Virus record (IMG/VR): IMGVR_UViG_3300023184_000036
Length of the DNA: 64,000 bases
Source: a virus
Reading direction: 5' to 3' (one strand)
Part shown: positions 1-64,000 of the stretch, piece by piece
Numbering within the stretch: the first letter of the stretch is position 1
Layout of the letters: each line of letters opens with the position of its first letter
Translations under genes and position numbers: made by a program
The notes under the pieces: generated by a model
The model's database searches: none
What the model saw: the letters and a program-made list of their open reading frames with translations, nothing else
What the model was told of the DNA's origin: nothing

Positions 1-116
1 ATATTGCAAATCGACCAGGCGTTTTGCACTCGCCTGATCGTTTGCATTTACTGTAAGTGAGAATTGCAGTGTTGGTGTATGAGGTCTTGTCACTACACCT
101 TTTATATCATACTGCT

Positions 117-1136
117 TCAACGACCACCACTCCTCATCACTGTAATCTCTGCAACACGTTGCCAACGAGAACCAACACTCTTACGAAGATCTGCCAACTT
201 AAGTGCGGTGCGAAGTGACATTTCACGGAACCGCTTGGCATTATCCTTCATAAACTGCAGAATTTCGTCCTGTTGCTCATCGGTAAAATCATAATCACGG
301 AACAATTCACCGCTGTTTGCAATTTGCCGAATACGAAGATATTTATCGTGTTCAGTGTCAAGCGTCAAGTCAATGTAATGGCAACGTGATTGCAATGCTT
401 CAAGATGGTCTTGCAGTTTCTTGCTACGGATATTCTCAAACTTCAAGTTAGTAATGAAGATAACACCACCCTTGAAGTCAAACTTGTTTGGAATACCTTG
501 CTTGTTCAAAAGTGAACTGTCAGCGTTCCAGTGAATTGTGCGGCGTTTACCGCTATCAAGTGCAGCCTTGAGAATGTTAAGTGCCAATTCATCCATCAAC
601 ACGCTATCGCAATCGTCAAACACAAGAACAGAACCGCTTTCGCTGAACTCATAAAGTTTAGCATACAGACCAAGTGCGGTCATAGCACCCTTGACAACTT
701 GATACTTTACACGGCCAGCAACTTCATCAAGAACACTAACTTGGTCAAGACGCTTATGAACACCATAGGACTTACCAACGCCAGGTGGACCAACAACGAT
801 CATAGCACGAACGTCACCTTCCTTGACAGCAGTTGTCATATCTTCAAGAATAGAGAAACGTTCAGCAATACGTTCAATAATCTGCTCGTCAGTTTCCTTG
901 ACTTTTGGTTGAACTGCTGTTTCGGTCATGGTAGGTGCTTCCTGATCTGTATATTCAATCATATGCTCACCGTCAAGTTGAATACGGCAACGTTTGCGGT
1001 TGAAAGGAATTGAACCATCCACTGAAATATACCCACTACGACCAACCTTGGTAAATGGGGTCAGTAGCGGAAATACGGTGTTTTCAACAGGCATACCGTT
1101 AAAAGTACCAGACTTAACGAGGACTGAGTTAGACAT
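117..1136 (-). CDS. P-loop (AAA-like) ATPase, conserved in large T4-like phages
   Basis: 339 aa; Walker A GPPGVGKS, Walker B VLVFDD, FITN sensor-like motif, SR arginine-finger-like; GGAG RBS. Confidence 0.8.
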   Translation of the reverse strand: MSNSVLVKSGTFNGMPVENTVFPLLTPFTKVGRSGYISVDGSIPFNRKRCRIQLDGEHMIEYTDQEAPTMTETAVQPKVKETDEQIIERIAERFSILEDMTTAVKEGDVRAMIVVGPPGVGKSYGVHKRLDQVSVLDEVAGRVKYQVVKGAMTALGLYAKLYEFSESGSVLVFDDCDSVLMDELALNILKAALDSGKRRTIHWNADSSLLNKQGIPNKFDFKGGVIFITNLKFENIRSKKLQDHLEALQSRCHYIDLTLDTEHDKYLRIRQIANSGELFRDYDFTDEQQDEILQFMKDNAKRFREMSLRTALKLADLRKSVGSRWQRVAEITVMRSGGR

Positions 1137-1166
1137 CTGTTTTCTCCATCAACAGGTTATATTGTG

Positions 1167-1194
1167 ATAATATCATAAAATTGGGGGTTGTCAA
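1167..1194 (-). promoter_or_regulatory. sigma70-type early promoter
   Basis: TTGACAACCCCCAATTTTATGATATTAT on the minus strand upstream of the ATPase. Confidence 0.65.
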
Positions 1195-1202
1195 GCACTT
1201 TT

Positions 1203-1529
1203 TTAAAGTGCGCCCGTCCAACGAATGCGGTCAAAAGTGCCGTCAATAACGTTACCACGGGCAAAGTTTTTGGCTGGTGCTTTCCAAGATGCGGCTTTAA
1301 GGATATCACCCATGCGGAATTTGCCAATATTGCCCTTGGCAATAAAGCAGTGGACGCTGTTACGTGATACAATCTTGATAAATTTGCTACCTTCTTCAAT
1401 GCGAAAACTATCATTATATTCTTGGATCATAGCCGCTACGTGTAGTAAATGGGCTTGATGTCCAGCCCAAGCCAAATAGTCAGCCTTGGCTTTTTCAATC
1501 AGTTGGATAATGCCAGTTTCAAAGTCCAT
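1203..1529 (-). CDS. conserved phage hypothetical protein
   Basis: GDILKAASWKAPAKNFARGN motif typical of a small phage family; start moved to MDFETG after the GGAG RBS. Confidence 0.7.
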   Translation of the reverse strand: MDFETGIIQLIEKAKADYLAWAGHQAHLLHVAAMIQEYNDSFRIEEGSKFIKIVSRNSVHCFIAKGNIGKFRMGDILKAASWKAPAKNFARGNVIDGTFDRIRWTGAL

Positions 1530-1559
1530 TGCAGTTCTCCGTTGCAATTTCTATATTAC

Positions 1560-1589
1560 CAATATAACACAGATTTAAGGGTTGTCAAG
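1560..1589 (-). promoter_or_regulatory. sigma70-type early promoter
   Basis: CTTGACAACCCTTAAATCTGTGTTATATTG, nearly identical to the copy at 41957-41987. Confidence 0.75.
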
Positions 1590-1776
1590 CATTATTTGCA
1601 ACAACCATGGCGTCATCATACCGCTCGTAAGCCATTGAAATTTCATCATAATTTGGCTCTGGCTGTGGGTCATTTTGGTGGATACGGGTCCATTCTTCCG
1701 CCAAAAATTGCTGAATTTCAGGGGAATTTGTATCGATTTGGGTGTCAAAATCTTGACGTTTTTCAAAACGGGTCAT
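1585..1776 (-). CDS. hypothetical protein (63 aa)
   Basis: ATG with GAGGAG RBS, preceded by a TTGACA...TATTAT promoter at ~1802-1829. Confidence 0.6.
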   Translation of the reverse strand: MTRFEKRQDFDTQIDTNSPEIQQFLAEEWTRIHQNDPQPEPNYDEISMAYERYDDAMVVANNA

Positions 1777-1861
1777 GTGTAACTCCTCTGCTTATATGTT
1801 CATAATAGCATAAATTAGGATTATGTCAAGTATATTTTTATAAATATTATTGGAGATAGAT

Positions 1862-2191
1862 ATGGCTATAAAATTACTATTTGACTTTACTAAGTCACAT
1901 TCAACAGAAACTTCTGAAATATATCACTTAATGGATCAAATGGATATTTTTGACCAAAATTTTTTAGATAATGGTATAATTCACTCTATCCAAAGTTCAT
2001 CCGATATAACTGGTGAAAACATACATGAACAAACCTATTATATTTTTGATTCACTAGCTAATTTTCAAAACTTTCTTGAATCTAAAAATAGTTCAGAAAT
2101 TGAGAATTTATGGAAATCTGTTTATGATGCTAGATTCAAAAAAGGGTTTTTAATGAAATTCTCTATCGATTATAATTATGTAATTGAATAA
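1862..2191 (+). CDS. hypothetical protein, AT-rich
   Basis: ORF after TATAAATA (1839-1846) and a GGAG RBS; ATG at 1862. Confidence 0.6.
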   Translation: MAIKLLFDFTKSHSTETSEIYHLMDQMDIFDQNFLDNGIIHSIQSSSDITGENIHEQTYYIFDSLANFQNFLESKNSSEIENLWKSVYDARFKKGFLMKFSIDYNYVIE

Positions 2192-2892
2192 TTGCTTCTA
2201 GCATAACGTTCACGATAATGACGTTCACCTGGTTCTAAACTACGAGCCAACTCTACATAATCTGGACCCTTACTATGCAACCAAGCCTCGTGGTCAAAAC
2301 GCCAATGAGGATTAGTTGGATGACGGGTAAACTGTGTAAAGTTATGATTTAATCTATCTTCTGGATGTGCAATAGGTTCTAACTTAGCAACATAATCACT
2401 CTTTGCCCACCAGAAATTACCAGCAAAGTGTGGCCATGGGGCAGTATTGTAATTTGTTCCAACAGCTTCTGCACCTTCACCAAGTGCTTCAACATTATCA
2501 CGCCACTTCTCAATCGTTGCCCAATTCATAAAGTCACGCCAATCACCAACGTTTGGATCACCATAACGTAACAAACCTTTAAGATGAATATAACAAATAT
2601 GATAAGGTTGACTTGCTTCACGTGCTTGTTGTAACATATACATCAATGTTGGCCATTCATGATAAGCAGCATCTTTGTTGACGCTTGCAAGTTTAAGTTT
2701 GCCTGTTGAGTCATTAATATTCTTTGTTGACAACCAATTAGTAAAGGTCCAAGGTTGACCATTCATACAGATATGGATTTCACTGGCTGCATCCCATAAT
2801 CCAGATTTTTCAATTAAGTCCCATTGTTGGTCCATTACTTGGTTCCAACCGCCTAGTTCATTTACATGCCAGAAAATCTTGATCGGTGTCAT
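2176..2892 (-). CDS. glycosyltransferase-like hypothetical protein
   Basis: 238 aa; YIHLKG, HFAGNFWWA and E.W motifs seen in phage/virus GT-like proteins; lies at the edge of the sugar cluster. Confidence 0.55.
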   Translation of the reverse strand: MTPIKIFWHVNELGGWNQVMDQQWDLIEKSGLWDAASEIHICMNGQPWTFTNWLSTKNINDSTGKLKLASVNKDAAYHEWPTLMYMLQQAREASQPYHICYIHLKGLLRYGDPNVGDWRDFMNWATIEKWRDNVEALGEGAEAVGTNYNTAPWPHFAGNFWWAKSDYVAKLEPIAHPEDRLNHNFTQFTRHPTNPHWRFDHEAWLHSKGPDYVELARSLEPGERHYRERYARSNYSIT

Positions 2893-2911
2893 TTTATTAC
2901 CTTGTTGATGT

Positions 2912-2985
2912 TGGTGGAGAATATCAGAGTCGAACTGATGAATCCGCCTTGCAAAGGCGGCGGTTTTCCACTAGCCTAATTCCCC
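2912..2985 (-). tRNA. tRNA-Ala(TGC)
   Basis: cloverleaf; acceptor GGGGAAT/ATTCTCC with G3:U70; anticodon stem CCGCC/GGCGG, loop TTTGCAA; GTTCGAC T-loop; encoded CCA. Confidence 0.92.
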
Positions 2986-3027
2986 ACTAGATAATAATAT
3001 ATATCCAGACATAATACATGTCAAGAA

Positions 3028-3222
3028 AAAACCCCTGCGTGGCCCATTTTAGTTACACCAGAGGCAGAGGTTTTAATAGTAGCCATCATCGGAATGATAA
3101 GACCAACCCAACGAATTGAATTGGGGGGTTAAGCTAGTTATAAGATCAGTAAAAAACGTATTCCGTTAGTTGCACACACTCGTCAGAGGAGTGGTTATAG
3201 AATAAATTTATAAACTGATAAT
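3028..3222 (-). ncRNA. candidate structured non-coding RNA
   Basis: ~190 nt with no ORF in the track, downstream of a TAAATA motif; several hairpins ending in AAAACCTCTGC...GCAGGGGTTTTTT. Confidence 0.35.
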
Positions 3223-3223
3223 A

Positions 3224-3415
3224 TTATTTAACACTTTTTATTACGTCAATCAATAAACTTTTAAATTCTTCTTTTGCTGGTAAAAAAACTTGTTCACGAA
3301 TTTGATTACGATGTCTATAATTACTATACTTTTCTTCTTCCCACATATCATCTTGGGCATCAATCATCTTTTCCATAGCAATCAACATTTTTTCTAATAG
3401 TTCGTCTGTTGTCAT
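3224..3415 (-). CDS. hypothetical protein; paralog of 43954-44175
   Basis: 63 aa; shared pattern E..(I/V)DA.DD.W...IR..V...AK..FK. Confidence 0.65.
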   Translation of the reverse strand: MTTDELLEKMLIAMEKMIDAQDDMWEEEKYSNYRHRNQIREQVFLPAKEEFKSLLIDVIKSVK

Positions 3416-3422
3416 TTTATCC

Positions 3423-4154
3423 TCATAATGATAAGAAACTTTGTGAACGGTCTATCCATTCTAATACTAAATCTTTTTCGTCAAAATTATCAATAGCACT
3501 TAATTTAGCATCTAAACAATATGGCAATCTACCTGTATCTTTCAATTCATATAAACTTCTATACACACGTGGTTCATCAGTAGTTTTATAAACAGCAGCA
3601 CGTAACCAACGATTTTGTTTATCAAACTGAAAATGTGCATTACGACAATCAAAACCAGCACTTGCTAATTGAACAATAAGACTGCTCATTGTATAAACAT
3701 GATACATTCCATTTACCATATTAACGTTTACAGTATTGTGTTGTATATGTTGACTTATAGAAAGTGAATATGGAATTTCAACTATTAATAATCCATCTTT
3801 TTGTAACAACTTATGCCAATGAAATAATGTAGCAACAGGATTTAAAGCATGATGCAATGCGTTGTGACACCAAATAAGGTCTTGCGAAGGTAACTCTATA
3901 GTAGAGAAATCTTCAAATATCCACTTCATTCCTTGAACAGTTTGTATGTTATGCGGTGGTGCTACTTCCACAGCAGTAACATTAAAATTATACTTTTGCC
4001 CATCTGGACTTACAAGCGATGCCCACCATACAGCATCATAACCCATACCAGCCCCCATAACACAAATATTATCTAATCCCATAAGATAATCATCTAACAT
4101 AGACAAATAATTTAGTGTTACAAGACTATGGGAATGGCTTTCTTGAGGTGTCAT
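3423..4154 (-). CDS. class I SAM-dependent methyltransferase
   Basis: VMGAGMG motif I; DLIWCHNALHH; LQKDGLLIVEIP. Confidence 0.75.
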   Translation of the reverse strand: MTPQESHSHSLVTLNYLSMLDDYLMGLDNICVMGAGMGYDAVWWASLVSPDGQKYNFNVTAVEVAPPHNIQTVQGMKWIFEDFSTIELPSQDLIWCHNALHHALNPVATLFHWHKLLQKDGLLIVEIPYSLSISQHIQHNTVNVNMVNGMYHVYTMSSLIVQLASAGFDCRNAHFQFDKQNRWLRAAVYKTTDEPRVYRSLYELKDTGRLPYCLDAKLSAIDNFDEKDLVLEWIDRSQSFLSL

Positions 4155-4206
4155 TGGGTGTCCGTTAAATATTGCTATAGATTATATAGTAGGATATTAT
4201 TAGGGT

Positions 4207-5004
4207 ATGAAAATTTTAATCACGGGCAGCAACGGATTTATTGGTAGTTATTTGTGCAAGTATTATGCCGAATATGGTCATCAAGTTATACAATTACATC
4301 GTGGAGTCTGTGATTTAGAAGATAGTGAGAGTGTTAGAAATTTCTTTACTGCAAATCCATGCAATACTGTAATTCACACAGCACTATGGGGTCGTGAATT
4401 AGTTCGCAGTGATAATCCAGAAGTATATGACCGCAACTGGAAAATTTGGCAAAATCTATTAAGTAATCGTGACAAGTTTCAACAATTTATTAATATTGGA
4501 ACAGGTATGGAGTATGATGGTGGACGAGACATCAAATATGCTGATGAAGATGATGCCTTATATGTGGAGCCTACTGCTCCTTATGATAGGGTTAAAAACG
4601 ATATATCTCGTGCTATTCATAATCTACCATCTTTTTATACACTTCGTTTATTCGGAGTAGCACATTATACAGAAGGTAATCGTTTCTTTAATAGACTATT
4701 AAATGAACCAACATTTACAATTAATGAAGATCGTGAATATGATTATTTTAATTTAGAAGATCTACCAACCGTAATAGATTTAATTTTAGATAATAAAATA
4801 CAACATAAAGCAATAAATTGTGTTTATGAACAGAAATATAAATTAAGTCAACTTGCAAAATTATTCTGTGATATTAAAATGCTTGATTATAAAAAAGTGC
4901 AAGTATTAGAAACTAGTAATAAAAATTATACTGGAAGCAATGACAGATTAAAAAGTTATAATATGCCACTACTTGGTTTAGAATTAGCCATGCTTCGGTT
5001 TTAA
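4207..5004 (+). CDS. NAD-dependent epimerase/dehydratase (extended SDR), possible NDP-4-keto-sugar reductase
   Basis: ITGSNGFIG Rossmann motif; YDRVK (YxxxK). Confidence 0.8.
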   Translation: MKILITGSNGFIGSYLCKYYAEYGHQVIQLHRGVCDLEDSESVRNFFTANPCNTVIHTALWGRELVRSDNPEVYDRNWKIWQNLLSNRDKFQQFINIGTGMEYDGGRDIKYADEDDALYVEPTAPYDRVKNDISRAIHNLPSFYTLRLFGVAHYTEGNRFFNRLLNEPTFTINEDREYDYFNLEDLPTVIDLILDNKIQHKAINCVYEQKYKLSQLAKLFCDIKMLDYKKVQVLETSNKNYTGSNDRLKSYNMPLLGLELAMLRF

Positions 5005-5991
5005 TTTACCGTTTTCATCAAACAAGATTTCAGCAAAACGTTTTTTGCATGATTCACCATTCCATGCTTGTTGCATTTTAGCAACTTGATCAACACCAAT
5101 TTCAATTGCTTGCTTAAAACTTGTTTGTGGATATGGTGGAATATATTGGTGAATATGACGGAAGGCATGGTCACCACTGCACAACATAGGGCGACCAACC
5201 ATAAGTGCTTGGTCAGTAGCACTGCTAATACCAGTTGTATTACGAGCATAGAAGAACACGTTTAATGTATTCTGTGACAACCATTCTAACAACTCTTGGT
5301 CACTGAAATAGTTTTCAGTAAGTTGTATTTCAATGCCAGGTTTTGCAATAGGTAAACACTGTGTAGCAACTTCCATACGAGCATAACCGCCAACATCACC
5401 ATAGTAACTACCAGGTGCATAGTTCATTCTTATAATTGCACGATCAAATTCTTCATTAACTGCACGAACAAGATTACCAAGGTTTCTACCATGACCAGCA
5501 AGACCGTATGTTCCAATAACTGGTATTTCTTTTTCTACATATGGTTGAACCTTTGCAGTGCCAAGTGGACGTGGAAATGCATAGAAACGCTTGTCATGAA
5601 AATCAGCGGTTGGGTCTACCCAAAAATAAGCATCAAAATCATCAATGTTTACACCTTCTAAACCAGCATATGGATTGTTCGGAAAACCTTCAAAGTGAAA
5701 GCAGAACTTCATACCTGGCAAGTTCTTACAAATCATTTCACTGCGAACACCGCTTTGGTCACGCATGGTAGAGATATGATAGTTAAAGAAATAAGCATCA
5801 TATGGTTCTTTTTCTTCACCACGATGAATAACTTTACCGCTATTAAGTGCGGATATATCTAAATCATTTGTTTCAAAATAATCCATAGTATAATTTGCAC
5901 CGTCTTTAAGAACATTATGCAACATTCTACCAATAGTGCTCATACTGCAAGCACCACGATCTTTGTTTATAAGTGCAAATTTATAGGTCAT
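4984..5991 (-). CDS. glycosyltransferase-like protein (paralog 1 of 3)
   Basis: PVIGTYG...EEFDRAIIR...WLSQNTLNVFFY...DQALMVGRP; GT-B-like C-terminal signature. Confidence 0.6.
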   Translation of the reverse strand: MTYKFALINKDRGACSMSTIGRMLHNVLKDGANYTMDYFETNDLDISALNSGKVIHRGEEKEPYDAYFFNYHISTMRDQSGVRSEMICKNLPGMKFCFHFEGFPNNPYAGLEGVNIDDFDAYFWVDPTADFHDKRFYAFPRPLGTAKVQPYVEKEIPVIGTYGLAGHGRNLGNLVRAVNEEFDRAIIRMNYAPGSYYGDVGGYARMEVATQCLPIAKPGIEIQLTENYFSDQELLEWLSQNTLNVFFYARNTTGISSATDQALMVGRPMLCSGDHAFRHIHQYIPPYPQTSFKQAIEIGVDQVAKMQQAWNGESCKKRFAEILFDENGKLKPKHG

Positions 5992-6968
5992 AAACCAATC
6001 CTTTTGAATATTTTAGTAAAGTCTTCATGTATTTGTTCTGGTGTAAATCTTTTGTGAACTGGTTCCCATGGTTTAGTTCCGTGTGCTATGATTTGTTTTA
6101 ATGATGAATTTTCAACAATAATAGTTGGTTCTAAATTCCAATAACTTTTGAACTGATGGCTTTTAGTAATTGCAATAGGACGACGAGCAGCAATAGCATA
6201 ATCAATACTACCACTCATACCAGCACCATCAAGATAATCATAGAAATAACAATTAACAGTATTTTGTGCCAACCAGTTTACAATACCTTGTTCATCAAGC
6301 CAATCATTGCTGACCTCTACTTTGATATTAGGTTTTGTAATAATGGAATTTACCTGTGCAAGAATTTGTGGTCCATATGTATTTTTTGGTTGTGTAAAGA
6401 ATCCATCTGGCATATGTAGTCGTATAATAGCTTCATCGAACTCATGTTGAACTTGTGCTGCAATTCTATGAACACCCTTCCATGGTGCAGGAAATCCTTG
6501 CCATCCAATTACAGGTATATTTTGCTCAACATATTCTACTGTTGGTGTTTTTGCAGGTAAATGATTTACAACAAATACACCTTCATTCTGTGGAACGCTT
6601 TCATCATATGTCATCATATATTGCCATATAGGATGCGTATATGGATTCCATTGTTCAGCAAATTGTTTGGCTTGATCATAAACAATACAAATGCATTTAA
6701 TATCTGGATATAATCCACGTAGACTCATTGATTCAATCCACGGATTAACACCTTTATGAAAATTAAAAATAACTAAATTTGGTTTGTAGTCTAATATCTT
6801 TTTGCTACACTCATCAATACTGTCAGTATAAATTGTTTCAATTTTATAAAGTGGATGTTTATCCAAAATATTTGCTAATAATGAACCCGTTAAACTGACA
6901 CCACATCTACCACGATCATTTTCATCTGTGATTGGTGTAGTAACATATAATATCTTTGCATTATTCAT
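5988..6968 (-). CDS. glycosyltransferase-like protein (paralog 2 of 3)
   Basis: PVIGWQGF...KG...HEFDEAIIR...WLAQNTVNCYFY...DYAIAARRPIA. Confidence 0.6.
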   Translation of the reverse strand: MNNAKILYVTTPITDENDRGRCGVSLTGSLLANILDKHPLYKIETIYTDSIDECSKKILDYKPNLVIFNFHKGVNPWIESMSLRGLYPDIKCICIVYDQAKQFAEQWNPYTHPIWQYMMTYDESVPQNEGVFVVNHLPAKTPTVEYVEQNIPVIGWQGFPAPWKGVHRIAAQVQHEFDEAIIRLHMPDGFFTQPKNTYGPQILAQVNSIITKPNIKVEVSNDWLDEQGIVNWLAQNTVNCYFYDYLDGAGMSGSIDYAIAARRPIAITKSHQFKSYWNLEPTIIVENSSLKQIIAHGTKPWEPVHKRFTPEQIHEDFTKIFKRIGL

Positions 6969-7929
6969 TTGCTTGTTTTACCTGTTCTGCAATCCAATGA
7001 TATGTTTTGCTTATACCACCATATAAATCTTGTGGCGGAACCCAACCAAGTTTTTCACGAATTAAATCATTATTACTATTTCGTCCACGCACACCTTGTG
7101 GACCAGGTATGTGTTTTATTGTAATTGTTTTATCAGCAATACCACTTACCATAAGAACAAGATTATTAATACTAATGAGATGGTCACTACCAATGTTAAC
7201 TGGACCTTCAAAGTCACTGTCCATAAGGCGCATAATACCCTCTACACAATCATCCACATGTAAGAAACTACGAGTTTGTTCGCCATCTCCCCATATTTCA
7301 ATCTCGCCACCTTCTGGAGCCATAGCAACTTTACGGCAGATAGCGGCTGCGGCTTTTTCTTTTCCACCTTGCCAAGTTCCATATTCACCAAATATATTAT
7401 GAAAACGTGCTATACGATTACGCATACCATACTGACGATTATATGTAAGATAAAGGCGTTCACTGAACAGTTTTTCCCAACCATATTCACTATCTGGGTG
7501 AGCGGGATAAGCAGTGTGTTCACGACAGTCTGGATGTTCTGTGTCCATTTGGTTGTGTTCATTATAAACACAAGCACTACTACTAAAAAATACTTGTTCT
7601 ACGCCATTGCGGTGTGCGGCAGTTACAACATTAAGATTAATCTTTGCGCTGTTGTTCATTACTTCTGCATCATTAACACCAGCGTTGATATAACCAGCAC
7701 CACCCATATCAGCGGCAAGCTGAAATACACGGTCAACTTTACGATCAATAATAAAATCAACAACGTTTGGATTGCGACAGTCACCAATAAAGAACTCATC
7801 ACATGCACTTGATGCAAATTCTGGTTGTTTTAAATCAACACCACGAACCCAATAACCATCTGCTTTAAGACGCTTGGCAACATGACTGCCAATAAATCCA
7901 CCTGCACCTATTACAATTGCTGTTTTCAT
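6961..7929 (-). CDS. GDP-mannose 3,5-epimerase-like SDR
   Basis: GAGGFIGSH, LAADMGGAGYI, SSSACVY, YGWEKL, GGKEKA, GVRGRNS motifs characteristic of GME; start MKTAIV at 7929. Confidence 0.85.
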   Translation of the reverse strand: MKTAIVIGAGGFIGSHVAKRLKADGYWVRGVDLKQPEFASSACDEFFIGDCRNPNVVDFIIDRKVDRVFQLAADMGGAGYINAGVNDAEVMNNSAKINLNVVTAAHRNGVEQVFFSSSACVYNEHNQMDTEHPDCREHTAYPAHPDSEYGWEKLFSERLYLTYNRQYGMRNRIARFHNIFGEYGTWQGGKEKAAAAICRKVAMAPEGGEIEIWGDGEQTRSFLHVDDCVEGIMRLMDSDFEGPVNIGSDHLISINNLVLMVSGIADKTITIKHIPGPQGVRGRNSNNDLIREKLGWVPPQDLYGGISKTYHWIAEQVKQANE

Positions 7930-7930
7930 T

Positions 7931-8911
7931 TTATTCCTCGTTGTCAAATATAATTTCTGTAAGTCGTTCAATGCAACGTTGTTGACTCCAATCCTGTTGA
8001 ATCTGTCGCACATAATCAACACCATTTTCAATGGTTTCACGCAGACTCATTTCTGGATATGGCTTTTGATATTGTAAGACATGCCTAAATGTTGGATTGT
8101 TTACTACAGCAATAGGACGACCACTTGCTATTGCTTGGTCAGGTGCAGCCGCAATGCCTAAAATATGACGTTGATAGAAGAAAGCATTTACGGTATTACG
8201 ACTGCACCAATCTATAAGTTCATCATTGCTGTAGAAATTATGTGTAATCTGTAATTCAACATTGTCACGTGCAGCGGCACGACATTGTTGTAAAACTTGA
8301 TTTAGTAATGATTTGTTTTGGTCACTATATGCTGCTTGTGGTAGGTTAATACGCACAATAGATTTTTCAAACTCTTCACTTGCTGCCTTGACAATAAGAT
8401 CAAATCCTTTGTCTACCGTTACATAACCATAGCATCCAATAACAGGAACTTCTGGAACATACTTGTAACCTGGTACAATTTTAGGAAGCACACGTGGAAA
8501 AGAGTGGAAGCGTGGATTACCAAACTTTTTTGTAGGATCAAGAACAATGTAACCATTAAAACTATCAGGAACATTGTCTACAACTGGATTAGCATCATCA
8601 CGGATTTCTTCAACTACCATGCAATAGTTTACACCAGGAAACTTATAGAACTGTGTGCAATCAATACCTTCCATTTCACGCATAGTATATGGATGATAGT
8701 TCCAAATGATAGCATCGTATTGTGGTGGACTACGACCATCAGGTCCATAAATGCGACCATTATGAAGTTCCATACGATTTAAGTAATTTACTTCCGCATA
8801 ATCCATTTTCCAATGTGGCGAGTTTTCCATTAAATTAAAAAATGTCAAACCCTTTTCATAAATTGAGCAGTTTGCTTCACGTGTATTAACGAATAAAAAT
8901 CTATGTTTCAT
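7931..8911 (-). CDS. glycosyltransferase-like protein (paralog 3 of 3)
   Basis: PVIGCYGY...KG...EEFEKSIVR...WCSRNTVNAFFY...DQAIASGRPIA. Confidence 0.6.
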   Translation of the reverse strand: MKHRFLFVNTREANCSIYEKGLTFFNLMENSPHWKMDYAEVNYLNRMELHNGRIYGPDGRSPPQYDAIIWNYHPYTMREMEGIDCTQFYKFPGVNYCMVVEEIRDDANPVVDNVPDSFNGYIVLDPTKKFGNPRFHSFPRVLPKIVPGYKYVPEVPVIGCYGYVTVDKGFDLIVKAASEEFEKSIVRINLPQAAYSDQNKSLLNQVLQQCRAAARDNVELQITHNFYSNDELIDWCSRNTVNAFFYQRHILGIAAAPDQAIASGRPIAVVNNPTFRHVLQYQKPYPEMSLRETIENGVDYVRQIQQDWSQQRCIERLTEIIFDNEE

Positions 8912-8912
8912 A

Positions 8913-9830
8913 TTACTTTTCTATATGGTAACCGCTTGTTTGTTTATTGTTCTTGATATCATCAATTGCACGTTCAATAATACGAACAGCAGGACTTGAA
9001 AATGTTGTATTGCTAAAACGGAAGTCTGCCGCAATGTCAAGACCATAAGGCAACAAGTCTTCTGGCTTATGACTAAAGTTTACAAATACTTTATTCTTAT
9101 CAAGCAAGTTTTGTTTTGTATTAGCATAAGTGAATGGACCACTATTCTTTCCAACAATAAGATTTACTTTTGTTGAAAGATATGAAATATCACAAAGATC
9201 ACATGTGTCACTAAAGATATCACCTGTAAAAAAAATGTTATCAAGTTTGGTTTCAAACTTCTCTGTTGCAACTATTGTATCATTCTTATGATTTTCAGCA
9301 ACATATTCAATAATACTTTTCATATTATCCATACTACTTTGCTTACTTGCTACTGCACTATTACAGAACAGATAAACATTACCTACCAACTCACTATTAT
9401 TATCTACAGCGGCAGTATTATACTTGCTATAATCAATTTCTGGAACATAATCCCATACATCATTACTTAACTTAAGGTCAATGCCAAATTGCTGACGAAG
9501 ATTGTTGTAGCACTCACCAATGATACGATGATGGCTGATATAACTTGGGTGAGTGTTTGGCCAAAGACCCATGTAACTACCTACCCAAGTATTGATAAGG
9601 ATAGTATCTTCATCAACACCAAAACGCTTCCACTGATCAATGCCATCAAGCACTGCTTGATTGTTTTCTGCATCAAGTGTTTCTGCAAGGTCAATGATTG
9701 CACGTGGATTTTTCTTATGTGCATAATAAAAGTTAGATTCTGGCAATTGACGCTTGATATCGGCAACCCATCCTCGTGTAGAGAATAGGTCACCGTAATG
9801 CCAATGGTTAAAGAATACTATGTTTTCCAT
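8913..9830 (-). CDS. hypothetical protein, possibly GT9-like glycosyltransferase
   Basis: N-terminal HYGDLF...IKRQLPES and C-terminal LIVGKNSGP resemble heptosyltransferase-type GT-B motifs. Confidence 0.45.
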   Translation of the reverse strand: MENIVFFNHWHYGDLFSTRGWVADIKRQLPESNFYYAHKKNPRAIIDLAETLDAENNQAVLDGIDQWKRFGVDEDTILINTWVGSYMGLWPNTHPSYISHHRIIGECYNNLRQQFGIDLKLSNDVWDYVPEIDYSKYNTAAVDNNSELVGNVYLFCNSAVASKQSSMDNMKSIIEYVAENHKNDTIVATEKFETKLDNIFFTGDIFSDTCDLCDISYLSTKVNLIVGKNSGPFTYANTKQNLLDKNKVFVNFSHKPEDLLPYGLDIAADFRFSNTTFSSPAVRIIERAIDDIKNNKQTSGYHIEK

Positions 9831-9833
9831 AGA

Positions 9834-11057
9834 TTATCCAATAACTTGGAAGGTTGGGCAAGGAACTACTAATTTACCGCCCTTAGATATGAAATCTTGC
9901 TCACGCTTGACGAACTCATCAATAAAGTGCCAAGGAAGAACAAGCAAGTAATCTGGGTTTGCTGCTCTCATTTCTTCTTCACTGCAAATTGGAATATTAG
10001 TTCCAACTGTCAACAATCCAAACTTATATGGGCTACGTTCAGCAATAGCAGTGACAAGATCAGGAGTGATACCAAACAATTGTAGTAGTGTGTTACCCTT
10101 TGTTGAAGCACCATAACCATAAACCTTCTTACCTTCTGCCTTTGCTTGATGCAAGAAGTCAAGAACTTGCTTTTTCAAGTTCCAAATGTTATCACCAAAT
10201 TCTTTCCAAAGGTCTTCATCAGTGATATTCCACCAAGCATTTTCATACTGTAGCGTAGCTGCAATACGCATTTCACAAACGTCACGAATCTGGCGTGTGG
10301 CAAATGTCTTTTCATCAGCAGTATCTTTTTGGAAAGTTACACGGAATGAACCACCATTAGCGTCATTAAGTGTGCAATCACGTAGAACAAATCCTTCACT
10401 TTCAAACAATTTCTTAATGCTGTTTAAATCATAATAGTAAACGTGTTCATGGCAAATGTTATCAAATGCCAACTGCTTCAACATAAGTGGTGTATAACTC
10501 ATTTGTAGAACAAATACACCATCATCTGTAAGAATATCATGTGCATCACGAATAAATGGACGTGGGTTATCAAGATCATAGAACATTGCAATACAAGTAA
10601 TAACCTTTGCCTTTGCATCTGGACCAAGACCAAGACGGTTCCAAGCATCCTTTGTAAAGAAGTCTTGAATTACACGTGCATGTTTGGTGCTTTCTGCCAA
10701 GAAACTATCATCAGCAGGATCAATACCAACCTTTGTCATATAATCAGGAACTTGACGAAGCAATGTGCCATCATTACAAGCAATGTCAAGCCAGATATCA
10801 CCACTTTGTGTCTTGGTACGGCTTGTAACTTCTGCAACAACATCACCAAGAAGTTTAGTCATTGTTGCATTAGTTCCGCTGCGATACCAGTATTGTCCAT
10901 ACATCTTGTCCAATGGTGCAACACCATCAAGACGGACTGCACCAATAGTTTGGTCAAGATAAAGATCAAGCGACCAAGGCTTTGTTTCACGCATTTCTGC
11001 GCCTGGTTTCATAAAATCACTTACGTAGTGATCACCTAATTCTAAAATCTTTTTCAT
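9834..11057 (-). CDS. NDP-hexose C-methyltransferase (NovU/TcaB9-like)
   Basis: LDIACNDGTLL, FDNICHEHVYYY, NGGS, YGASTKGNTLL, PDYLLVLPWHF motifs. Confidence 0.88.
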   Translation of the reverse strand: MKKILELGDHYVSDFMKPGAEMRETKPWSLDLYLDQTIGAVRLDGVAPLDKMYGQYWYRSGTNATMTKLLGDVVAEVTSRTKTQSGDIWLDIACNDGTLLRQVPDYMTKVGIDPADDSFLAESTKHARVIQDFFTKDAWNRLGLGPDAKAKVITCIAMFYDLDNPRPFIRDAHDILTDDGVFVLQMSYTPLMLKQLAFDNICHEHVYYYDLNSIKKLFESEGFVLRDCTLNDANGGSFRVTFQKDTADEKTFATRQIRDVCEMRIAATLQYENAWWNITDEDLWKEFGDNIWNLKKQVLDFLHQAKAEGKKVYGYGASTKGNTLLQLFGITPDLVTAIAERSPYKFGLLTVGTNIPICSEEEMRAANPDYLLVLPWHFIDEFVKREQDFISKGGKLVVPCPTFQVIG

Positions 11058-11476
11058 TTTAATCCCTCGTTGATATATGATTTTGTTTCTACAATATCGC
11101 TATTGTATAGTTTGTTGATATCTAATTTGTATTGGCAACGGTCTTTATTACCTTGGTGAACGTCAGTGACTAACTTGATAAATTCACTGTCATATGGTTT
11201 CAAATCGGAACCATATGTTCTTACAACGTCTTCATGTCGCCAAATCATATGATTTACTGCTTTAAGATTCTTGACAATATCATCAATCGGCGCACTTGGT
11301 GCTTCAAGTCCATCAATAATCTTCATGAGTTCTGCTAATTCTTTGGTAACATATTCAATTTTAATGCGATTTGTTTCGTTATCTACCTTGCCATATTCTT
11401 CTAACTTAATGTTTAGAATAGTAATCTTATCCCACAAATCGCCAATGCTAATTGGCGCAAATACTAATTGTCCCAT
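11054..11476 (-). CDS. DUF6165-like conserved protein
   Basis: PISIGDLWDKITILNIK...L..VN..IW..ED...N..R...K..IN...S.IVE.KSY. Confidence 0.75.
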   Translation of the reverse strand: MGQLVFAPISIGDLWDKITILNIKLEEYGKVDNETNRIKIEYVTKELAELMKIIDGLEAPSAPIDDIVKNLKAVNHMIWRHEDVVRTYGSDLKPYDSEFIKLVTDVHQGNKDRCQYKLDINKLYNSDIVETKSYINEGLK

Positions 11477-11478
11477 GT

Positions 11479-12498
11479 TCAGCCTTTCTTTGCCAAGTTA
11501 TAGTCATTTTCACACATATCACGAACAAGGTCTTGTAGCGAATATTGTGGTTGCCAACCAAGAACTTCACGAACCTTTGTAGCATCGCCTTGAATGTTTA
11601 CAACATCAACAGGACGGTAAAACTCTGGATTTACACGAATCATAACATCACCACCAACACTATTACGTGCTACCTCATTTACACCAGTTCCTTCCCAAAG
11701 CAACTTAATACCAAAGTGTTCTGCAGTAAGATTACAAAAATCACGAATGCTGCTTTGAACACCAGTAGCAACAACATAATCATCTGGAGTATCGTGTTGC
11801 AACATCATCCACATAGCACGAACATAATCTTTGGCATGACCCCAATCACGCAGACTGTCCATATTACCAAGTTCAAGCACTTTCTGCTTACCTAATACCA
11901 TATTAGCAAATGCTTTTGTAATCTTACGAGTAACAAAAAGTTCACCACGGCGTGGACTTTCATGGTTAAATAATAAACCATTGGAACCAAAAATCTTATA
12001 ACTTTCACGATAGTTTACCGTGATCCAGTAAGCATAAAGTTTGGCAGCACTATAAGGAGAACCAGGATAGAATGGTGTATCTTCCTTCTGTGGATTAAAC
12101 TTCTGGATACCAAACATTTCACTGGTTGATGCTTGATAAAACTTTACATCATCTACCATCTTCAATGAACGGATACTATCAAGAATACGCAGCGGTCCAA
12201 GAGCATTTGTATCACCTGTAAGTTCTGGCATTTCAAAACTTACCTTAACATGACTCTGTGCCGCAAGATTATAAATCTCTGTTGGACGAACGTTGTCAAT
12301 AAGATTACGGATGCTATTTGCATCACTCAAGTCACCATTATGAAACTTGACTCGATCCTTTACTTCTTGAATATTTGGGTGGTCAAAGTTTGCGCTACGG
12401 CGAATAAGACCATGGACCTCGTAGCCTTTGTCAAGTAGCAATTCTGCCAAATAGCTACCATCTTGACCTGCGATGCCTGTAATAAGTGCTCTTTTCAT
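11479..12498 (-). CDS. gmd: GDP-mannose 4,6-dehydratase
   Basis: ITGIAGQDGSYLAELLL, YNLAAQSHVKVSF, QASTSEMFG, FNHESPRRGELFVTRKIT, RDWGHAKDYV. Confidence 0.96.
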   Translation of the reverse strand: MKRALITGIAGQDGSYLAELLLDKGYEVHGLIRRSANFDHPNIQEVKDRVKFHNGDLSDANSIRNLIDNVRPTEIYNLAAQSHVKVSFEMPELTGDTNALGPLRILDSIRSLKMVDDVKFYQASTSEMFGIQKFNPQKEDTPFYPGSPYSAAKLYAYWITVNYRESYKIFGSNGLLFNHESPRRGELFVTRKITKAFANMVLGKQKVLELGNMDSLRDWGHAKDYVRAMWMMLQHDTPDDYVVATGVQSSIRDFCNLTAEHFGIKLLWEGTGVNEVARNSVGGDVMIRVNPEFYRPVDVVNIQGDATKVREVLGWQPQYSLQDLVRDMCENDYNLAKKG

Positions 12499-12549
12499 TG
12501 ATAATTCCTTTGATATTGTATATATTGTTGATAATATACGGACATAAAT

Positions 12550-13011
12550 TTATGCTACCGTAAAGTCTTCCATTCCTGCTGTCTTAAGTCGGACCATGTG
12601 ACCCAACATAAAATTTTTACTTTCCAGTGCTTTCATTACACCTAACCAACGATTACGCAATAGTGCGACTTCGTTAATAATGGTTTCATAATCAATAACT
12701 TCTTGTTCACCATCTACATACTTTTCAGCATCACGGCTTGTTAGCGCACGAGCATAATGTTCCAAATATTTTTGGAAATGTTTTCTACGTATTTTACGTA
12801 ATTGGATATTAAGAAAATTAAGCACTGCTTCTATTTCTTGTAGTTGATTAAAACGATATGCTGTTATACCAGGTAGTGCACTCATATTTTTTTCTACAAT
12901 ACCATTAATATTAATATCACGATGTGCTAAATTAAATTCAGCTTCGTAATATGCAATAAAGTCTGGTATTAATCCTATGTCTTGGCTTACTCTGGTATAC
13001 CAACTGCTCAT
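12550..13011 (-). CDS. uvsY: recombination mediator UvsY-like
   Basis: helical protein with AEKYVDGE and K.LESKNFMLGHMVRLKTAG; downstream of uvsX. Confidence 0.75.
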   Translation of the reverse strand: MSSWYTRVSQDIGLIPDFIAYYEAEFNLAHRDININGIVEKNMSALPGITAYRFNQLQEIEAVLNFLNIQLRKIRRKHFQKYLEHYARALTSRDAEKYVDGEQEVIDYETIINEVALLRNRWLGVMKALESKNFMLGHMVRLKTAGMEDFTVA

Positions 13012-13229
13012 TCATCAAAATCTTCGTCAGATTCCTCTATTTCAATATGTTCTGAAATTGCATTTTCCATAATTCTATCAACAGAAAGTGCATTTAGATC
13101 ACTATCGCTTATACCTAAATCAACCAACTCATTAATAACGTGGTCTGCTGCCATTTGGCGATCTTTTGCTGGAATATATTCCTTAATGGTTTGCCAAAAT
13201 TGGACAAGTAAATCACTTGTATCACTCAT
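13008..13229 (-). CDS. small acidic hypothetical protein
   Basis: start MSDTSD overlapping the uvsX stop; acidic C-terminus. Confidence 0.65.
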   Translation of the reverse strand: MSDTSDLLVQFWQTIKEYIPAKDRQMAADHVINELVDLGISDSDLNALSVDRIMENAISEHIEIEESDEDFDE

Positions 13230-14268
13230 CAGTAATTTCCTCTTTAGTTTTAGGAGTATGTTTACTATACTCACTCATAATTACATCAAGTTGTTCATTT
13301 GTAAAGTTCTTCCTAAACTCCTTGATAATTTCCCCTGTCACAGGACTTGTGTAGGCAAGACGGTTTCCTTCTTTTACAAGAATACCCTCTGCTTCAAACA
13401 TATCAATTAGACCGCTATATGGGTCCATACCAGTTTCATATGGAATTTTAACTTGAACACCTTCAAAAGGTTTAGAATAACGTGTCTTCATAACTTTACA
13501 TGCTGCACGAATACCATTAACTTCACTGGTCTTATTGCCATCTTCATCTTCTTTTAGTTTCAATTTACGCATTGCAACAACAATAGATGATGCATAGATA
13601 AATCCTTGACCACCAGAAATCTTGTCATCAGGGTCAAACATATCTTGTGAAGCATATGTATGATTGGTAGCAACCATTCCCACATTGTAAGAACCAAACA
13701 TATTAACACAATTGCGAACAAGTGCAGTCAATGCTTTTGGTTTACGACCCATGTCACCCTTTAAGTCACCACTTTCAAATTGATTAACATCAGTTGGTGT
13801 CAACAACATACCAAGACTATCAACTACGAATAGAACCTTTGGACGTTCGCCATCTGGCATAGCCTTAATCATATCCATGGAATTGTTAATAAACTTGGCA
13901 ACATCATCAATCATTGCCATGTTGACTTTCATAAGTTTATCTTCACTTGTATCAACGCCAAGTGCTTTAAGCCAATCTTCATCAAGTGCATTTTCTGTAT
14001 CAATAAGAAACACATAGATGCCTTGTTCCTGTGCGTGTCGAACAATGTTTCCACTGCAAATATATGATTTGCCAGCACCACTCTCACCCGCAAATACGGT
14101 TACTTTTCCAAGTGGAATACCCTTTTTAAAATCACCACTAATACGATAGTTTAGTGTATAATTTCCTGTTGAAATCCAATCAGTTGGATCATTATACCCA
14201 ATACTCATGCCTGGTATTGCTTTTGTTAAGTCTTTGCGAAATTTTGATACGTCAAATGGTTTAGCCAT
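13222..14268 (-). CDS. uvsX: RecA-like recombinase UvsX
   Basis: AGESGAGKS Walker A; IDTENA; VVDSLGML; NHTY; SGGQGFIYASS. Confidence 0.93.
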   Translation of the reverse strand: MAKPFDVSKFRKDLTKAIPGMSIGYNDPTDWISTGNYTLNYRISGDFKKGIPLGKVTVFAGESGAGKSYICSGNIVRHAQEQGIYVFLIDTENALDEDWLKALGVDTSEDKLMKVNMAMIDDVAKFINNSMDMIKAMPDGERPKVLFVVDSLGMLLTPTDVNQFESGDLKGDMGRKPKALTALVRNCVNMFGSYNVGMVATNHTYASQDMFDPDDKISGGQGFIYASSIVVAMRKLKLKEDEDGNKTSEVNGIRAACKVMKTRYSKPFEGVQVKIPYETGMDPYSGLIDMFEAEGILVKEGNRLAYTSPVTGEIIKEFRKNFTNEQLDVIMSEYSKHTPKTKEEITDE

Positions 14269-14341
14269 AATACTGCCTTTTTGAAAAAATAATATAATAT
14301 GTGGGCAGACTTGTCAATAAATCCGCCCACATTTATTGTAA

Positions 14342-15340
14342 CTATTCTGCTGTTTTACGATTACGAATCATGCTGAGAATTTCAGCCGCACGAGCATTGC
14401 TATCAGCTTTAGGTGCAGTGCTTACAGGAGCAGATGCTACTTGAGATTCTTCATCCCATGGTGCATCTTCCTTTACACTTGCTACCTGTGGGCGAGCCGT
14501 TGGTGCATTACGAGTTACTGGAGTGGAATCATCTGCATCAGCAGCATCACCACGCAAGCCAGCGGGCTTGTAATACTGTCCCCAACGTGCTTCATCATAA
14601 GTGGCACCATCAACGCTTGCCTCAAACATTTCTTTAATAATCTTAAGTTCTGCGTCACCAGGTTTCTTTGGAAGGAAACTCTTCAAATCAAATAGACCAA
14701 ATGCATCAATTGCTGCACGTTCTGCTTGAGTTAAAGCACTTTCCTTACGTGCCCACTTGCTGGTAGCATAATCTGCATACTGACCCTTGCTAGTTTTTGT
14801 GATACTGAAATCCAAACCACGTTCAAAATCTGTTGGGATTTCTTCAATATCAGGGTCTTTCAATGCAGCAATGATCAATGGATATATGCTGGGGCTAATA
14901 ACGAACCGACGAATTGGATTTTCGGGTACGCTGTCTTCTGCAAGTGGATTGTCACGGACAAATCCTTGGAAGATATAAGAACGCTTCTTCCAATACTTAC
15001 GACCCATTTCTTCAAGACTCTTGTCCTTGAACCAAGTACGAACTTCTGTAAGAATTGGGCATGTTTCATTCCACATTTCAACACAGGGAACTTGAACAAT
15101 AACTGGTTTACTGTTCATCTGACCCTTAACTCCGCTAAATGGGAGACGAATCATCGCACGTTCAACCCAGAAAAAATCATTCTTTGTGTCGCCATCAGGC
15201 AAGAACCTGACACGTGCCGTTGCATTTTCTGGAATGTCCCAATGTGGATAGATTGCGTTATCACGACCGCCGCCGCTAGAACCGCCTGTGCGGTTTTCTT
15301 GTTGTGCAAGTTTTGCACGGATTTCTGCCAATGAAGCCAT
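14342..15340 (-). CDS. single-stranded DNA-binding protein (T4 gp32-like)
   Basis: RFLPDGD, CPIL, YWKKRSY, GLDFSITKT..G.YADY.TS.W; long low-complexity C-terminal tail. Confidence 0.9.
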   Translation of the reverse strand: MASLAEIRAKLAQQENRTGGSSGGGRDNAIYPHWDIPENATARVRFLPDGDTKNDFFWVERAMIRLPFSGVKGQMNSKPVIVQVPCVEMWNETCPILTEVRTWFKDKSLEEMGRKYWKKRSYIFQGFVRDNPLAEDSVPENPIRRFVISPSIYPLIIAALKDPDIEEIPTDFERGLDFSITKTSKGQYADYATSKWARKESALTQAERAAIDAFGLFDLKSFLPKKPGDAELKIIKEMFEASVDGATYDEARWGQYYKPAGLRGDAADADDSTPVTRNAPTARPQVASVKEDAPWDEESQVASAPVSTAPKADSNARAAEILSMIRNRKTAE

Positions 15341-15476
15341 AGTTTTTCCCTTTCTGTTTGCCTAAATTGTGCCTTATACACTTGTTACCAAGTGCATAAT
15401 GTATTTATACACGGTAGCAAGAGTAATAGCAATATATTTTCGGCTCATTGAAAGAAAATATATGATGTAGAGAAGG

Positions 15477-16661
15477 ATGTCAATAAGTATTTGCATGTTT
15501 TTTAGTTTAGAGAGTCAAAAAAATCAAAAATTTCCAATCCAATTTTATATTAATAATGTCGTTTTTAATACAGATTTAGGTTGGAAAAAACAAATTATAA
15601 ATGGAAAAACAATTATTTACAAGGGTTATGCAGATTTTTTTCCTATGGAAAAAATTTTAGAAGAATTAATAGAAGAAAAAATTACAAAATTTACAGGAAA
15701 TTTCTGTGCATTTATCTTTTCCGAAACTTATATTGAATGTAAATCAGATTTGTATCGTGGGTTTCCAATTTATTACAAAGAAGAATGTATTTCTAATTTA
15801 TTTGAACAAAAAAATAAAATTTTTTCAAATCAAATTTTACAATCTGATTACAATTTTAATATAAAATTACAAAATGTAGATTTTAATGATTCTACTAAAA
15901 ATTTAAATTTAAATTTTAATGAAACTATTGAATACATAGATGATTTATTGAATAAAAAAATAAGTAAATTTCTTTCTTTTAATGAACTACCCGTAAAATG
16001 TTTTTTATCTGGCGGTGTGGACAGTATGTTGGTTTTTAGTTACATTAAAAAGTTTACAAAATATTCCATTGTAAGTGGTGAAATTTATGATTTTGATTAT
16101 TTTACTTTAAAAAATAACTACGATATTAAAAAAAATTGGGCATATAGACAGATAAATCATTTTAAAGAACCAAACTTATGGATAAGTGGAGCACCTGGTG
16201 ATGAATTTATGCTAAGAAGTCCTGATACGTCAAATTTGTATTGTATTAGTAAACAAACTACTATTTTAAATTTACTTAAAGAAGAAAAATATAAAGATTG
16301 TTTGCACAAATTTTACTTTACTAATGATGAATCACTAGATTTTTTTAAAAAACAAGAAGATAAGAATAATAAAATTTTAATTAAAAGTCCTGAATTTGCA
16401 AAAAAAATTATTTTTGAAAAGATTTTAAACGATTATCAACATCACCATTTGGGTAACACACTTACGTATACTCCACTTCGAGATTTGAACATTACAAATG
16501 CAATATTAAACTTACCAACAGAAGTTGTATTTGACCAAATAATGGACAGTAGTATTAGCAAAAGTTTGATAGAAAAAAATGATAAAAATTTACTTAAATT
16601 TTTAAGCACATATAAAAACTATGAAAACTACATGGAAAATCTAATTGGTTTGGTAATTTAA
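15477..16661 (+). CDS. asparagine-synthetase-like adenylating enzyme (degenerate N-terminal domain)
   Basis: LSGGVDS PP-loop and SGAPGDEF motif; lacks the MCG N-terminus; very AT-rich; alternative start 15495. Confidence 0.65.
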   Translation: MSISICMFFSLESQKNQKFPIQFYINNVVFNTDLGWKKQIINGKTIIYKGYADFFPMEKILEELIEEKITKFTGNFCAFIFSETYIECKSDLYRGFPIYYKEECISNLFEQKNKIFSNQILQSDYNFNIKLQNVDFNDSTKNLNLNFNETIEYIDDLLNKKISKFLSFNELPVKCFLSGGVDSMLVFSYIKKFTKYSIVSGEIYDFDYFTLKNNYDIKKNWAYRQINHFKEPNLWISGAPGDEFMLRSPDTSNLYCISKQTTILNLLKEEKYKDCLHKFYFTNDESLDFFKKQEDKNNKILIKSPEFAKKIIFEKILNDYQHHHLGNTLTYTPLRDLNITNAILNLPTEVVFDQIMDSSISKSLIEKNDKNLLKFLSTYKNYENYMENLIGLVI

Positions 16662-16678
16662 TATTAACGTTATTTAAT

Positions 16679-16891
16679 TTACGCTTTATTAATAGTAAAA
16701 GTTCCGTTTACTATACTACCAGTTATGTTAAAACAAAAATTTCCAACCTCGTCGAGGGGTCCAAGTGTTATAATATGATTAGGAACGTTAGGAAGAATTT
16801 CAGTAAACACCTTAAAACTACTACTGCCATCATCAGTGTGTACTTGTTGTGATGCCCAATTTTCTACATACGCATTATTTATTTCACTCAT
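16679..16891 (-). CDS. hypothetical protein; tandem paralog of 16888-17115
   Basis: NWA.Q...D.GS.S.KV..E..PN.PNH....GP....GN.....TG....GT shared with its neighbour. Confidence 0.7.
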   Translation of the reverse strand: MSEINNAYVENWASQQVHTDDGSSSFKVFTEILPNVPNHIITLGPLDEVGNFCFNITGSIVNGTFTINKA

Positions 16892-17115
16892 TTTGCTTCC
16901 TTTCGCACAGCGGCATAAACAATTACTTGTGTGCCATCAATTACTGGACCAGTTAGTGTTATTTGATAATTGCCTTCTAGTGTTGGTCCAACGTCAACCG
17001 CATGATTTGGAAAATTTGGAATTACTTCACTTATAACTTTCCAACTCATGCTTCCACTATCTACATATCGCTGTAGGTCTGCCCAATTTTGCAACCAAGC
17101 TAAATCATAGTTCAT
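16888..17115 (-). CDS. hypothetical protein; tandem paralog of 16679-16891
   Basis: start MNYDL in ATGA overlap with the upstream stop; clear similarity to its neighbour. Confidence 0.7.
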   Translation of the reverse strand: MNYDLAWLQNWADLQRYVDSGSMSWKVISEVIPNFPNHAVDVGPTLEGNYQITLTGPVIDGTQVIVYAAVRKEAK

Positions 17116-19940
17116 TTTACAACAATACCAGCAACTGCTTGCATCCAACGAAGGTCAGCTTTTACGCTTTCTTCTGTCTTTTCTTTCTTGTCCTTTACTG
17201 CCTTCTTGAATGGTTCTTCTTTGTCACCATCCTTATCAACATCAAGGAAATCAGGCTTTGCTTTTGCTTCTTCAACTGCAGCTTCGTCAGTATATTCAAC
17301 ATCATTATGCTTCATATAATCACGTGCTGTGTCAAGATAGTCAAGTGCCTTTGTAATTTTAGCCTGAACCCATTCAGGAAGATTTTCATCATCTTGTAGG
17401 ATTGCTTCAAGTTCTTTTGCCGCATCTGCCGCACCAGCAAGGTCATTCTTTGCCATACGACCTTCTTGATCATATTCTGCCTTATCATCATCACTTGGCT
17501 CACCATCTTGTGGAATGTTGTCATCTTCTTCTTGTGCGTAGATATAGTTTTCCATCAAAGGCAAACCCGCCAATTTACGCATTTCCATTACTTCTTTACT
17601 CATTTTGGTTTCCTTTGTTTCTTTCATATCACGTTCTGGATAATAATGTCCACCAGCATCATATGCACCGTGTGGATTGGTTGAACCGTCAGCATCATAC
17701 CAGTCTTCTTTATCATCCCAACGCTTATCATCTGCATCTGCGTCTTCGTGTTCTGGTTTGTCTGCTGAACCACCTTCTTTTACTTGATAAGTTTTGCCAT
17801 CTACTTCAAACTCTTTCTTACCAGCAGCTTTAGCAGCAGCTAATGCACCACTGAACTCATTGCCTTCATTTGGTTCTTCACTAACTTGTTCACTACTTTC
17901 CATAGCTTTTTTAATCCAAGCACGTGCTTCATCTTCTGTTTTAGCATGAAATACATCACGACTTGGATTACGCTTAAGAACTATTTCATAACCACCTTTG
18001 GCATCTGGTTTAATCATATATGGAACTGGTTTTGAATCAGTCATACTTGCGGCACCAGCACCAAGACCAGCGGCAAGTGCACCAGCTGCTATTGTTTTAC
18101 CAATGCCTTCATCAGTTTCTTCTTCTTTCATATACTTATCTTTTATCTTGCCAAGTTCTTCTTGACTTGCGCCTTCACGACCTGCTTTTGCAAGTGCAGC
18201 CATACCATCTTTGCCATATTTCTTTTTACCAGTGTAATATTGAAGTCCACTTTCTTCAACTTCATCTTCACTGACAGCATCTTCACGCATACCAAGTGAC
18301 TGCATAACTTGATTTACCATAGCACTTACATCACTGGTGCCAATTTCTTGTGCGCCAACATGATCTTGTGCTACACTATGAATAGCATCTAATACTTTGT
18401 CAAGACCATGTGCACGTAGCATCTTGTTAGCAGCACCACTGTTCATAAGACGATGACTGATTGCATCTGTAATATTTTCTACACTGGCTTGTTCGCCAAT
18501 ACTCATGATTTCTTCTGCAAATGCTTCACTTTCAGTCTTTTTACCTTTAATCTTTTCTGGTTTACGTGATGTATCTTGACGATATTCACGTTCCAACTTT
18601 GGATTCTGCTTAATAAGATTAAGTTCTTTAAGATACTTTTGTGCAAGTAGAATAGCTAATTTCTTGTCACTTGTGTATTCTTTGTCATCAGCTTTTTGTC
18701 CAAATGCTTCACCTTCGCTACTCATAAGGTCACCCATAAGTGCGGCAAAGTTAGCAACATCATCACTATCAGGTGCTACAAGACGATTAGCAATATCACC
18801 AAGAATTGCAACAGCCATTGCTTTGGTGTCTGTATAATTACGGCTTGTCATCAACTTGTCAAGACCAGCATCTGCTTTTAAAAGCAATTTAAACTTTGGA
18901 TTAAGAATCTTGTTCTTAACACTGTCACTAACTTCATCAAGTTTGTTAAGTGTATTTTCACGAAGTTTCTTGTAAGCACCAGCAGCACTTGCAAGATAAT
19001 TGTCAAGATTTTCATTGTAAGTTTGCTGTGTGAACCATGCCTTTACTTCTGTAACATCATTAACTTGTTCACCAAGAAACTCTGCAAGTGCTTCAAGACT
19101 TTCATTAAATGAACGACTATTATTGCTTAAACGATTAAGATGACGCTTTAAATTTTCTTTTACAGTTTGTGCGGCACGAATAACATTATTTGCTTCTGCT
19201 GCTTCAAATGTGCGTGTGCGAGTAGCACTTGCAAAGCGTCCCAGATTACGCATTTCACTTACTGCACGACTAATAATTTGACCATTAGAATCATAAGGAT
19301 TGCCACCACGAGAAACGTGATTTGCCATTGCCTTTGCACCACTTACACTTTTAAATGGTAGTAGGAATTTTTCACCACTTTCATTTACAAGGAAAATACG
19401 ATCTACTTTTAACAGTCGGTTATTTGGATTTTCTAACATGCGTTCATTATGAACAACATGAATACAAACATTGTTAAGGTTGCCTTCACTGACTTTACCT
19501 TTACGTTGCCATAGCACACGACTTTCTTCTAATGATTCTTTCATTTTCTTTTTCTCTGGGTTGGTTTTAGCTAAAAATTCATAATCTCTGCGACTTAAAA
19601 CATCTTTACTAATATCACGAACGTCAAAATTTAACATATGTGATTTTGCATAACGACGCAATTCACGCAAGAAACGATACCAATAATCTTTGTCCTCTGG
19701 TAACATACGTTCAGTAATAGCATTATCAAAGAACACTTTCATACTGTTACCATCAATAAGACTGCATGTAACTTCGCCATAATCACGTTCACTTTGTTTA
19801 TCAACATAACGAAAATTAAAAAAACGTGCGGCTTCTGGATCAATAGTTGTAACACCATTTTCATCACCAAGTCTAATTTTTGGAAATCTATTTCTTAATT
19901 TAAAAAACAGATCATTGCTTGCATTACTTAAATCAGCCAT
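17112..19940 (-). CDS. large virion/head-associated protein with modular acidic C-terminus
   Basis: 942 aa; TAAATA upstream; follows terL; many short modules separated by Glu-rich linkers. Confidence 0.6.
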   Translation of the reverse strand: MADLSNASNDLFFKLRNRFPKIRLGDENGVTTIDPEAARFFNFRYVDKQSERDYGEVTCSLIDGNSMKVFFDNAITERMLPEDKDYWYRFLRELRRYAKSHMLNFDVRDISKDVLSRRDYEFLAKTNPEKKKMKESLEESRVLWQRKGKVSEGNLNNVCIHVVHNERMLENPNNRLLKVDRIFLVNESGEKFLLPFKSVSGAKAMANHVSRGGNPYDSNGQIISRAVSEMRNLGRFASATRTRTFEAAEANNVIRAAQTVKENLKRHLNRLSNNSRSFNESLEALAEFLGEQVNDVTEVKAWFTQQTYNENLDNYLASAAGAYKKLRENTLNKLDEVSDSVKNKILNPKFKLLLKADAGLDKLMTSRNYTDTKAMAVAILGDIANRLVAPDSDDVANFAALMGDLMSSEGEAFGQKADDKEYTSDKKLAILLAQKYLKELNLIKQNPKLEREYRQDTSRKPEKIKGKKTESEAFAEEIMSIGEQASVENITDAISHRLMNSGAANKMLRAHGLDKVLDAIHSVAQDHVGAQEIGTSDVSAMVNQVMQSLGMREDAVSEDEVEESGLQYYTGKKKYGKDGMAALAKAGREGASQEELGKIKDKYMKEEETDEGIGKTIAAGALAAGLGAGAASMTDSKPVPYMIKPDAKGGYEIVLKRNPSRDVFHAKTEDEARAWIKKAMESSEQVSEEPNEGNEFSGALAAAKAAGKKEFEVDGKTYQVKEGGSADKPEHEDADADDKRWDDKEDWYDADGSTNPHGAYDAGGHYYPERDMKETKETKMSKEVMEMRKLAGLPLMENYIYAQEEDDNIPQDGEPSDDDKAEYDQEGRMAKNDLAGAADAAKELEAILQDDENLPEWVQAKITKALDYLDTARDYMKHNDVEYTDEAAVEEAKAKPDFLDVDKDGDKEEPFKKAVKDKKEKTEESVKADLRWMQAVAGIVVK

Positions 19941-19956
19941 AAGATTATTTATGCCA

Positions 19957-21519
19957 CTATAACATTATAAACGGCATTGGTGCTATGATATCTGCACTAT
20001 CCATAGCCAACCCGTCACTGATTCTTGCATCATACATACGTAGATGTAATATCATTCTAACAGCTAATAATGTTGCCATAACAAGGTCATCAGTTTCACC
20101 AATCTTCGCTGCATAACTTACACCATGTGCAACAAATGTTTTTAATTCACTAACCAAAATCTTACTGGAAATTTTAATTTTACCTGTTTCAACCCATAGT
20201 TTAAACTTGCTACATGCCGCAATTTTGCTCTTTGGTGTGGTATTAAACCCTTTACGATACCTACGTCCACCACTGCCAGCAGGTTCACTCAAAAAACTAC
20301 CTGGTATATTTTCTTCACCAAAGTCAGCAACTGCATTAAGTGCAGCTTCGCCAATAGTATTATTTTCTATACTATAATAGATGTTACCAGGTTCATTTGT
20401 AACTTCCTTAATGTATTTGCAGATTTCTGCCATAATTGCTACTTGTTTTTGTATGATTGTTAAATTATGTTGCCATTCTGCTACTTGGCGCATAGTAGTT
20501 GCATTGAAAACTTGAATAGCGGCAGGATCACCACCTGTTCCAAGACTTGGATCAAGTGCTACAATATAGATATGGTCACGTTGTGGTTTTTCATACCAAC
20601 GCACTTGACCTTGACGTTCAATTGGGTCAATTCCATTTAAATCTAATAATATTCCTGGTGCAATAAGAGTTTCATCATAAATGACAAATTCACAGTTATG
20701 TTCACGGCGAAAACGATCTATACCTACACTAGCCATTTCACGTTCTGCCCAATCACGATCACGTTCAGGATGACGATCCCATGTAGCAAGAAAAGCACTG
20801 AATCCATTACGACCAAGTTTAGTTTCATTGCCATAAGTATCAAATTTTTTGTTTGCTTCTTTCCAAATATCAGCAAATTGATCTTCATCACTATTAGGTG
20901 TAGAAGTAATAATAGCTTTACCACCAGTTGAAAGTGTGGGACTGATTGATGTCCAAAACTCTTTTGCAATTGTAGGTCGTACAAATGCCAACTCGTCACA
21001 ATAAAGTAGCGAAATACTCATACCACGACCAGTAGTTTCTGTTGTTGTTGCACTTACAATACGTGAACCGTTATCAAATGCAATACTGCCTTTGTTATAA
21101 TCTACAACACCAGCACGAATATGATCTGGTGAGTTTTCATAAGCATAACGAATACGCTGCATAATATCTTGCGCACCAGTATATTTGTTACTTGCAACCA
21201 ATATAGTGCTATCAGGTATAAACATTGCATACCATAATAAGTAGCCCGCCGCTAGTGTGGATTTACCCATTTGGCGACCTAACATATTGATACTAAATCT
21301 ATTAGTATGATAATTTTTAAGAAGTTCTTCTTGATAGTCAAATGGTGTAAACTTTAACCTACCACGAGTAGGATGTTGAATATAGAAGAAATTGCGTAAG
21401 AAATAATCTGGTCCTGTATCTGGATCAGCACATAAACTAAACTCTACTAGTTCTTTTTTTGTTAGTTGCATACGTATATGCGGTTTACGTATAAGATTAA
21501 TTTCTGGTTGTTTTGCCAT
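19957..21519 (-). CDS. terL: terminase large subunit (T4 gp17-like)
   Basis: GRQMGKST Walker A; LYCDELAFV Walker B; ITSTPN; nuclease-domain LDPSLGTGGD and DDLVMA. Confidence 0.95.
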   Translation of the reverse strand: MAKQPEINLIRKPHIRMQLTKKELVEFSLCADPDTGPDYFLRNFFYIQHPTRGRLKFTPFDYQEELLKNYHTNRFSINMLGRQMGKSTLAAGYLLWYAMFIPDSTILVASNKYTGAQDIMQRIRYAYENSPDHIRAGVVDYNKGSIAFDNGSRIVSATTTETTGRGMSISLLYCDELAFVRPTIAKEFWTSISPTLSTGGKAIITSTPNSDEDQFADIWKEANKKFDTYGNETKLGRNGFSAFLATWDRHPERDRDWAEREMASVGIDRFRREHNCEFVIYDETLIAPGILLDLNGIDPIERQGQVRWYEKPQRDHIYIVALDPSLGTGGDPAAIQVFNATTMRQVAEWQHNLTIIQKQVAIMAEICKYIKEVTNEPGNIYYSIENNTIGEAALNAVADFGEENIPGSFLSEPAGSGGRRYRKGFNTTPKSKIAACSKFKLWVETGKIKISSKILVSELKTFVAHGVSYAAKIGETDDLVMATLLAVRMILHLRMYDARISDGLAMDSADIIAPMPFIML

Positions 21520-21593
21520 GACAAATATTTATTGACATGTTTATAGTATATTGTATTATTAAAATGTCATAAAAATACTGGTAAATAAAATAT

Positions 21594-22103
21594 ATGTCAG
21601 ACACACTGATTTTGAATGCTAATTATCAACCACTATCTTGGCTTCCGTTAAGCGTAATTCCATGGCAACAAAGCGTAAAGTTGCATTTTATGGACCGCAT
21701 CAAGATTTTGGAATATTATGATGACTGGGAAGTTCATAGTCCAAGTGTAACTATGAAAGTGCCTGCGTTGGCTATTACAAAAGACTATCATAGCTTTAAT
21801 AAAGGTATTCGTTTTAGTCGGCAAAATCTGTATATTCGTGACTTATTTCAATGTCAGTATTGTGCTGAAACTTTTGATTATCATGAATTAAACATAGATC
21901 ATGTTACTCCATTAAGCAAGGGTGGTAAAACAAATTGGGAAAACTGTGTGACAAGTTGTATTCCATGCAATAGTCGTAAGGCTAATCGTATGCGTAAACC
22001 AATTCGTGAACCATTTAAACCTGATTATTGGACATTAAGTGCTCGTCGCAAACAATACACTTATGATTTAAAACATCCAAGTTGGCGTGATTACATTAAT
22101 TAG
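21594..22103 (+). CDS. HNH endonuclease (McrA-like)
   Basis: LILNANYQPL; RD.FQCQYC; IDHV.P.SKGG.TNWEN.V.SC..CN..K. Confidence 0.9.
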   Translation: MSDTLILNANYQPLSWLPLSVIPWQQSVKLHFMDRIKILEYYDDWEVHSPSVTMKVPALAITKDYHSFNKGIRFSRQNLYIRDLFQCQYCAETFDYHELNIDHVTPLSKGGKTNWENCVTSCIPCNSRKANRMRKPIREPFKPDYWTLSARRKQYTYDLKHPSWRDYIN

Positions 22104-22482
22104 GACGGCGGGTTGGAACATATTTTGCCACTGGACTAACTTGATTTACATCACTATGTTCTGCTTTATTAGTGTAATTATGTGATTTTACTGCAGCATG
22201 ACCACTTGCTTTACTTGCACCTTGCATTGCTAACATATCACCATCACTATAAGGTGCAATAATTAATTTATCACCAAGTGCAGTTTGGTCATCATAAGCA
22301 TCTGGTTGTGGTTCGGGACTACGAGCCATAAGAATACCATAACGATACATTCTATAAAAGTTTTGACTGGCATCTGGGATTATAAAAGCACCAGGAACTT
22401 CACGTGCTTCATAATCTTTGTGGTCAGCCGCAAAGTCTTTTTCATAATCTTCTTGTTCAGTTATAAATTCTTTGGCTCTCAT
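22096..22482 (-). CDS. small virion protein, MRAxEF family (paralog of 23742 and 24098)
   Basis: N-terminal MRAKEFITE; Y.MYR...A..P; PYS; SPV. Confidence 0.65.
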   Translation of the reverse strand: MRAKEFITEQEDYEKDFAADHKDYEAREVPGAFIIPDASQNFYRMYRYGILMARSPEPQPDAYDDQTALGDKLIIAPYSDGDMLAMQGASKASGHAAVKSHNYTNKAEHSDVNQVSPVAKYVPTRRPN

Positions 22483-23572
22483 TATATCTATTTACCAAAA
22501 GTTCAGTGCATTGTTTCTTTACAAAATCATCAAAGGGAAAATTCATAAGGTGGTTAAAATTATGCTCTACTATAGGTTTTATTTTTTCTAAAACATATTC
22601 TTGTGGTAAATTTAATAACTGTTCTACGCAGTTCCATGCTTTTTCATATCGCTGTTCATTGTCTTGAACTAAATCATAAGATTCATCTATTATGCTATCA
22701 AATGTTTTAAAACCCAATTCTCGTAGTGAACGTAAAAAGTATTGCCCACTGAATATAATAAAAAGTCGCTTTCCCAAAATTGGTTTAGCAGTTTTCTCTG
22801 TTGGAAAACTTACACCATTTTTGTAACCAGTTTCTGTTACTATTGTATAAGCAGATTTATTGTATACTCCAAAAGGAATTACATGAGCAATCCATACAGG
22901 TTTATCATAATAAGTTATAGGATTACTACTCATTAGCTTTGAATAATTATTTTTATTTTCAATATACTGACTATAATCTACGTCATCATCTCTATACCAG
23001 GATTCACTTGTAATATCGTTTAGGTAGCTTGTTATAATTCTATCTTGTAAATTATTCTCGGTAATTTTTTTATAAACAAAATCTCTATGAAATCGCTGTG
23101 ATCCTAGCAGTGCATCAAATGTAAAAGGTTTAGGGGATAATGGATTTAGTTCATCTAACTTAAATTTTAAATCTTTATAGATTCTAACACATTGTTCTAA
23201 CCAACTTAAATTAGTAGAAGACTTGAGTTTAAACAATTCATGATTAATTATTCCGCCTGTCATAGCAAATATTTTTGGATTTCCCAAAACTCGTGAGTAT
23301 ATATTTTTATCACCGCAAGTATTAAATTGGTAATCATGTAATTCTTCATTCCAAATCAACAATAAATCACAGTTATTTGCCAAATCAGTGTATTCAATGA
23401 TTTTTTCTTTTATATTACGATCTATATTACTATAAAAAATACTTTCACGTTTTATTAGTATTCTAAATGATTTTGAATTTATAAATCTATCCCAATCATA
23501 ACATTGTTCATAATCAAAGGTAAAAATTTTATTGAAAAAATCTAATCCATAAACAATAATATCTAAAGTCAT
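22457..23572 (-). CDS. glycosyltransferase-like (GT10-related) phage protein
   Basis: IVTET...FPTEKTAKPI...LRELGFKTF..IIDESYD; AT-rich. Confidence 0.55.
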   Translation of the reverse strand: MTLDIIVYGLDFFNKIFTFDYEQCYDWDRFINSKSFRILIKRESIFYSNIDRNIKEKIIEYTDLANNCDLLLIWNEELHDYQFNTCGDKNIYSRVLGNPKIFAMTGGIINHELFKLKSSTNLSWLEQCVRIYKDLKFKLDELNPLSPKPFTFDALLGSQRFHRDFVYKKITENNLQDRIITSYLNDITSESWYRDDDVDYSQYIENKNNYSKLMSSNPITYYDKPVWIAHVIPFGVYNKSAYTIVTETGYKNGVSFPTEKTAKPILGKRLFIIFSGQYFLRSLRELGFKTFDSIIDESYDLVQDNEQRYEKAWNCVEQLLNLPQEYVLEKIKPIVEHNFNHLMNFPFDDFVKKQCTELLVNRYNESQRIYN

Positions 23573-23745
23573 TTTTTCTTTGGGGGTTTTTCATGAGTTA
23601 AAAATGGTCTTGCAAACCATAACTTAAACCAATCTTCTGTTCCTGGTTTTATTTTTTCACGTTTTTCACGATCATGCAAATGAGTTCCATGCTTACTTGT
23701 AGCATATCCAAGACTTTTATCATCACCAAATTCTTGATATCTCAT
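23569..23745 (-). CDS. small protein (58 aa), not in the ORF track
   Basis: manual translation MRYQEFGDDKSLGYATSKHGTHLHDREKREKIKPGTEDWFKLWFARPFLTHEKPPRKK; ATGA overlaps at both ends. Confidence 0.75.
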   Translation of the reverse strand: MRYQEFGDDKSLGYATSKHGTHLHDREKREKIKPGTEDWFKLWFARPFLTHEKPPKKK

Positions 23746-24101
23746 TTTCTTTTATATTTGCCACTATTAAAAGGCACTGGACTTGTTTTATTAATTTGAG
23801 GCATTTCGCTGCTATCTTTTGTCGTGAGTTCTTTACTTGTATATCCCATATTTTTACCAGCCTTAATAGCAATTTCTTCATCTGCTGGTGTATAACTTAT
23901 TGTAACCATATTTGGTCCTGTTGGACCATTTTTAGGCATATCATTATCGGGACAACCTGCCATTGCTACTAACATTCTATACATATCGTATGGATTACCG
24001 TTACTTAATTGAGGCCAAACACGTGCACCTGGTATACCAAATATTGCATTTTTAGGTAATTTACTATGACCAAGAGATTCTATTATTTCTTTAAATCTCA
24101 T
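23742..24101 (-). CDS. small virion protein, MRAxEF family
   Basis: MRFKEIIES; YDMYRMLVAMA; SPVPFNSG. Confidence 0.65.
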   Translation of the reverse strand: MRFKEIIESLGHSKLPKNAIFGIPGARVWPQLSNGNPYDMYRMLVAMAGCPDNDMPKNGPTGPNMVTISYTPADEEIAIKAGKNMGYTSKELTTKDSSEMPQINKTSPVPFNSGKYKRK

Positions 24102-24451
24102 TTTTTTCTCCTTGCTCCGCTATTGTGCGGAACAGGACTAACTTTGTTATTAGAATCTGGTTCACGACCTTTTTCTTTTGTAATCCAATTACTTTTATAA
24201 CCAAGACCTTTTAGTGCATTATTCAACATATCCATTTCTTGTGGACTATAAGCTGCTGCAAGTGGTTGATCACGGAAATGTTCATGCTCATGTGGTGCTT
24301 TGTGATGTGGATGTGCGGCAACAACTGTCATAAAGCGATAATAATCATAACCTGAATCCATATCAGGATATACCAAACTTGGTGGCATAGTGCTAACATG
24401 CTCACCATGCGTTTTAGCTTTACCTTCAATTACAAATTCTGCGGCTCTCAT
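24098..24451 (-). CDS. small virion protein, MRAxEF family
   Basis: MRAAEFVIEG; YDYYRFMTVVA; SPVPHNSG; TAAATA immediately upstream. Confidence 0.65.
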   Translation of the reverse strand: MRAAEFVIEGKAKTHGEHVSTMPPSLVYPDMDSGYDYYRFMTVVAAHPHHKAPHEHEHFRDQPLAAAYSPQEMDMLNNALKGLGYKSNWITKEKGREPDSNNKVSPVPHNSGARRKK

Positions 24452-24470
24452 AAAGATATTTATGAGAAAA

Positions 24471-25061
24471 TTACTTCTTTACAGGAAGTATCCAATAATT
24501 TGCAGTTTCGTTATCTCTACTGCAATCTACACCTTCAAGAAACAATTTACTACGCTTTGCATCTGTTCTCTTAAATGTGCATTCAAATGTTACACGTGCT
24601 TCTGTTGCACTTGGATTAATTGCAATAACAGTAACTTCACTTTCTGGAAGTTGGTCTGTTTCTACAAGACTTGCAACAGCATGACGTAGCTTGTAACCTT
24701 GCTCAACCATTGTTTCATTAATCTTGTTTGCTTTTGCAATATTACGAACAAAATCTTGTGTAATACCAGCAGCTTCCATTGGTGGTTGATGTAGGAATGA
24801 TTTTTGAACTTTTTCACCATCACGTTCAAATGTAAGAACAAACTCTGCCATATGTTGTGCTACACCTTCACTTAAAAGATGATGTCGGTCAAGCATGTTC
24901 CATGCTGCATTATCAAGGTATAATTTAATACTATTATCAGTATGTTCAACAACACTTGCTTGAACACTGCGTAAACTATCAATTTCAATGTTTACTATAT
25001 CACCAGTTACTGGTGCATTATTTGCTCTTTCTACTGATTTTAAGTAATCACGAAAATTCAT
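24471..25061 (-). CDS. hypothetical late protein
   Basis: 196 aa ORF in the late operon. Confidence 0.6.
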   Translation of the reverse strand: MNFRDYLKSVERANNAPVTGDIVNIEIDSLRSVQASVVEHTDNSIKLYLDNAAWNMLDRHHLLSEGVAQHMAEFVLTFERDGEKVQKSFLHQPPMEAAGITQDFVRNIAKANKINETMVEQGYKLRHAVASLVETDQLPESEVTVIAINPSATEARVTFECTFKRTDAKRSKLFLEGVDCSRDNETANYWILPVKK

Positions 25062-25070
25062 AATAATTCC

Positions 25071-25694
25071 TTAATCAAAATCTACTGCAACGTGTGTTGG
25101 ATTATCGCCACCCGCAACCTTTGGATAAGTTCCTTTAGGTCTTGCTAAATCTGTTCCACTTGGAACTGCTGCACGTGTTGGTTTTACAATTTCATGTGGA
25201 CTATTTGTATAAGGACGATTGGTAGCGTCATCCATAGTAATACTTGTTTCATCACCCATAGGATTCATTGGTAGTTGAGAACCTACTGCTGCAATAGGTG
25301 CGGCAATTGTAGCTACTGCTGGTGTATTATCAGCAGCCATAGTCATACTTGTTTCTGCATTAATCATACCAGCAAGTTTAAGAATTTGACCAAGCACAGC
25401 ATCTTCGCCACTTAAATCAATCTTAACACCTTCGGAAACTGGAATACCGTTTAGCTTTGAAACACTGCTTATAGCACGACCCACTTCTTCTGGACTACGA
25501 TTACTGATTTCACCCAACTTTGCTAAAACATCAAACATTTGTGCGCTATTTGCTGCACGTGATGCTGTAACACCTTCTCTTACTGCACCAGTGTGTGGTG
25601 TTAGTTTATTTGCATTATCAATAGCACGACCAATATCTTCGGGGCTACGGTGTGAGATTTGTTCAAGTCTCTTTAATACGTCAATCATTTCCAT
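25071..25694 (-). CDS. hypothetical late protein with an internal duplicated motif
   Basis: MIDVLKRLEQISHRSPEDIGRAI repeated as MFDVLAKLGEISNRSPEEVGRAI. Confidence 0.6.
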   Translation of the reverse strand: MEMIDVLKRLEQISHRSPEDIGRAIDNANKLTPHTGAVREGVTASRAANSAQMFDVLAKLGEISNRSPEEVGRAISSVSKLNGIPVSEGVKIDLSGEDAVLGQILKLAGMINAETSMTMAADNTPAVATIAAPIAAVGSQLPMNPMGDETSITMDDATNRPYTNSPHEIVKPTRAAVPSGTDLARPKGTYPKVAGGDNPTHVAVDFD

Positions 25695-25696
25695 AA

Positions 25697-26266
25697 TTAT
25701 GCTCTCCCCGTTCTTGGGCGTTCTGGTAATTTATTTTTTGTTGTTCCAACTGGGCTTGTGTTGGATTGTGGAATATCATTTGTAGTTTTACCTACTTCTG
25801 GCTTTACTGCAAACTGATGTTCAATAGTCTTAACTTTTAATGCATTTGCAAGGTCAGCAAGCAATTGTGGTGCTTTCTGTGTAGGAAGTGGTGTGTCAAG
25901 AATTGCACGACCTTCTGCCTCTGGAGCAATAGGTGCGGCAAGAACTTCTTGATTTGGTGTTACAACCATAATACGAGATAAAGAAATACCAGTTGCTTCA
26001 TGAATTGCTGCTTGCATTTCTAATGGACTTATTGGATAATTTACAACCATATCAATGATATAAAGATCGGTTGCCTTTAAGTGACCAAATCCTGTGTGAT
26101 CTTCACTGACTGGCAAACGCTTTGGTTCACTTATTGCTTCAAGATTCCACCGAGCAAGAACCTTTTGAAGTTTGTCTAATTCTTCTTTTGTAGGTTCCTG
26201 TGCTAATTTAGCACGGAAACCATACTTCTTTTCATGGTCTAACAAATACTGAATATAGGGTTTCAT
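25697..26266 (-). CDS. hypothetical late protein
   Basis: 189 aa, MKPYIQYL start; TAAATA at ~26285-26290. Confidence 0.6.
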   Translation of the reverse strand: MKPYIQYLLDHEKKYGFRAKLAQEPTKEELDKLQKVLARWNLEAISEPKRLPVSEDHTGFGHLKATDLYIIDMVVNYPISPLEMQAAIHEATGISLSRIMVVTPNQEVLAAPIAPEAEGRAILDTPLPTQKAPQLLADLANALKVKTIEHQFAVKPEVGKTTNDIPQSNTSPVGTTKNKLPERPRTGRA

Positions 26267-26287
26267 TTCCTAATACCTTTTAGATAT

Positions 26288-26713
26288 TTATTGTTTTCGG
26301 AAGGATTTTAGAAGTTCGTTTCTGTCGAAAACTTGTGCCTCTATAGTTTCTGGCTCATCACCCTTATCTTTACCCATATCAAACTTTAACTTCTGTGCTT
26401 TAAGGGCAAGTTCAGTTTGTTTTAGCTTCTTTTGAACTTTACCAAGTTTGGCAGTAACAGCAGTTGCCAACATTTTAGCACTTGCTTCAAATATAGGTGC
26501 ACTAAATCTAGCTTCAACATTCATACCAAGACTCTGTAGATTTTCAAAACTTTCAACTGCTTTATCAACTAATTCATCCAATTCTTTATCCATTGCATCT
26601 TCTGGTTGCTCTGGAATAGCACTTTCAAGTTGATGCGCAGTTTCGATTGCTTCTGCAACTTCTTTACTTGGTGCTGGTGGTAAGTCAAATAGTTCTTCAA
26701 GTTTTTGAGTCAT
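26288..26713 (-). CDS. putative terminase small subunit
   Basis: 141 aa helical protein (KLEELFDL...DRNELLK) next to the head-completion gene; positional and structural inference only. Confidence 0.45.
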   Translation of the reverse strand: MTQKLEELFDLPPAPSKEVAEAIETAHQLESAIPEQPEDAMDKELDELVDKAVESFENLQSLGMNVEARFSAPIFEASAKMLATAVTAKLGKVQKKLKQTELALKAQKLKFDMGKDKGDEPETIEAQVFDRNELLKSFRKQ

Positions 26714-26721
26714 ACTATAAT

Positions 26722-27162
26722 TTATCTTTTTGCTTTTTTTGTATTTGTAAACATATCATGTTCTGTTATAACTCTAAAACTTATTCCATTACGTTTACAA
26801 AATTCTTTAGCTGCTTCCCATTTTGCTTGATTTACTACTGCTTGAATTTGATTTTTTGTGGATCGACCAGCAGCTTCTAATGTAGTTTCTTTATGGGGTT
26901 TAATTTCTACTAACTCGCCTTTACGATTACCACTTGCATCTTCATAAATTATAAAAAAATCTGGAACATAACTTTTTACTTTTTTAGCTACAGGATTTTC
27001 ATATTTTATACTAATGCTTTCACTTGCCCATTGTTTTACACTTGGGTGAGTGTCTAAAAAATTCATAAATCGCAACTCCCAACTGCTGCGATATTTTATA
27101 CTACCACGACCAATATATTTTTCTGGATTTGTTGGAATGAAAAATCCTTGGCTAAACTTCAT
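26722..27162 (-). CDS. head completion protein (T4 gp4-like, TnsA-like nuclease fold)
   Basis: P.NPEKY.G...YRSSWE..FM..D....WASE...YVPDF...EIKP...NQAKWEAA...F.VITE. Confidence 0.88.
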   Translation of the reverse strand: MKFSQGFFIPTNPEKYIGRGSIKYRSSWELRFMNFLDTHPSVKQWASESISIKYENPVAKKVKSYVPDFFIIYEDASGNRKGELVEIKPHKETTLEAAGRSTKNQIQAVVNQAKWEAAKEFCKRNGISFRVITEHDMFTNTKKAKR

Positions 27163-27515
27163 GGTATAATATTTCGTGCTACACTTGGTGCTATTGTTGT
27201 ATTTTTATTATAACCAAGTTTGCTTGTTGCGCCTTTTGCATTATTAAAAAAGCTAATTAATAAATTTTTTGTATTATTACTTGTGGGATTTGTTTGAAAT
27301 TGCTTAATGATATCAAGGGGTTCTAATTTATTATTATAACTTAATGTGATAACGCTTTGTGCCAGTGAACTTGCGGCATCAACACTTTGGGTTAAACCAT
27401 AAAAATATCCAAATACTTGACCCCATAGTGCTTCACTTACTTGAATAGGTTGACTAAAATAGCCATTAAAAAATACTTGGGTATCAGTTTGCTGATTATA
27501 AGGTATATTTGCCAT
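27159..27515 (-). CDS. hypothetical structural-region protein
   Basis: 118 aa ORF with TAAATA upstream. Confidence 0.55.
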   Translation of the reverse strand: MANIPYNQQTDTQVFFNGYFSQPIQVSEALWGQVFGYFYGLTQSVDAASSLAQSVITLSYNNKLEPLDIIKQFQTNPTSNNTKNLLISFFNNAKGATSKLGYNKNTTIAPSVARNIIP

Positions 27516-27523
27516 AAAATTAT

Positions 27524-29035
27524 TTATTGGTTTGTAGTTGAAGTTATTTTGTTATTTTGAATATAATTTTTTGCAAGTGGAACTAAATTAAAACCAGGAG
27601 GAACATTTAATTTACTAATATGACTGCTTGCCAGTGTAATATCACTATCAGTATATCCTTGTTTTTTTAATGTTTGAATCCAGTCGTCACTATTATAAAC
27701 AGCATTTGGTGGACTTGTTGGGTCAGCAAAACTTATGCTACTTGGAACATAATTTGGTTGACCATAGTTTACATCACCAATGCTTGCAACACTATTTGGA
27801 TTATCAATATATTGCTGTGCTATTACTGCTTTTGCAGTTTCAGTATTACTAAAACCACCATAACTAGCTAATGTTGATGTTGGAACAGTAGCAATGAAAT
27901 TAGATGCATCATTAACTTGTTGAGCACTATATCCTTGATTCCATAGTGTAGTTTGCCAACTATTTGTTTCAAATGGATTTGTTGGAACAAAGCTACGTGA
28001 AGTATCTATACTTTGTGTATTTGTATCAATATCACTTGGTCTTGGTGGTGGCAGTGGAACTGCTATTGCTACAGGCGCAACACTTGTATCAGCTAATGGA
28101 AATTCTGTATTTGCATTAGTTTGATTCAAGTCATTATTTTGAATGATAGCATTAATTTCTTCGGGGCTAAAACCTTGATTTGCAGTTGGATTATAATATG
28201 TTCCTTGATCTACAAATCCGAATGAACCTCTTTGTTGTTGGTAATATTGTCCACGATTTACAAACTCACTGCCTTGTTGTTCAAGTTGTCCAGTTACTGG
28301 ATTTATAAAATTATTTCTGCCTAAAATACCACTCAACGGACTTAATGAATTATCATAATATGCTGTTTCATTAAATCCTGGCATGTCCCGAACATAACCA
28401 CCTTCATAGGTTACTCCATTATAACGAACTTGCATAGTGGCTTCCATTAAACTATCGCTTGCGCTATAATCATGTGTATCGTGTTGAAAACTTGTAATTA
28501 CAGGACTCATAAGAGTTATCTTATTTGCTTGACCACTTTGCATGCTATATATTTCAATTGCACTTAAAAATGGTGTTAAACTTCCATTATCTAGACCCCA
28601 AGCACTATGCAGTCTTTGTTGATAACGATCATCATAGTTGTAATCATTTAAACTATATAGTCCATCAGCATAATAATAGTTGTAATAATCTTGCCATAAT
28701 TCACGTAAACCATTTTGGTTATCATCATGAAATTTGATAGTTACTGGATCATATTTTATACGATCTTGGATATAAGTGTGTTTATTATATTGGTTTAAGT
28801 CTTTTACATCTATAGTAAATCTTGGTAAGTCAATACTTTTTACAAGATAGCCAATTTCACGTGTAGAAACATGTCGTGGAACGCCTTGACCCAAAATAAA
28901 ATTAACATAAAAAAGAAATTTATACTTTGGACTACGACTAAAGTTACTAGTTCTAAAAATTTGAGCGGCGTGTGCATAATCATGAACATCACCGCCGCCC
29001 AATAAACTATTTAAAAAGCCCCATAAACTAGCCAT
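27524..29035 (-). CDS. tail-tube-like/baseplate protein with C-terminal extension
   Basis: N-terminal gp19/gp54-like LVKSIDLPRF...NQYN...YDPVTIKFHDD; QGY(S/T)-type repeats in the C-terminal part. Confidence 0.65.
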   Translation of the reverse strand: MASLWGFLNSLLGGGDVHDYAHAAQIFRTSNFSRSPKYKFLFYVNFILGQGVPRHVSTREIGYLVKSIDLPRFTIDVKDLNQYNKHTYIQDRIKYDPVTIKFHDDNQNGLRELWQDYYNYYYADGLYSLNDYNYDDRYQQRLHSAWGLDNGSLTPFLSAIEIYSMQSGQANKITLMSPVITSFQHDTHDYSASDSLMEATMQVRYNGVTYEGGYVRDMPGFNETAYYDNSLSPLSGILGRNNFINPVTGQLEQQGSEFVNRGQYYQQQRGSFGFVDQGTYYNPTANQGFSPEEINAIIQNNDLNQTNANTEFPLADTSVAPVAIAVPLPPPRPSDIDTNTQSIDTSRSFVPTNPFETNSWQTTLWNQGYSAQQVNDASNFIATVPTSTLASYGGFSNTETAKAVIAQQYIDNPNSVASIGDVNYGQPNYVPSSISFADPTSPPNAVYNSDDWIQTLKKQGYTDSDITLASSHISKLNVPPGFNLVPLAKNYIQNNKITSTTNQ

Positions 29036-29046
29036 TGGCTAAATCC

Positions 29047-29670
29047 TTAGCCAGAAATACTGGCCCCACTGGTTCTTGTCACAGCCTTACCAACTCCATT
29101 ACTAGTTGGAATTTGAAGTGCATTATCATAACGAATGGTCAATGTAATAGTTGCTGGATCATTGCTATTATAATCAAAGTTGTTATAATTTACTTCTGCC
29201 AAGAAGCAACCATACAATTGCCAAGTTTCAAGTGTAGTTGGACCGTTTTGACCATTGCCACCATCAAGTGCTTCAAATTGTGTAGTAAACTTATAATCAA
29301 TACCACTAACTGCACTTGTTTGTTCAGCAAAATCAAATTGCTTTTGGATTTGCTCACCAACAAGAACACGCACGCTGCCATTGGCATCATCACGAAGGTT
29401 AACAGTAACCTGTTGCCACTCAGGACGACCTTGTAGGTACATTCTGCTGTTATAAACTGGAATTTCAATTTGATTAAAGTTTACATTTGGACGTGTAAAA
29501 TCCATAACTTGCTTTGTAAGTTCTGTAGTTGGGTTTGTGACGCCAAAATTCAAGAATGTAACTCTAAAGCGGTATTTTAGCAAAGGCATTAATAAGCCTT
29601 GATTGCCCGCACTCTGGTCACTATTACTAGCAACAGGAACCGTCATGTTGAGTAATGATGCAACTGCCAT
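29047..29670 (-). CDS. tail tube protein (T4 gp19-like)
   Basis: YRFRV.F, RPNV.F, G.PEWQ.VTV.LRDD, W.LYGC, Y...DY, I.LTIRYDNA; follows the sheath gene. Confidence 0.88.
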   Translation of the reverse strand: MAVASLLNMTVPVASNSDQSAGNQGLLMPLLKYRFRVTFLNFGVTNPTTELTKQVMDFTRPNVNFNQIEIPVYNSRMYLQGRPEWQQVTVNLRDDANGSVRVLVGEQIQKQFDFAEQTSAVSGIDYKFTTQFEALDGGNGQNGPTTLETWQLYGCFLAEVNYNNFDYNSNDPATITLTIRYDNALQIPTSNGVGKAVTRTSGASISG

Positions 29671-29732
29671 CTGTATCTCCTATTAAAAGTATTTATAACA
29701 ATTAGAATACTTTTTAAGGGGGGTATAAAACA

Positions 29733-29769
29733 AAAAAGCCGCCTATAAAGGCGGCTTCTTGTATTTTTT
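29733..29769. terminator. intrinsic terminator between sheath and tube genes
   Basis: AAAAAAGCCGCC-TATAAA-GGCGGCTTCTT hairpin flanked by A/T runs. Confidence 0.7.
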
Positions 29770-29786
29770 TATTTTAATGTATAATA

Positions 29787-32700
29787 TTATACACCCAAAG
29801 TTAAACTTGGAGTAATATTACTTAATCCACCTTGGTTTGCATTTGTACCAGCAATTGCACCAGTATTTAAGATACGAACAGGTATATAGATGAACTCTAC
29901 AGCCTTTGTTGGTTCAATTGCGATATCAATATGCAATTCATTTTGATCAATAGTAGATGGTGTATTGTTTGTAGTATCACAAACTACAAGATAATCATAC
30001 ACACCACGTTGAGTTTTAACATCGTTTAGCAATGCTGATACAGCGTTTGTAGCAGTATTACGTGTTACAGTGTCGTTTGGCTCAAATACCAATGGTTTAG
30101 CAATACGTTCAAGGTTGTAACGTAGATAGTTGATTAGACGTGCAACGTTGATACGGTCAAGAGCAGTAGCAGTTGCCTGACGAGTATGGTTACCATAGTT
30201 AAGAATACCTTCTGTTGGGAACACTGCAACTGGATTTACGTTATTGCTATATAGTAAATCACGTAGACCTTGGTTAGTTCCAATACTATAGAACTTACCA
30301 GTTACACGGTCAACATAACCAATCTTGATTACATTGTCAATTTTACCACGCAATGAACCTGCTGGTGCAAACCATGGAGCACTTGCTTGATCGCTCTTAA
30401 TAATCATACGTAGGATTGCATGTGTAATAGGAACAACAATCTGACCATTGCCATCAAGTGCATTTGTATAACCTGCACCTGGATAGAACACAGCAGTATA
30501 ACTATCACTCGTAGCAAGACCATCTTCACCAGTGCTTGCAACACCACTTGTGTTAGTAACATAGTTGCTTACACTTGTAGTATCAGCAGTAAGACCCATT
30601 GGTGTGTCAGCAATGATAAATCCAGTGTTACGACGATCATTATTAAGTGAAATTAGATTTGTCGTCAATTCTGGATATCCTGGACATACAAGAAGATTAA
30701 AGTTAGTTTGATCTTCACGTATTGTTGTATTATTATCAACTGCTGTCTTAAGTGCATTTACAACAACATTGCGAACTGCCTTACGACCCATGTAAGGAAC
30801 ACCAGCAGTATTGCTACCACTTACACTTTGCCAAGTAGCAGCAACAGCAGGAATAGTTCCTAATGGATAGTTTGCACTTGTAAACTTGTTAGCCTTGTAT
30901 TGTTTTACATTATAAGTGCTACGACGAGTATTGAATAGCAACATACCACGTGGATATAGTTGTGGATTTGGTGCATCTAAATCAAGATAATTGCTTGTCA
31001 ATAGACTTACAATTGTTGGCTTTGCATCAAGAGCAGGATCTACTGTGCCGGAAGTATCCCAACGTGCATCAGCAAACAAGATACCATTTTCAGTTGTATT
31101 ATCAGTGTTATCAATTTGAACCCACTGTGCGGTGCCGCTTACACTCTGCCAACGATAAATCTTTGGATAGTTTTCAAGATCACTTGTATCTACCCATAGG
31201 TCACCATAAACAAGACTTGAATTGTCAGTTTGTTTTGTAGGTTGACTTGCACTAATAATTGGACCAAGTGGATCTGTATTTGCAAGATTATATCCACGTG
31301 CATCACTACTTACGTTTTGATAACCTCTCCAATTAGTGCCATTACTAATCATAATGTCAACTTCAAGTGGAGTTGAAGCATACCAATAAGTGCCGTCATC
31401 AGGTTCTACAACTGGTTGTGTAGCTTGTTGGTAAAGATTACTTGCAGGATACCAATTACTACCAATAAGATAACCATCACTTTCATCATCAAATACGTTA
31501 TCAAGACTTGTTGTAATACCAGCAGCAGTAATTGGAGTTCCACTTACGTTGTGAAATTCAATATCACCACCACTTGTATGACTAATTGAAATGTAATTAG
31601 TTGCACTTAATGATGCAGTAAGATATGGAACATTAGCCGCAAGTACATCACTTACAAAACTTGCCGCACTTGTGCTACTCAATGTAATTGTATATGCGCT
31701 ACTCCAGCTGCTACTACCAGGACTTGTTGTTCTTATAGTAAAGCTATTACCAGCACTAAATGTTGGATTTGCAACACTACCAGTAACAACAGTAGCAGTT
31801 CCACCACCATTCCATTGTAATAGTTTATATGTGCCTGTGTTTGTACCAAGAACATCATATTCAACAAATAGCGTATCTGCTGCAATACCTAAACCACCAA
31901 GTGTTGGATCAAGATTATAAAGTGCAGTTTTACGATCTGCATAAACTGGTGCAGGTATAGTGTCAAACGCCATAGTAGCACTGTTATAACGATAAATCTT
32001 AAAGTTTGCACCACCGTTTACAGCGGTAGTTTTCATCCAAATACTACCTGTTGGATGTGGTTGCGCATCAGTTGATTTCCATGCAGGAACACTGTAGTGT
32101 GCACCATAACTAAGTGCAGGACTCCAGTATGTACCTGGTGTTAAGCCAAGAGCATTAAGTGGGTTACCACTGCTATTACTAATAGTAATTTTACCGTCAG
32201 CTGCAGCATTAGCACCACCACTCTTTGCACTTGCGTTTGCAAACAAATTAAAGTAACCATTAACAACTTGTGCATTAATACCAGACAAACCAGCACTATT
32301 AATAGTTGCGGCAAGATTTGACGCACTTGTGTTTGCTATTGTAAATGTATTACCATTTATTACAAGTGCTGTTGCAAGAGTTAACGCACTTGCTTGTGCA
32401 TTACCAGTAAGAGTTGGTGTTTTAATTGCCCATGCATTGCTACCAATAAGGTTCCAAGAATTATCATAAGCCTTACGATATATTGGATTCTTTACATCTG
32501 TAGCATTAAGTGCATAACTTCCAACTGTGCCAATATTACTATAAGGAACACCACCAGTTAACTGTGTTGAACTTGTTATTACAGTTGGGCTTTTTTGGAC
32601 GAATGTTTCATTTGTGTAATCCCATTCAAATACGCCATAACTTGTAGTTGCGGTATCCATCCATTGAGTTCCGCCTGCTGGTTCAGCATAAGGACGTGAA

Positions 32701-33068
32701 CTACTGCCACTTAACTGTGCAAGGTCAACATTTGCACGAAGAACATAAACTTGATTAGTAACACCAAGTGTGCTGTGTGCAGCCATAAGACCGTATTCTG
32801 CGGTCTCGCTACCAAATAAACGATTTCCACTTGCATCTGTTGGGAAAATTGGTAAACCATAATTTGTAAGAAGGTCTTTTTGACTTGAAATAAGTTGTAG
32901 TGTGTTTACTGTTGCTTCAGTTGTGTAACTTGCTATACCGCCAGCAGTGCTTGTTTTGTCTGTTGCAGTAGCAAGAAGAACGAAAGGTACTGTGCCAGGA
33001 CCAGTAGGAGCGTAATTGCTTTGATCAATTACTGTTACTGATACGCCAGGAGATGTTAGTGTTGCCAT
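29787..33068 (-). CDS. tail sheath protein (T4 gp18-like) with large insertions
   Basis: LTSPGVSVTVID N-terminus; PWFAPAG.LRG; LDRINVARL; FEPND..TR; IEPTKAVEFIYIP. Confidence 0.93.
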   Translation of the reverse strand: MATLTSPGVSVTVIDQSNYAPTGPGTVPFVLLATATDKTSTAGGIASYTTEATVNTLQLISSQKDLLTNYGLPIFPTDASGNRLFGSETAEYGLMAAHSTLGVTNQVYVLRANVDLAQLSGSSSRPYAEPAGGTQWMDTATTSYGVFEWDYTNETFVQKSPTVITSSTQLTGGVPYSNIGTVGSYALNATDVKNPIYRKAYDNSWNLIGSNAWAIKTPTLTGNAQASALTLATALVINGNTFTIANTSASNLAATINSAGLSGINAQVVNGYFNLFANASAKSGGANAAADGKITISNSSGNPLNALGLTPGTYWSPALSYGAHYSVPAWKSTDAQPHPTGSIWMKTTAVNGGANFKIYRYNSATMAFDTIPAPVYADRKTALYNLDPTLGGLGIAADTLFVEYDVLGTNTGTYKLLQWNGGGTATVVTGSVANPTFSAGNSFTIRTTSPGSSSWSSAYTITLSSTSAASFVSDVLAANVPYLTASLSATNYISISHTSGGDIEFHNVSGTPITAAGITTSLDNVFDDESDGYLIGSNWYPASNLYQQATQPVVEPDDGTYWYASTPLEVDIMISNGTNWRGYQNVSSDARGYNLANTDPLGPIISASQPTKQTDNSSLVYGDLWVDTSDLENYPKIYRWQSVSGTAQWVQIDNTDNTTENGILFADARWDTSGTVDPALDAKPTIVSLLTSNYLDLDAPNPQLYPRGMLLFNTRRSTYNVKQYKANKFTSANYPLGTIPAVAATWQSVSGSNTAGVPYMGRKAVRNVVVNALKTAVDNNTTIREDQTNFNLLVCPGYPELTTNLISLNNDRRNTGFIIADTPMGLTADTTSVSNYVTNTSGVASTGEDGLATSDSYTAVFYPGAGYTNALDGNGQIVVPITHAILRMIIKSDQASAPWFAPAGSLRGKIDNVIKIGYVDRVTGKFYSIGTNQGLRDLLYSNNVNPVAVFPTEGILNYGNHTRQATATALDRINVARLINYLRYNLERIAKPLVFEPNDTVTRNTATNAVSALLNDVKTQRGVYDYLVVCDTTNNTPSTIDQNELHIDIAIEPTKAVEFIYIPVRILNTGAIAGTNANQGGLSNITPSLTLGV

Positions 33069-33135
33069 TTGGTCTATCCTTATAGGTGTTGATAATATTT
33101 AGCGGATAGACCTAAAAGAACCGCCATTTAAAGAG

Positions 33136-33759
33136 TTATATACGGATATTATCCAATAATGTGCTGACTTTACTCTTTAAATCTTCAATAGTGCCACTAT
33201 TGTCAATTAGTGTGTCAACATTTTCTGTAACCCAACTCCACTCACTTGGGTGAATATCGTTAGGTTCTTCACCTTTTGTTACTAAATTTACTAACCAATC
33301 AGGGTCTTCACCACGACGAACACCCCATACTTCACCACCAAGTTTGCGAATCATTTGTATTTCATTTGGAAAACGAGTATCAGGAATTACAATATTATGT
33401 GGTTTATTAACATAACCGATTCCCATGCTTTTTATTTTTTTTTCAAGACTTGCAACCCAAATTTCTTCATGGAAACCTACACGGCATACTTCTGTGCCCC
33501 AATATTGTAAAACCCATCGTGGTGTTAAATTTGGTATAGCAAGTCGTGCGCTCCACCAATCATCAACAGTTTCACGCCATTCACGACTTTCTTTTGTATC
33601 GCCTTCAAGTAAATGACGAGACCAACTGAACACTGATGCAACAACGTCTTTAAGACTATCAGCAAAACTTAACTTTTCAAAGCCAAATTCACCAACTAAT
33701 ATATCTGCAACGGTTCCTTTGCCACCACCGATAAGACCGCATACACCAATAATTTTCAT
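33136..33759 (-). CDS. deoxynucleoside monophosphate kinase (T4 gp1-like)
   Basis: IIGVCGLIGGGKGTVA; SFADSLKD; TPR.VLQ.WGTEV.R; DTRFPNE; H.SE. Confidence 0.9.
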   Translation of the reverse strand: MKIIGVCGLIGGGKGTVADILVGEFGFEKLSFADSLKDVVASVFSWSRHLLEGDTKESREWRETVDDWWSARLAIPNLTPRWVLQYWGTEVCRVGFHEEIWVASLEKKIKSMGIGYVNKPHNIVIPDTRFPNEIQMIRKLGGEVWGVRRGEDPDWLVNLVTKGEEPNDIHPSEWSWVTENVDTLIDNSGTIEDLKSKVSTLLDNIRI

Positions 33760-33796
33760 AATTTAATTTATAACAAAATTAAAGGTTGTTGTCAAA

Positions 33797-34549
33797 TTAT
33801 CCTATGACAAACCACATTGGAGTTTCACCAGTCATACTGTTTGTAATTTCAAGTTCAAGTGCATCTAACTTTGCTTGACCACGTGTTAATAGGTCAGTCC
33901 CGTTTAATGAACTACCACCTTGTGGACCAGGCAATGTTGAGAATTTACTACGTACTTCGCCTAAAATCATCATACATTTTGCTAAAGTATATTCACGAAG
34001 CCATGGTTTGCTATAAATGTCAGTTAATAATGTAATATCTGGTTTATAATTTTCTGTCCAAATAAGAATAGTTTCTTTGTCACTACGTGGACGGCGCATA
34101 ATTGTAAGTTCTTTTGTAACTGTATTAAACTTATAATTTAAGAAACCACCGAACATTTTTGCGGCTTCTTTCAAGAAAGAACTGTAAAGATAATATGTTG
34201 CTAAACCACCAACACGACCACTTTGTATCATATAAAAGTTTACGAAACCTGCTTCAAATGGTTCGTATTGGCTACTTGTGCCACTGTTTGCACCAATATT
34301 ACGCTTAAAACAATTACGAACACTTATAACTTCATTTGGTAATGTATAAGTGTTTGTATCTTGTATGAGTTCTAAAAATGAATAACTTTCTTCAACACTG
34401 TTGGCACTGCGTTGGCGATAGCGAATAATAGCCTGTGTTAATGCAGTTTCATAATGAATTGGATCAAGTTCAATGTCAATGATACCATCACCAAGGGTAT
34501 AACGGACATAATCAAATACTTCTGTTTTTAATTCTTGCAGTGTTGCCAT
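33797..34549 (-). CDS. neck/head-tail adaptor protein (T4 gp13-like)
   Basis: YVRYTLG..IIDIELD; WLREY.LA....LGE.RSKF..LPGPQGG.SLNG. Confidence 0.82.
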   Translation of the reverse strand: MATLQELKTEVFDYVRYTLGDGIIDIELDPIHYETALTQAIIRYRQRSANSVEESYSFLELIQDTNTYTLPNEVISVRNCFKRNIGANSGTSSQYEPFEAGFVNFYMIQSGRVGGLATYYLYSSFLKEAAKMFGGFLNYKFNTVTKELTIMRRPRSDKETILIWTENYKPDITLLTDIYSKPWLREYTLAKCMMILGEVRSKFSTLPGPQGGSSLNGTDLLTRGQAKLDALELEITNSMTGETPMWFVIG

Positions 34550-34579
34550 GCAAATATTTATCGGTTAAATAACATTAAT

Positions 34580-35488
34580 ATGAGTCAAATTATTTGCAAA
34601 TTAAAAGATGGGCAGACAATAGATATTGAACTATTGAATAATCCATTTATGTTTGATTTTATTGAGCAGTTTAAAAAGGTAAACCACAATCTTGAATTTG
34701 ATCAAGAATTTTTTAATCCGTGTGGTTATGAAAATAGGTGGTCACAAAAAAGAATAGAAATCTTTGAATCAAAAATAAAAGAAGCAATCAGAAATTTAAA
34801 TTTTCTTGGTGTAAATTTTCCCATTGCAGAAGATGAAATTCAAATTACAAATGATTCAAATGGCAGAGATTTGTTAAACCGTTTACACCGACACTTTACA
34901 ACGGGACATAGATCAGCATCTGAAACAAAAAATTTTATATGGTTAGAAAATTCAAATTTAACTTTTTCTATCAATGAGGAAAATTATAATGAATTTGCAA
35001 AATGGACTCATCAAATAAATGATTATGTTCACCAAAGTGAACCTTATTTTATTAATTCTAGAAAATTAAATTTTCCCATGACAAAAGAATACTTGATTTT
35101 ATATAAAAGTATGGCATTTAGTGAACAAAATTTTAATTACTTCTGTTCAATAAAACAAGAACATTACGAATATTTTAGTGATGATATGCACTTTGATGTA
35201 TGGTTACCATTAAATCAAATTCAAGGAAAAAATTATTTACAAGGTTATATAGATGAAGATAATCCAACACATTGGGATATAAGTTCAAATATTTTTTACA
35301 GTGGTAGTTTTAGTATAGGTGATAGAGGATGGTATCATAATGAAGAAATTCAAAACTATCTCAAATCGTATGGAATTGAAACAGGACCGCATACATGTGG
35401 TATGCCTCTAGGAAAAATAATAAAAGGACGTGAATTAATTCCCAGCTTAACTAAAAATAAAATAATAGCAATTGATTACAACGAATAG
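34580..35488 (+). CDS. hypothetical protein, AT-rich, opposite strand
   Basis: ORF downstream of TAAATA (34567-34572); LNRLHRHF and GK.Y...D.D motifs. Confidence 0.6.
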   Translation: MSQIICKLKDGQTIDIELLNNPFMFDFIEQFKKVNHNLEFDQEFFNPCGYENRWSQKRIEIFESKIKEAIRNLNFLGVNFPIAEDEIQITNDSNGRDLLNRLHRHFTTGHRSASETKNFIWLENSNLTFSINEENYNEFAKWTHQINDYVHQSEPYFINSRKLNFPMTKEYLILYKSMAFSEQNFNYFCSIKQEHYEYFSDDMHFDVWLPLNQIQGKNYLQGYIDEDNPTHWDISSNIFYSGSFSIGDRGWYHNEEIQNYLKSYGIETGPHTCGMPLGKIIKGRELIPSLTKNKIIAIDYNE

Positions 35489-35764
35489 TTAGATAGTATC
35501 CCAATCACGACTGTGACTTACAAGTTCATCGCCCCAACGAAGATGAAAATAAACTTCATCCTCTGGTGTAAAATCTGCTTCAATAGTTACTGTATACCCA
35601 ATATAACCATCAGGACTGTTTATGCCTGTTTTAAAAACAGGAGTTTGCAGAGCATGTTCCATTACCCATGCACCAGCATCGCTGTCTTGCCATTTCATTA
35701 TAGGACCAGCAGCATATATTTGTGCATCTTCTACATCACCCATACGGAAACGATGAACTATCAT
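35489..35764 (-). CDS. small protein, FxLR(W/F)G family
   Basis: VHRFRMGDVED...W...G.WVME; C-terminal EDEVYFHLRWG. Confidence 0.65.
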   Translation of the reverse strand: MIVHRFRMGDVEDAQIYAAGPIMKWQDSDAGAWVMEHALQTPVFKTGINSPDGYIGYTVTIEADFTPEDEVYFHLRWGDELVSHSRDWDTI

Positions 35765-35772
35765 AGTTTTAT

Positions 35773-36189
35773 TTAGAAGGGGATATCTTCATCTTCCTTA
35801 CCTTCATGCCAATCTGGACCTGGGTCTTTCCCATCTACGACAGCCTTTGTCATACGATCCATTTTACGCTTGGTTGTGAACTTTTCTTCACGGTCAGTAA
35901 TTGTTTTGTCCTTAAATCCAAGCATATTCAAATACTTACGACATTCGTTCCAACCGTGCATAAAGTGAATGCAATCTTCTGCACTGCCACTAAAGATAGT
36001 AACACCACGTGTGTAAATTGGTAACACATCTCCATCATCTTTTGGAACCATAAGTGCAAACTCTGTGCCATTATTAGTTTCATAAGCATATGAATTAAAT
36101 GCACCACGACTTGGACCAATTTCAAATCCAATCTTGTTGGCAAGACCTGTCATATCGTTGATAGTGCGATAATGATTATAATTTGTCAT
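35773..36189 (-). CDS. hypothetical protein
   Basis: 138 aa ORF translationally coupled to its upstream neighbour. Confidence 0.6.
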   Translation of the reverse strand: MTNYNHYRTINDMTGLANKIGFEIGPSRGAFNSYAYETNNGTEFALMVPKDDGDVLPIYTRGVTIFSGSAEDCIHFMHGWNECRKYLNMLGFKDKTITDREEKFTTKRKMDRMTKAVVDGKDPGPDWHEGKEDEDIPF

Positions 36190-36509
36190 GTTTCAAATCC
36201 TATTACAAATTGAACTAAATCTTCTTCTTGCAAATAAACATGGTAGCGTGTGTAAGTTTCACGTATTTTATATACTTGCGGTTTAGGTCTTTCATAGTTT
36301 TCACGATAAACACTTGCATAATGTGGTGACCATAGATAAATGTCACGCAACTCGCAAATGTTTTGTTCAAACCATTTTTCAACATTAATGCAATTTTGTC
36401 TGTCACGCACAATTATACGATGGCTGTAATGTTCAACCATTTTATTACGACCATCTAATTTTGCCCAACTGATACGTGGGTTAATATATCCGCCATCATA
36501 TCTCATCAC
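36186..36509 (-). CDS. hypothetical protein
   Basis: 107 aa ORF; C-terminal EEDLVQFVIGF resembles the FxLRWG family. Confidence 0.55.
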   Translation of the reverse strand: MMRYDGGYINPRISWAKLDGRNKMVEHYSHRIIVRDRQNCINVEKWFEQNICELRDIYLWSPHYASVYRENYERPKPQVYKIRETYTRYHVYLQEEDLVQFVIGFET

Positions 36510-36516
36510 GATTTAC

Positions 36517-36738
36517 CTATGTTTCAACCGTTTTCCAACCTTTTAATTCAGGATACAGATAATTTTCCAATACTACAACAGCATCACTCATTGCAATAAG
36601 TGCTGCATTTTTATCCGCATCTGCTTCATCATCTATAAGCACATCAATTTCAATTGCCAAAAGTGTAACAATGTATTCAAGTCGATCACGCAACTGCGGA
36701 TCAAGATTTGTGATGTTGCCAGTGTTTGTCTGTTCCAC
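36517..36738 (-). CDS. hypothetical protein
   Basis: 73 aa helical ORF overlapping the end of the QueF-like gene. Confidence 0.5.
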   Translation of the reverse strand: MEQTNTGNITNLDPQLRDRLEYIVTLLAIEIDVLIDDEADADKNAALIAMSDAVVVLENYLYPELKGWKTVET

Positions 36739-37102
36739 CTAAATGTCCCCAATCACTGTCAACTGTCATCTTGCTTGTAATACCACCACGTGGACGGAAC
36801 TCAATCTCAAGGCGAATACGTTCAGGATCATATACTACCATAAGGTGCTTGAACATAACATCAATGCAACGCTCATAACTGATAATTGTATCACGATACT
36901 GATAAAAGTATTCTTTTAGGCTTTTAAGTTCAATAGTTTTATCTTTACCATAAAACCAAATTACAATATGTCCAAAATCAGGTTGATCATGAACACCAAG
37001 AAATGTAAACTCTGGCACAGTGATACGTTGTTCATAACCACGTGCCGCATTAGGCAGTGCTTTCAGCACTGTAAAATCAATAGTATCCCAAAGTTTTTTC
37101 AT
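36701..37102 (-). CDS. QueF-like T-fold protein (preQ0 reductase family), catalytic Cys absent
   Basis: PEFTFLG...QPDFGHI; QueF motif IELKSLKEY; ISYE; F.PRGGI. Confidence 0.8.
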   Translation of the reverse strand: MKKLWDTIDFTVLKALPNAARGYEQRITVPEFTFLGVHDQPDFGHIVIWFYGKDKTIELKSLKEYFYQYRDTIISYERCIDVMFKHLMVVYDPERIRLEIEFRPRGGITSKMTVDSDWGHLGGTDKHWQHHKS

Positions 37103-37103
37103 A

Positions 37104-38264
37104 TCATTTCACCGCTTTTAAGAGGATAGTATCACCGTTCAAGCGTCCTGTCAAGCCAATTTCAACAGCACGTATATTATCAAGGAACTTACGAAGTGCA
37201 ACCTTACCACTGTTCTGAAACTCTTTGATTTGTTCCTTTGGCTTGCGTAGTGTCTTTGCTACACTTTGCTTGGCATCATAACCAAGGATAGTGCTACCCT
37301 TGATACCCAATACGCCGCTTGTAGCATCAGCAACATATTTGCCAATTTTACGTGTCTTGATATTGTAAACCCACAATTCAGTAGCGTTCAACACATCAAC
37401 AGGGCTAATGCTAACAAGGTTCAACTCATCAAACTTTTGCAAGAACTTAACATTCTTGACAAGTTTTTCCTTGCTTACAGGACGAGGCTTGCGAACCTTG
37501 CGAACAGCACTCTTAACATTACCATAGGTTGTAAGTGCATCAAACAGTGATTTATACCAAGTATCATAACGCTTGAAATCTGCCTTTGTCATCCAAGAAT
37601 AGGCTTCACGCAAATCAGCATCGCCTTTCTTGTTTTGGCTTTCAAGCAATTCATTATATTGCGCCGCATACTTTTCACGGATACGACTACAAAAAGCCTG
37701 CGGCATATTCTTCTCACGAAAGTAAGCCATAAAATCAGGCAATTCAATGCTACCTTCAATCATTTCATCATACTTGGCTTCAAGTTCACCAATAGTATCA
37801 TCCAACTTTTCTGCCATAATTTCGGCAACATTGCGCTTTGGCACATCCTTAACTACCTTTTTAGTAGCCAATTTCTCACGACCATAAGCAAGCAATTCTT
37901 CTAATTTGTTTACAATATATTCAGCATCATGTGCCAATGGTGCGCCATTAAGAATCATCTTGCTGGCGCTACCAATTGTGATACCTACCCGATTGTCATC
38001 GCATTCAGCAAATGCACTAATTTCTGCCTTGCCCCACTTGTAATATGTCTGCCCAAATTCTACAACATATTTCCGCATATCGCCAGCGGACATATAATAA
38101 TTGTAGAAATAAAAGGCATGAGTAATTTCCTGACGCTTCTTATCGTCAGTCCATTTACTGGCACCATCCCACTTTGGTTCTGGACCAGTAAACTTTTCGT
38201 CCATAAACTTGGGGGTTGAAACCTTACGTTGTGGTTTTTTAGCGACCATCAATCGGTTTACCAT
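37104..38264 (-). CDS. conserved T4-like hypothetical protein
   Basis: 386 aa; YFYNYY; LWVYN.KTRKIG.Y; G.T..G.D...S..KTLRKP; GR.N.DTILLK. Confidence 0.7.
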   Translation of the reverse strand: MVNRLMVAKKPQRKVSTPKFMDEKFTGPEPKWDGASKWTDDKKRQEITHAFYFYNYYMSAGDMRKYVVEFGQTYYKWGKAEISAFAECDDNRVGITIGSASKMILNGAPLAHDAEYIVNKLEELLAYGREKLATKKVVKDVPKRNVAEIMAEKLDDTIGELEAKYDEMIEGSIELPDFMAYFREKNMPQAFCSRIREKYAAQYNELLESQNKKGDADLREAYSWMTKADFKRYDTWYKSLFDALTTYGNVKSAVRKVRKPRPVSKEKLVKNVKFLQKFDELNLVSISPVDVLNATELWVYNIKTRKIGKYVADATSGVLGIKGSTILGYDAKQSVAKTLRKPKEQIKEFQNSGKVALRKFLDNIRAVEIGLTGRLNGDTILLKAVK

Positions 38265-38791
38265 ATATATTTCCTTTCGGTTGACCAGACACCACTACCG
38301 TTCCAGTCTTGTTGATCCTGATAATCCCAAAATTCATTAGAGTAACCAGTCTTATCACCGATCAGTGCATTTGTCAACTGTTCTTTTGAGATACCATGTT
38401 GGGTATAACCTTCCATGCACATATTATAATAATGTGTGGATGGATTGCTTACATAATCTTGGTCATTCATCATATAAACCCAAGCAACGCCATATCCATT
38501 ATCAGTTTCTACCCATGCACGTTGACGTAGGTAATAGCTTGGAAAACTTTCAAGACGATCAAGTGCTTGTAGGCATTTATCGCTTATATCCCACAGAACA
38601 CCTTCTACTTGACTTTCCCAATCTAATTCAACATCTGCATGACCACGGAATACAAACTTATAACCTGGCAAAATGGCCGCACCGATAACTTTGCTATCAG
38701 GGCAACGACTTGCCATTTGTTGTTTGTTTGTATTCATTCCGTAACCGAAATAAAGATGTCTATTCTGCAATTCGTAATCTACCGTATTCAC
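38258..38791 (-). CDS. gamma-glutamylcyclotransferase (AIG2-like) family protein
   Basis: YFGYGMN....QM..RCP; VEGVLW; LDRLE..P.YY; AWVYMM; PS..Y...C..GY. Confidence 0.85.
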   Translation of the reverse strand: MNTVDYELQNRHLYFGYGMNTNKQQMASRCPDSKVIGAAILPGYKFVFRGHADVELDWESQVEGVLWDISDKCLQALDRLESFPSYYLRQRAWVETDNGYGVAWVYMMNDQDYVSNPSTHYYNMCMEGYTQHGISKEQLTNALIGDKTGYSNEFWDYQDQQDWNGSGVWSTERKYIW

Positions 38792-38935
38792 TATACTAAT
38801 TTACACCTCACTATGTTGGGCATAATTGCCCGTAGGTGTAAATTACCATAGATTTAACTTTTGTCAAGTCCTAATTTTAATTTATATCAAGATATTAAAA
38901 AACCTTGACAAATAGCTAAATTATGATAGATTTAG

Positions 38936-39208
38936 ATGATGTTCTGGTTTTTTGTCATATCTTTGGTTTTAATTGGCGGTCTTATAGTCCTTTATGTGGT
39001 AGAGGCTTGGCTTGACCTTGACCGTTGGATTGCGGATGCCCCCAAACGTGAGGCAGAAGGGTATCGTGATCCTGTCAATATTATGACACCTACGTCCCAA
39101 CCCAAACCCGAACCTGTCAAAATATTGACACCAAGCCTTGAAAATTTCCCCAAAAGTAGTGAGGATGCCAAGGCAAAAATAGATAGATTGTTGAAAAAAA
39201 GTACTTGA
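38936..39208 (+). CDS. small membrane-anchored protein
   Basis: N-terminal hydrophobic helix; TTGACA promoter at ~38905. Confidence 0.55.
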   Translation: MMFWFFVISLVLIGGLIVLYVVEAWLDLDRWIADAPKREAEGYRDPVNIMTPTSQPKPEPVKILTPSLENFPKSSEDAKAKIDRLLKKST

Positions 39209-39263
39209 CAGTCCTGAAATATATGGTATTGTAAGAATATAAGGTGAATTGATGGAGAAAACA

Positions 39264-39401
39264 ATGGTTTTTACAGGAAAACCCGCATACACCACCAAGA
39301 AATTGCGTGATTTGCATGGTCGTGGTTGGGCTATTGTTCGTAGCCACAAGCATCCTGATGGCACGACCACCTACGTTATGACTTATGTAGGTAAAAAATA
39401 A
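39264..39401 (+). CDS. small early protein (45 aa), not in the ORF track
   Basis: MVFTGKPAYTTKKLRDLHGRGWAIVRSHKHPDGTTTYVMTYVGKK; promoter at 39205 and GGAG RBS. Confidence 0.65.
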   Translation: MVFTGKPAYTTKKLRDLHGRGWAIVRSHKHPDGTTTYVMTYVGKK

Positions 39402-39403
39402 CC

Positions 39404-39432
39404 CTTGACAGCCTCTTAATCTGTGTTATATT
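39404..39432 (+). promoter_or_regulatory. sigma70-type early promoter
   Basis: CTTGACAGCCTCTTAATCTGTGTTATATT. Confidence 0.7.
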
Positions 39433-39460
39433 AAATTATAGTCAATTGATGGAGAAACAA

Positions 39461-39868
39461 ATGGCTTACATGTCACAGGAAAAGAAATCCAAGATCGCCC
39501 CTACGGTCAAGAAAATCCTCGCCAAGTATGGCGTTAAGGGTTCGTTGGCAGTTTCTAATCATATGACCCTTGTGCTTAATGTTAAGAGCGGTTCTATTGA
39601 CTTTATACAAAATTATAATAAAACTGTTGGTAATCAGGTTGGTGGTTTCCGTCTTGGAAGTGCCGCAACTGATCACGTTGATGTAAATCCATATTGGTAT
39701 CACGAACATTTTACAGGTAAAGCCAAAGATTTCTTGACAGAAATCTTTATCGCTATGAATGATGGCAATCACGATAACAGCGATCCACAGACCGACTACT
39801 TTGATGTCGGTTGGTATGTTGACGTAAATATTGGTAAGTGGAACAAACCTTATATTCTTTCCAAGTAA
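39461..39868 (+). CDS. conserved phage early protein
   Basis: MAYMSQEKK...VNPYWY..HF...D.SD.QTDYFDVGWY..NIG.W.KPY. Confidence 0.75.
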   Translation: MAYMSQEKKSKIAPTVKKILAKYGVKGSLAVSNHMTLVLNVKSGSIDFIQNYNKTVGNQVGGFRLGSAATDHVDVNPYWYHEHFTGKAKDFLTEIFIAMNDGNHDNSDPQTDYFDVGWYVDVNIGKWNKPYILSK

Positions 39869-39878
39869 GGAGTATAAC

Positions 39879-40145
39879 ATGTCACAGGTTAAAACCAAAG
39901 GCGTGAGACTTAAAACAATAATGTATTCACGTGCATTTATGCTTGGTTACAAAGAAGTTGTAAATGGTTTGCCTTTTAATAGTGATTATGATAAGTGGAA
40001 AAGTGCTGACCAATGGAGTTATGAACGTGGTCGCCAGTTTGCTATTTTAAGTGGTGGTAAACAACCACCAAAAATCGGCAAGCAAGTAAACTATCAAGCA
40101 TTATTAAACTATGCTGAACTAAATTATAATGGTGAAATTATATAA
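39879..40145 (+). CDS. hypothetical protein
   Basis: AAGGAG RBS; F..GY...G.PF...Y...QW.YERGR. Confidence 0.65.
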   Translation: MSQVKTKGVRLKTIMYSRAFMLGYKEVVNGLPFNSDYDKWKSADQWSYERGRQFAILSGGKQPPKIGKQVNYQALLNYAELNYNGEII

Positions 40146-40146
40146 T

Positions 40147-40181
40147 AAAAAAGGCGGGAAAAAATCCCGCCTTCAATTTTA
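40147..40181. terminator. bidirectional intrinsic terminator
   Basis: AAAAAAGGCGGGA-AAAAA-TCCCGCCTT between convergent genes. Confidence 0.7.
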
Positions 40182-40197
40182 TTTGATGTTCTAACTA

Positions 40198-40845
40198 TTA
40201 GAACTTAACTGTGAAAGCACCAGTAACAGCATCACCAGTAGCATTCCAGTTAGTGTCATAACTGCGAGTTACGCTTAAACCAACTGAATAGTTTGATGTG
40301 ATGTCATATGTTACGCCAGTACCAAGACGATGGCTTTCGTAAGCATTTGTAGTATCAAAAGCATTACGATAACGATAGTTGATAGCATTTAGAGTCAAGC
40401 CATCAACCAACTTGTAATCAGCTGCGCCATAAAGTGCATAGTATGGGAAGTTAGTTGTAGCAAAACGCTCACCAACACCAACCTTACCGCTGACAGTTAC
40501 GCCAGAAAATGCAGGAAGTGCATAACCAGCTTGAACTTCAAGATTTTGCTTAAGAAGCGCACCTGAAACTTGAGTTGTGCTTGCAACGCCACTGACGCTG
40601 AAACCACCACCAAGATTATGCTTATAAGTTACACCATAAGCATCATCAACCTTTGCACCAAAATTGTTGCCAAGGTCTTGACCATAGCTAACTGACAAGC
40701 TATCATTGCTTGCAGCTGGCTTTGCAGCTTCTGCAGCAACTGGCTTTGCCGCTTCTGGAGCCTTCTTCTTGTTTGGAAGGTCAGTTGCATTTGCAGTTGC
40801 AGTAAGAGCCAAAACAGCCAAAGTTGAAATAATAAGTTTCTTCAT
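40198..40845 (-). CDS. outer-membrane beta-barrel protein (alphaproteobacterial Omp-like)
   Basis: signal peptide ending ANA, then TDLPNKKKAP; alternating beta-strands; C-terminal FTVKF. Confidence 0.8.
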   Translation of the reverse strand: MKKLIISTLAVLALTATANATDLPNKKKAPEAAKPVAAEAAKPAASNDSLSVSYGQDLGNNFGAKVDDAYGVTYKHNLGGGFSVSGVASTTQVSGALLKQNLEVQAGYALPAFSGVTVSGKVGVGERFATTNFPYYALYGAADYKLVDGLTLNAINYRYRNAFDTTNAYESHRLGTGVTYDITSNYSVGLSVTRSYDTNWNATGDAVTGAFTVKF

Positions 40846-41075
40846 TTTAAATTTTCCTTTCAGATTGTGGTTATATCATAGACAACGAAGTTTGTCTAAT
40901 TTTTTTATCAACCAATTTTATTATTAGTTGAAGGCAACGTATGATTTTACTCCCACGGTGTTAAAAATTCGATTTGCATCGCTGCCATGCCCCCCACAAT
41001 GTTGGGAAGCATAGATATTTATCCCAATGCAATGCAACATAAAATAAAATGACCAAATAATCAATAAATATTTTA

Positions 41076-41954
41076 ATGCTATTGAGTGAATTATACGACG
41101 ATCAGCTTAATGAGGGACCATGGACAGATGCCCTAAAACGTCTGGCAATGGCTGGAACCGTAGCAACTGGTATAGGAACTGCTGGAATTAGTGCATATAA
41201 TGCACAAAAATCACCAGAACCAGTAACTGCTGTGGCCCAAATACCACAAGTTTCACAAACTGACGTAAAATCAGAACCAGCAATACAAAAAGCACAAAAA
41301 AGTATCAATCCAAACTTTCCAAAATCACTTACCGATGTTGACAAATTACAACCAGGCGCACGTGTAGAAACATTTATTAAAACCTTATTACCAATGGTTC
41401 AAGCAGAAAATAATAAAATTTTACAAGATCGTCGTAGACTCATACAAGATATAAAAATATTAAAAAGTGGCAAAAAATTATCTAATGAAGAAACTACTTG
41501 GGTTCGTGGATTGGTTGAAAAATATGGTGAAGATAATCTTTATGAATTAGCAAAAAAGGTTGATATTATTCCACCAAGTATTGCATTAGCACAAGCTGGT
41601 ATTGAAAGTAGTTGGGGAACTGATCCAAAAACAATAAGCAGTAATGCTTTTTATGGACAAAAATCTTGGTCAAAAAGTGGTGGTGTAGAAGGTCCATATG
41701 GTGAACGTTATCGTGCATTTAAAACACCAAGTCATAGTATAGCGGCATATATGACAAATCTCAATACACATAATGCCTATGACGAGTTCCGTGACGCACG
41801 TGCAGAATTACGTAAAACTGGTAAACCAGTTGTAGGTTTGGAATTAGTTCCAAAACTTGTGGCGTATACCGATACAGGTAGCCAATATCCAAAAAAACTT
41901 AAAAGTATTATACAAGGTCGCAATTTAGGTCAGTACGATTTACCTAAAAAATAA
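41076..41954 (+). CDS. glucosaminidase-domain (Bax-like, GH73-related) peptidoglycan hydrolase
   Basis: KVDIIPPSIALAQAGIESSWG; NAFYG; Y..NLNTH.AY..FR..R; Y...L..II. Confidence 0.85.
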   Translation: MLLSELYDDQLNEGPWTDALKRLAMAGTVATGIGTAGISAYNAQKSPEPVTAVAQIPQVSQTDVKSEPAIQKAQKSINPNFPKSLTDVDKLQPGARVETFIKTLLPMVQAENNKILQDRRRLIQDIKILKSGKKLSNEETTWVRGLVEKYGEDNLYELAKKVDIIPPSIALAQAGIESSWGTDPKTISSNAFYGQKSWSKSGGVEGPYGERYRAFKTPSHSIAAYMTNLNTHNAYDEFRDARAELRKTGKPVVGLELVPKLVAYTDTGSQYPKKLKSIIQGRNLGQYDLPKK

Positions 41955-41956
41955 TG

Positions 41957-41987
41957 CTTGACAACCCCTAAATCTGTGTTATATTGG
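41957..41987 (+). promoter_or_regulatory. sigma70-type early promoter
   Basis: CTTGACAACCCCTAAATCTGTGTTATATTGG. Confidence 0.75.
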
Positions 41988-42015
41988 GTTGTAAGTTGAA
42001 AAACAGGAGATTTTT

Positions 42016-42708
42016 ATGCCTAATTGGTGCTATAACCGTGCGACTTTTACGCACGATGACCCCGAACAGATTACCCGTCTTGTCAATGCTGCCAAAGCTG
42101 GCAAGCTGTTTAATGAATTTTATCCTATGCCACCTGAATTACTTGAGGAAGCACCCGTAGGTGATGATTATCAAGAACGTAGTGCCGCTATTGCAAAACG
42201 CAATGAAGAAGAATTTGGGTATGTAAGTTGGTATGATTGGAGTATTGCACATTGGGGAACTAAATGGGATATCTCCGAAATGGATGATGACGACAATTTT
42301 AACATCACAAATGATGGCAAAACTGTATCGTTTAGTTTTGATACAGCTTGGGCACCGCCTACTGAATGGTATGATAACATTGATGGTTTCCACATTGAAG
42401 CATATTATCATGAACCTGGTGTTGGTTTCTGTGGTAAATGGACCAGTGAAGATGGTGATGACCAATATGAAATTGACATGATGGAAGATATTGAAGGCGT
42501 TAAAGAACGTATTCCAAATGACATTCTTGATGAGTTTGGTATTCTTGATGATATGGAAATGTATCAAGAAGAAAATCAAGAAGAAGTGGAAGAAGATGAT
42601 GGTGAAGAATGGTGGAGTGCAGACGAAGCACTTGAGGGCATTGATGTTGGTGAAGTAACTATTGAAATTAAACCAAGTGAAGAAGATGAAGAAGGAGAAG
42701 ACAAATGA
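42016..42708 (+). CDS. YubB/DUF1281-like ferredoxin-fold protein
   Basis: MPNWCYN; WYDW....WGTKWD; F.TAW.PP; YY.EPG..FCG; acidic tail. Confidence 0.8.
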   Translation: MPNWCYNRATFTHDDPEQITRLVNAAKAGKLFNEFYPMPPELLEEAPVGDDYQERSAAIAKRNEEEFGYVSWYDWSIAHWGTKWDISEMDDDDNFNITNDGKTVSFSFDTAWAPPTEWYDNIDGFHIEAYYHEPGVGFCGKWTSEDGDDQYEIDMMEDIEGVKERIPNDILDEFGILDDMEMYQEENQEEVEEDDGEEWWSADEALEGIDVGEVTIEIKPSEEDEEGEDK

Positions 42709-42848
42709 AGCAGTTTACCTTTAAGATGGATGATGGTGGTATTTTTCTTTGCATCGCACGTGATTTCCGTAGTGCATGTTTACTCTTTGACCAAAACCAG
42801 ATGGGTTTCAAGGCACAAGATATTCTTGAAATCGTAGAACGTGCCTAA
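42705..42848 (+). CDS. small protein (47 aa), not in the ORF track
   Basis: MKQFTFKMDDGGIFLCIARDFRSACLLFDQNQMGFKAQDILEIVERA; GGAG RBS; overlaps both neighbours. Confidence 0.6.
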   Translation: MKQFTFKMDDGGIFLCIARDFRSACLLFDQNQMGFKAQDILEIVERA

Positions 42849-43116
42849 AATCTACGCACTACCAAGTAAAATATTAGTTGCAGAAACGCTGGTCAAGTGG
42901 GAAGTGCTTGACTGGCTTTCTCGCAATATAGGCATTGTTCATAGAAGTGAAGACCCACAAAAACCTATTCATAGCGGTGAGGGTTGGAGATTTATTTTTA
43001 CGTATAGATTTGCTTCTATTAATACACGTAGAACTACTGTAAAAATTGAATTTGATGATAGTGTTCCAGATGACATAATACTTTATTTCTTATTGCGATT
43101 TGGTGATAGCACATGA
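42841..43116 (+). CDS. small protein, FxLR(W/F)G family
   Basis: WLSRNIG...GW; C-terminal ILYFLLRFG. Confidence 0.6.
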   Translation: MPKIYALPSKILVAETLVKWEVLDWLSRNIGIVHRSEDPQKPIHSGEGWRFIFTYRFASINTRRTTVKIEFDDSVPDDIILYFLLRFGDST

Positions 43117-43439
43117 GTATTACACCAGTAGGACAAATTTGGTTTGACACTGCAACAAGTGAATTAAAGATGTATGATGGTATGGGTTGGATAACTATTA
43201 GGAAAATGCCCTACACCCAAGACCCATTCAACACTGGTGCAAAGTTTGTTAAAAGATTTGCATTTTTACCACACAAATGTCATCTAACTGGTCGTAAAAT
43301 ATGGTTAGAATGGGCAATTCGTGGTGAACTAATTGATCCTAATTGGAATAACACATACCCTAAATTGGCTGGCACATATAAAGAATTTCGTTGGTATGAT
43401 AAGTTTGAATATCTAAATTGGGCAATTGCAAATGCTTGA
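43113..43439 (+). CDS. hypothetical protein
   Basis: GQIWFD...YDG.GW module plus FAFLP.KC..TG..IWL. Confidence 0.6.
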   Translation: MSITPVGQIWFDTATSELKMYDGMGWITIRKMPYTQDPFNTGAKFVKRFAFLPHKCHLTGRKIWLEWAIRGELIDPNWNNTYPKLAGTYKEFRWYDKFEYLNWAIANA

Positions 43440-43677
43440 TTTAAACTTTGAAAATGGTTTTTGGATTTCAACTGATTGGATAGATGCAACCGATACCATG
43501 TGGAAAAATTTTAAAACTTACTGTAAGAGCAAAGGTAACAATAATGAAGTTGTTTTACTGACGGAATTTAATGCCAAAGCACAACGATATGTTGGTGATG
43601 ATGACGAAGATGACCAATGGTTTATACGATTTAATACACCAGAAGATTATACTTTTTTTGTAATGAGATTTGGATAA
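43426..43677 (+). CDS. small protein, FxLR(W/F)G family
   Basis: C-terminal F.TPEDYTFFVMRFG. Confidence 0.6.
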   Translation: MQMLDLNFENGFWISTDWIDATDTMWKNFKTYCKSKGNNNEVVLLTEFNAKAQRYVGDDDEDDQWFIRFNTPEDYTFFVMRFG

Positions 43678-43907
43678 TGACTAAAATTAGGGTCCATGAT
43701 TTAGGACCGCAACGGTGGCATATGACTATCAGGTTTACTGATAATGGCACTATAAATTATGAGTTTAAGAAATGGATGAACGACAATTATCCAGATTGCC
43801 TTTGCATACACAGATTTAATAACGGTGAACCATTTTGGGAAGTTCGTGGCGCTGATCCAAGTGACCAAGCATTTATAGCAATGCGTTGGGGTGGAGAAAA
43901 TAATTGA
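43677..43907 (+). CDS. small protein, FxLR(W/F)G family
   Basis: KKW....YP...RFNNGEPFW...FIAMRWG; similar to 63335-63634. Confidence 0.6.
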   Translation: MTKIRVHDLGPQRWHMTIRFTDNGTINYEFKKWMNDNYPDCLCIHRFNNGEPFWEVRGADPSDQAFIAMRWGGENN

Positions 43908-43953
43908 CATCATATAAAATTGTGTTATTATAATAATAAACACAGGACTTACT

Positions 43954-44175
43954 ATGGTTAGAAAAAGCAGCGAAATTATTGAAGATTTTATTAAGTCACT
44001 AGAAACTCTTGTTGATGCACTTGATGATGAATGGCATCACAATGATGAAGGTGAATGGCGCATGGCAGATAATATTCGTAAAAATGTATTGCCAATTGCT
44101 AAACAGCGATTTAAAGAACATCTTGATGAATATATTGACCGCAGAATTGAAACTTATTTGGAGAAAAACAAATGA
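43954..44175 (+). CDS. hypothetical protein; paralog of 3224-3415
   Basis: 73 aa; promoter at ~43905. Confidence 0.65.
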   Translation: MVRKSSEIIEDFIKSLETLVDALDDEWHHNDEGEWRMADNIRKNVLPIAKQRFKEHLDEYIDRRIETYLEKNK

Positions 44176-44636
44176 CAGATGAAACCGAAAAAATGATTAA
44201 ATGGAAAGTTTCACCACGTTATAAGAAAAGTGTAATTGATATTGAAACTTTTCGCAATGGTGAAAATGAAATTACTTTGGAAACTGGCTGGCGTTGGGGT
44301 CATGTCGTTCTTCTTGTTCCAGAAGGCATTGACTTGGTAACACAACTTAATCCAGAAGAAAATACACGTATCCAAATTGATGGTTTAGAATATGATATCT
44401 ATGATCGTGAAATGGATGATGGTTGTTGGGAAGAATGGGATTTAGATGCACTTGATGATGAAGAAGAATTTATTGAAGCATGGGATGAAGATTCACACGA
44501 TGGCATAGCAAATCTTGGTTGGGAAGCGTGGGACAGTGAATTGTTCTTTGATGGTCCACTTGATATAGAAAATCTTGGCGAACATGTGCCGCCAGTGTGG
44601 GATGAAGAAGAAGATGATGAGGATCAAGAACAATGA
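44172..44636 (+). CDS. acidic hypothetical protein
   Basis: KKSV...E...GWRWG; DGCW; very Asp/Glu-rich. Confidence 0.65.
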   Translation: MTDETEKMIKWKVSPRYKKSVIDIETFRNGENEITLETGWRWGHVVLLVPEGIDLVTQLNPEENTRIQIDGLEYDIYDREMDDGCWEEWDLDALDDEEEFIEAWDEDSHDGIANLGWEAWDSELFFDGPLDIENLGEHVPPVWDEEEDDEDQEQ

Positions 44637-44878
44637 CATATAAAATCTCTATAAGCGATGAAACAGCAGAAAGCATGTTCCGTGATATGCTTATTGAAGA
44701 TTATCGTCGTGTTCGCAATGACATCTATAACATGACCAACAAGGCTGCAGAGTTTGGTAAACTTGAAAAGTATGAAAGTGAAGATTTAGAAGATTGGAAA
44801 CGTTGGTTTGGTGCAATGAAAATCCTCATGGAATATTACTTGCCACAAGATCGGTATAATGAAGTTGTAGGCGAATGA
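44633..44878 (+). CDS. hypothetical protein
   Basis: 81 aa, translationally coupled. Confidence 0.6.
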   Translation: MTYKISISDETAESMFRDMLIEDYRRVRNDIYNMTNKAAEFGKLEKYESEDLEDWKRWFGAMKILMEYYLPQDRYNEVVGE

Positions 44879-45135
44879 AAATAGTAGATAAACTACGTGA
44901 CATTGCAGAAGATTGTGAACGTGGTGAACGTTCACCTATTAGCGGCATTTCCACTTGGCCAAAAGAAACTACGGTTGAGTGGAAAGCCGCACATATTATT
45001 GAACAAGCCATGCAATCTTTAAAAACTATCATTGATACCGATGAAGTTGTGCCAGCAGATGCACTACGTTTTATGGCGCAACGTAATTATGAAATGTTGT
45101 TAGGATTATGCAATGCCGCAGAATTGGATAGTTGA
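44875..45135 (+). CDS. hypothetical protein
   Basis: 86 aa, translationally coupled. Confidence 0.55.
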   Translation: MKIVDKLRDIAEDCERGERSPISGISTWPKETTVEWKAAHIIEQAMQSLKTIIDTDEVVPADALRFMAQRNYEMLLGLCNAAELDS

Positions 45136-45292
45136 ATTAATTGAAGACCCTGAAACCAAAGACTTGTTACTACCATTTCCAGAGGATATGTTAAAAGTCC
45201 TTGATTGGGAAGAAGGCACTGTTGTGTGTTGGGAAATCACTACCAATGGTTTAAGTCTAAAAAAGATGGTAAAGAAGGATGATGTGGAATGA
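45113..45292 (+). CDS. AbrB/MazE-like small DNA-binding protein (59 aa), not in the ORF track
   Basis: MPQNWIVELIEDPETKDLLLPFPEDMLKVLDWEEGTVVCWEITTNGLSLKK...; swapped-hairpin pattern LPFP..L..L.W.EG..V. Confidence 0.65.
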   Translation: MPQNWIVELIEDPETKDLLLPFPEDMLKVLDWEEGTVVCWEITTNGLSLKKMVKKDDVE

Positions 45293-45495
45293 AATATTTG
45301 TCAACAATCGTATTGGGAATTGTGCTGTGTGCTTGCAGTAAAACAACAGATTATGTATTACCACAAAATCCTACTGGTATTGAACGTAAACTACTTGTTG
45401 TTCCACATCGTGATTGGATTGAAAGTGGTTGTTATCCAAAGTTAGTAGATGGTCGTGATGTGAAAGTATGCAATGCGAATACAAATAGTAAGTGA
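45289..45495 (+). CDS. small lipoprotein
   Basis: signal peptide with lipobox LCAC. Confidence 0.55.
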   Translation: MKYLSTIVLGIVLCACSKTTDYVLPQNPTGIERKLLVVPHRDWIESGCYPKLVDGRDVKVCNANTNSK

Positions 45496-46297
45496 TTTAC
45501 ATTTAGAGTTTGCTGAAATACCAACAATTAAAAATGTGGGTGCAGAAGTGCTTGTGCTTGGCGGTGACATTTGTGTTGCCCAACATCTATATCGTCATCC
45601 ACGCAATAATCTTCGTAATAATGATGGTCATGCTGTTGATGCCGCAAAGTATCGTGATTTCTTACAGTATTGCAGTGATAATTGGAGTAGCGTAATTTAC
45701 CTTATGGGTAACCACGAGCATTATAGTGGTCGTTGGGATAGAACTGCACAAATCCTACGTGAAGAAACAGAAAATTATCATAATATATTATTTTGTGACC
45801 AAGATCGTGTAGATTTTGGTGATGTTGTATTTTTAGCAACTTCACTATGGACAGATTTTAACAATCATGATCCGCTTACAATTATGTCAGCACGTGATAT
45901 GATGAATGATTATCGTGCTATTACTGAAAGTCCAAAGGATTTTGTATATCATAAACTACGTCCAACTACTGCACTTGCTAAACATGTTGCTGATTTAGAG
46001 TGGTTGCGTGTTCAGTTATCACTGCTACAAGACCGCAAGGTTGTTGTATGCACACATCACGCACCAAGTCACAGTAGTATTCATCACACTTATGCGCATC
46101 AGCATATTATGAATGGTTGTTTTGTATCTAACCTTGATGGATTTATTATGGATCATCCGCAGATTAAACTGTGGACACACGGTCACGTGCATAATGTGTT
46201 TGATTACACCATTGGTGAAACTCGTATAGTATGCAATCCACGTGGATATCCAGGTGAACAAAGTGGTTGGAATCCACAATTTGCCGTGGAAGTTTAG
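45473..46297 (+). CDS. calcineurin-like metallophosphoesterase
   Basis: SDLHLE, GGDI, MGNHEHY, THHAP, HGHVH, CNPRGY. Confidence 0.9.
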   Translation: MRIQIVSDLHLEFAEIPTIKNVGAEVLVLGGDICVAQHLYRHPRNNLRNNDGHAVDAAKYRDFLQYCSDNWSSVIYLMGNHEHYSGRWDRTAQILREETENYHNILFCDQDRVDFGDVVFLATSLWTDFNNHDPLTIMSARDMMNDYRAITESPKDFVYHKLRPTTALAKHVADLEWLRVQLSLLQDRKVVVCTHHAPSHSSIHHTYAHQHIMNGCFVSNLDGFIMDHPQIKLWTHGHVHNVFDYTIGETRIVCNPRGYPGEQSGWNPQFAVEV

Positions 46298-49200
46298 CTA
46301 CAATACCACACACCATTATAATAAGTGGCAATAATAATTTGCCCTTGTTGGCTTGGTTGATTACCTTTTGTTGTAGCAGGACTTTGTGCGGCAATAGTAG
46401 TGCCAGGATTTCCTGTATGGACTGTATCAGCAATTTGATACTGACGACCAGTAACAGCACCGTTTGCTGCATTAGGTAGTGTTATAGTTAGATTTTTTAC
46501 AGTAGTTCCGATCCAATAATCTGCTGATGTTGCTGTATAATCAACATTGGCGAGTTTTGTTCCTACTGTCCAACCACTAACATTGATAGTTCCAGTAGCA
46601 TCACGAACCACGATAGTATTAGCAACATTAGCAGTTTTGTAGCATCAGTGATAATAGTTGCTACATTGCCGCTCTTTGTAGCAGCAATATGAACAGTAGA
46701 ACTTAATGCATTTGGTATTATTGTAGCAACAAAGTTGTTCCAAATATTACCAATCCATACCTGTTGTGCGGCTGTATTTGAAGTAAGTGTAGCAAGATTG
46801 CTTTCTTGACTTGCCGCATTTGCTTGCCAAGCAACATTAGCCGCAGAAATATTAGCACGAAGTCCGCTTATTTCACCTTCTTGATAAGAAGCATTTGCCA
46901 TCCAAGCACTGCTCATATTAGTAATACTAACATTGGCTGCGTTGATATTTGCATTTAGATTTGCTATTTCATTTTCTTGATAAGCAGCATTAGCAAACAA
47001 TGTTGCTAAATTAGCATTGATAGTAGTAATACTGTTTAATGTTGGCAATCCTGTAAGATAATAACCATTACCAAGATAATATGTTGCACTTACATTGCCA
47101 GTAGCCGCAATATTACCACTTACACCTAATTGTGTATTACTAAATGTTGCGATAACATTAGCGGCATTGACACCGCCAGCAATAATTTTAACTACTTTAC
47201 TTGGTGTAATCGCACCAATCGTTAAATTACCGCCAATAGCAGTAGCAACATTGGCATTGCCTTGCATATAAAGATAGCCATCACTTCTGCCAACACTGGT
47301 TCCAAGACTATTATTTGGACTGGTATTATCATAATTACTGCCAGTAATACCTAAATCTACATAATAGTTTAGATCATCACCATTATCACTGGTAGCAATG
47401 TAATCAGTAGAAGCAAGCGTACCAGGTGAATGGTTTTGTGAAACAACTTGTGAATAATTGTTTACATAACTATCAATTTGTATTGAGGTATTAGGATATG
47501 TATAACCGTTAAATGCACCACCGATTTTAGCAGTGCCGTTAGCAAATAAGTTGCCACTAAAATAACCATCGGTTGCATTCAAGTGTTCAGTTTGGAAACC
47601 AACCGTAGGATCAGTATACCAGTAGTCGCCGTGCGGACCAGTTAGTTGATATAACAAACTAACAGCATAAGCCGCACCATTAGCACCTAACTGAATACCA
47701 CCGCCTTGTATATCAGCACTGCTTGTAGAATTATTAGCAAGATAAAGTTTCTTGCCATTGATAGCGGCTGCATTTTGACTTATAATATTACCAGCAACAT
47801 AAAGATTGCTATTGACATAAAGATTGCTAAATGTTGGACTGTTATTTGGTCCAATTTCTTGTGCCAATTGCAATTTAAGATTTTTACCACCAGTATCCGA
47901 AACAGTTAAACTGCTGCTTAAACTTGCTACATCTTGAACGCCAGTTGCGTTTATATAAACATTACCAAAGGTTGCGTTTTGTGTTAAACCTGTGCCAACA
48001 GTAAGTGAAAACACGCTTTGACTTGGAATATAAGCAGTGGTTTGGCGACTATTGTCGGCAAATGTAATGCCTGTATTTGCACCCAATACCATACCATTAC
48101 TATAAAAACTTGCAGTAGTTGCAATAGTATTACTGCCTACTGGTGTAGTTTGAATTGTTACACGAGTGCCAGTGCTTAAATTGCTTGTAAATGTTTCTGC
48201 GGCTTCTAAATTGACACGAACAATACTACCAGCATAAACGCCATTGCCTGTCCAACCTTGACCAGTAAATCGCAATATAGTATCACCAGCCTGTGTAGTA
48301 GATGGTGCATCAACTGAACCACGAGCAATACGAGCAGCAATTGCAGTATAAGAGTTTTGACCGCTTGAATAACCAAACGCATCGAAACTAATGCGGTTTG
48401 GTGCATTATCTTGACCAGTTACCTGTATCATTGTGTTAGCAAAGTTGCGTGGTTGAACATAACCTGATGCAGAACCATTGATATTAAACACTGCTTGTGT
48501 ATTTGTAAGACCAATAGGTGCTAAAATAGTTGTTAAACCATTTCTATCAACTCTAAATGCTGGTTTTGCTTGTGCGTTTAGTACCTGCACTGGACGGTTT
48601 AAGTTTAGATTACCAGTAGCAAATTGTGTGCCAATATTAAAATCTTCTGTTGGACTTGCAAGAGCAATTGTATTACCATAAAGTGTAAACTTACCAACAG
48701 TTAAACCAGTGCCACCACCAATATAAAGATTGCCATCCTTTGCGCCAATAGTTTGGTCAGTTCCAAGTGTTTCATCAAGAACATAGATAGTGCCAGCACC
48801 TACCCATACGTGACGCCAACGACGTAGCGGTGATCCTAAATCATATACATCATCAGCAAATGGTAAAATGCTACTGCCTGTTACTACATAACCATTAGCA
48901 CCAGGTACTAAATCAATATCGGTATTTGATTGTGTTGATAGCGTAAGACCAGCATTTACAATTGGTCGTGAAGTAAAGATAATTGTGCCAGTTTGTGGCG
49001 GATTTAACAAACCTTGAACAGTATTGCTTGTAATAACAACATTAGCATTAGCACTATCGGTGCCGCTAATATTACCAACAAACAGCACTTTACTTTGATA
49101 AGGAACACCAGTGCCAGTAATTGTATCATTTACTGCAACATTGGCAGCAGTTGTAGTCATACGATATACTGTCCAACCAGGCGCAGCACCACTTATACCA

Positions 49201-49703
49201 TTGGTTAAACCATATTCACCAATCAACAAATTATCCATTGTTGAAGTGGCATATTTGTCAATATAGTTTAATACAAGATTAGCAACTGTAACACTGATAG
49301 CAGAACTATTACCAATGATACTACCAACTGGCACTCTTAAACCAGGCACACTTACTAAACCACTGCCAGCAGGTGCTAATGTAATATCACGGTTATTGAT
49401 TAAACCGCCAATAGTTTCATCGCTTATATAAAGATTACCAAGATTTAGTGTAGAAGTGCTACTAAATGTTACATTACCACCAGTCACATATAGATTGTTA
49501 AACTGAACATCATTATAAGTGTTTAGATTTTGGTTAAATGGGTTTGCAGTATTTGTTCCAACAATTTGACCACCAGGGTAACCATTGCCAACACGTATCG
49601 TATTAGTGGCACTTTCATACCATAAACGACCGCCTTCACCAATTCTGGTAAGACCGTCACCTTGATTTTTTCTACTGGTGAATAATTCTTGGTAGTAAGT
49701 CAT
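46294..49703 (-). CDS. long tail-fibre-like protein, interrupted by a frameshift near 46635
   Basis: Gly/Asn/Thr-rich 1046 aa ORF (YDLGSP.RRWR.VWV fibre motif). The C-terminal domain (TANVANTIVVRDATG...ITLP.A...GRQY.I.D...YYNGVW) continues in the -1 frame, 46294-~46635. Confidence 0.75.
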
Positions 49704-49706
49704 TGC

Positions 49707-50036
49707 TTACCCCAGTGGCGATTGTGAGATATTCTTCATTACCAGCATTTTCTGGCTGGGATTCATGTTATCTGTGCTTTGAGCAGAGGCTGCGTCATCA
49801 TATGCATTTTCAATGCCAGCAACCTTTTTTAACATTTCAATTTCTTGTTGTAGTGGAGGAACCATCATACCAGTATCACTTGTAGTAGGTTCTGCATCAT
49901 CTTGTGGTTGTTCTGCGCTACTTTGTGTAGCATTAGTTCCATTGATATTGATGACCACAGGTGGTTGCTTTTGTTCATCACCTTCAATTGAGTCTAAAAC
50001 ACTCAATAATGATCTTAAAAACTCTTGCGCTCTCAT
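49707..50036 (-). CDS. small late protein
   Basis: MRAQEFL start; MVPPLQQEIEMLKKVAGI motif. Confidence 0.65.
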   Translation of the reverse strand: MRAQEFLRSLLSVLDSIEGDEQKQPPVVININGTNATQSSAEQPQDDAEPTTSDTGMMVPPLQQEIEMLKKVAGIENAYDDAASAQSTDNMNPSQKMLVMKNISQSPLG

Positions 50037-50045
50037 TGCAATTCC

Positions 50046-50339
50046 TTACGTGCTTTGGACTACTGGGATTGCACTATTTGCTACAAAGCCAACGTTTACC
50101 ACGCTTACTTCTGCTACACTGGTTGTAGTAATGAAGGCAATCTTATTGTTTAAGCCTTCCATATTGATAAATCTGGTAGATGCAGCAGGAATAACATCAC
50201 AGTTACCTGTATAAGCAATCGGATTTGTGCCAACTGCATAATGAACACTTGCGTTTGCCGTAACCTTTACTTTGGTTGACGTAATTGCTGTGCTTTGTGA
50301 ACTGCTTGTTGTTGCATTTATAATCTGTGCTGCTGGCAT
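50046..50339 (-). CDS. small beta-rich late protein
   Basis: 97 aa; TATAAATA late promoter at ~50359-50366; GAGG RBS. Confidence 0.6.
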   Translation of the reverse strand: MPAAQIINATTSSSQSTAITSTKVKVTANASVHYAVGTNPIAYTGNCDVIPAASTRFINMEGLNNKIAFITTTSVAEVSVVNVGFVANSAIPVVQST

Positions 50340-50409
50340 TTTCTAAATCCTCTGCAGTTATTTATATGAAAGTTCTTGACTTTATTGGATTAAAAGTATA
50401 AAGTAAATT

Positions 50410-51714
50410 ATGGCTGATGTAAACATACTGCACGGCGATTGCCGTGAACAACTCAAGACTCTACCCGACAATAGCGTTGATAGCATTGTTACTGATCCAC
50501 CATATGAACTTGGATTTATGGGTAAAAGTTGGGATGCCAGTGGTATCGCATATAATGTAGATATGTGGCGTGAATGTTTGCGTGTTCTTAAACCAGGCGG
50601 GCATATGCTTGCTTTTAGTGGTAGCAGAACATATCACCGTATGACAGTTGCTATTGAAGATGCTGGTTTTGAAATACGTGACCAGATTATGTGGGTTTAT
50701 GGAACAGGATTTCCAAAGAATCATGATATAAGCAAGGCAATTGACAATGCTGCTGGTGCTGAAAGAACTGGTGGTGGCAGAGTATGGAGCGGCGGCGCAC
50801 GTAGTGGTGGTATTATAAAAGATGATGCCAGTGAAAATACAACAGAGCGAATCATCTATGATGAACCAGCAACCCTAGAAGCAAAAAAATGGCAAGGTTG
50901 GGGAACAGCACTTAAACCATCACATGAACCAATTTGCGTTGCACGTAAACCAATAAGTGAAAAAACTATTGCTGATAATGTATTGCAATGGGGTGTCGGT
51001 GCATTGAATATTGATGCTACTCGTATACCACTTGATGACAATGATCCACTACAAAATGGTGTAAAACACGATAATAAAAAACTTGATACTGGTGATGCTG
51101 ATACAAAATGGGGATTTAAAGCAGTAGATCGTGCGGCAGGTTTAGGTCGTTGGCCAGCAAATTTGATTCACGATAACAGTGATGAAGTTACGGAATTATT
51201 TCCAAATAGTAAAGCAGGCAAAGATACTGGAAAACGTGGCACTGGTGGTATTTGGAATAGTGGAAATGGTGTGCCAGTTGGGTTTCAATATGGCGATGAA
51301 GGAAGTGCTGCACGTTTCTTTTACGGTGCAAAAGCAAGTCCACAAGATCGTAATGATGGTTTAGATAATTTTGAAGGTGGTAAAACCAATGATGGTCGCA
51401 AAAAAGATGCAAACAATGCTTATCAACGTGGTGCCACAATACGTAAAAACACACATCCTACTGTAAAACCAACAGATTTAATGATATATTTGTGTAAAAT
51501 GGTAACACCACCTGGTGGAACTGTGCTTGATCCATTTATGGGCAGCGGTTCTACTGGTCGTGGTGCTGTCAACGGTGGATTTAATTTCATTGGTATTGAA
51601 ATGAACAGTGAGTATATAGATATTGCCAAAGCACGTATTGCTGTGGTAGAAAAGAAGATGTCAGAAGTAAAAGACAAAGTTACTACATACAATAATCTAT
51701 TTGAGGAAGAATAA
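50410..51714 (+). CDS. DNA amino-methyltransferase, beta class (DPPY; likely N6-adenine)
   Basis: VTDPPY, HPTVKP, VLDPFMGSGSTG. Confidence 0.92.
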   Translation: MADVNILHGDCREQLKTLPDNSVDSIVTDPPYELGFMGKSWDASGIAYNVDMWRECLRVLKPGGHMLAFSGSRTYHRMTVAIEDAGFEIRDQIMWVYGTGFPKNHDISKAIDNAAGAERTGGGRVWSGGARSGGIIKDDASENTTERIIYDEPATLEAKKWQGWGTALKPSHEPICVARKPISEKTIADNVLQWGVGALNIDATRIPLDDNDPLQNGVKHDNKKLDTGDADTKWGFKAVDRAAGLGRWPANLIHDNSDEVTELFPNSKAGKDTGKRGTGGIWNSGNGVPVGFQYGDEGSAARFFYGAKASPQDRNDGLDNFEGGKTNDGRKKDANNAYQRGATIRKNTHPTVKPTDLMIYLCKMVTPPGGTVLDPFMGSGSTGRGAVNGGFNFIGIEMNSEYIDIAKARIAVVEKKMSEVKDKVTTYNNLFEEE

Positions 51715-52667
51715 TGGGCGTCCAGATATTACAAGGTGATTGCCGTGATGTTTTGAAAACTTTGCCAGAAGGCAGTATCAACATGTGTGTAACATCACCG
51801 CCTTATTTTGGGCTGCGTGATTATGGTGGTCAAGAAAAACAAATTGGTCTTGAACAAACACCAGAAGAATATATCGCACAGTTGGTAGAAGTATTCCGTG
51901 AAGTGCGCAGAACACTAAAAGATGATGGCACACTTTGGGTTAATATTGGTGATAGTTACTACAATTATCGCAGTGGAACTGCATTTGTTAAACAAAGTGT
52001 TGCTAAGACAAATCAAGATTTGCCTACACATAGCCCAAGCCGAAATAATAAGTTGGACGGTCTTAAAAGCAAAGACCTTATTGGTATTCCATGGATGTTA
52101 GCATTTGCTCTACGTGCTGATGGTTGGTATTTGCGTCAAGATATTATTTGGCATAAACCTAATCCAATGCCAGAAAGTGTAAAAGATCGTTGCACAAAAG
52201 CACATGAATATATTTTCTTGTTAAGCAAAAGCAAGAATTATTATTTTGATTATGAAGCAATCCGTGAACCAGCAGTAACTGCTCCAGTTGCTCGCAATAA
52301 AGCAGCAGAGGGATATCAAGCTGATTATCCAAATGGTGATAGATTTAGTAAAGGTGAACGAGTTTGGGGCGAAGATAACAAACGTATGAAGCGCAGTGTA
52401 TGGACTGTTAATACCAAACCATACAAAGAAGCACATTTTGCTACTTTCCCTACTGAACTTATTGAGCCAGCTATTATTGCTGGTTGTCCAAAAGACGGTA
52501 TGGTAATTGATCCATTTGGTGGCAGTGGCACAACAGGTTATGTAGCAGATAAGTTAGGGCGTAATGCTACATTGATTGAACTTAATCCATCATATATTAA
52601 TATTGCTGAAAATCGCATCGATCCACCTGAACAACGTTTAGATAGTAATTTGTTTACAATTGAATGA
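51714..52667 (+). CDS. DNA amino-methyltransferase, beta class (SPPY; likely N4-cytosine)
   Basis: TSPPY, WHKPNPMPES, HFATFP, DPFGGSGTTG. Confidence 0.92.
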   Translation: MGVQILQGDCRDVLKTLPEGSINMCVTSPPYFGLRDYGGQEKQIGLEQTPEEYIAQLVEVFREVRRTLKDDGTLWVNIGDSYYNYRSGTAFVKQSVAKTNQDLPTHSPSRNNKLDGLKSKDLIGIPWMLAFALRADGWYLRQDIIWHKPNPMPESVKDRCTKAHEYIFLLSKSKNYYFDYEAIREPAVTAPVARNKAAEGYQADYPNGDRFSKGERVWGEDNKRMKRSVWTVNTKPYKEAHFATFPTELIEPAIIAGCPKDGMVIDPFGGSGTTGYVADKLGRNATLIELNPSYINIAENRIDPPEQRLDSNLFTIE

Positions 52668-53029
52668 TACTTTCACATACAATTCTAATTACAGTGACAA
52701 AACAACAAGTATTAGATTTTGCTAATCTAACGGGTGATAACAGCGCAATTCATGTTGAAGGTGGTATTGTGCAAGGTGGATTGATTTTAAGTATGTTACC
52801 ACATTGGTCTAAAATAGCGATAGAATTAGGTAACTTTCCAAAAATATTTAACGATAGCGTTACTGTTAAAATGGATTGCAGATTTAATGATCCGTTAGTT
52901 GCAGATACACCAGTAAACATAACGTTTAATTATACACCATTAAAATATCGTATGTCTAAAATAACTTGGGATATTGCGGGTGACATAAAATATTGCAGTG
53001 GTGATTGGATTATTTGCAGTTTGTCATAA
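52664..53029 (+). CDS. MaoC-like hotdog-fold dehydratase
   Basis: FANLTGDNSAIH...IVQGGL...RF..PL. Confidence 0.7.
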   Translation: MILSHTILITVTKQQVLDFANLTGDNSAIHVEGGIVQGGLILSMLPHWSKIAIELGNFPKIFNDSVTVKMDCRFNDPLVADTPVNITFNYTPLKYRMSKITWDIAGDIKYCSGDWIICSLS

Positions 53030-53049
53030 TACTGTCATATTAGTGTGAT
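53021..53049 (+). promoter_or_regulatory. Pho box (PhoB binding site) upstream of pstS
   Basis: TTGTCAT-AATA-CTGTCAT-ATTA-GTGTGAT: direct repeats at 11-bp periodicity matching CTGTCAT. Confidence 0.8.
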
Positions 53050-53081
53050 AAATTAGGTCAGCATACTAAAAGGAGAGAAAT

Positions 53082-54005
53082 ATGCTTACTAGGTTTATTG
53101 CTGTTGCAGCCGCAACACTTATTAGTACTGCTGCTTTTGCAGTAGAAGTTACAGGTGCAGGTGCTACTTTCCCACAACCAATTTATATGAAGTGGGCAGA
53201 AGGTTATAAGAAGGCTACTAGCAATGTCATTAATTATCAAGGCATTGGTAGTGGTGCAGGTATCAAGCAAATTGAAGCAAAGACAGTAAATTTTGGTGCT
53301 ACAGATATTCCAGTAAAGACAGAAGACCTTGAAAAGAAAGGTCAAGTTCAATTCCCAATGATCGTTGGTGGTATTGTTCCAATTATTAACCTTAAAGATG
53401 TTGACCATCTAACATTAACAACAGACATTCTTGCAAAAATCTATATGGAAAAGATTAAACGTTGGAATGACAAGGAAATTGCAGAACTTAACCCAGGTGT
53501 AAAACTTCCTGACCTTCCAATCATCAAGATTCGCCGTGCTGATGGTAGTGGCACAACTTGGAACTTTACAAAGTTTCTTTCAGAAGCAAATGAAGACTGG
53601 AAGAAGAAGTATGGAATTGGTCAAACTGTTGAATGGGTTGGCGGTGCAATTGGAGCAAAGGGCAATGACGGTGTTGCAAACAACGTTTACCAAACAAATG
53701 GTTCAATCGGTTATGTTGAATATGCTTTTGCCAAGCAAAATGATCTTACTGTTGCTGATATGATTGGCAAGGACGGTAAGAAGGTTTCACCAGGTCTAAA
53801 AGCATTCCAGACAACTTGGCCAATGGTTGCTACAAGTTACATTGTTCTAAACAAAGAAAATGATAACAAAGAAGCAGTTCAAGCAGCAATCAAGTTCTTT
53901 GAATATGGTTATGCACATGACAAGGATGCAGAAGTACTTGACTATATTCCATTGACTGCTGCACAAAAGGCAGAAAGCAAAAAGGCTTGGTCTACAGTCA
54001 ACTAA
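53082..54005 (+). CDS. pstS: phosphate ABC transporter periplasmic binding protein
   Basis: signal peptide; GAGATFPQP.Y; NYQGIGSGAGI; FGATD; RADGSGTT; GAKGNDGVA; IGYVEY.FA. Confidence 0.95.
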   Translation: MLTRFIAVAAATLISTAAFAVEVTGAGATFPQPIYMKWAEGYKKATSNVINYQGIGSGAGIKQIEAKTVNFGATDIPVKTEDLEKKGQVQFPMIVGGIVPIINLKDVDHLTLTTDILAKIYMEKIKRWNDKEIAELNPGVKLPDLPIIKIRRADGSGTTWNFTKFLSEANEDWKKKYGIGQTVEWVGGAIGAKGNDGVANNVYQTNGSIGYVEYAFAKQNDLTVADMIGKDGKKVSPGLKAFQTTWPMVATSYIVLNKENDNKEAVQAAIKFFEYGYAHDKDAEVLDYIPLTAAQKAESKKAWSTVN

Positions 54006-54028
54006 TTTACATAAAATTACTGTAAAAT

Positions 54029-54068
54029 ATGCCCTACCAAATTATTTTTTGTAGGGCATTATTTTTTT
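54029..54068 (+). terminator. intrinsic terminator after pstS
   Basis: ATGCCCTAC...GTAGGGCAT followed by a T-run. Confidence 0.65.
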
Positions 54069-54069
54069 C

Positions 54070-54099
54070 TTGACATTATATTATTTTCGTGTATAAATA
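54070..54099 (+). promoter_or_regulatory. overlapping sigma70 and T4-type late promoter for the leader
   Basis: TTGACA-N16-TATAAA, with the -10 element forming part of TATAAATA. Confidence 0.7.
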
Positions 54100-54120
54100 A
54101 ACCCACAACAGAGAGTGAAT

Positions 54121-54201
54121 ATGATTAACACGCCTAAACATTACGATTATATCATTTGCCGCATGCCAGAAGGTTTCTGGATTACGGGGGCGTGTGCCTA
54201 A
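54121..54201 (+). CDS. attenuator leader peptide (26 aa)
   Basis: MINTPKHYDYIICRMPEGFWITGACA*; GAGAG RBS; its 3' end forms the 5' arm of an antiterminator. Confidence 0.7.
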   Translation: MINTPKHYDYIICRMPEGFWITGACA

Positions 54202-54261
54202 TGTGACCGCACATTAGTGTATGCACTTAGCCCCCGAAGCGAAAGTTTCGGGGGTTTTTTT
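54185..54261 (+). promoter_or_regulatory. mutually exclusive antiterminator and intrinsic terminator (attenuator)
   Basis: antiterminator CGGGGGC-GTGTGC-CTAATGTG / CACATTAG-TGTATGC-ACTTA-GCCCCCG; terminator CCCCCGAAGC-GAAA-GTTTCGGGGG-T7; both use CCCCCG at 54231-54236. Confidence 0.8.
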
Positions 54262-54516
54262 ATTTTCAGGACGGTAGCCCCTATGTATAAGGCTACCCAC
54301 CGACCAGTACTTGGGCCAAATGGCTGAATAGGTGGTTTCGGCGGTGAAAAATGGGGTGGGGTGTCAAGATTTTGACATTTTTACCCAAAATTGCCTAAAA
54401 TTTGTGCAAACTTTTTTTAATTTTCGTGCATTTTTTTCTTGACTTATTATATGGTTGTGCTATTATGCATATGTTGATGACGACATGGTGTCGTCCTTTT
54501 TATGGAGAAAGTAACT

Positions 54517-54783
54517 ATGACTATCGTATCAAATACAGACCGTGTTCTTGAAGCCCTTAAGTCTGGTGAGTTGCTCACCGCAAAGCAGATTTCTGCTCGT
54601 TTTGGCGTTGCCAATCCACATGCAGCTATCTCTGCAATCCGTCTCAAGGGTTATGCAGTTTATCTCAATGAGTATAAGACTGCCAAGGGTGAAGTAACAA
54701 AGAAGTATCGTCTTGGCAATCCTTCACGTGAGATCGTTGCCGCTGGTATGCGGGCTCTCATGGATGCTGGCGTTCGCATCTAA
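54517..54783 (+). CDS. small winged-helix/HTH DNA-binding protein
   Basis: VLEALKSGE.LTAKQISARFGVANP.A.IS.IR..GYAVY.N...YRLG.PSR; GGAG RBS; promoter at ~54439-54466. Confidence 0.8.
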   Translation: MTIVSNTDRVLEALKSGELLTAKQISARFGVANPHAAISAIRLKGYAVYLNEYKTAKGEVTKKYRLGNPSREIVAAGMRALMDAGVRI

Positions 54784-54814
54784 TTCTATAATTATAGGAT
54801 TATATAATGTTGTG

Positions 54815-54840
54815 AAGGGGGCGGCTTTCCGCCCCCTTTT
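54815..54840 (+). terminator. intrinsic terminator-like hairpin before tRNA-Trp
   Basis: AAGGGGGCGG-CTTT-CCGCCCCCTTTT. Confidence 0.65.
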
Positions 54841-54848
54841 AGTTGTTT

Positions 54849-54922
54849 ATCAGTGTAGTTCAATGGTAGAACGGCGGTCTCCAAAACCGCATATCAGGGT
54901 TCGATTCCTTGCACTGGTGCCA
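54849..54922 (+). tRNA. tRNA-Trp(CCA)
   Basis: anticodon arm GCGGT-CTCCAAA-ACCGC; GTTCGATTC; CCA end. Confidence 0.92.
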
Positions 54923-54966
54923 ATTATGACATTGACAAATCTGGCTGATGTAAATATAGTAGTAAC

Positions 54967-55218
54967 ATGACCCAATCAAGAACGCCAAGAGAAGTCAAAA
55001 ATAAACCCCTAGTTCCAGAAATTACATGTCCATATATTGACATGGTAATACAAATTATTGACCAAATGGAAGAGCAAGACAATGCTGAATGGCGTGGTGA
55101 ACAGGCCGCACTTGCTAAATCGCTGCTTGAGTATGTAAGATCAAGTAATGACAAATTACGTGCTAGTGGTAAGTTTTGGTATGAACGTTGTAAGAGAACA
55201 GGAAAAGATTTAGTATGA
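54967..55218 (+). CDS. hypothetical protein
   Basis: VPEITCPYID...LEYVRSSN.KLR..G.FWY. Confidence 0.65.
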   Translation: MTQSRTPREVKNKPLVPEITCPYIDMVIQIIDQMEEQDNAEWRGEQAALAKSLLEYVRSSNDKLRASGKFWYERCKRTGKDLV

Positions 55219-55862
55219 ACGGCACCATAGCAATTTTTATGGATCATCCACGGTGTTCTGTTGATGGCGTAAATGCTATAATGAACTCGCTGAACCCACA
55301 TTACAAGTTTAAAATACTTACAAAACACAAAGTCCAAGACCCTGATTTTTGGAATGATGTTGATATAGTTTGTATACCTGGCGGTATAGGTGACGCAGAT
55401 ACATTTAAGAAGATAATGAAACACCAAATTACACCAATTAAAGACTTCCTTGCAAGAGGTGGTCGTTATCTTGGTATTTGCATGGGTGCTTATTGGGCTG
55501 GTCCAAATTACTTGGATATCCTTAAAGGTCGTGATTGTGTGCAATATCTAGCACGTCCAAAAACTGATACAAGACGCCCACATGCCAAAGATTTAGAAGT
55601 TACTTGGTTAGGTAACAAAGAAAACATATTCTGGTATGATGGCTGTGCTATCACTGGTAAAGGTCAGTTTGATGTGGTAGCAACATATGCCAATGGCGAT
55701 GTCATGGCTGGCTATCAAGGTCGTATTGGATTGATTGGTTCACACCCAGAAGCAGAAAAGTTCTGGTATGACGAATATACTTGGATGAAGCCAAAATATA
55801 TTGGCAAAGAACGCAATCATGAATTATTACATGATTTTGTTGATGAACTTATGAAACGCTAA
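55215..55862 (+). CDS. BPL_N-like class I glutamine-amidotransferase-fold protein
   Basis: PGG.GD; GGRYLGICMGAY nucleophile elbow; G.HPE. Confidence 0.8.
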   Translation: MNGTIAIFMDHPRCSVDGVNAIMNSLNPHYKFKILTKHKVQDPDFWNDVDIVCIPGGIGDADTFKKIMKHQITPIKDFLARGGRYLGICMGAYWAGPNYLDILKGRDCVQYLARPKTDTRRPHAKDLEVTWLGNKENIFWYDGCAITGKGQFDVVATYANGDVMAGYQGRIGLIGSHPEAEKFWYDEYTWMKPKYIGKERNHELLHDFVDELMKR

Positions 55863-56107
55863 TGTTAGAATATATTATCGTATTTTTATCGATGTTTTTC
55901 GTAGATGTATTCTATGCAATATATCTTAAAAGCATTGAAAATAACAAACCTATATTTGCCTCTTTTATGGCTACAATTGTATTTTTTGTTGCAAGTATCG
56001 CAACAATAGGGTATATTGATAATCACTGGTTACTTGTTCCAGCTTGCATGGGTGCATTTGCTGGCACATGGGTTGGTGTAATGTATAATATTAAAAAGAA
56101 AAGCTAA
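55862..56107 (+). CDS. small membrane protein
   Basis: three hydrophobic segments; GAFAGTWVG. Confidence 0.65.
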   Translation: MLEYIIVFLSMFFVDVFYAIYLKSIENNKPIFASFMATIVFFVASIATIGYIDNHWLLVPACMGAFAGTWVGVMYNIKKKS

Positions 56108-56109
56108 TT

Positions 56110-56187
56110 GGGGAAGTGAGTGCGGAATGGTTACGCCAAGGTCTGCAAAACCTGTTCATGTGGGTTCGAGTCCCATCTTCCCCTCCA
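56110..56187 (+). tRNA. tRNA-Cys(GCA)
   Basis: GGGGAAG/CTTCCCC, U73, anticodon loop CTGCAAA, CCA. Confidence 0.9.
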
Positions 56188-56202
56188 ATTTTTTGGTGAT
56201 GT

Positions 56203-56613
56203 ATGAGAAAAAGATTTGATAGCGACTTATAGAATACAAATGATCCTGCAAAACAAAAGGCAATAGATTATTTTAAAAATCAAGGCGTAGATGCTATCGT
56301 AAATCCTAATGATTATGGCATTGACCTTATTGTAGATGATACATTTTACTGTGAAGTTGAGGTCAAGCATAATTGGCGTGGTGATAGTTTTCCATTTTCA
56401 ACGCTACAAATACCTGAAAGAAAGATTAAGTTTGCAAAGTTAGATAAACCAGTAGTGTTTATGGTGCTGAATAGTGAACACACACATGCACTTATGACTA
56501 CTGGTGAAGATGTTTTGGATTCTCCATTACGAGAAGTATCCAATAAGTTTGTCAAAAGTGGTGAGTTATTTTTCCAAATACCCACAAGTAAATTATTAAA
56601 AATTAAAATATAA
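56203..56613 (+). pseudogene. PD-(D/E)XK nuclease-like gene with an in-frame TAG at codon 10
   Basis: MRKRFDSDL*NTNDPAK...YGIDLIV...CEVEVKHNW...IPERK.KF...; otherwise an open 137-codon frame. Confidence 0.7.
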
Positions 56614-56614
56614 C

Positions 56615-56689
56615 GGCTCCATCTTATAATGGCTATTATCCTTGACTGTCTATCAGGGGATAGGGGTTCGATTCTCCTTAGAGTCGCCA
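56615..56689 (+). tRNA. tRNA-Asp(GTC)
   Basis: anticodon arm CTTGA-CTGTCTA-TCAGG; G73; CCA. Confidence 0.88.
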
Positions 56690-56700
56690 TAAATAACTAT

Positions 56701-57141
56701 ATGGCACTTGATCCTAAATCAGCACATAAACTTGGTGAAGCATATGGCAAAGGTGTCACTGACGCTGTATTTGGTATTGTTGATGATGTTCGCAATGCTA
56801 AAAATATCAAAGCATCAAATAATGCAAAAATTGCGGCAAAAAATAAAATTACAGAAATTAATAATCAAATAATTCGTAACAATAATGCACTGCGTGAACA
56901 AGCAATGCGTGAAATAGCGGCAGAGCAAGAAGCACATGCTCTTGCCCAAATGACACCATCACAAAGACAAGCATATAAAGCTACAAAAGCTGCCAATGAA
57001 GCAAAGGCTGCACGTGCAGCCAAAGAAGCTGAAATAAGACGTGAAAACTTTTGGCAATATTTTTGGGCAATTGTAATAATACTAGTCTGCATACCAGTTT
57101 TGGGTGGTGCAGGTTATCTAATACTTAAATTAACACACTGA
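56701..57141 (+). CDS. coiled-coil protein with C-terminal membrane anchor
   Basis: start MALDPK after TAAATA; Ala/Glu-rich helix; hydrophobic C-terminus. Confidence 0.6.
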   Translation: MALDPKSAHKLGEAYGKGVTDAVFGIVDDVRNAKNIKASNNAKIAAKNKITEINNQIIRNNNALREQAMREIAAEQEAHALAQMTPSQRQAYKATKAANEAKAARAAKEAEIRRENFWQYFWAIVIILVCIPVLGGAGYLILKLTH

Positions 57142-57186
57142 TTTCAATTATATCAGTATCTCAATTACATCTATGATTTTCCATAT

Positions 57187-57435
57187 TTGGAGATACTGTT
57201 GGATATTCTACCACAAAGCTATGATATGGCTTGGAACCAATGTTATTGGCGATTACATTATTTTTATATTCAAGCACATGAATATGCTTGGCCACGTTGG
57301 GATACAAAAGCTGATTACAGTAAACAAGATAGTAAAAATGCTTGGGTTGAAGCTGTGAACAAAGCTGATTCAACCATAAGAGTTCGTATAACTTGTCAAG
57401 GTGGCAAGTATATTGTGTTGGATACACGTCCTTAA
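57187..57435 (+). CDS. hypothetical protein
   Basis: 82 aa ORF between tRNA genes; start uncertain. Confidence 0.45.
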   Translation: MEILLDILPQSYDMAWNQCYWRLHYFYIQAHEYAWPRWDTKADYSKQDSKNAWVEAVNKADSTIRVRITCQGGKYIVLDTRP

Positions 57436-57439
57436 TTTA

Positions 57440-57516
57440 CCGCCCATAGATAACGCTGGCTATATCACTGCCCTTTCAAGGCAGAGTAACGAGTTCGACA
57501 CTCGTTGGGCGGACCA
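57440..57516 (+). tRNA. tRNA-Glu(TTC)
   Basis: CCGCCCA/TGGGCGG; CTGCC-CTTTCAA-GGCAG; CCA. Confidence 0.9.
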
Positions 57517-57523
57517 ATTTTAC

Positions 57524-57598
57524 TGGCAAGTAGCTTAATGGTAAAGCATTCCCCTGATAAGGGAAAGAGTGGCGGTTCAATTCCGCCTTTGCCAACCA
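57524..57598 (+). tRNA. tRNA-Ile(GAT)
   Basis: TTCCC-CTGATAA-GGGAA; CCA. Confidence 0.9.
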
Positions 57599-57601
57599 AA
57601 T

Positions 57602-57640
57602 AAAAAAAAATGAGAGGAAATTGCTTTCCTCTCATTTATT
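57602..57640. terminator. bidirectional terminator
   Basis: A-run, TGAGAGGAAA-TTGC-TTTCCTCTCA, T-rich tail. Confidence 0.65.
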
Positions 57641-57663
57641 GTAGAATAAACTTTTTGGGAAAA

Positions 57664-57897
57664 TTACTTCTTCTGCCAAATGTTATAGAGAACCCAAATT
57701 GCAATCAAGCCTACAAGACCTTCTGATCCAAGACCCTTAACAATTGATGTAACGTTTGCAATAACGTCTACATTTGGAAGGAATGGGATTGCAACACCCT
57801 TGAAGATTACACTTGTAACAATCATAAGTGCTAATACGCTAAGAAGTGTATCTGCAAGTGCTGACACCCAACTTTTTACTGTTTTTAAAATATCCAT
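57664..57897 (-). CDS. small two-helix membrane protein
   Basis: 77 aa; LGSEGLVGLIAIWVLY; GGAG RBS; TAAATA upstream. Confidence 0.7.
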   Translation of the reverse strand: MDILKTVKSWVSALADTLLSVLALMIVTSVIFKGVAIPFLPNVDVIANVTSIVKGLGSEGLVGLIAIWVLYNIWQKK

Positions 57898-57948
57898 TTT
57901 ATACTTCTCCTAATACCTTTTGTCATAAAAAGGTAATAATATTTATTC

Positions 57949-58025
57949 GCTGTTGGGGCGGTTGTGGAAATCGCACCACTCTCATAAGGTGGGAAAAGCT
58001 GCTTCGAGTGCAGCCAACAGCACCA
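57949..58025 (+). tRNA. tRNA with CAT anticodon (elongator Met or Ile2)
   Basis: GCTGTTG/CAACAGC; CCACT-CTCATAA-GGTGG; atypical D arm and T stem; CCA. Confidence 0.8.
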
Positions 58026-58032
58026 ATTCTAT

Positions 58033-58110
58033 GGACCGTTAGCTGAGTTGGTTCTAGCGGGAGACTCTTAATCTCCGTCAACGTAGGTTCAAATCCTACA
58101 CGGTCTACCA
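58033..58110 (+). tRNA. tRNA-Lys(CTT)
   Basis: GGAGA-CTCTTAA-TCTCC; CCA. Confidence 0.92.
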
Positions 58111-58122
58111 ATTAAATACAAT

Positions 58123-58581
58123 ATGAAAAAAATAATTTTACTTTGTTTGTTATTGTCAGGATGCAATACATTTCAACCAAACAGTGTTGATATTGTTGGA
58201 ACTGGATTATCTCATCATGTTGTAGAGCGTAGCAATCCACCATATAATGAAATTAATAGTGGGGTAGGATTGCGATTGAACCTTGATAATGACACTGCTT
58301 TTCAAGGTGGATTTTTTAATAACAGTTATAACAAACAAAGCAACTATACAATCATAGATTATTCACCATATAAATTACTCAAACAAAATGATTGCGGCAA
58401 TATAGATGGGGGTGGATTTTTAGGTGCAGCAAGCGGCTATAAAGATTATGCAATACCAGTTGGTGGTATACAAGGCGCAATACATTGTGGTGATTTCTAT
58501 GTGCGAACAAGGGTAACGCCAGCGCCAAAAGCAGGTGCGGTATTATCCTTTGAAGTAGGGTACACAGTTTTTAAATTTTAA
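58123..58581 (+). CDS. secreted beta-barrel/lipoprotein, PagP-like
   Basis: lipobox LSGC; SHH...YNE.N.G.G; G.F.NSY; GAASGY; C-terminal F. Confidence 0.55.
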   Translation: MKKIILLCLLLSGCNTFQPNSVDIVGTGLSHHVVERSNPPYNEINSGVGLRLNLDNDTAFQGGFFNNSYNKQSNYTIIDYSPYKLLKQNDCGNIDGGGFLGAASGYKDYAIPVGGIQGAIHCGDFYVRTRVTPAPKAGAVLSFEVGYTVFKF

Positions 58582-58582
58582 T

Positions 58583-58657
58583 GCTTTCTTGGTGAAATGG
58601 ATATCACAGAAGTCTACGAAACTTTAGTTCCAAGTTCGAATCTTGGGGAGAGCGCCA
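58583..58657 (+). tRNA. tRNA-Arg(ACG)
   Basis: GAAGT-CTACGAA-ACTTT; CCA. Confidence 0.9.
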
Positions 58658-58662
58658 ATTAA

Positions 58663-58824
58663 TTAAGGACGACCTTGACCACGATATGCTTTGGTAGCAC
58701 GACGAACATGTTTATTTTTAGGACGACTTGCTTTGGCATTACCTATACTGGTGCGTTTTTTAACACTTGCTTTTTTAAATGTAACCTTTTGTGCTGCATT
58801 ACTGCCACCTTTTGCTTTTGCCAT
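58663..58824 (-). CDS. small highly basic protein (53 aa), not in the ORF track
   Basis: MAKAKGGSNAAQKVTFKKASVKKRTSIGNAKASRPKNKHVRRATKAYRGQGRP; GGAG RBS; TAAATA upstream. Confidence 0.75.
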   Translation of the reverse strand: MAKAKGGSNAAQKVTFKKASVKKRTSIGNAKASRPKNKHVRRATKAYRGQGRP

Positions 58825-58883
58825 GGTTGATTCTCCCTAAAAAAATATTTATTGATAAAATTAATTTGATATATACCAATAAT

Positions 58884-58957
58884 GCGGATATGATGTAGAG
58901 GTAACCTGTCTCCTTGCCAAGGAGAATTCACCAGTTCGATTCTGGTTATCCGCTCCA
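58884..58957 (+). tRNA. tRNA-Gly(GCC)
   Basis: GCGGATA/TATCCGC, U73; TCTCC-TTGCCAA-GGAGA; CCA. Confidence 0.92.
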
Positions 58958-58972
58958 AAATTTTTTTGTGCT

Positions 58973-59617
58973 ATGAAAAAATATCTAGAAATTTTAGACA
59001 TACCCAAATTACCTGATGAATTTATAAATCACATTTTACATGGTTTTGCATTTTTAAAAGAAAATAATTTTTTAAATTCGGCAAATTTTTTAACTAATTT
59101 TATTGACTTGCACAACCCAAAAGAAAGCAATCCACTTGGTATTGTAAATCCAAAAGAAATTAAAAAAAGTTTAGAAATTAACAATTTTGCTGTTAATGAT
59201 ATGGCAGACGATTGGAAATATACTATTGATTTACCAGTTGGTTTAGAAGAGTGGGTAAAAGAAAATGTTATGACAAATGGTATACCAAAAATTTTTATTT
59301 TTGGCAATGGTATTAGATTTTATCCACATATTGATCCAAGAAACAAAATAGCAATTAATTTTTTAATTCAAAAAAGTGGTTTTGCAAAAACAACTTTTTA
59401 TAAAGTTAAACAAGAGTTTTCTGATAAAACTATTTTTCCTACAGTATATTTGCCATATGAAAAATTAGAAAAAGTAGCAGAATATGAAATTGAAAAATAT
59501 CAGTGGTATAAATTTAATCCAGAAATTCCTCACAGTGTAGAGGAAATGGACCCAAATGAATACAGAATAATTTTATCGATTGATGCTGATTTAGAAAAAA
59601 GTAAAGTTTTATTTTAA
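58973..59617 (+). CDS. cupin/2OG-Fe(II) oxygenase-like protein, AT-rich
   Basis: PHID (HxD) ... PHSV ... RIILSI. Confidence 0.55.
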   Translation: MKKYLEILDIPKLPDEFINHILHGFAFLKENNFLNSANFLTNFIDLHNPKESNPLGIVNPKEIKKSLEINNFAVNDMADDWKYTIDLPVGLEEWVKENVMTNGIPKIFIFGNGIRFYPHIDPRNKIAINFLIQKSGFAKTTFYKVKQEFSDKTIFPTVYLPYEKLEKVAEYEIEKYQWYKFNPEIPHSVEEMDPNEYRIILSIDADLEKSKVLF

Positions 59618-59678
59618 ATGAATAAGTTTTTATTAAAAACTACTAAAACAATATCAAAAGTTTATCTTAAATAATTAT

Positions 59679-60299
59679 ATGGAAGATATAGAAGCAATTT
59701 CTTGGAAAAAAACTCACAAAGAAGATTTATGGGTATTTGATAAACTAATTATTGCCAAGAAAATGGGTTATACATGTGGTCCTGTAGGAGTTGATGTACC
59801 TAAACCTGGTTTTTACATTGTGCGTCCGTGTGTCAATATACCAGGCATGGGACGTGGTGCTAAATTGAGACACCTTATTAAACGAACAAAACACTTACCT
59901 ACTGGACATTTCTGGTGTGAATCATTCAGTGGTAGACATATAAGCGTTGATTATAAAAATGGTGAACAAGTGTTAGCAGTAGAAGGATTTCGTAGAGACG
60001 GTCATCTTTGGCAATTTTGCAAGTGGGAACGTGTAAACGATGATCTACCACTATCAGAAATATTTTATGACTTGACAAATCGTTATGAATATATCAATGT
60101 TGAATATATTGGTGGTAAGGTAATAGAAGTTCACTTTCGTTACAATCCTGACTTTGTTTGGGGCAATAGTGTGGCGTATCCAGTTTGGGAAAAAATTGAT
60201 GTGCGACAATTATATCCAGAAGTTGACTTTGATAGTTTAACTTTTGTATCATCTCCAGATTATAAACGTTTAGGGTTTTATATAGATATGCCGTCTTAG
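59679..60299 (+). CDS. conserved T4-like hypothetical protein (ATP-grasp-like)
   Basis: DKL....GY.CGP.G..VP..G.YIVRP..N..GMG; WCE.F.G.H.SVDY; NVEYIG..VIEVHFR.NPDF. Confidence 0.65.
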   Translation: MEDIEAISWKKTHKEDLWVFDKLIIAKKMGYTCGPVGVDVPKPGFYIVRPCVNIPGMGRGAKLRHLIKRTKHLPTGHFWCESFSGRHISVDYKNGEQVLAVEGFRRDGHLWQFCKWERVNDDLPLSEIFYDLTNRYEYINVEYIGGKVIEVHFRYNPDFVWGNSVAYPVWEKIDVRQLYPEVDFDSLTFVSSPDYKRLGFYIDMPS

Positions 60300-60365
60300 T
60301 GTTGTTGGTCAGCACACCAGTATGTGGTACTGGTAGAGTTAGTTCGAATCTAACAGACGGTGCCA
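60290..60365 (+). tRNA. tRNA-His(GTG)
   Basis: CCAGT-ATGTGGT-ACTGG; acceptor G1:U72, no encoded G-1; CCA. Confidence 0.85.
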
Positions 60366-60409
60366 TTAAAATTTGACAAATATAAAAAAATATGATATAT
60401 TAAAAATAT

Positions 60410-60485
60410 TGCGGGGTAGAGAAGTAGTATCTCGTCTGGCTCATAACCAGAAGATCGTTGGTGCAAATCCAACCCACCGCAACCA
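60410..60485 (+). tRNA. tRNA-Met(CAT), initiator-like
   Basis: TGCGGGGTAGAG 5' end; TCTGG-CTCATAA-CCAGA; one-nucleotide bulge in the acceptor stem; CCA. Confidence 0.8.
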
Positions 60486-60490
60486 ATTAT

Positions 60491-60567
60491 CGGAGAGTAG
60501 CACAGCCTGGTAGTGCGATGCGTTTGGGACGCATAGGTCGTAGGTTCGAATCCTATCTCTCCGACCA
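60491..60567 (+). tRNA. tRNA-Pro(TGG)
   Basis: CGGAGAG 5' end; ATGCG-TTTGGGA-CGCAT; CCA. Confidence 0.93.
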
Positions 60568-60581
60568 TTTTTTTAAAATTT

Positions 60582-60657
60582 GGACCCATAGCTCAATAGG
60601 TAGAGCAAGCGGCTTTTAACCGAGAGGTTACAGGTTCAAGTCCTGTTGGGTCTACCA
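60582..60657 (+). tRNA. tRNA-Lys(TTT)
   Basis: anticodon loop CTTTTAA; only 3 bp in the anticodon stem; CCA. Confidence 0.85.
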
Positions 60658-60662
60658 TAATT

Positions 60663-60739
60663 GCCTACGTAGTTCAATGGATTAGAATGACGGTCTTCGA
60701 AACCGTGGGTTGGGGGTTCGAATCCCTCCGTAGGCTCCA
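60663..60739 (+). tRNA. tRNA-Arg(TCG)
   Basis: ACGGT-CTTCGAA-ACCGT; CCA. Confidence 0.9.
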
Positions 60740-60790
60740 AAAATAATGCATGACAAATAGACAAAAATAAGTATAATAGTTAATAGTTGT

Positions 60791-60867
60791 TCCGTGGTAG
60801 CTCAGTTGGTAGTAGCATGTGACTGTTAATCACAGGGTCGCTGGTTCGAGCCCAGCCCACGGAGCCA
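60791..60867 (+). tRNA. tRNA-Asn(GTT)
   Basis: TCCGTGG/CCACGGA; TGTGA-CTGTTAA-TCACA; CCA. Confidence 0.94.
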
Positions 60868-60870
60868 TTT

Positions 60871-61497
60871 TTAAAATGCTAATGGATAAAAATACCAAAT
60901 ACCATCAGCAAGTATTGCTAATCCAACCAATCCTACAAGAATACTACCGCCCCATAACAGTATGTTAGCACCAAGTATAGCAGTAGTGCTTAATACAATT
61001 GCAATTTGAAATGAAGTGCTTGCCAATCCAAATAGTGGATTACGTTGTTTAGCAGCATCACGTTCTGCTTCAAGTTCTCGTGCTTCTGCCATAATTTCTT
61101 TTTTTCCATGACCTTTTGGATCACTTTCAAGTTTATCAATAACAGCTTGATAACGCTTTGCACGTTCTTCCAATATTTTTCTTACATTTGCTGGTGTAGA
61201 TGGGTCTTCTAGTTGTGCTTTTGTATTTTCTAAATCAACATAATATAAGTTTTGTTTAATGCTTTTAGCCTGATAATATGCCCAAGCATTTGTAACTTCA
61301 ATATTTGTTTCCATAATTCTGGTTGCATTTTTTCCACCAAAAAGTGTGCATACAGATAATATCATTGCAAATACGGTAATGGTAATTGTAGAAAGTTTTC
61401 TAATCTTTGCTTCTTTTTCTGCAAGTTTTTCTATATCACCATCTTTACGTGTTTTTAGATATGTGTTTACAGTATTTTGAAATTGCTTAATATCCAT
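60871..61497 (-). CDS. DUF4337-like membrane protein
   Basis: TM helix, W.YYQAKSIKQ, coiled coil, QIAIVLS...; two C-terminal TM segments. Confidence 0.75.
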   Translation of the reverse strand: MDIKQFQNTVNTYLKTRKDGDIEKLAEKEAKIRKLSTITITVFAMILSVCTLFGGKNATRIMETNIEVTNAWAYYQAKSIKQNLYYVDLENTKAQLEDPSTPANVRKILEERAKRYQAVIDKLESDPKGHGKKEIMAEARELEAERDAAKQRNPLFGLASTSFQIAIVLSTTAILGANILLWGGSILVGLVGLAILADGIWYFYPLAF

Positions 61498-61548
61498 GGT
61501 ATTATTCTCTTAACTATATGTAATATTTAGGATATATATAATACAGTT

Positions 61549-61632
61549 GCGTCCGTGGTGGAATGGCAGACACGCTACGTTTAGGCCGTAGTGCCGCAAG
61601 GCATGGGGGTTCAAGTCCCTCTGGACGCACCA
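61549..61632 (+). tRNA. tRNA-Leu(TAG)
   Basis: long variable arm; CTACG-TTTAGGC-CGTAG; CCA. Confidence 0.92.
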
Positions 61633-61634
61633 AT

Positions 61635-61708
61635 GCTCTTGTAGTTAAATGGTATAACAGTTGATTAGTAATCATCTATTGGCAGTTCGATTCTGTCCAA
61701 GAGCACCA
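61635..61708 (+). tRNA. tRNA-Thr(AGT)
   Basis: GCTCTTG/CAAGAGC; anticodon loop TTAGTAA; CCA. Confidence 0.85.
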
Positions 61709-61713
61709 TATGA

Positions 61714-61803
61714 GGAAAGGTGGCCGAGTGGTTGATGGCTCCAGTCTTGAAAACTGGCGTGGGCGTAAGTTCACCGTGAGTTCGAATCTCACCCTTTCCG
61801 CCA
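61714..61803 (+). tRNA. tRNA-Ser(TGA)
   Basis: GGAAAGG; CCAGT-CTTGAAA-ACTGG; long variable arm; G73; CCA. Confidence 0.93.
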
Positions 61804-61807
61804 TAAT

Positions 61808-61881
61808 GCGGAGTTGGCATATTGGTTGTGCTCCAGCCTTCCAAGCTGGCTAAACGAGTTCGATTCTCGTACTCCGCTCCA
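61808..61881 (+). tRNA. tRNA-Gly(TCC)
   Basis: GCGGAGT/ACTCCGC; CCAGC-CTTCCAA-GCTGG; CCA. Confidence 0.92.
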
Positions 61882-61901
61882 TTATTTATTAAGTATATAA
61901 A

Positions 61902-63167
61902 ATGTGTGGTTTTGTTTATAGTAATAAAGATATTAATGAAATTGATTTAAAGGATTTAACTCCACGTGGTCCAGATGATTCGCATTTTGACAAAAATAAA
62001 TTAGGATATTTTTATCATTGTAGATTAGCTACACGTGATACAAAAATTAAACAACCAGCAAAAAATAATTTTGGTATTTTACTTTATAACGGAACAGAAT
62101 ATTCATTAAAAGAAAATGATTTAGATTATATTTTGAATAATTTGAATGATAATATTGATGATAATATTGAATTTATAAAAACATTACGTGGTGATTATTC
62201 GATTTGTTGGGTGACAGAACAATATATTCTTATTGCCAAAGATTGTTTTGGAACAAAACCTCTTTTTTGGAGTATTTCTGAAAATACATTTATAGTTGCA
62301 AGCACAGTATTAGCAATTGAAAGTTCTAAGTTAAGTGCATATAAGTTAACTGCAAATAAAATTATGGTATTTTCGCAAAAAGATTACAAATTGATAAGAA
62401 AATGTGAAATTGTAGAATGGGATTTGACACAGGGAAAAAGAAATTTACATAATATTTTTGATGCTTTTGAAGAAAGTGTTTTAAATCAATATGATAAAAA
62501 TTGCATGTTGCATTTGAGTAGTGGTTTTGATAGTGGTGGAATTGCTTGTTGTCTACAAAAACACAATAAAAATTTTACTGCATTAACATTCGTGGGAACT
62601 GAAAATAAAGAAATTTTAAAATTAAGATATAAACTACATACAGGTAAAAAAATTTTTATTACCCCTAACGATTTCATTGCCAATGATAACTTAAAAAATG
62701 CAATTTATTGGCATGATTTTTTAATGAAAGATTCAATTATATACGATATAAGTTTAGTTGCGGCGCAATTTGCAAAAAAGCATGAAATAAAAGTAATGCT
62801 AACTGGTTCAGGAAGTGATGAATTGTTTAGTGATTATGGATACGATGGCAAACGATTAAAACTTCATAGTCAATTTGGTGGTAAATTTCCCAATGAATTA
62901 AAAACTATATTTCCATGGCATTTATATGCATGTTATCCAATGGAAGTTGATATTCCAATAGTTGAATATATCGACGGTCTTTATGGTATTGACACACGCC
63001 ATCCTTATCTAGATCGTAAATTATTTCAAACATGGTTAAATTCTGATTTGCAAATAAAAAATGGAGCATATAAAAATTGGTTAGCAGAATATTTTAAACA
63101 ACATAATTATCCCTTTGCTCCCAATCAAAAAATTGGTGCACATAATCCTGTGGTCTATGTTAAGTAA
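61902..63167 (+). CDS. asparagine synthetase B-like amidotransferase
   Basis: N-terminal MCG; RGPD; H.RL; YNG; D.FG.KPL; LSSGFDSG; TGSGSDELF. Confidence 0.8.
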   Translation: MCGFVYSNKDINEIDLKDLTPRGPDDSHFDKNKLGYFYHCRLATRDTKIKQPAKNNFGILLYNGTEYSLKENDLDYILNNLNDNIDDNIEFIKTLRGDYSICWVTEQYILIAKDCFGTKPLFWSISENTFIVASTVLAIESSKLSAYKLTANKIMVFSQKDYKLIRKCEIVEWDLTQGKRNLHNIFDAFEESVLNQYDKNCMLHLSSGFDSGGIACCLQKHNKNFTALTFVGTENKEILKLRYKLHTGKKIFITPNDFIANDNLKNAIYWHDFLMKDSIIYDISLVAAQFAKKHEIKVMLTGSGSDELFSDYGYDGKRLKLHSQFGGKFPNELKTIFPWHLYACYPMEVDIPIVEYIDGLYGIDTRHPYLDRKLFQTWLNSDLQIKNGAYKNWLAEYFKQHNYPFAPNQKIGAHNPVVYVK

Positions 63168-63179
63168 AATAAATATTGT

Positions 63180-63338
63180 ATGGGATATTCAATTGCAAAA
63201 ATGATTGAGTTTGCTTTATCTTATTTGCTTTCTAATGAATTACTTGTTGGTAAAACAAATTTACCTGATTCAACAAAAGAAATTATTATTAATTATTTTA
63301 ATGAACGTATTGCACAGATACGTTCCGAACACAAATGA
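63180..63338 (+). CDS. small hypothetical protein (52 aa)
   Basis: MGYSIAKMIEFALSYLL...; after TAAATA; ATGA overlap with the next gene. Confidence 0.45.
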   Translation: MGYSIAKMIEFALSYLLSNELLVGKTNLPDSTKEIIINYFNERIAQIRSEHK

Positions 63339-63634
63339 AACAACCAACAATAGATGATATAATAATAGACCAAACTATAAGTTTGGCACCAAATAAAATA
63401 TTAATAAAAATATTTCCTAATTTAATTGGAACAGTATTTTTCCCACCACTATCCACAGATTTTTTAAAAGAAACAATACAAGAACCGCTAAAGAAATGGT
63501 GTAATGAACATTTAAGTCCAAATTACAATATTGTTTATAGATATAATGATGGTGATCCATACTGGTCGCTGTTTTTAAGTGATACCAGTGACGTGAATCT
63601 TTTTATGCTACGTTTTGGTGAAAATAAACACTAA
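63335..63634 (+). CDS. small protein, FxLR(W/F)G family
   Basis: KKWC...RYNDGDPYW...LFMLRFG. Confidence 0.6.
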   Translation: MKQPTIDDIIIDQTISLAPNKILIKIFPNLIGTVFFPPLSTDFLKETIQEPLKKWCNEHLSPNYNIVYRYNDGDPYWSLFLSDTSDVNLFMLRFGENKH

Positions 63635-63998
63635 CATTATTTGTTAGATAATTTTGTTTATATTCTTCTGGTGGATAATCTATCCCTAATGTATCACACA
63701 AATCAATATTATCATCCAACAACGACAAATTGTAATTGGCAACAAACTTTCTTAAATCATGATTTTGATTATCAATATGTTTGCTCATTTCACGCAAATT
63801 TTTATAATATCCAATATAGTTTGGATATGTTATATTAAATTCCCCACAACGAACCCACCACCCTAAACAACTATCATTGCTACGTTCTACTAAAACAATA
63901 GGACAATCTGGCCAGTTATGATTAATAAAATCAAGATGATGACAAAATATATGACTTTTAATTATTCTTATACCATTACCACTAAATGGTTTATCAAA
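63603..63998 (-). CDS. C-terminal part of a conserved phage protein (possibly sulfotransferase-like); 5' end outside the window
   Basis: frame open to the window edge: FDKPFSGNGIRIIKSH...CLGWWVRCGEFNITYPNY. Confidence 0.55.
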   Translation of the reverse strand, partial: FDKPFSGNGIRIIKSHIFCHHLDFINHNWPDCPIVLVERSNDSCLGWWVRCGEFNITYPNYIGYYKNLREMSKHIDNQNHDLRKFVANYNLSLLDDNIDLCDTLGIDYPPEEYKQNYLTNNVSVYFHQNVA

Positions 63999-64000
63999 TT

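Follow-up and report, generated by a model that had tools for sequence, protein, structure and literature searches.

In the trpL attenuator, the terminator is more stable than the antiterminator, and the antiterminator acts kinetically. The multivalent leaders of ilvGMEDA, ilvBN and thr sense several amino acids by mixed codons, two or three of them and in runs, and in the leaders of bmrB-bmrCD, vmlR, lmo0919 and ermK a ribosome stalled on a short ORF frees the antiterminator, by which translation stress is reported. The latter, antibiotic-responsive leaders control bacterial resistance genes and often need a drug-specific arrest peptide. The role and use of phage tRNA arrays is a long-standing question. 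Recent papers link phage tRNAs to escape from tRNA-cleaving defences (PMC10264068, PMC11464382, PMC11555353).

The module described here comes from a large uncultured lake phage. The window, that is the whole stretch of DNA analysed, comprises 64,000 nucleotides of this virus (IMG/VR record IMGVR_UViG_3300023184_000036). The element itself is short, about 200 nt. As in trpL, hisL, pheL, leuL and thrL, there is a promoter-proximal ORF, a stop codon beside a competing segment, an antiterminator and a terminator that exclude each other, and a small hairpin within the ORF. We read it as a ribosome-mediated leader-peptide transcription attenuator that would gate a phage structured RNA and a tRNA array, and assign this reading a probability of roughly 0.6. 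The switch is well supported by the comparison of related sequences; the input signal proposed below is tentative.

The sequence-only reading had proposed a promoter, a ribosome-binding site, an ORF, hairpins and a terminator for this locus, all of which were found at their positions; they are listed in Table 1 together with the parts further downstream. The sequence TATAAATA fits both a sigma-70 -10 element and the T4-type late promoter motif. It occurs five times in the 64-kb window as opposed to 9.3 expected copies, and since there are only five and each lies in sense orientation 20-60 nt 5' of a gene start, it is probably the late-promoter motif of the phage as well as a sigma-70 -10 element. 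The same sequence or a one-base variant is present upstream of most of the relatives' leaders. The sole Trp codon of the window leader is located at 54178-54180, and the small hairpin ending on it, in which an A-to-G change in locus L004 leaves a G-U pair, is possibly a pause hairpin for RNA polymerase. Folding gave -35.8 kcal/mol for the stretch through the terminator 5' arm (z = -4.1 against shuffles) and -57.3 kcal/mol for the complete leader (z = -4.7). The upstream pstS-like gene (53082-54005, PBP_like_2) has its own terminator. Downstream, the winged-helix gene starts at ATG 54502 or, more likely, at 54517, and matches HTH_39 (under the cut-off) and phrog_4973; the inverted repeat in front of it is possibly an operator of the winged-helix protein. 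The tRNA-Trp gene is the first of 18 same-strand tRNA genes in the window.

Table 1. Parts of the attenuator module and of the adjoining downstream region, in positions of the 64,000-nt window.
Feature	Position	Strand	Basis or remark
Promoter: -35 TTGACA (54070-54075), 16-nt spacer, TATAAATA (54092-54099)	54070-54099	+	sequence read
Shine-Dalgarno-like GAGAG, 5 nt 5' of ATG	54111-54115	+	retained in family-1 relatives
Leader ORF, 26 codons and TAA, 16 kinds of amino acid	54121-54201	+	open in 41 unique variants of 4-5 families
Tentative segment 1 (anti-antiterminator), complementary to 54188-54195	54129-54136	+	single-sequence folds
6-bp hairpin within the ORF, 3' arm ending on the Trp codon	54166-54180	+	folding
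Long imperfect hairpin enclosing the stop codon, 5' arm 54185-54205	54185-54236	+	folding
Block X (segment 2), codons 22-24, can pair with block Y	54185-54191	+	folding; X-Y change in L006
Inner hairpin of the antiterminator, 8 bp, 4-nt loop, stop codon in 5' arm	54198-54217	+	folding
Intrinsic terminator: 12-bp stem (54229-54256), GAAA loop, seven T	54229-54261	+	
Block Y (segment 3), base of terminator 5' arm, common to antiterminator and terminator	54230-54236	+	
Structured RNA, first sequence transcribed upon readthrough	54266-54346	+	covariation, 45 distinct sequences
H-type pseudoknot stem of the RNA, 5' end with P1 loop	54267-54270 with 54280-54283	+	
P1 of the RNA, 7 bp	54273-54279 with 54291-54297	+	
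P2 of the RNA, bulged A	54298-54305 with 54340-54346	+	
P3 of the RNA, 3 bp, AAAU cap	54315-54317 with 54322-54324	+	
Inverted repeat TGTCAA-N4-TTGACA over a promoter-like -35 box	54362-54377	+	kept in L005, L024 and L048
Winged-helix gene unit: promoter 54439-54466, 5' hairpin 54476-54495, gene end 54783	54439-54783	+	
Terminator-like hairpin (54814-54839), then tRNA-Trp (54849-54922)	54814-54922	+	

Relatives were obtained with a degenerate leader pattern and with two patterns derived from the RNA core, one run on viral contigs and the other on metagenomes; the contigs stem from freshwater metagenomes. The pattern searches yielded 101 instances, 51 of them distinct and with at least 330 nt of upstream sequence, and in all 51 distinct loci the RNA is preceded by the module, consisting of a promoter, an ORF of 24-50 codons, a hairpin at the stop codon and a terminator. 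Conversely, when family-1 leaders were sought with a pattern of their own, the RNA followed downstream of each one whose contig extends far enough. The 41 unique leader peptides form four to five very divergent families with low sequence identity between them: family 1, to which the window belongs, with leaders of 26-32 codons; family 2 with 32-35 codons; family 3 with 24-25 codons; and family 4 with 37-50 codons, a higher G+C content and a nearly leaderless start. Outside family 1, the ORFs are preceded by an AGGA-type box or are nearly without a 5' UTR. The distance from the stop codon to the T-run stays at 52-65 nt in all families.

The genes located 5' of the module vary among the loci (pstS, a methyltransferase or small ORFs), and the left border of the module is therefore its promoter. 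On the other side, a tRNA array follows just 3' of the module wherever the downstream sequence was read far enough. In L007 and L008, no more than about 25 nt separate the RNA 3' end from the start of tRNA-Trp (about 14 nt in L008), and the winged-helix gene is missing from both and from most relatives; by this comparison, its position between the RNA and tRNA-Trp in the window is taken to be a derived state, an insertion. The earlier caveat that an additional promoter and a terminator-like hairpin precede tRNA-Trp is thus right for the window, where the winged-helix unit intervenes. The closest sequence record is a virus contig of 338 kb that carries direct terminal repeats and shares 93% identity over the kilobase of the module. 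A search of cultured-phage DNA with 3.2 kb around the element returned matches to tRNA-Trp alone, and one structural protein of the window phage matches distant jumbo phages of the PA5oct type alone. The leader peptides and a 52-codon ORF discussed below match no PHROGs family, the neighbouring small ORFs have no Pfam match, and a protein search with a 50-residue family-4 leader found five close copies and nothing else.

For the analysis of the switch, each distinct sequence (n = 45) was folded over the region ending before the terminator 3' arm. Y, which comprises 4-9 nt at the base of the terminator 5' arm, pairs with X in 45 of 45 sequences, and in every one of them X is located 2-20 nt upstream of the stop codon, within the last seven codons. 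Y differs among the families, in which no fewer than seven sequences of it occur, and each time X and the terminator 3' arm change to match. Between L035 and L050, for example, a G-to-A change in Y is accompanied by C-to-U changes in the antiterminator partner and in the terminator partner, and in the L006 group of family 1 the X-Y pair changes from G-C to A-U while the terminator retains a G-U pair. In the family-2 alignment (A4), 85.8% of the antiterminator is paired and both sides have changed in 8 of 11 pairs; its covariation score of 0.485 compares with 0.264 for shuffled alignments, none of 500 reaching the observed value, and with at most 0.149 when the pairing is slid. The terminator in A4 is 100% paired, with both sides changed in three of six pairs. 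Column 82 of this alignment pairs with column 39 in the antiterminator and with column 107 in the terminator, and the three change together. The inner hairpin has a variable loop, and its stem shows a compensatory A-U to G-C change in L007, L009 and L023, where the stop codon lies 6 nt further downstream.

As controls, 40 other terminators of the same loci were subjected to the same folding procedure. These likewise find some upstream partner, but the gain from alternative pairing amounts to a median of 5.1 kcal/mol as opposed to 12.2 kcal/mol for the 45 leader terminators. A terminator and an antiterminator that are alternatives to each other, with both folds under selection, can on this comparison of sequences be regarded as established, since a static 3' structure would leave the selection on both partners of Y unexplained. 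Where the trp/his-type attenuator geometry had been asserted from one sequence, it is now found conserved, with the ORF end, the base of the terminator 5' arm and the 3' arm covarying three ways, and the proposed inspection of the regions upstream of relatives' tRNA arrays yielded a conserved leader ORF and covarying antiterminator and terminator helices. The antiterminator of 21 bp originally drawn must be shortened: its outer and inner stems hold, whereas substitutions in the close relatives L004 and L005 disrupt the middle stem, which probably does not exist.

The minimum-energy fold of the window sequence contains the terminator, which is therefore the fold favoured at equilibrium, and the top 3-5 bp of the terminator stem are free to nucleate despite the antiterminator. 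With the terminator as the thermodynamic minimum and its upper stem free, the antiterminator would have to win kinetically. In part of family 2, antiterminator and terminator overlap by about 4 nt. Single-sequence folds additionally place a tentative segment 1 in codons 3-5, paired with the X region, in family 1, and in family 2 in codons 2-6, paired with the codons that immediately precede X. In L004 a wobble change keeps this pairing, and among the sequences compared there is no clean compensatory change. The long-range helix between segments 1 and 2 is missing from the consensus fold of family 2.

The proposed mechanism can be outlined as follows. RNA polymerase would start at the promoter and transcribe the 26-codon ORF. 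A ribosome following closely would, once at the final codons or the stop codon, cover X, so that Y could pair with the 3' arm and transcription would terminate at the T-run. If the ribosome lagged behind or stalled upstream, X and Y would pair, the long hairpin would close, the base of the terminator would be lost and readthrough would result. As the leader samples nearly all amino acids, the rare ones about once, slow decoding of almost any codon would increase readthrough, and the readout would be general translation capacity or the supply of charged tRNA and not a single amino acid. That the position of the ribosome selects the fold, and in which direction and to which physiological signal the attenuator would respond, we infer from the sequences. 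The ribosome is favoured as the operator because the ORF, together with its start signal, has stayed open in all variants, X lies near the stop codon, the distance from the stop codon to the T-run is almost constant and the diversity of amino acids is confined to the reading frame; the location of X within the last seven codons means, by its geometry, that a terminating ribosome would cover it. Of the features that define leader-peptide attenuators, the comparison shows the short ORF with a start signal between promoter and terminator, the antiterminator that shares nucleotides with the terminator 5' arm and, by geometry, the stop codon beside the 5' segment of the antiterminator.

The composition of the leader was considered next to the structure. 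The count of 16 kinds of residue in the window leader is right, but this leader taken alone is not significantly diverse (P about 0.1). The wider claim, of a leader that contains many amino acids, is borne out by the family as a whole, in which diversity is under selection according to the lineage tests. Over 41 leaders, the number of amino-acid kinds has a mean z of +2.16 compared to protein segments of equal length. A Fisher test combining 11 deep lineages, whose representatives had been picked irrespective of diversity, yields a P of about 1e-9 relative to protein segments and of about 3e-9 relative to shuffles keeping the local nucleotide composition, values that are optimistic because the lineages share ancestry and their independence is overstated. 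The diversity exceeds chance in the frame of the ORF alone, with nothing unusual in the two remaining frames. All 11 lineages contain Cys, Trp and His, at non-homologous positions, as opposed to 3.3, 5.0 and 5.4 expected, and four lineages contain all 20 amino acids within 33-49 codons. These observations support the description as the amino-acid-sampling leader of a putative ribosome-gated attenuator. The further claim that 13 of the 16 residue types of the leader match tRNAs of the array did not survive, as the match is at chance level both for residues (20 of 26, where the background rate is 0.68; P = 0.22) and for codons (17 of 26, background rate 0.53; P = 0.135). Over 15 loci, the leader codons match the phages' own tRNAs weakly (z = 2.5, the loci not being independent of each other).

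If the attenuator gates what follows, the downstream genes should be considered in terms of their dependence on readthrough. In families 1, 3 and 4 the structured RNA starts about 5-15 nt past the T-run with no intervening promoter; in the window there is no promoter-like site between the terminator and position 54372. A 52-codon ORF that has a strong ribosome-binding site but no promoter of its own begins about 15 nt past the T-run in six loci, which belong to two leader families. In family 2, a strong sigma-70-type promoter is located between the terminator and the RNA, which means that the leader there is not the sole control and may only add to the transcription of the array. The family-2 leader, which is driven by a late-type motif, could be a separate transcription unit. 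Overall, the arrangement suggests that the module probably raises the transcription of the RNA and the tRNA genes when ribosomes read slowly.

This promoter of family 2 is also an argument for a different explanation, according to which the leader is an independent small gene, encoding a functional micropeptide or giving rise to a terminated transcript of about 150 nt that acts as a small RNA. It would have its own promoter and a leaky terminator, the hairpin would serve mRNA stability or translation control, and the tRNA array would merely lie downstream. A late-type promoter and a stabilising hairpin at the 5' end, which mark the family-2 leaders, are also typical of small genes with high expression, and some leader residues are conserved. 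In family 2, the conserved Gly17 and Pro21 are explained by an RNA hairpin and not by the peptide. There is also a precedent in Sinorhizobium meliloti, where the terminated attenuator transcript rnTrpL and the leader peptide peTrpL also act in trans (PMC6614838, PMC7968998). Those derive from a bacterial Trp attenuator with consecutive Trp codons, unlike the phage leader, and by analogy the terminated transcript or leader peptide of the phage may also act in trans. Nevertheless, we consider the small gene unlikely as the explanation of the module. A static 3' structure cannot account for the covariation of both partners of Y, and the location of X, always within reach of a ribosome at the stop codon, is left unexplained. 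Between the families it is the composition, that is the diversity, which is conserved and not the residue positions, and the peptides lack a PHROGs family. Moreover, the module is never found away from the RNA and the tRNA array, and families 1, 3 and 4 as well as the 52-codon ORF rely on readthrough.

A second alternative retains the same attenuator and assigns it a specific input, either the single Trp codon, as a feedback from charged tRNA-Trp, or a small molecule recognised by a TnaC-like arrest peptide. Trp was at first favoured as the single control codon, since exactly one in-frame TGG is present in 41 of 41 leaders, and was then set back because Cys and His are equally universal in the 11 lineages, which all-amino-acid sampling fits better; the single Trp then follows from a general rule of including every amino acid, with rare residues about once. 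The position of the Trp codon is compatible with control, as in families 2-4 it lies at least 14 nt before X, so that a ribosome stalled there would leave X free, and is borderline in family 1 with a distance of 7-8 nt. A tRNA-Trp gene is present in every array read far enough and is the first in the family-1 arrays, but in families 2 and 3 the first downstream tRNA gene is never Trp, and in family 4 it is the fourth in L182 and L209 and the last of eleven tRNAs seen in L192. A fixed arrest motif is made less likely by the distance between the Trp codon and the stop codon, which ranges from 21 to 75 nt, and by the flanking residues, which are not conserved. We regard a specific input as improbable.

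The input that we put forward instead is a supply-on-demand circuit, in which a test ORF containing all amino acids would, in phages with large tRNA arrays, gauge the speed of decoding by host ribosomes, and a slowing of decoding would open the attenuator towards the pseudoknotted RNA and the phage tRNAs. This is proposed tentatively, at somewhat less than an even chance. Within this proposal, the slowing may stem, for example, from anticodon nucleases that cleave host tRNAs, from degradation of tRNA, from starvation or from a codon mismatch.

In a further reading, the switch would be set in trans, by an RNA-binding protein, a tRNA or a small RNA, and translation of the ORF would be incidental. 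In its favour, it is geometry alone that points to the ribosome behind an otherwise well-supported switch, and a winged-helix gene and a conserved structured RNA adjoin it. We regard this reading as very unlikely. Although the leader sequences have turned over almost completely, every family keeps the ORF open together with its start signal, and the stop codon holds its place beside X. The amino-acid diversity is confined to the ORF frame, the winged-helix gene is absent from most relatives, and no conserved single-stranded leader motif was seen across the families.

The structured RNA behind the terminator is the first part of the presumed target. In 45 distinct copies, 95.8% of the cells of its alignment are paired, 14 of 21 pairs have changed on both sides and none of 500 shuffles reaches the score. 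No family in Rfam 15 matches 54266-54346 on the + strand, and the pseudoknotted RNA is proposed here as a new RNA class. It also contains long single-stranded boxes without any variation, which point to a tertiary fold or a binding site. Homology to T4 rnaC or rnaD was rejected, as a model based on the 45 copies has no hit in the tRNA region of T4, where rnaC and rnaD are located. Bacterial homologues were rejected as well: the RNA-core pattern gave 119 genome stretches, none of them alike, with the upstream GTACT box missing or in another context. No covariation is seen for an alternative pseudoknot in which the P1 loop would pair with the box immediately 5' of the conserved GGTGG, and a pairing of the terminator loop region with the conserved 3' box of the RNA was dropped because L009 combines both types with a mismatch. 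As ideas for its role, it could be a stable small RNA released via RNase P cleavage at the adjoining tRNA, or a cis-acting element that shields the long untranslated array transcript from termination.

In comparison with the known systems, the leader differs from the enterobacterial leaders in that it has no regulatory codon run and instead a maximal variety of amino acids (26 codons with 16 kinds here, and 34 codons with up to 20 in relatives), and in that it is encoded by a phage and would target an untranslated RNA and tRNA genes in place of biosynthetic enzymes. No sequence relationship to these leaders is seen: the Rfam His leader reaches 20 bits as opposed to a gathering threshold of 49 (E > 3), and the Rfam trpB motif 21.1 bits as opposed to 59 (E > 3). 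Since there are no codon runs and no Rfam match, the element is placed outside the trp, his, leu and thr families. T-box riboswitches are analogous insofar as a decision between terminator and antiterminator is tied to tRNA charging and lies upstream of genes of the translation apparatus; unlike the element described here, they bind uncharged tRNA directly and have no leader ORF, and the Rfam T-box model gave no match at E up to 10 within 53500-56500. A literature search found no description of an attenuator upstream of phage tRNA genes, in agreement with the sequence-only reading, which knew of no phage system of this kind.

Closest in concept are the ilv and thr leaders, which are multivalent, and those leaders of resistance genes that sense stalling. 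With the former the element shares mixed codons, which here represent 16-20 kinds of amino acid, mostly once or twice each; compared to the latter, its putative target is a phage tRNA array and its conserved feature is the diversity of the leader. If a conserved ribosome-operated switch does head these arrays, tRNA supply would be tied to the translation status and would not be constitutive. Leader-peptide attenuation would then be extended to viruses, to non-coding targets and to a leader that samples all amino acids, and if the supply-on-demand circuit holds, it would provide the first known case of a leader-peptide attenuator that controls tRNA genes, and also of one that senses all aminoacyl-tRNAs.

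The structured RNA behind the leader, the attenuator-like short ORF and intrinsic terminator that head the tRNA region, is new, spans about 85 nt, contains an H-type pseudoknot and shows strong covariation. Its position is constant, directly 3' of the leader terminator and 5' of the tRNA array. Rfam contained no match for it, and none was found in the bacterial genomes searched. In family 2, the related loci with leaders of 32-35 codons, an extra hairpin, P4, is located 3' of this RNA. In the family-2 leaders themselves, the codons for the conserved Gly and Pro residues form a small RNA hairpin, in which the base preceding the Pro codon co-varies with position 3 of the Gly codon, so that part of the apparent peptide conservation lies at the RNA level.

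Features of the window and of related loci (L-numbers)
Feature	Locus	Coordinates	Remark
Structured RNA	window	54266-54346	
Family-2 leader with Gly/Pro hairpin	L036	4971-5078	example
52-codon lysine-rich ORF	L006	2667-2825	insertion between leader terminator and structured RNA
Perfect inverted repeat TGTCAA-N4-TTGACA	window	54362-54377	overlaps promoter-like -35 box, upstream of winged-helix gene (54517-54783)
Conserved 5' UTR hairpin	window	54476-54495	compensatory change in L005
TATAAATA copies	window	1839, 15402, 29690, 50359, 54092	
tRNA with anticodon CTA	L229	8740-8814	ARAGORN label tRNA-Pyl
tRNA-like gene, abnormal two-base anticodon	L015	5188-5259	ARAGORN; directly 3' of structured RNA, before tRNA-Trp

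The 52-codon ORF also occurs in L007, L008, L055, L218 and L235, and two different leader families contain it. It has a strong ribosome-binding site, lacks a promoter of its own and gave no family match. Further oddities were observed in the tRNA arrays of the relatives. In L023 and in L009 (on the minus strand, immediately 3' of the structured RNA), a tRNA-Trp remnant comprising no more than roughly the 3'-terminal 25 nt of the gene adjoins the RNA and is followed by a GIY-YIG homing-endonuclease-like ORF, with an intact tRNA-Trp further along, an arrangement that looks like the scar of a homing-endonuclease insertion. The CTA-anticodon tRNA, a candidate amber suppressor, lies within a 21-tRNA array on a 223-kb metagenome contig of the same phage group.

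The inverted repeat preceding the winged-helix gene, which is located between the structured RNA and tRNA-Trp, is retained in L005, L024 and L048 and resembles an operator, putatively for autoregulation. For the gene itself, position 54517 is the more likely start, rather than 54502 as given in the ORF list, because a GGAG box at 54505 precedes the ATG at 54517. Its 5' UTR contains a conserved hairpin.

The motif TATAAATA is rarer than expected in the window (5 copies vs 9.3), and all copies are in sense orientation, 20-60 nt 5' of a gene start, the same placement as that of T4-type late promoters.
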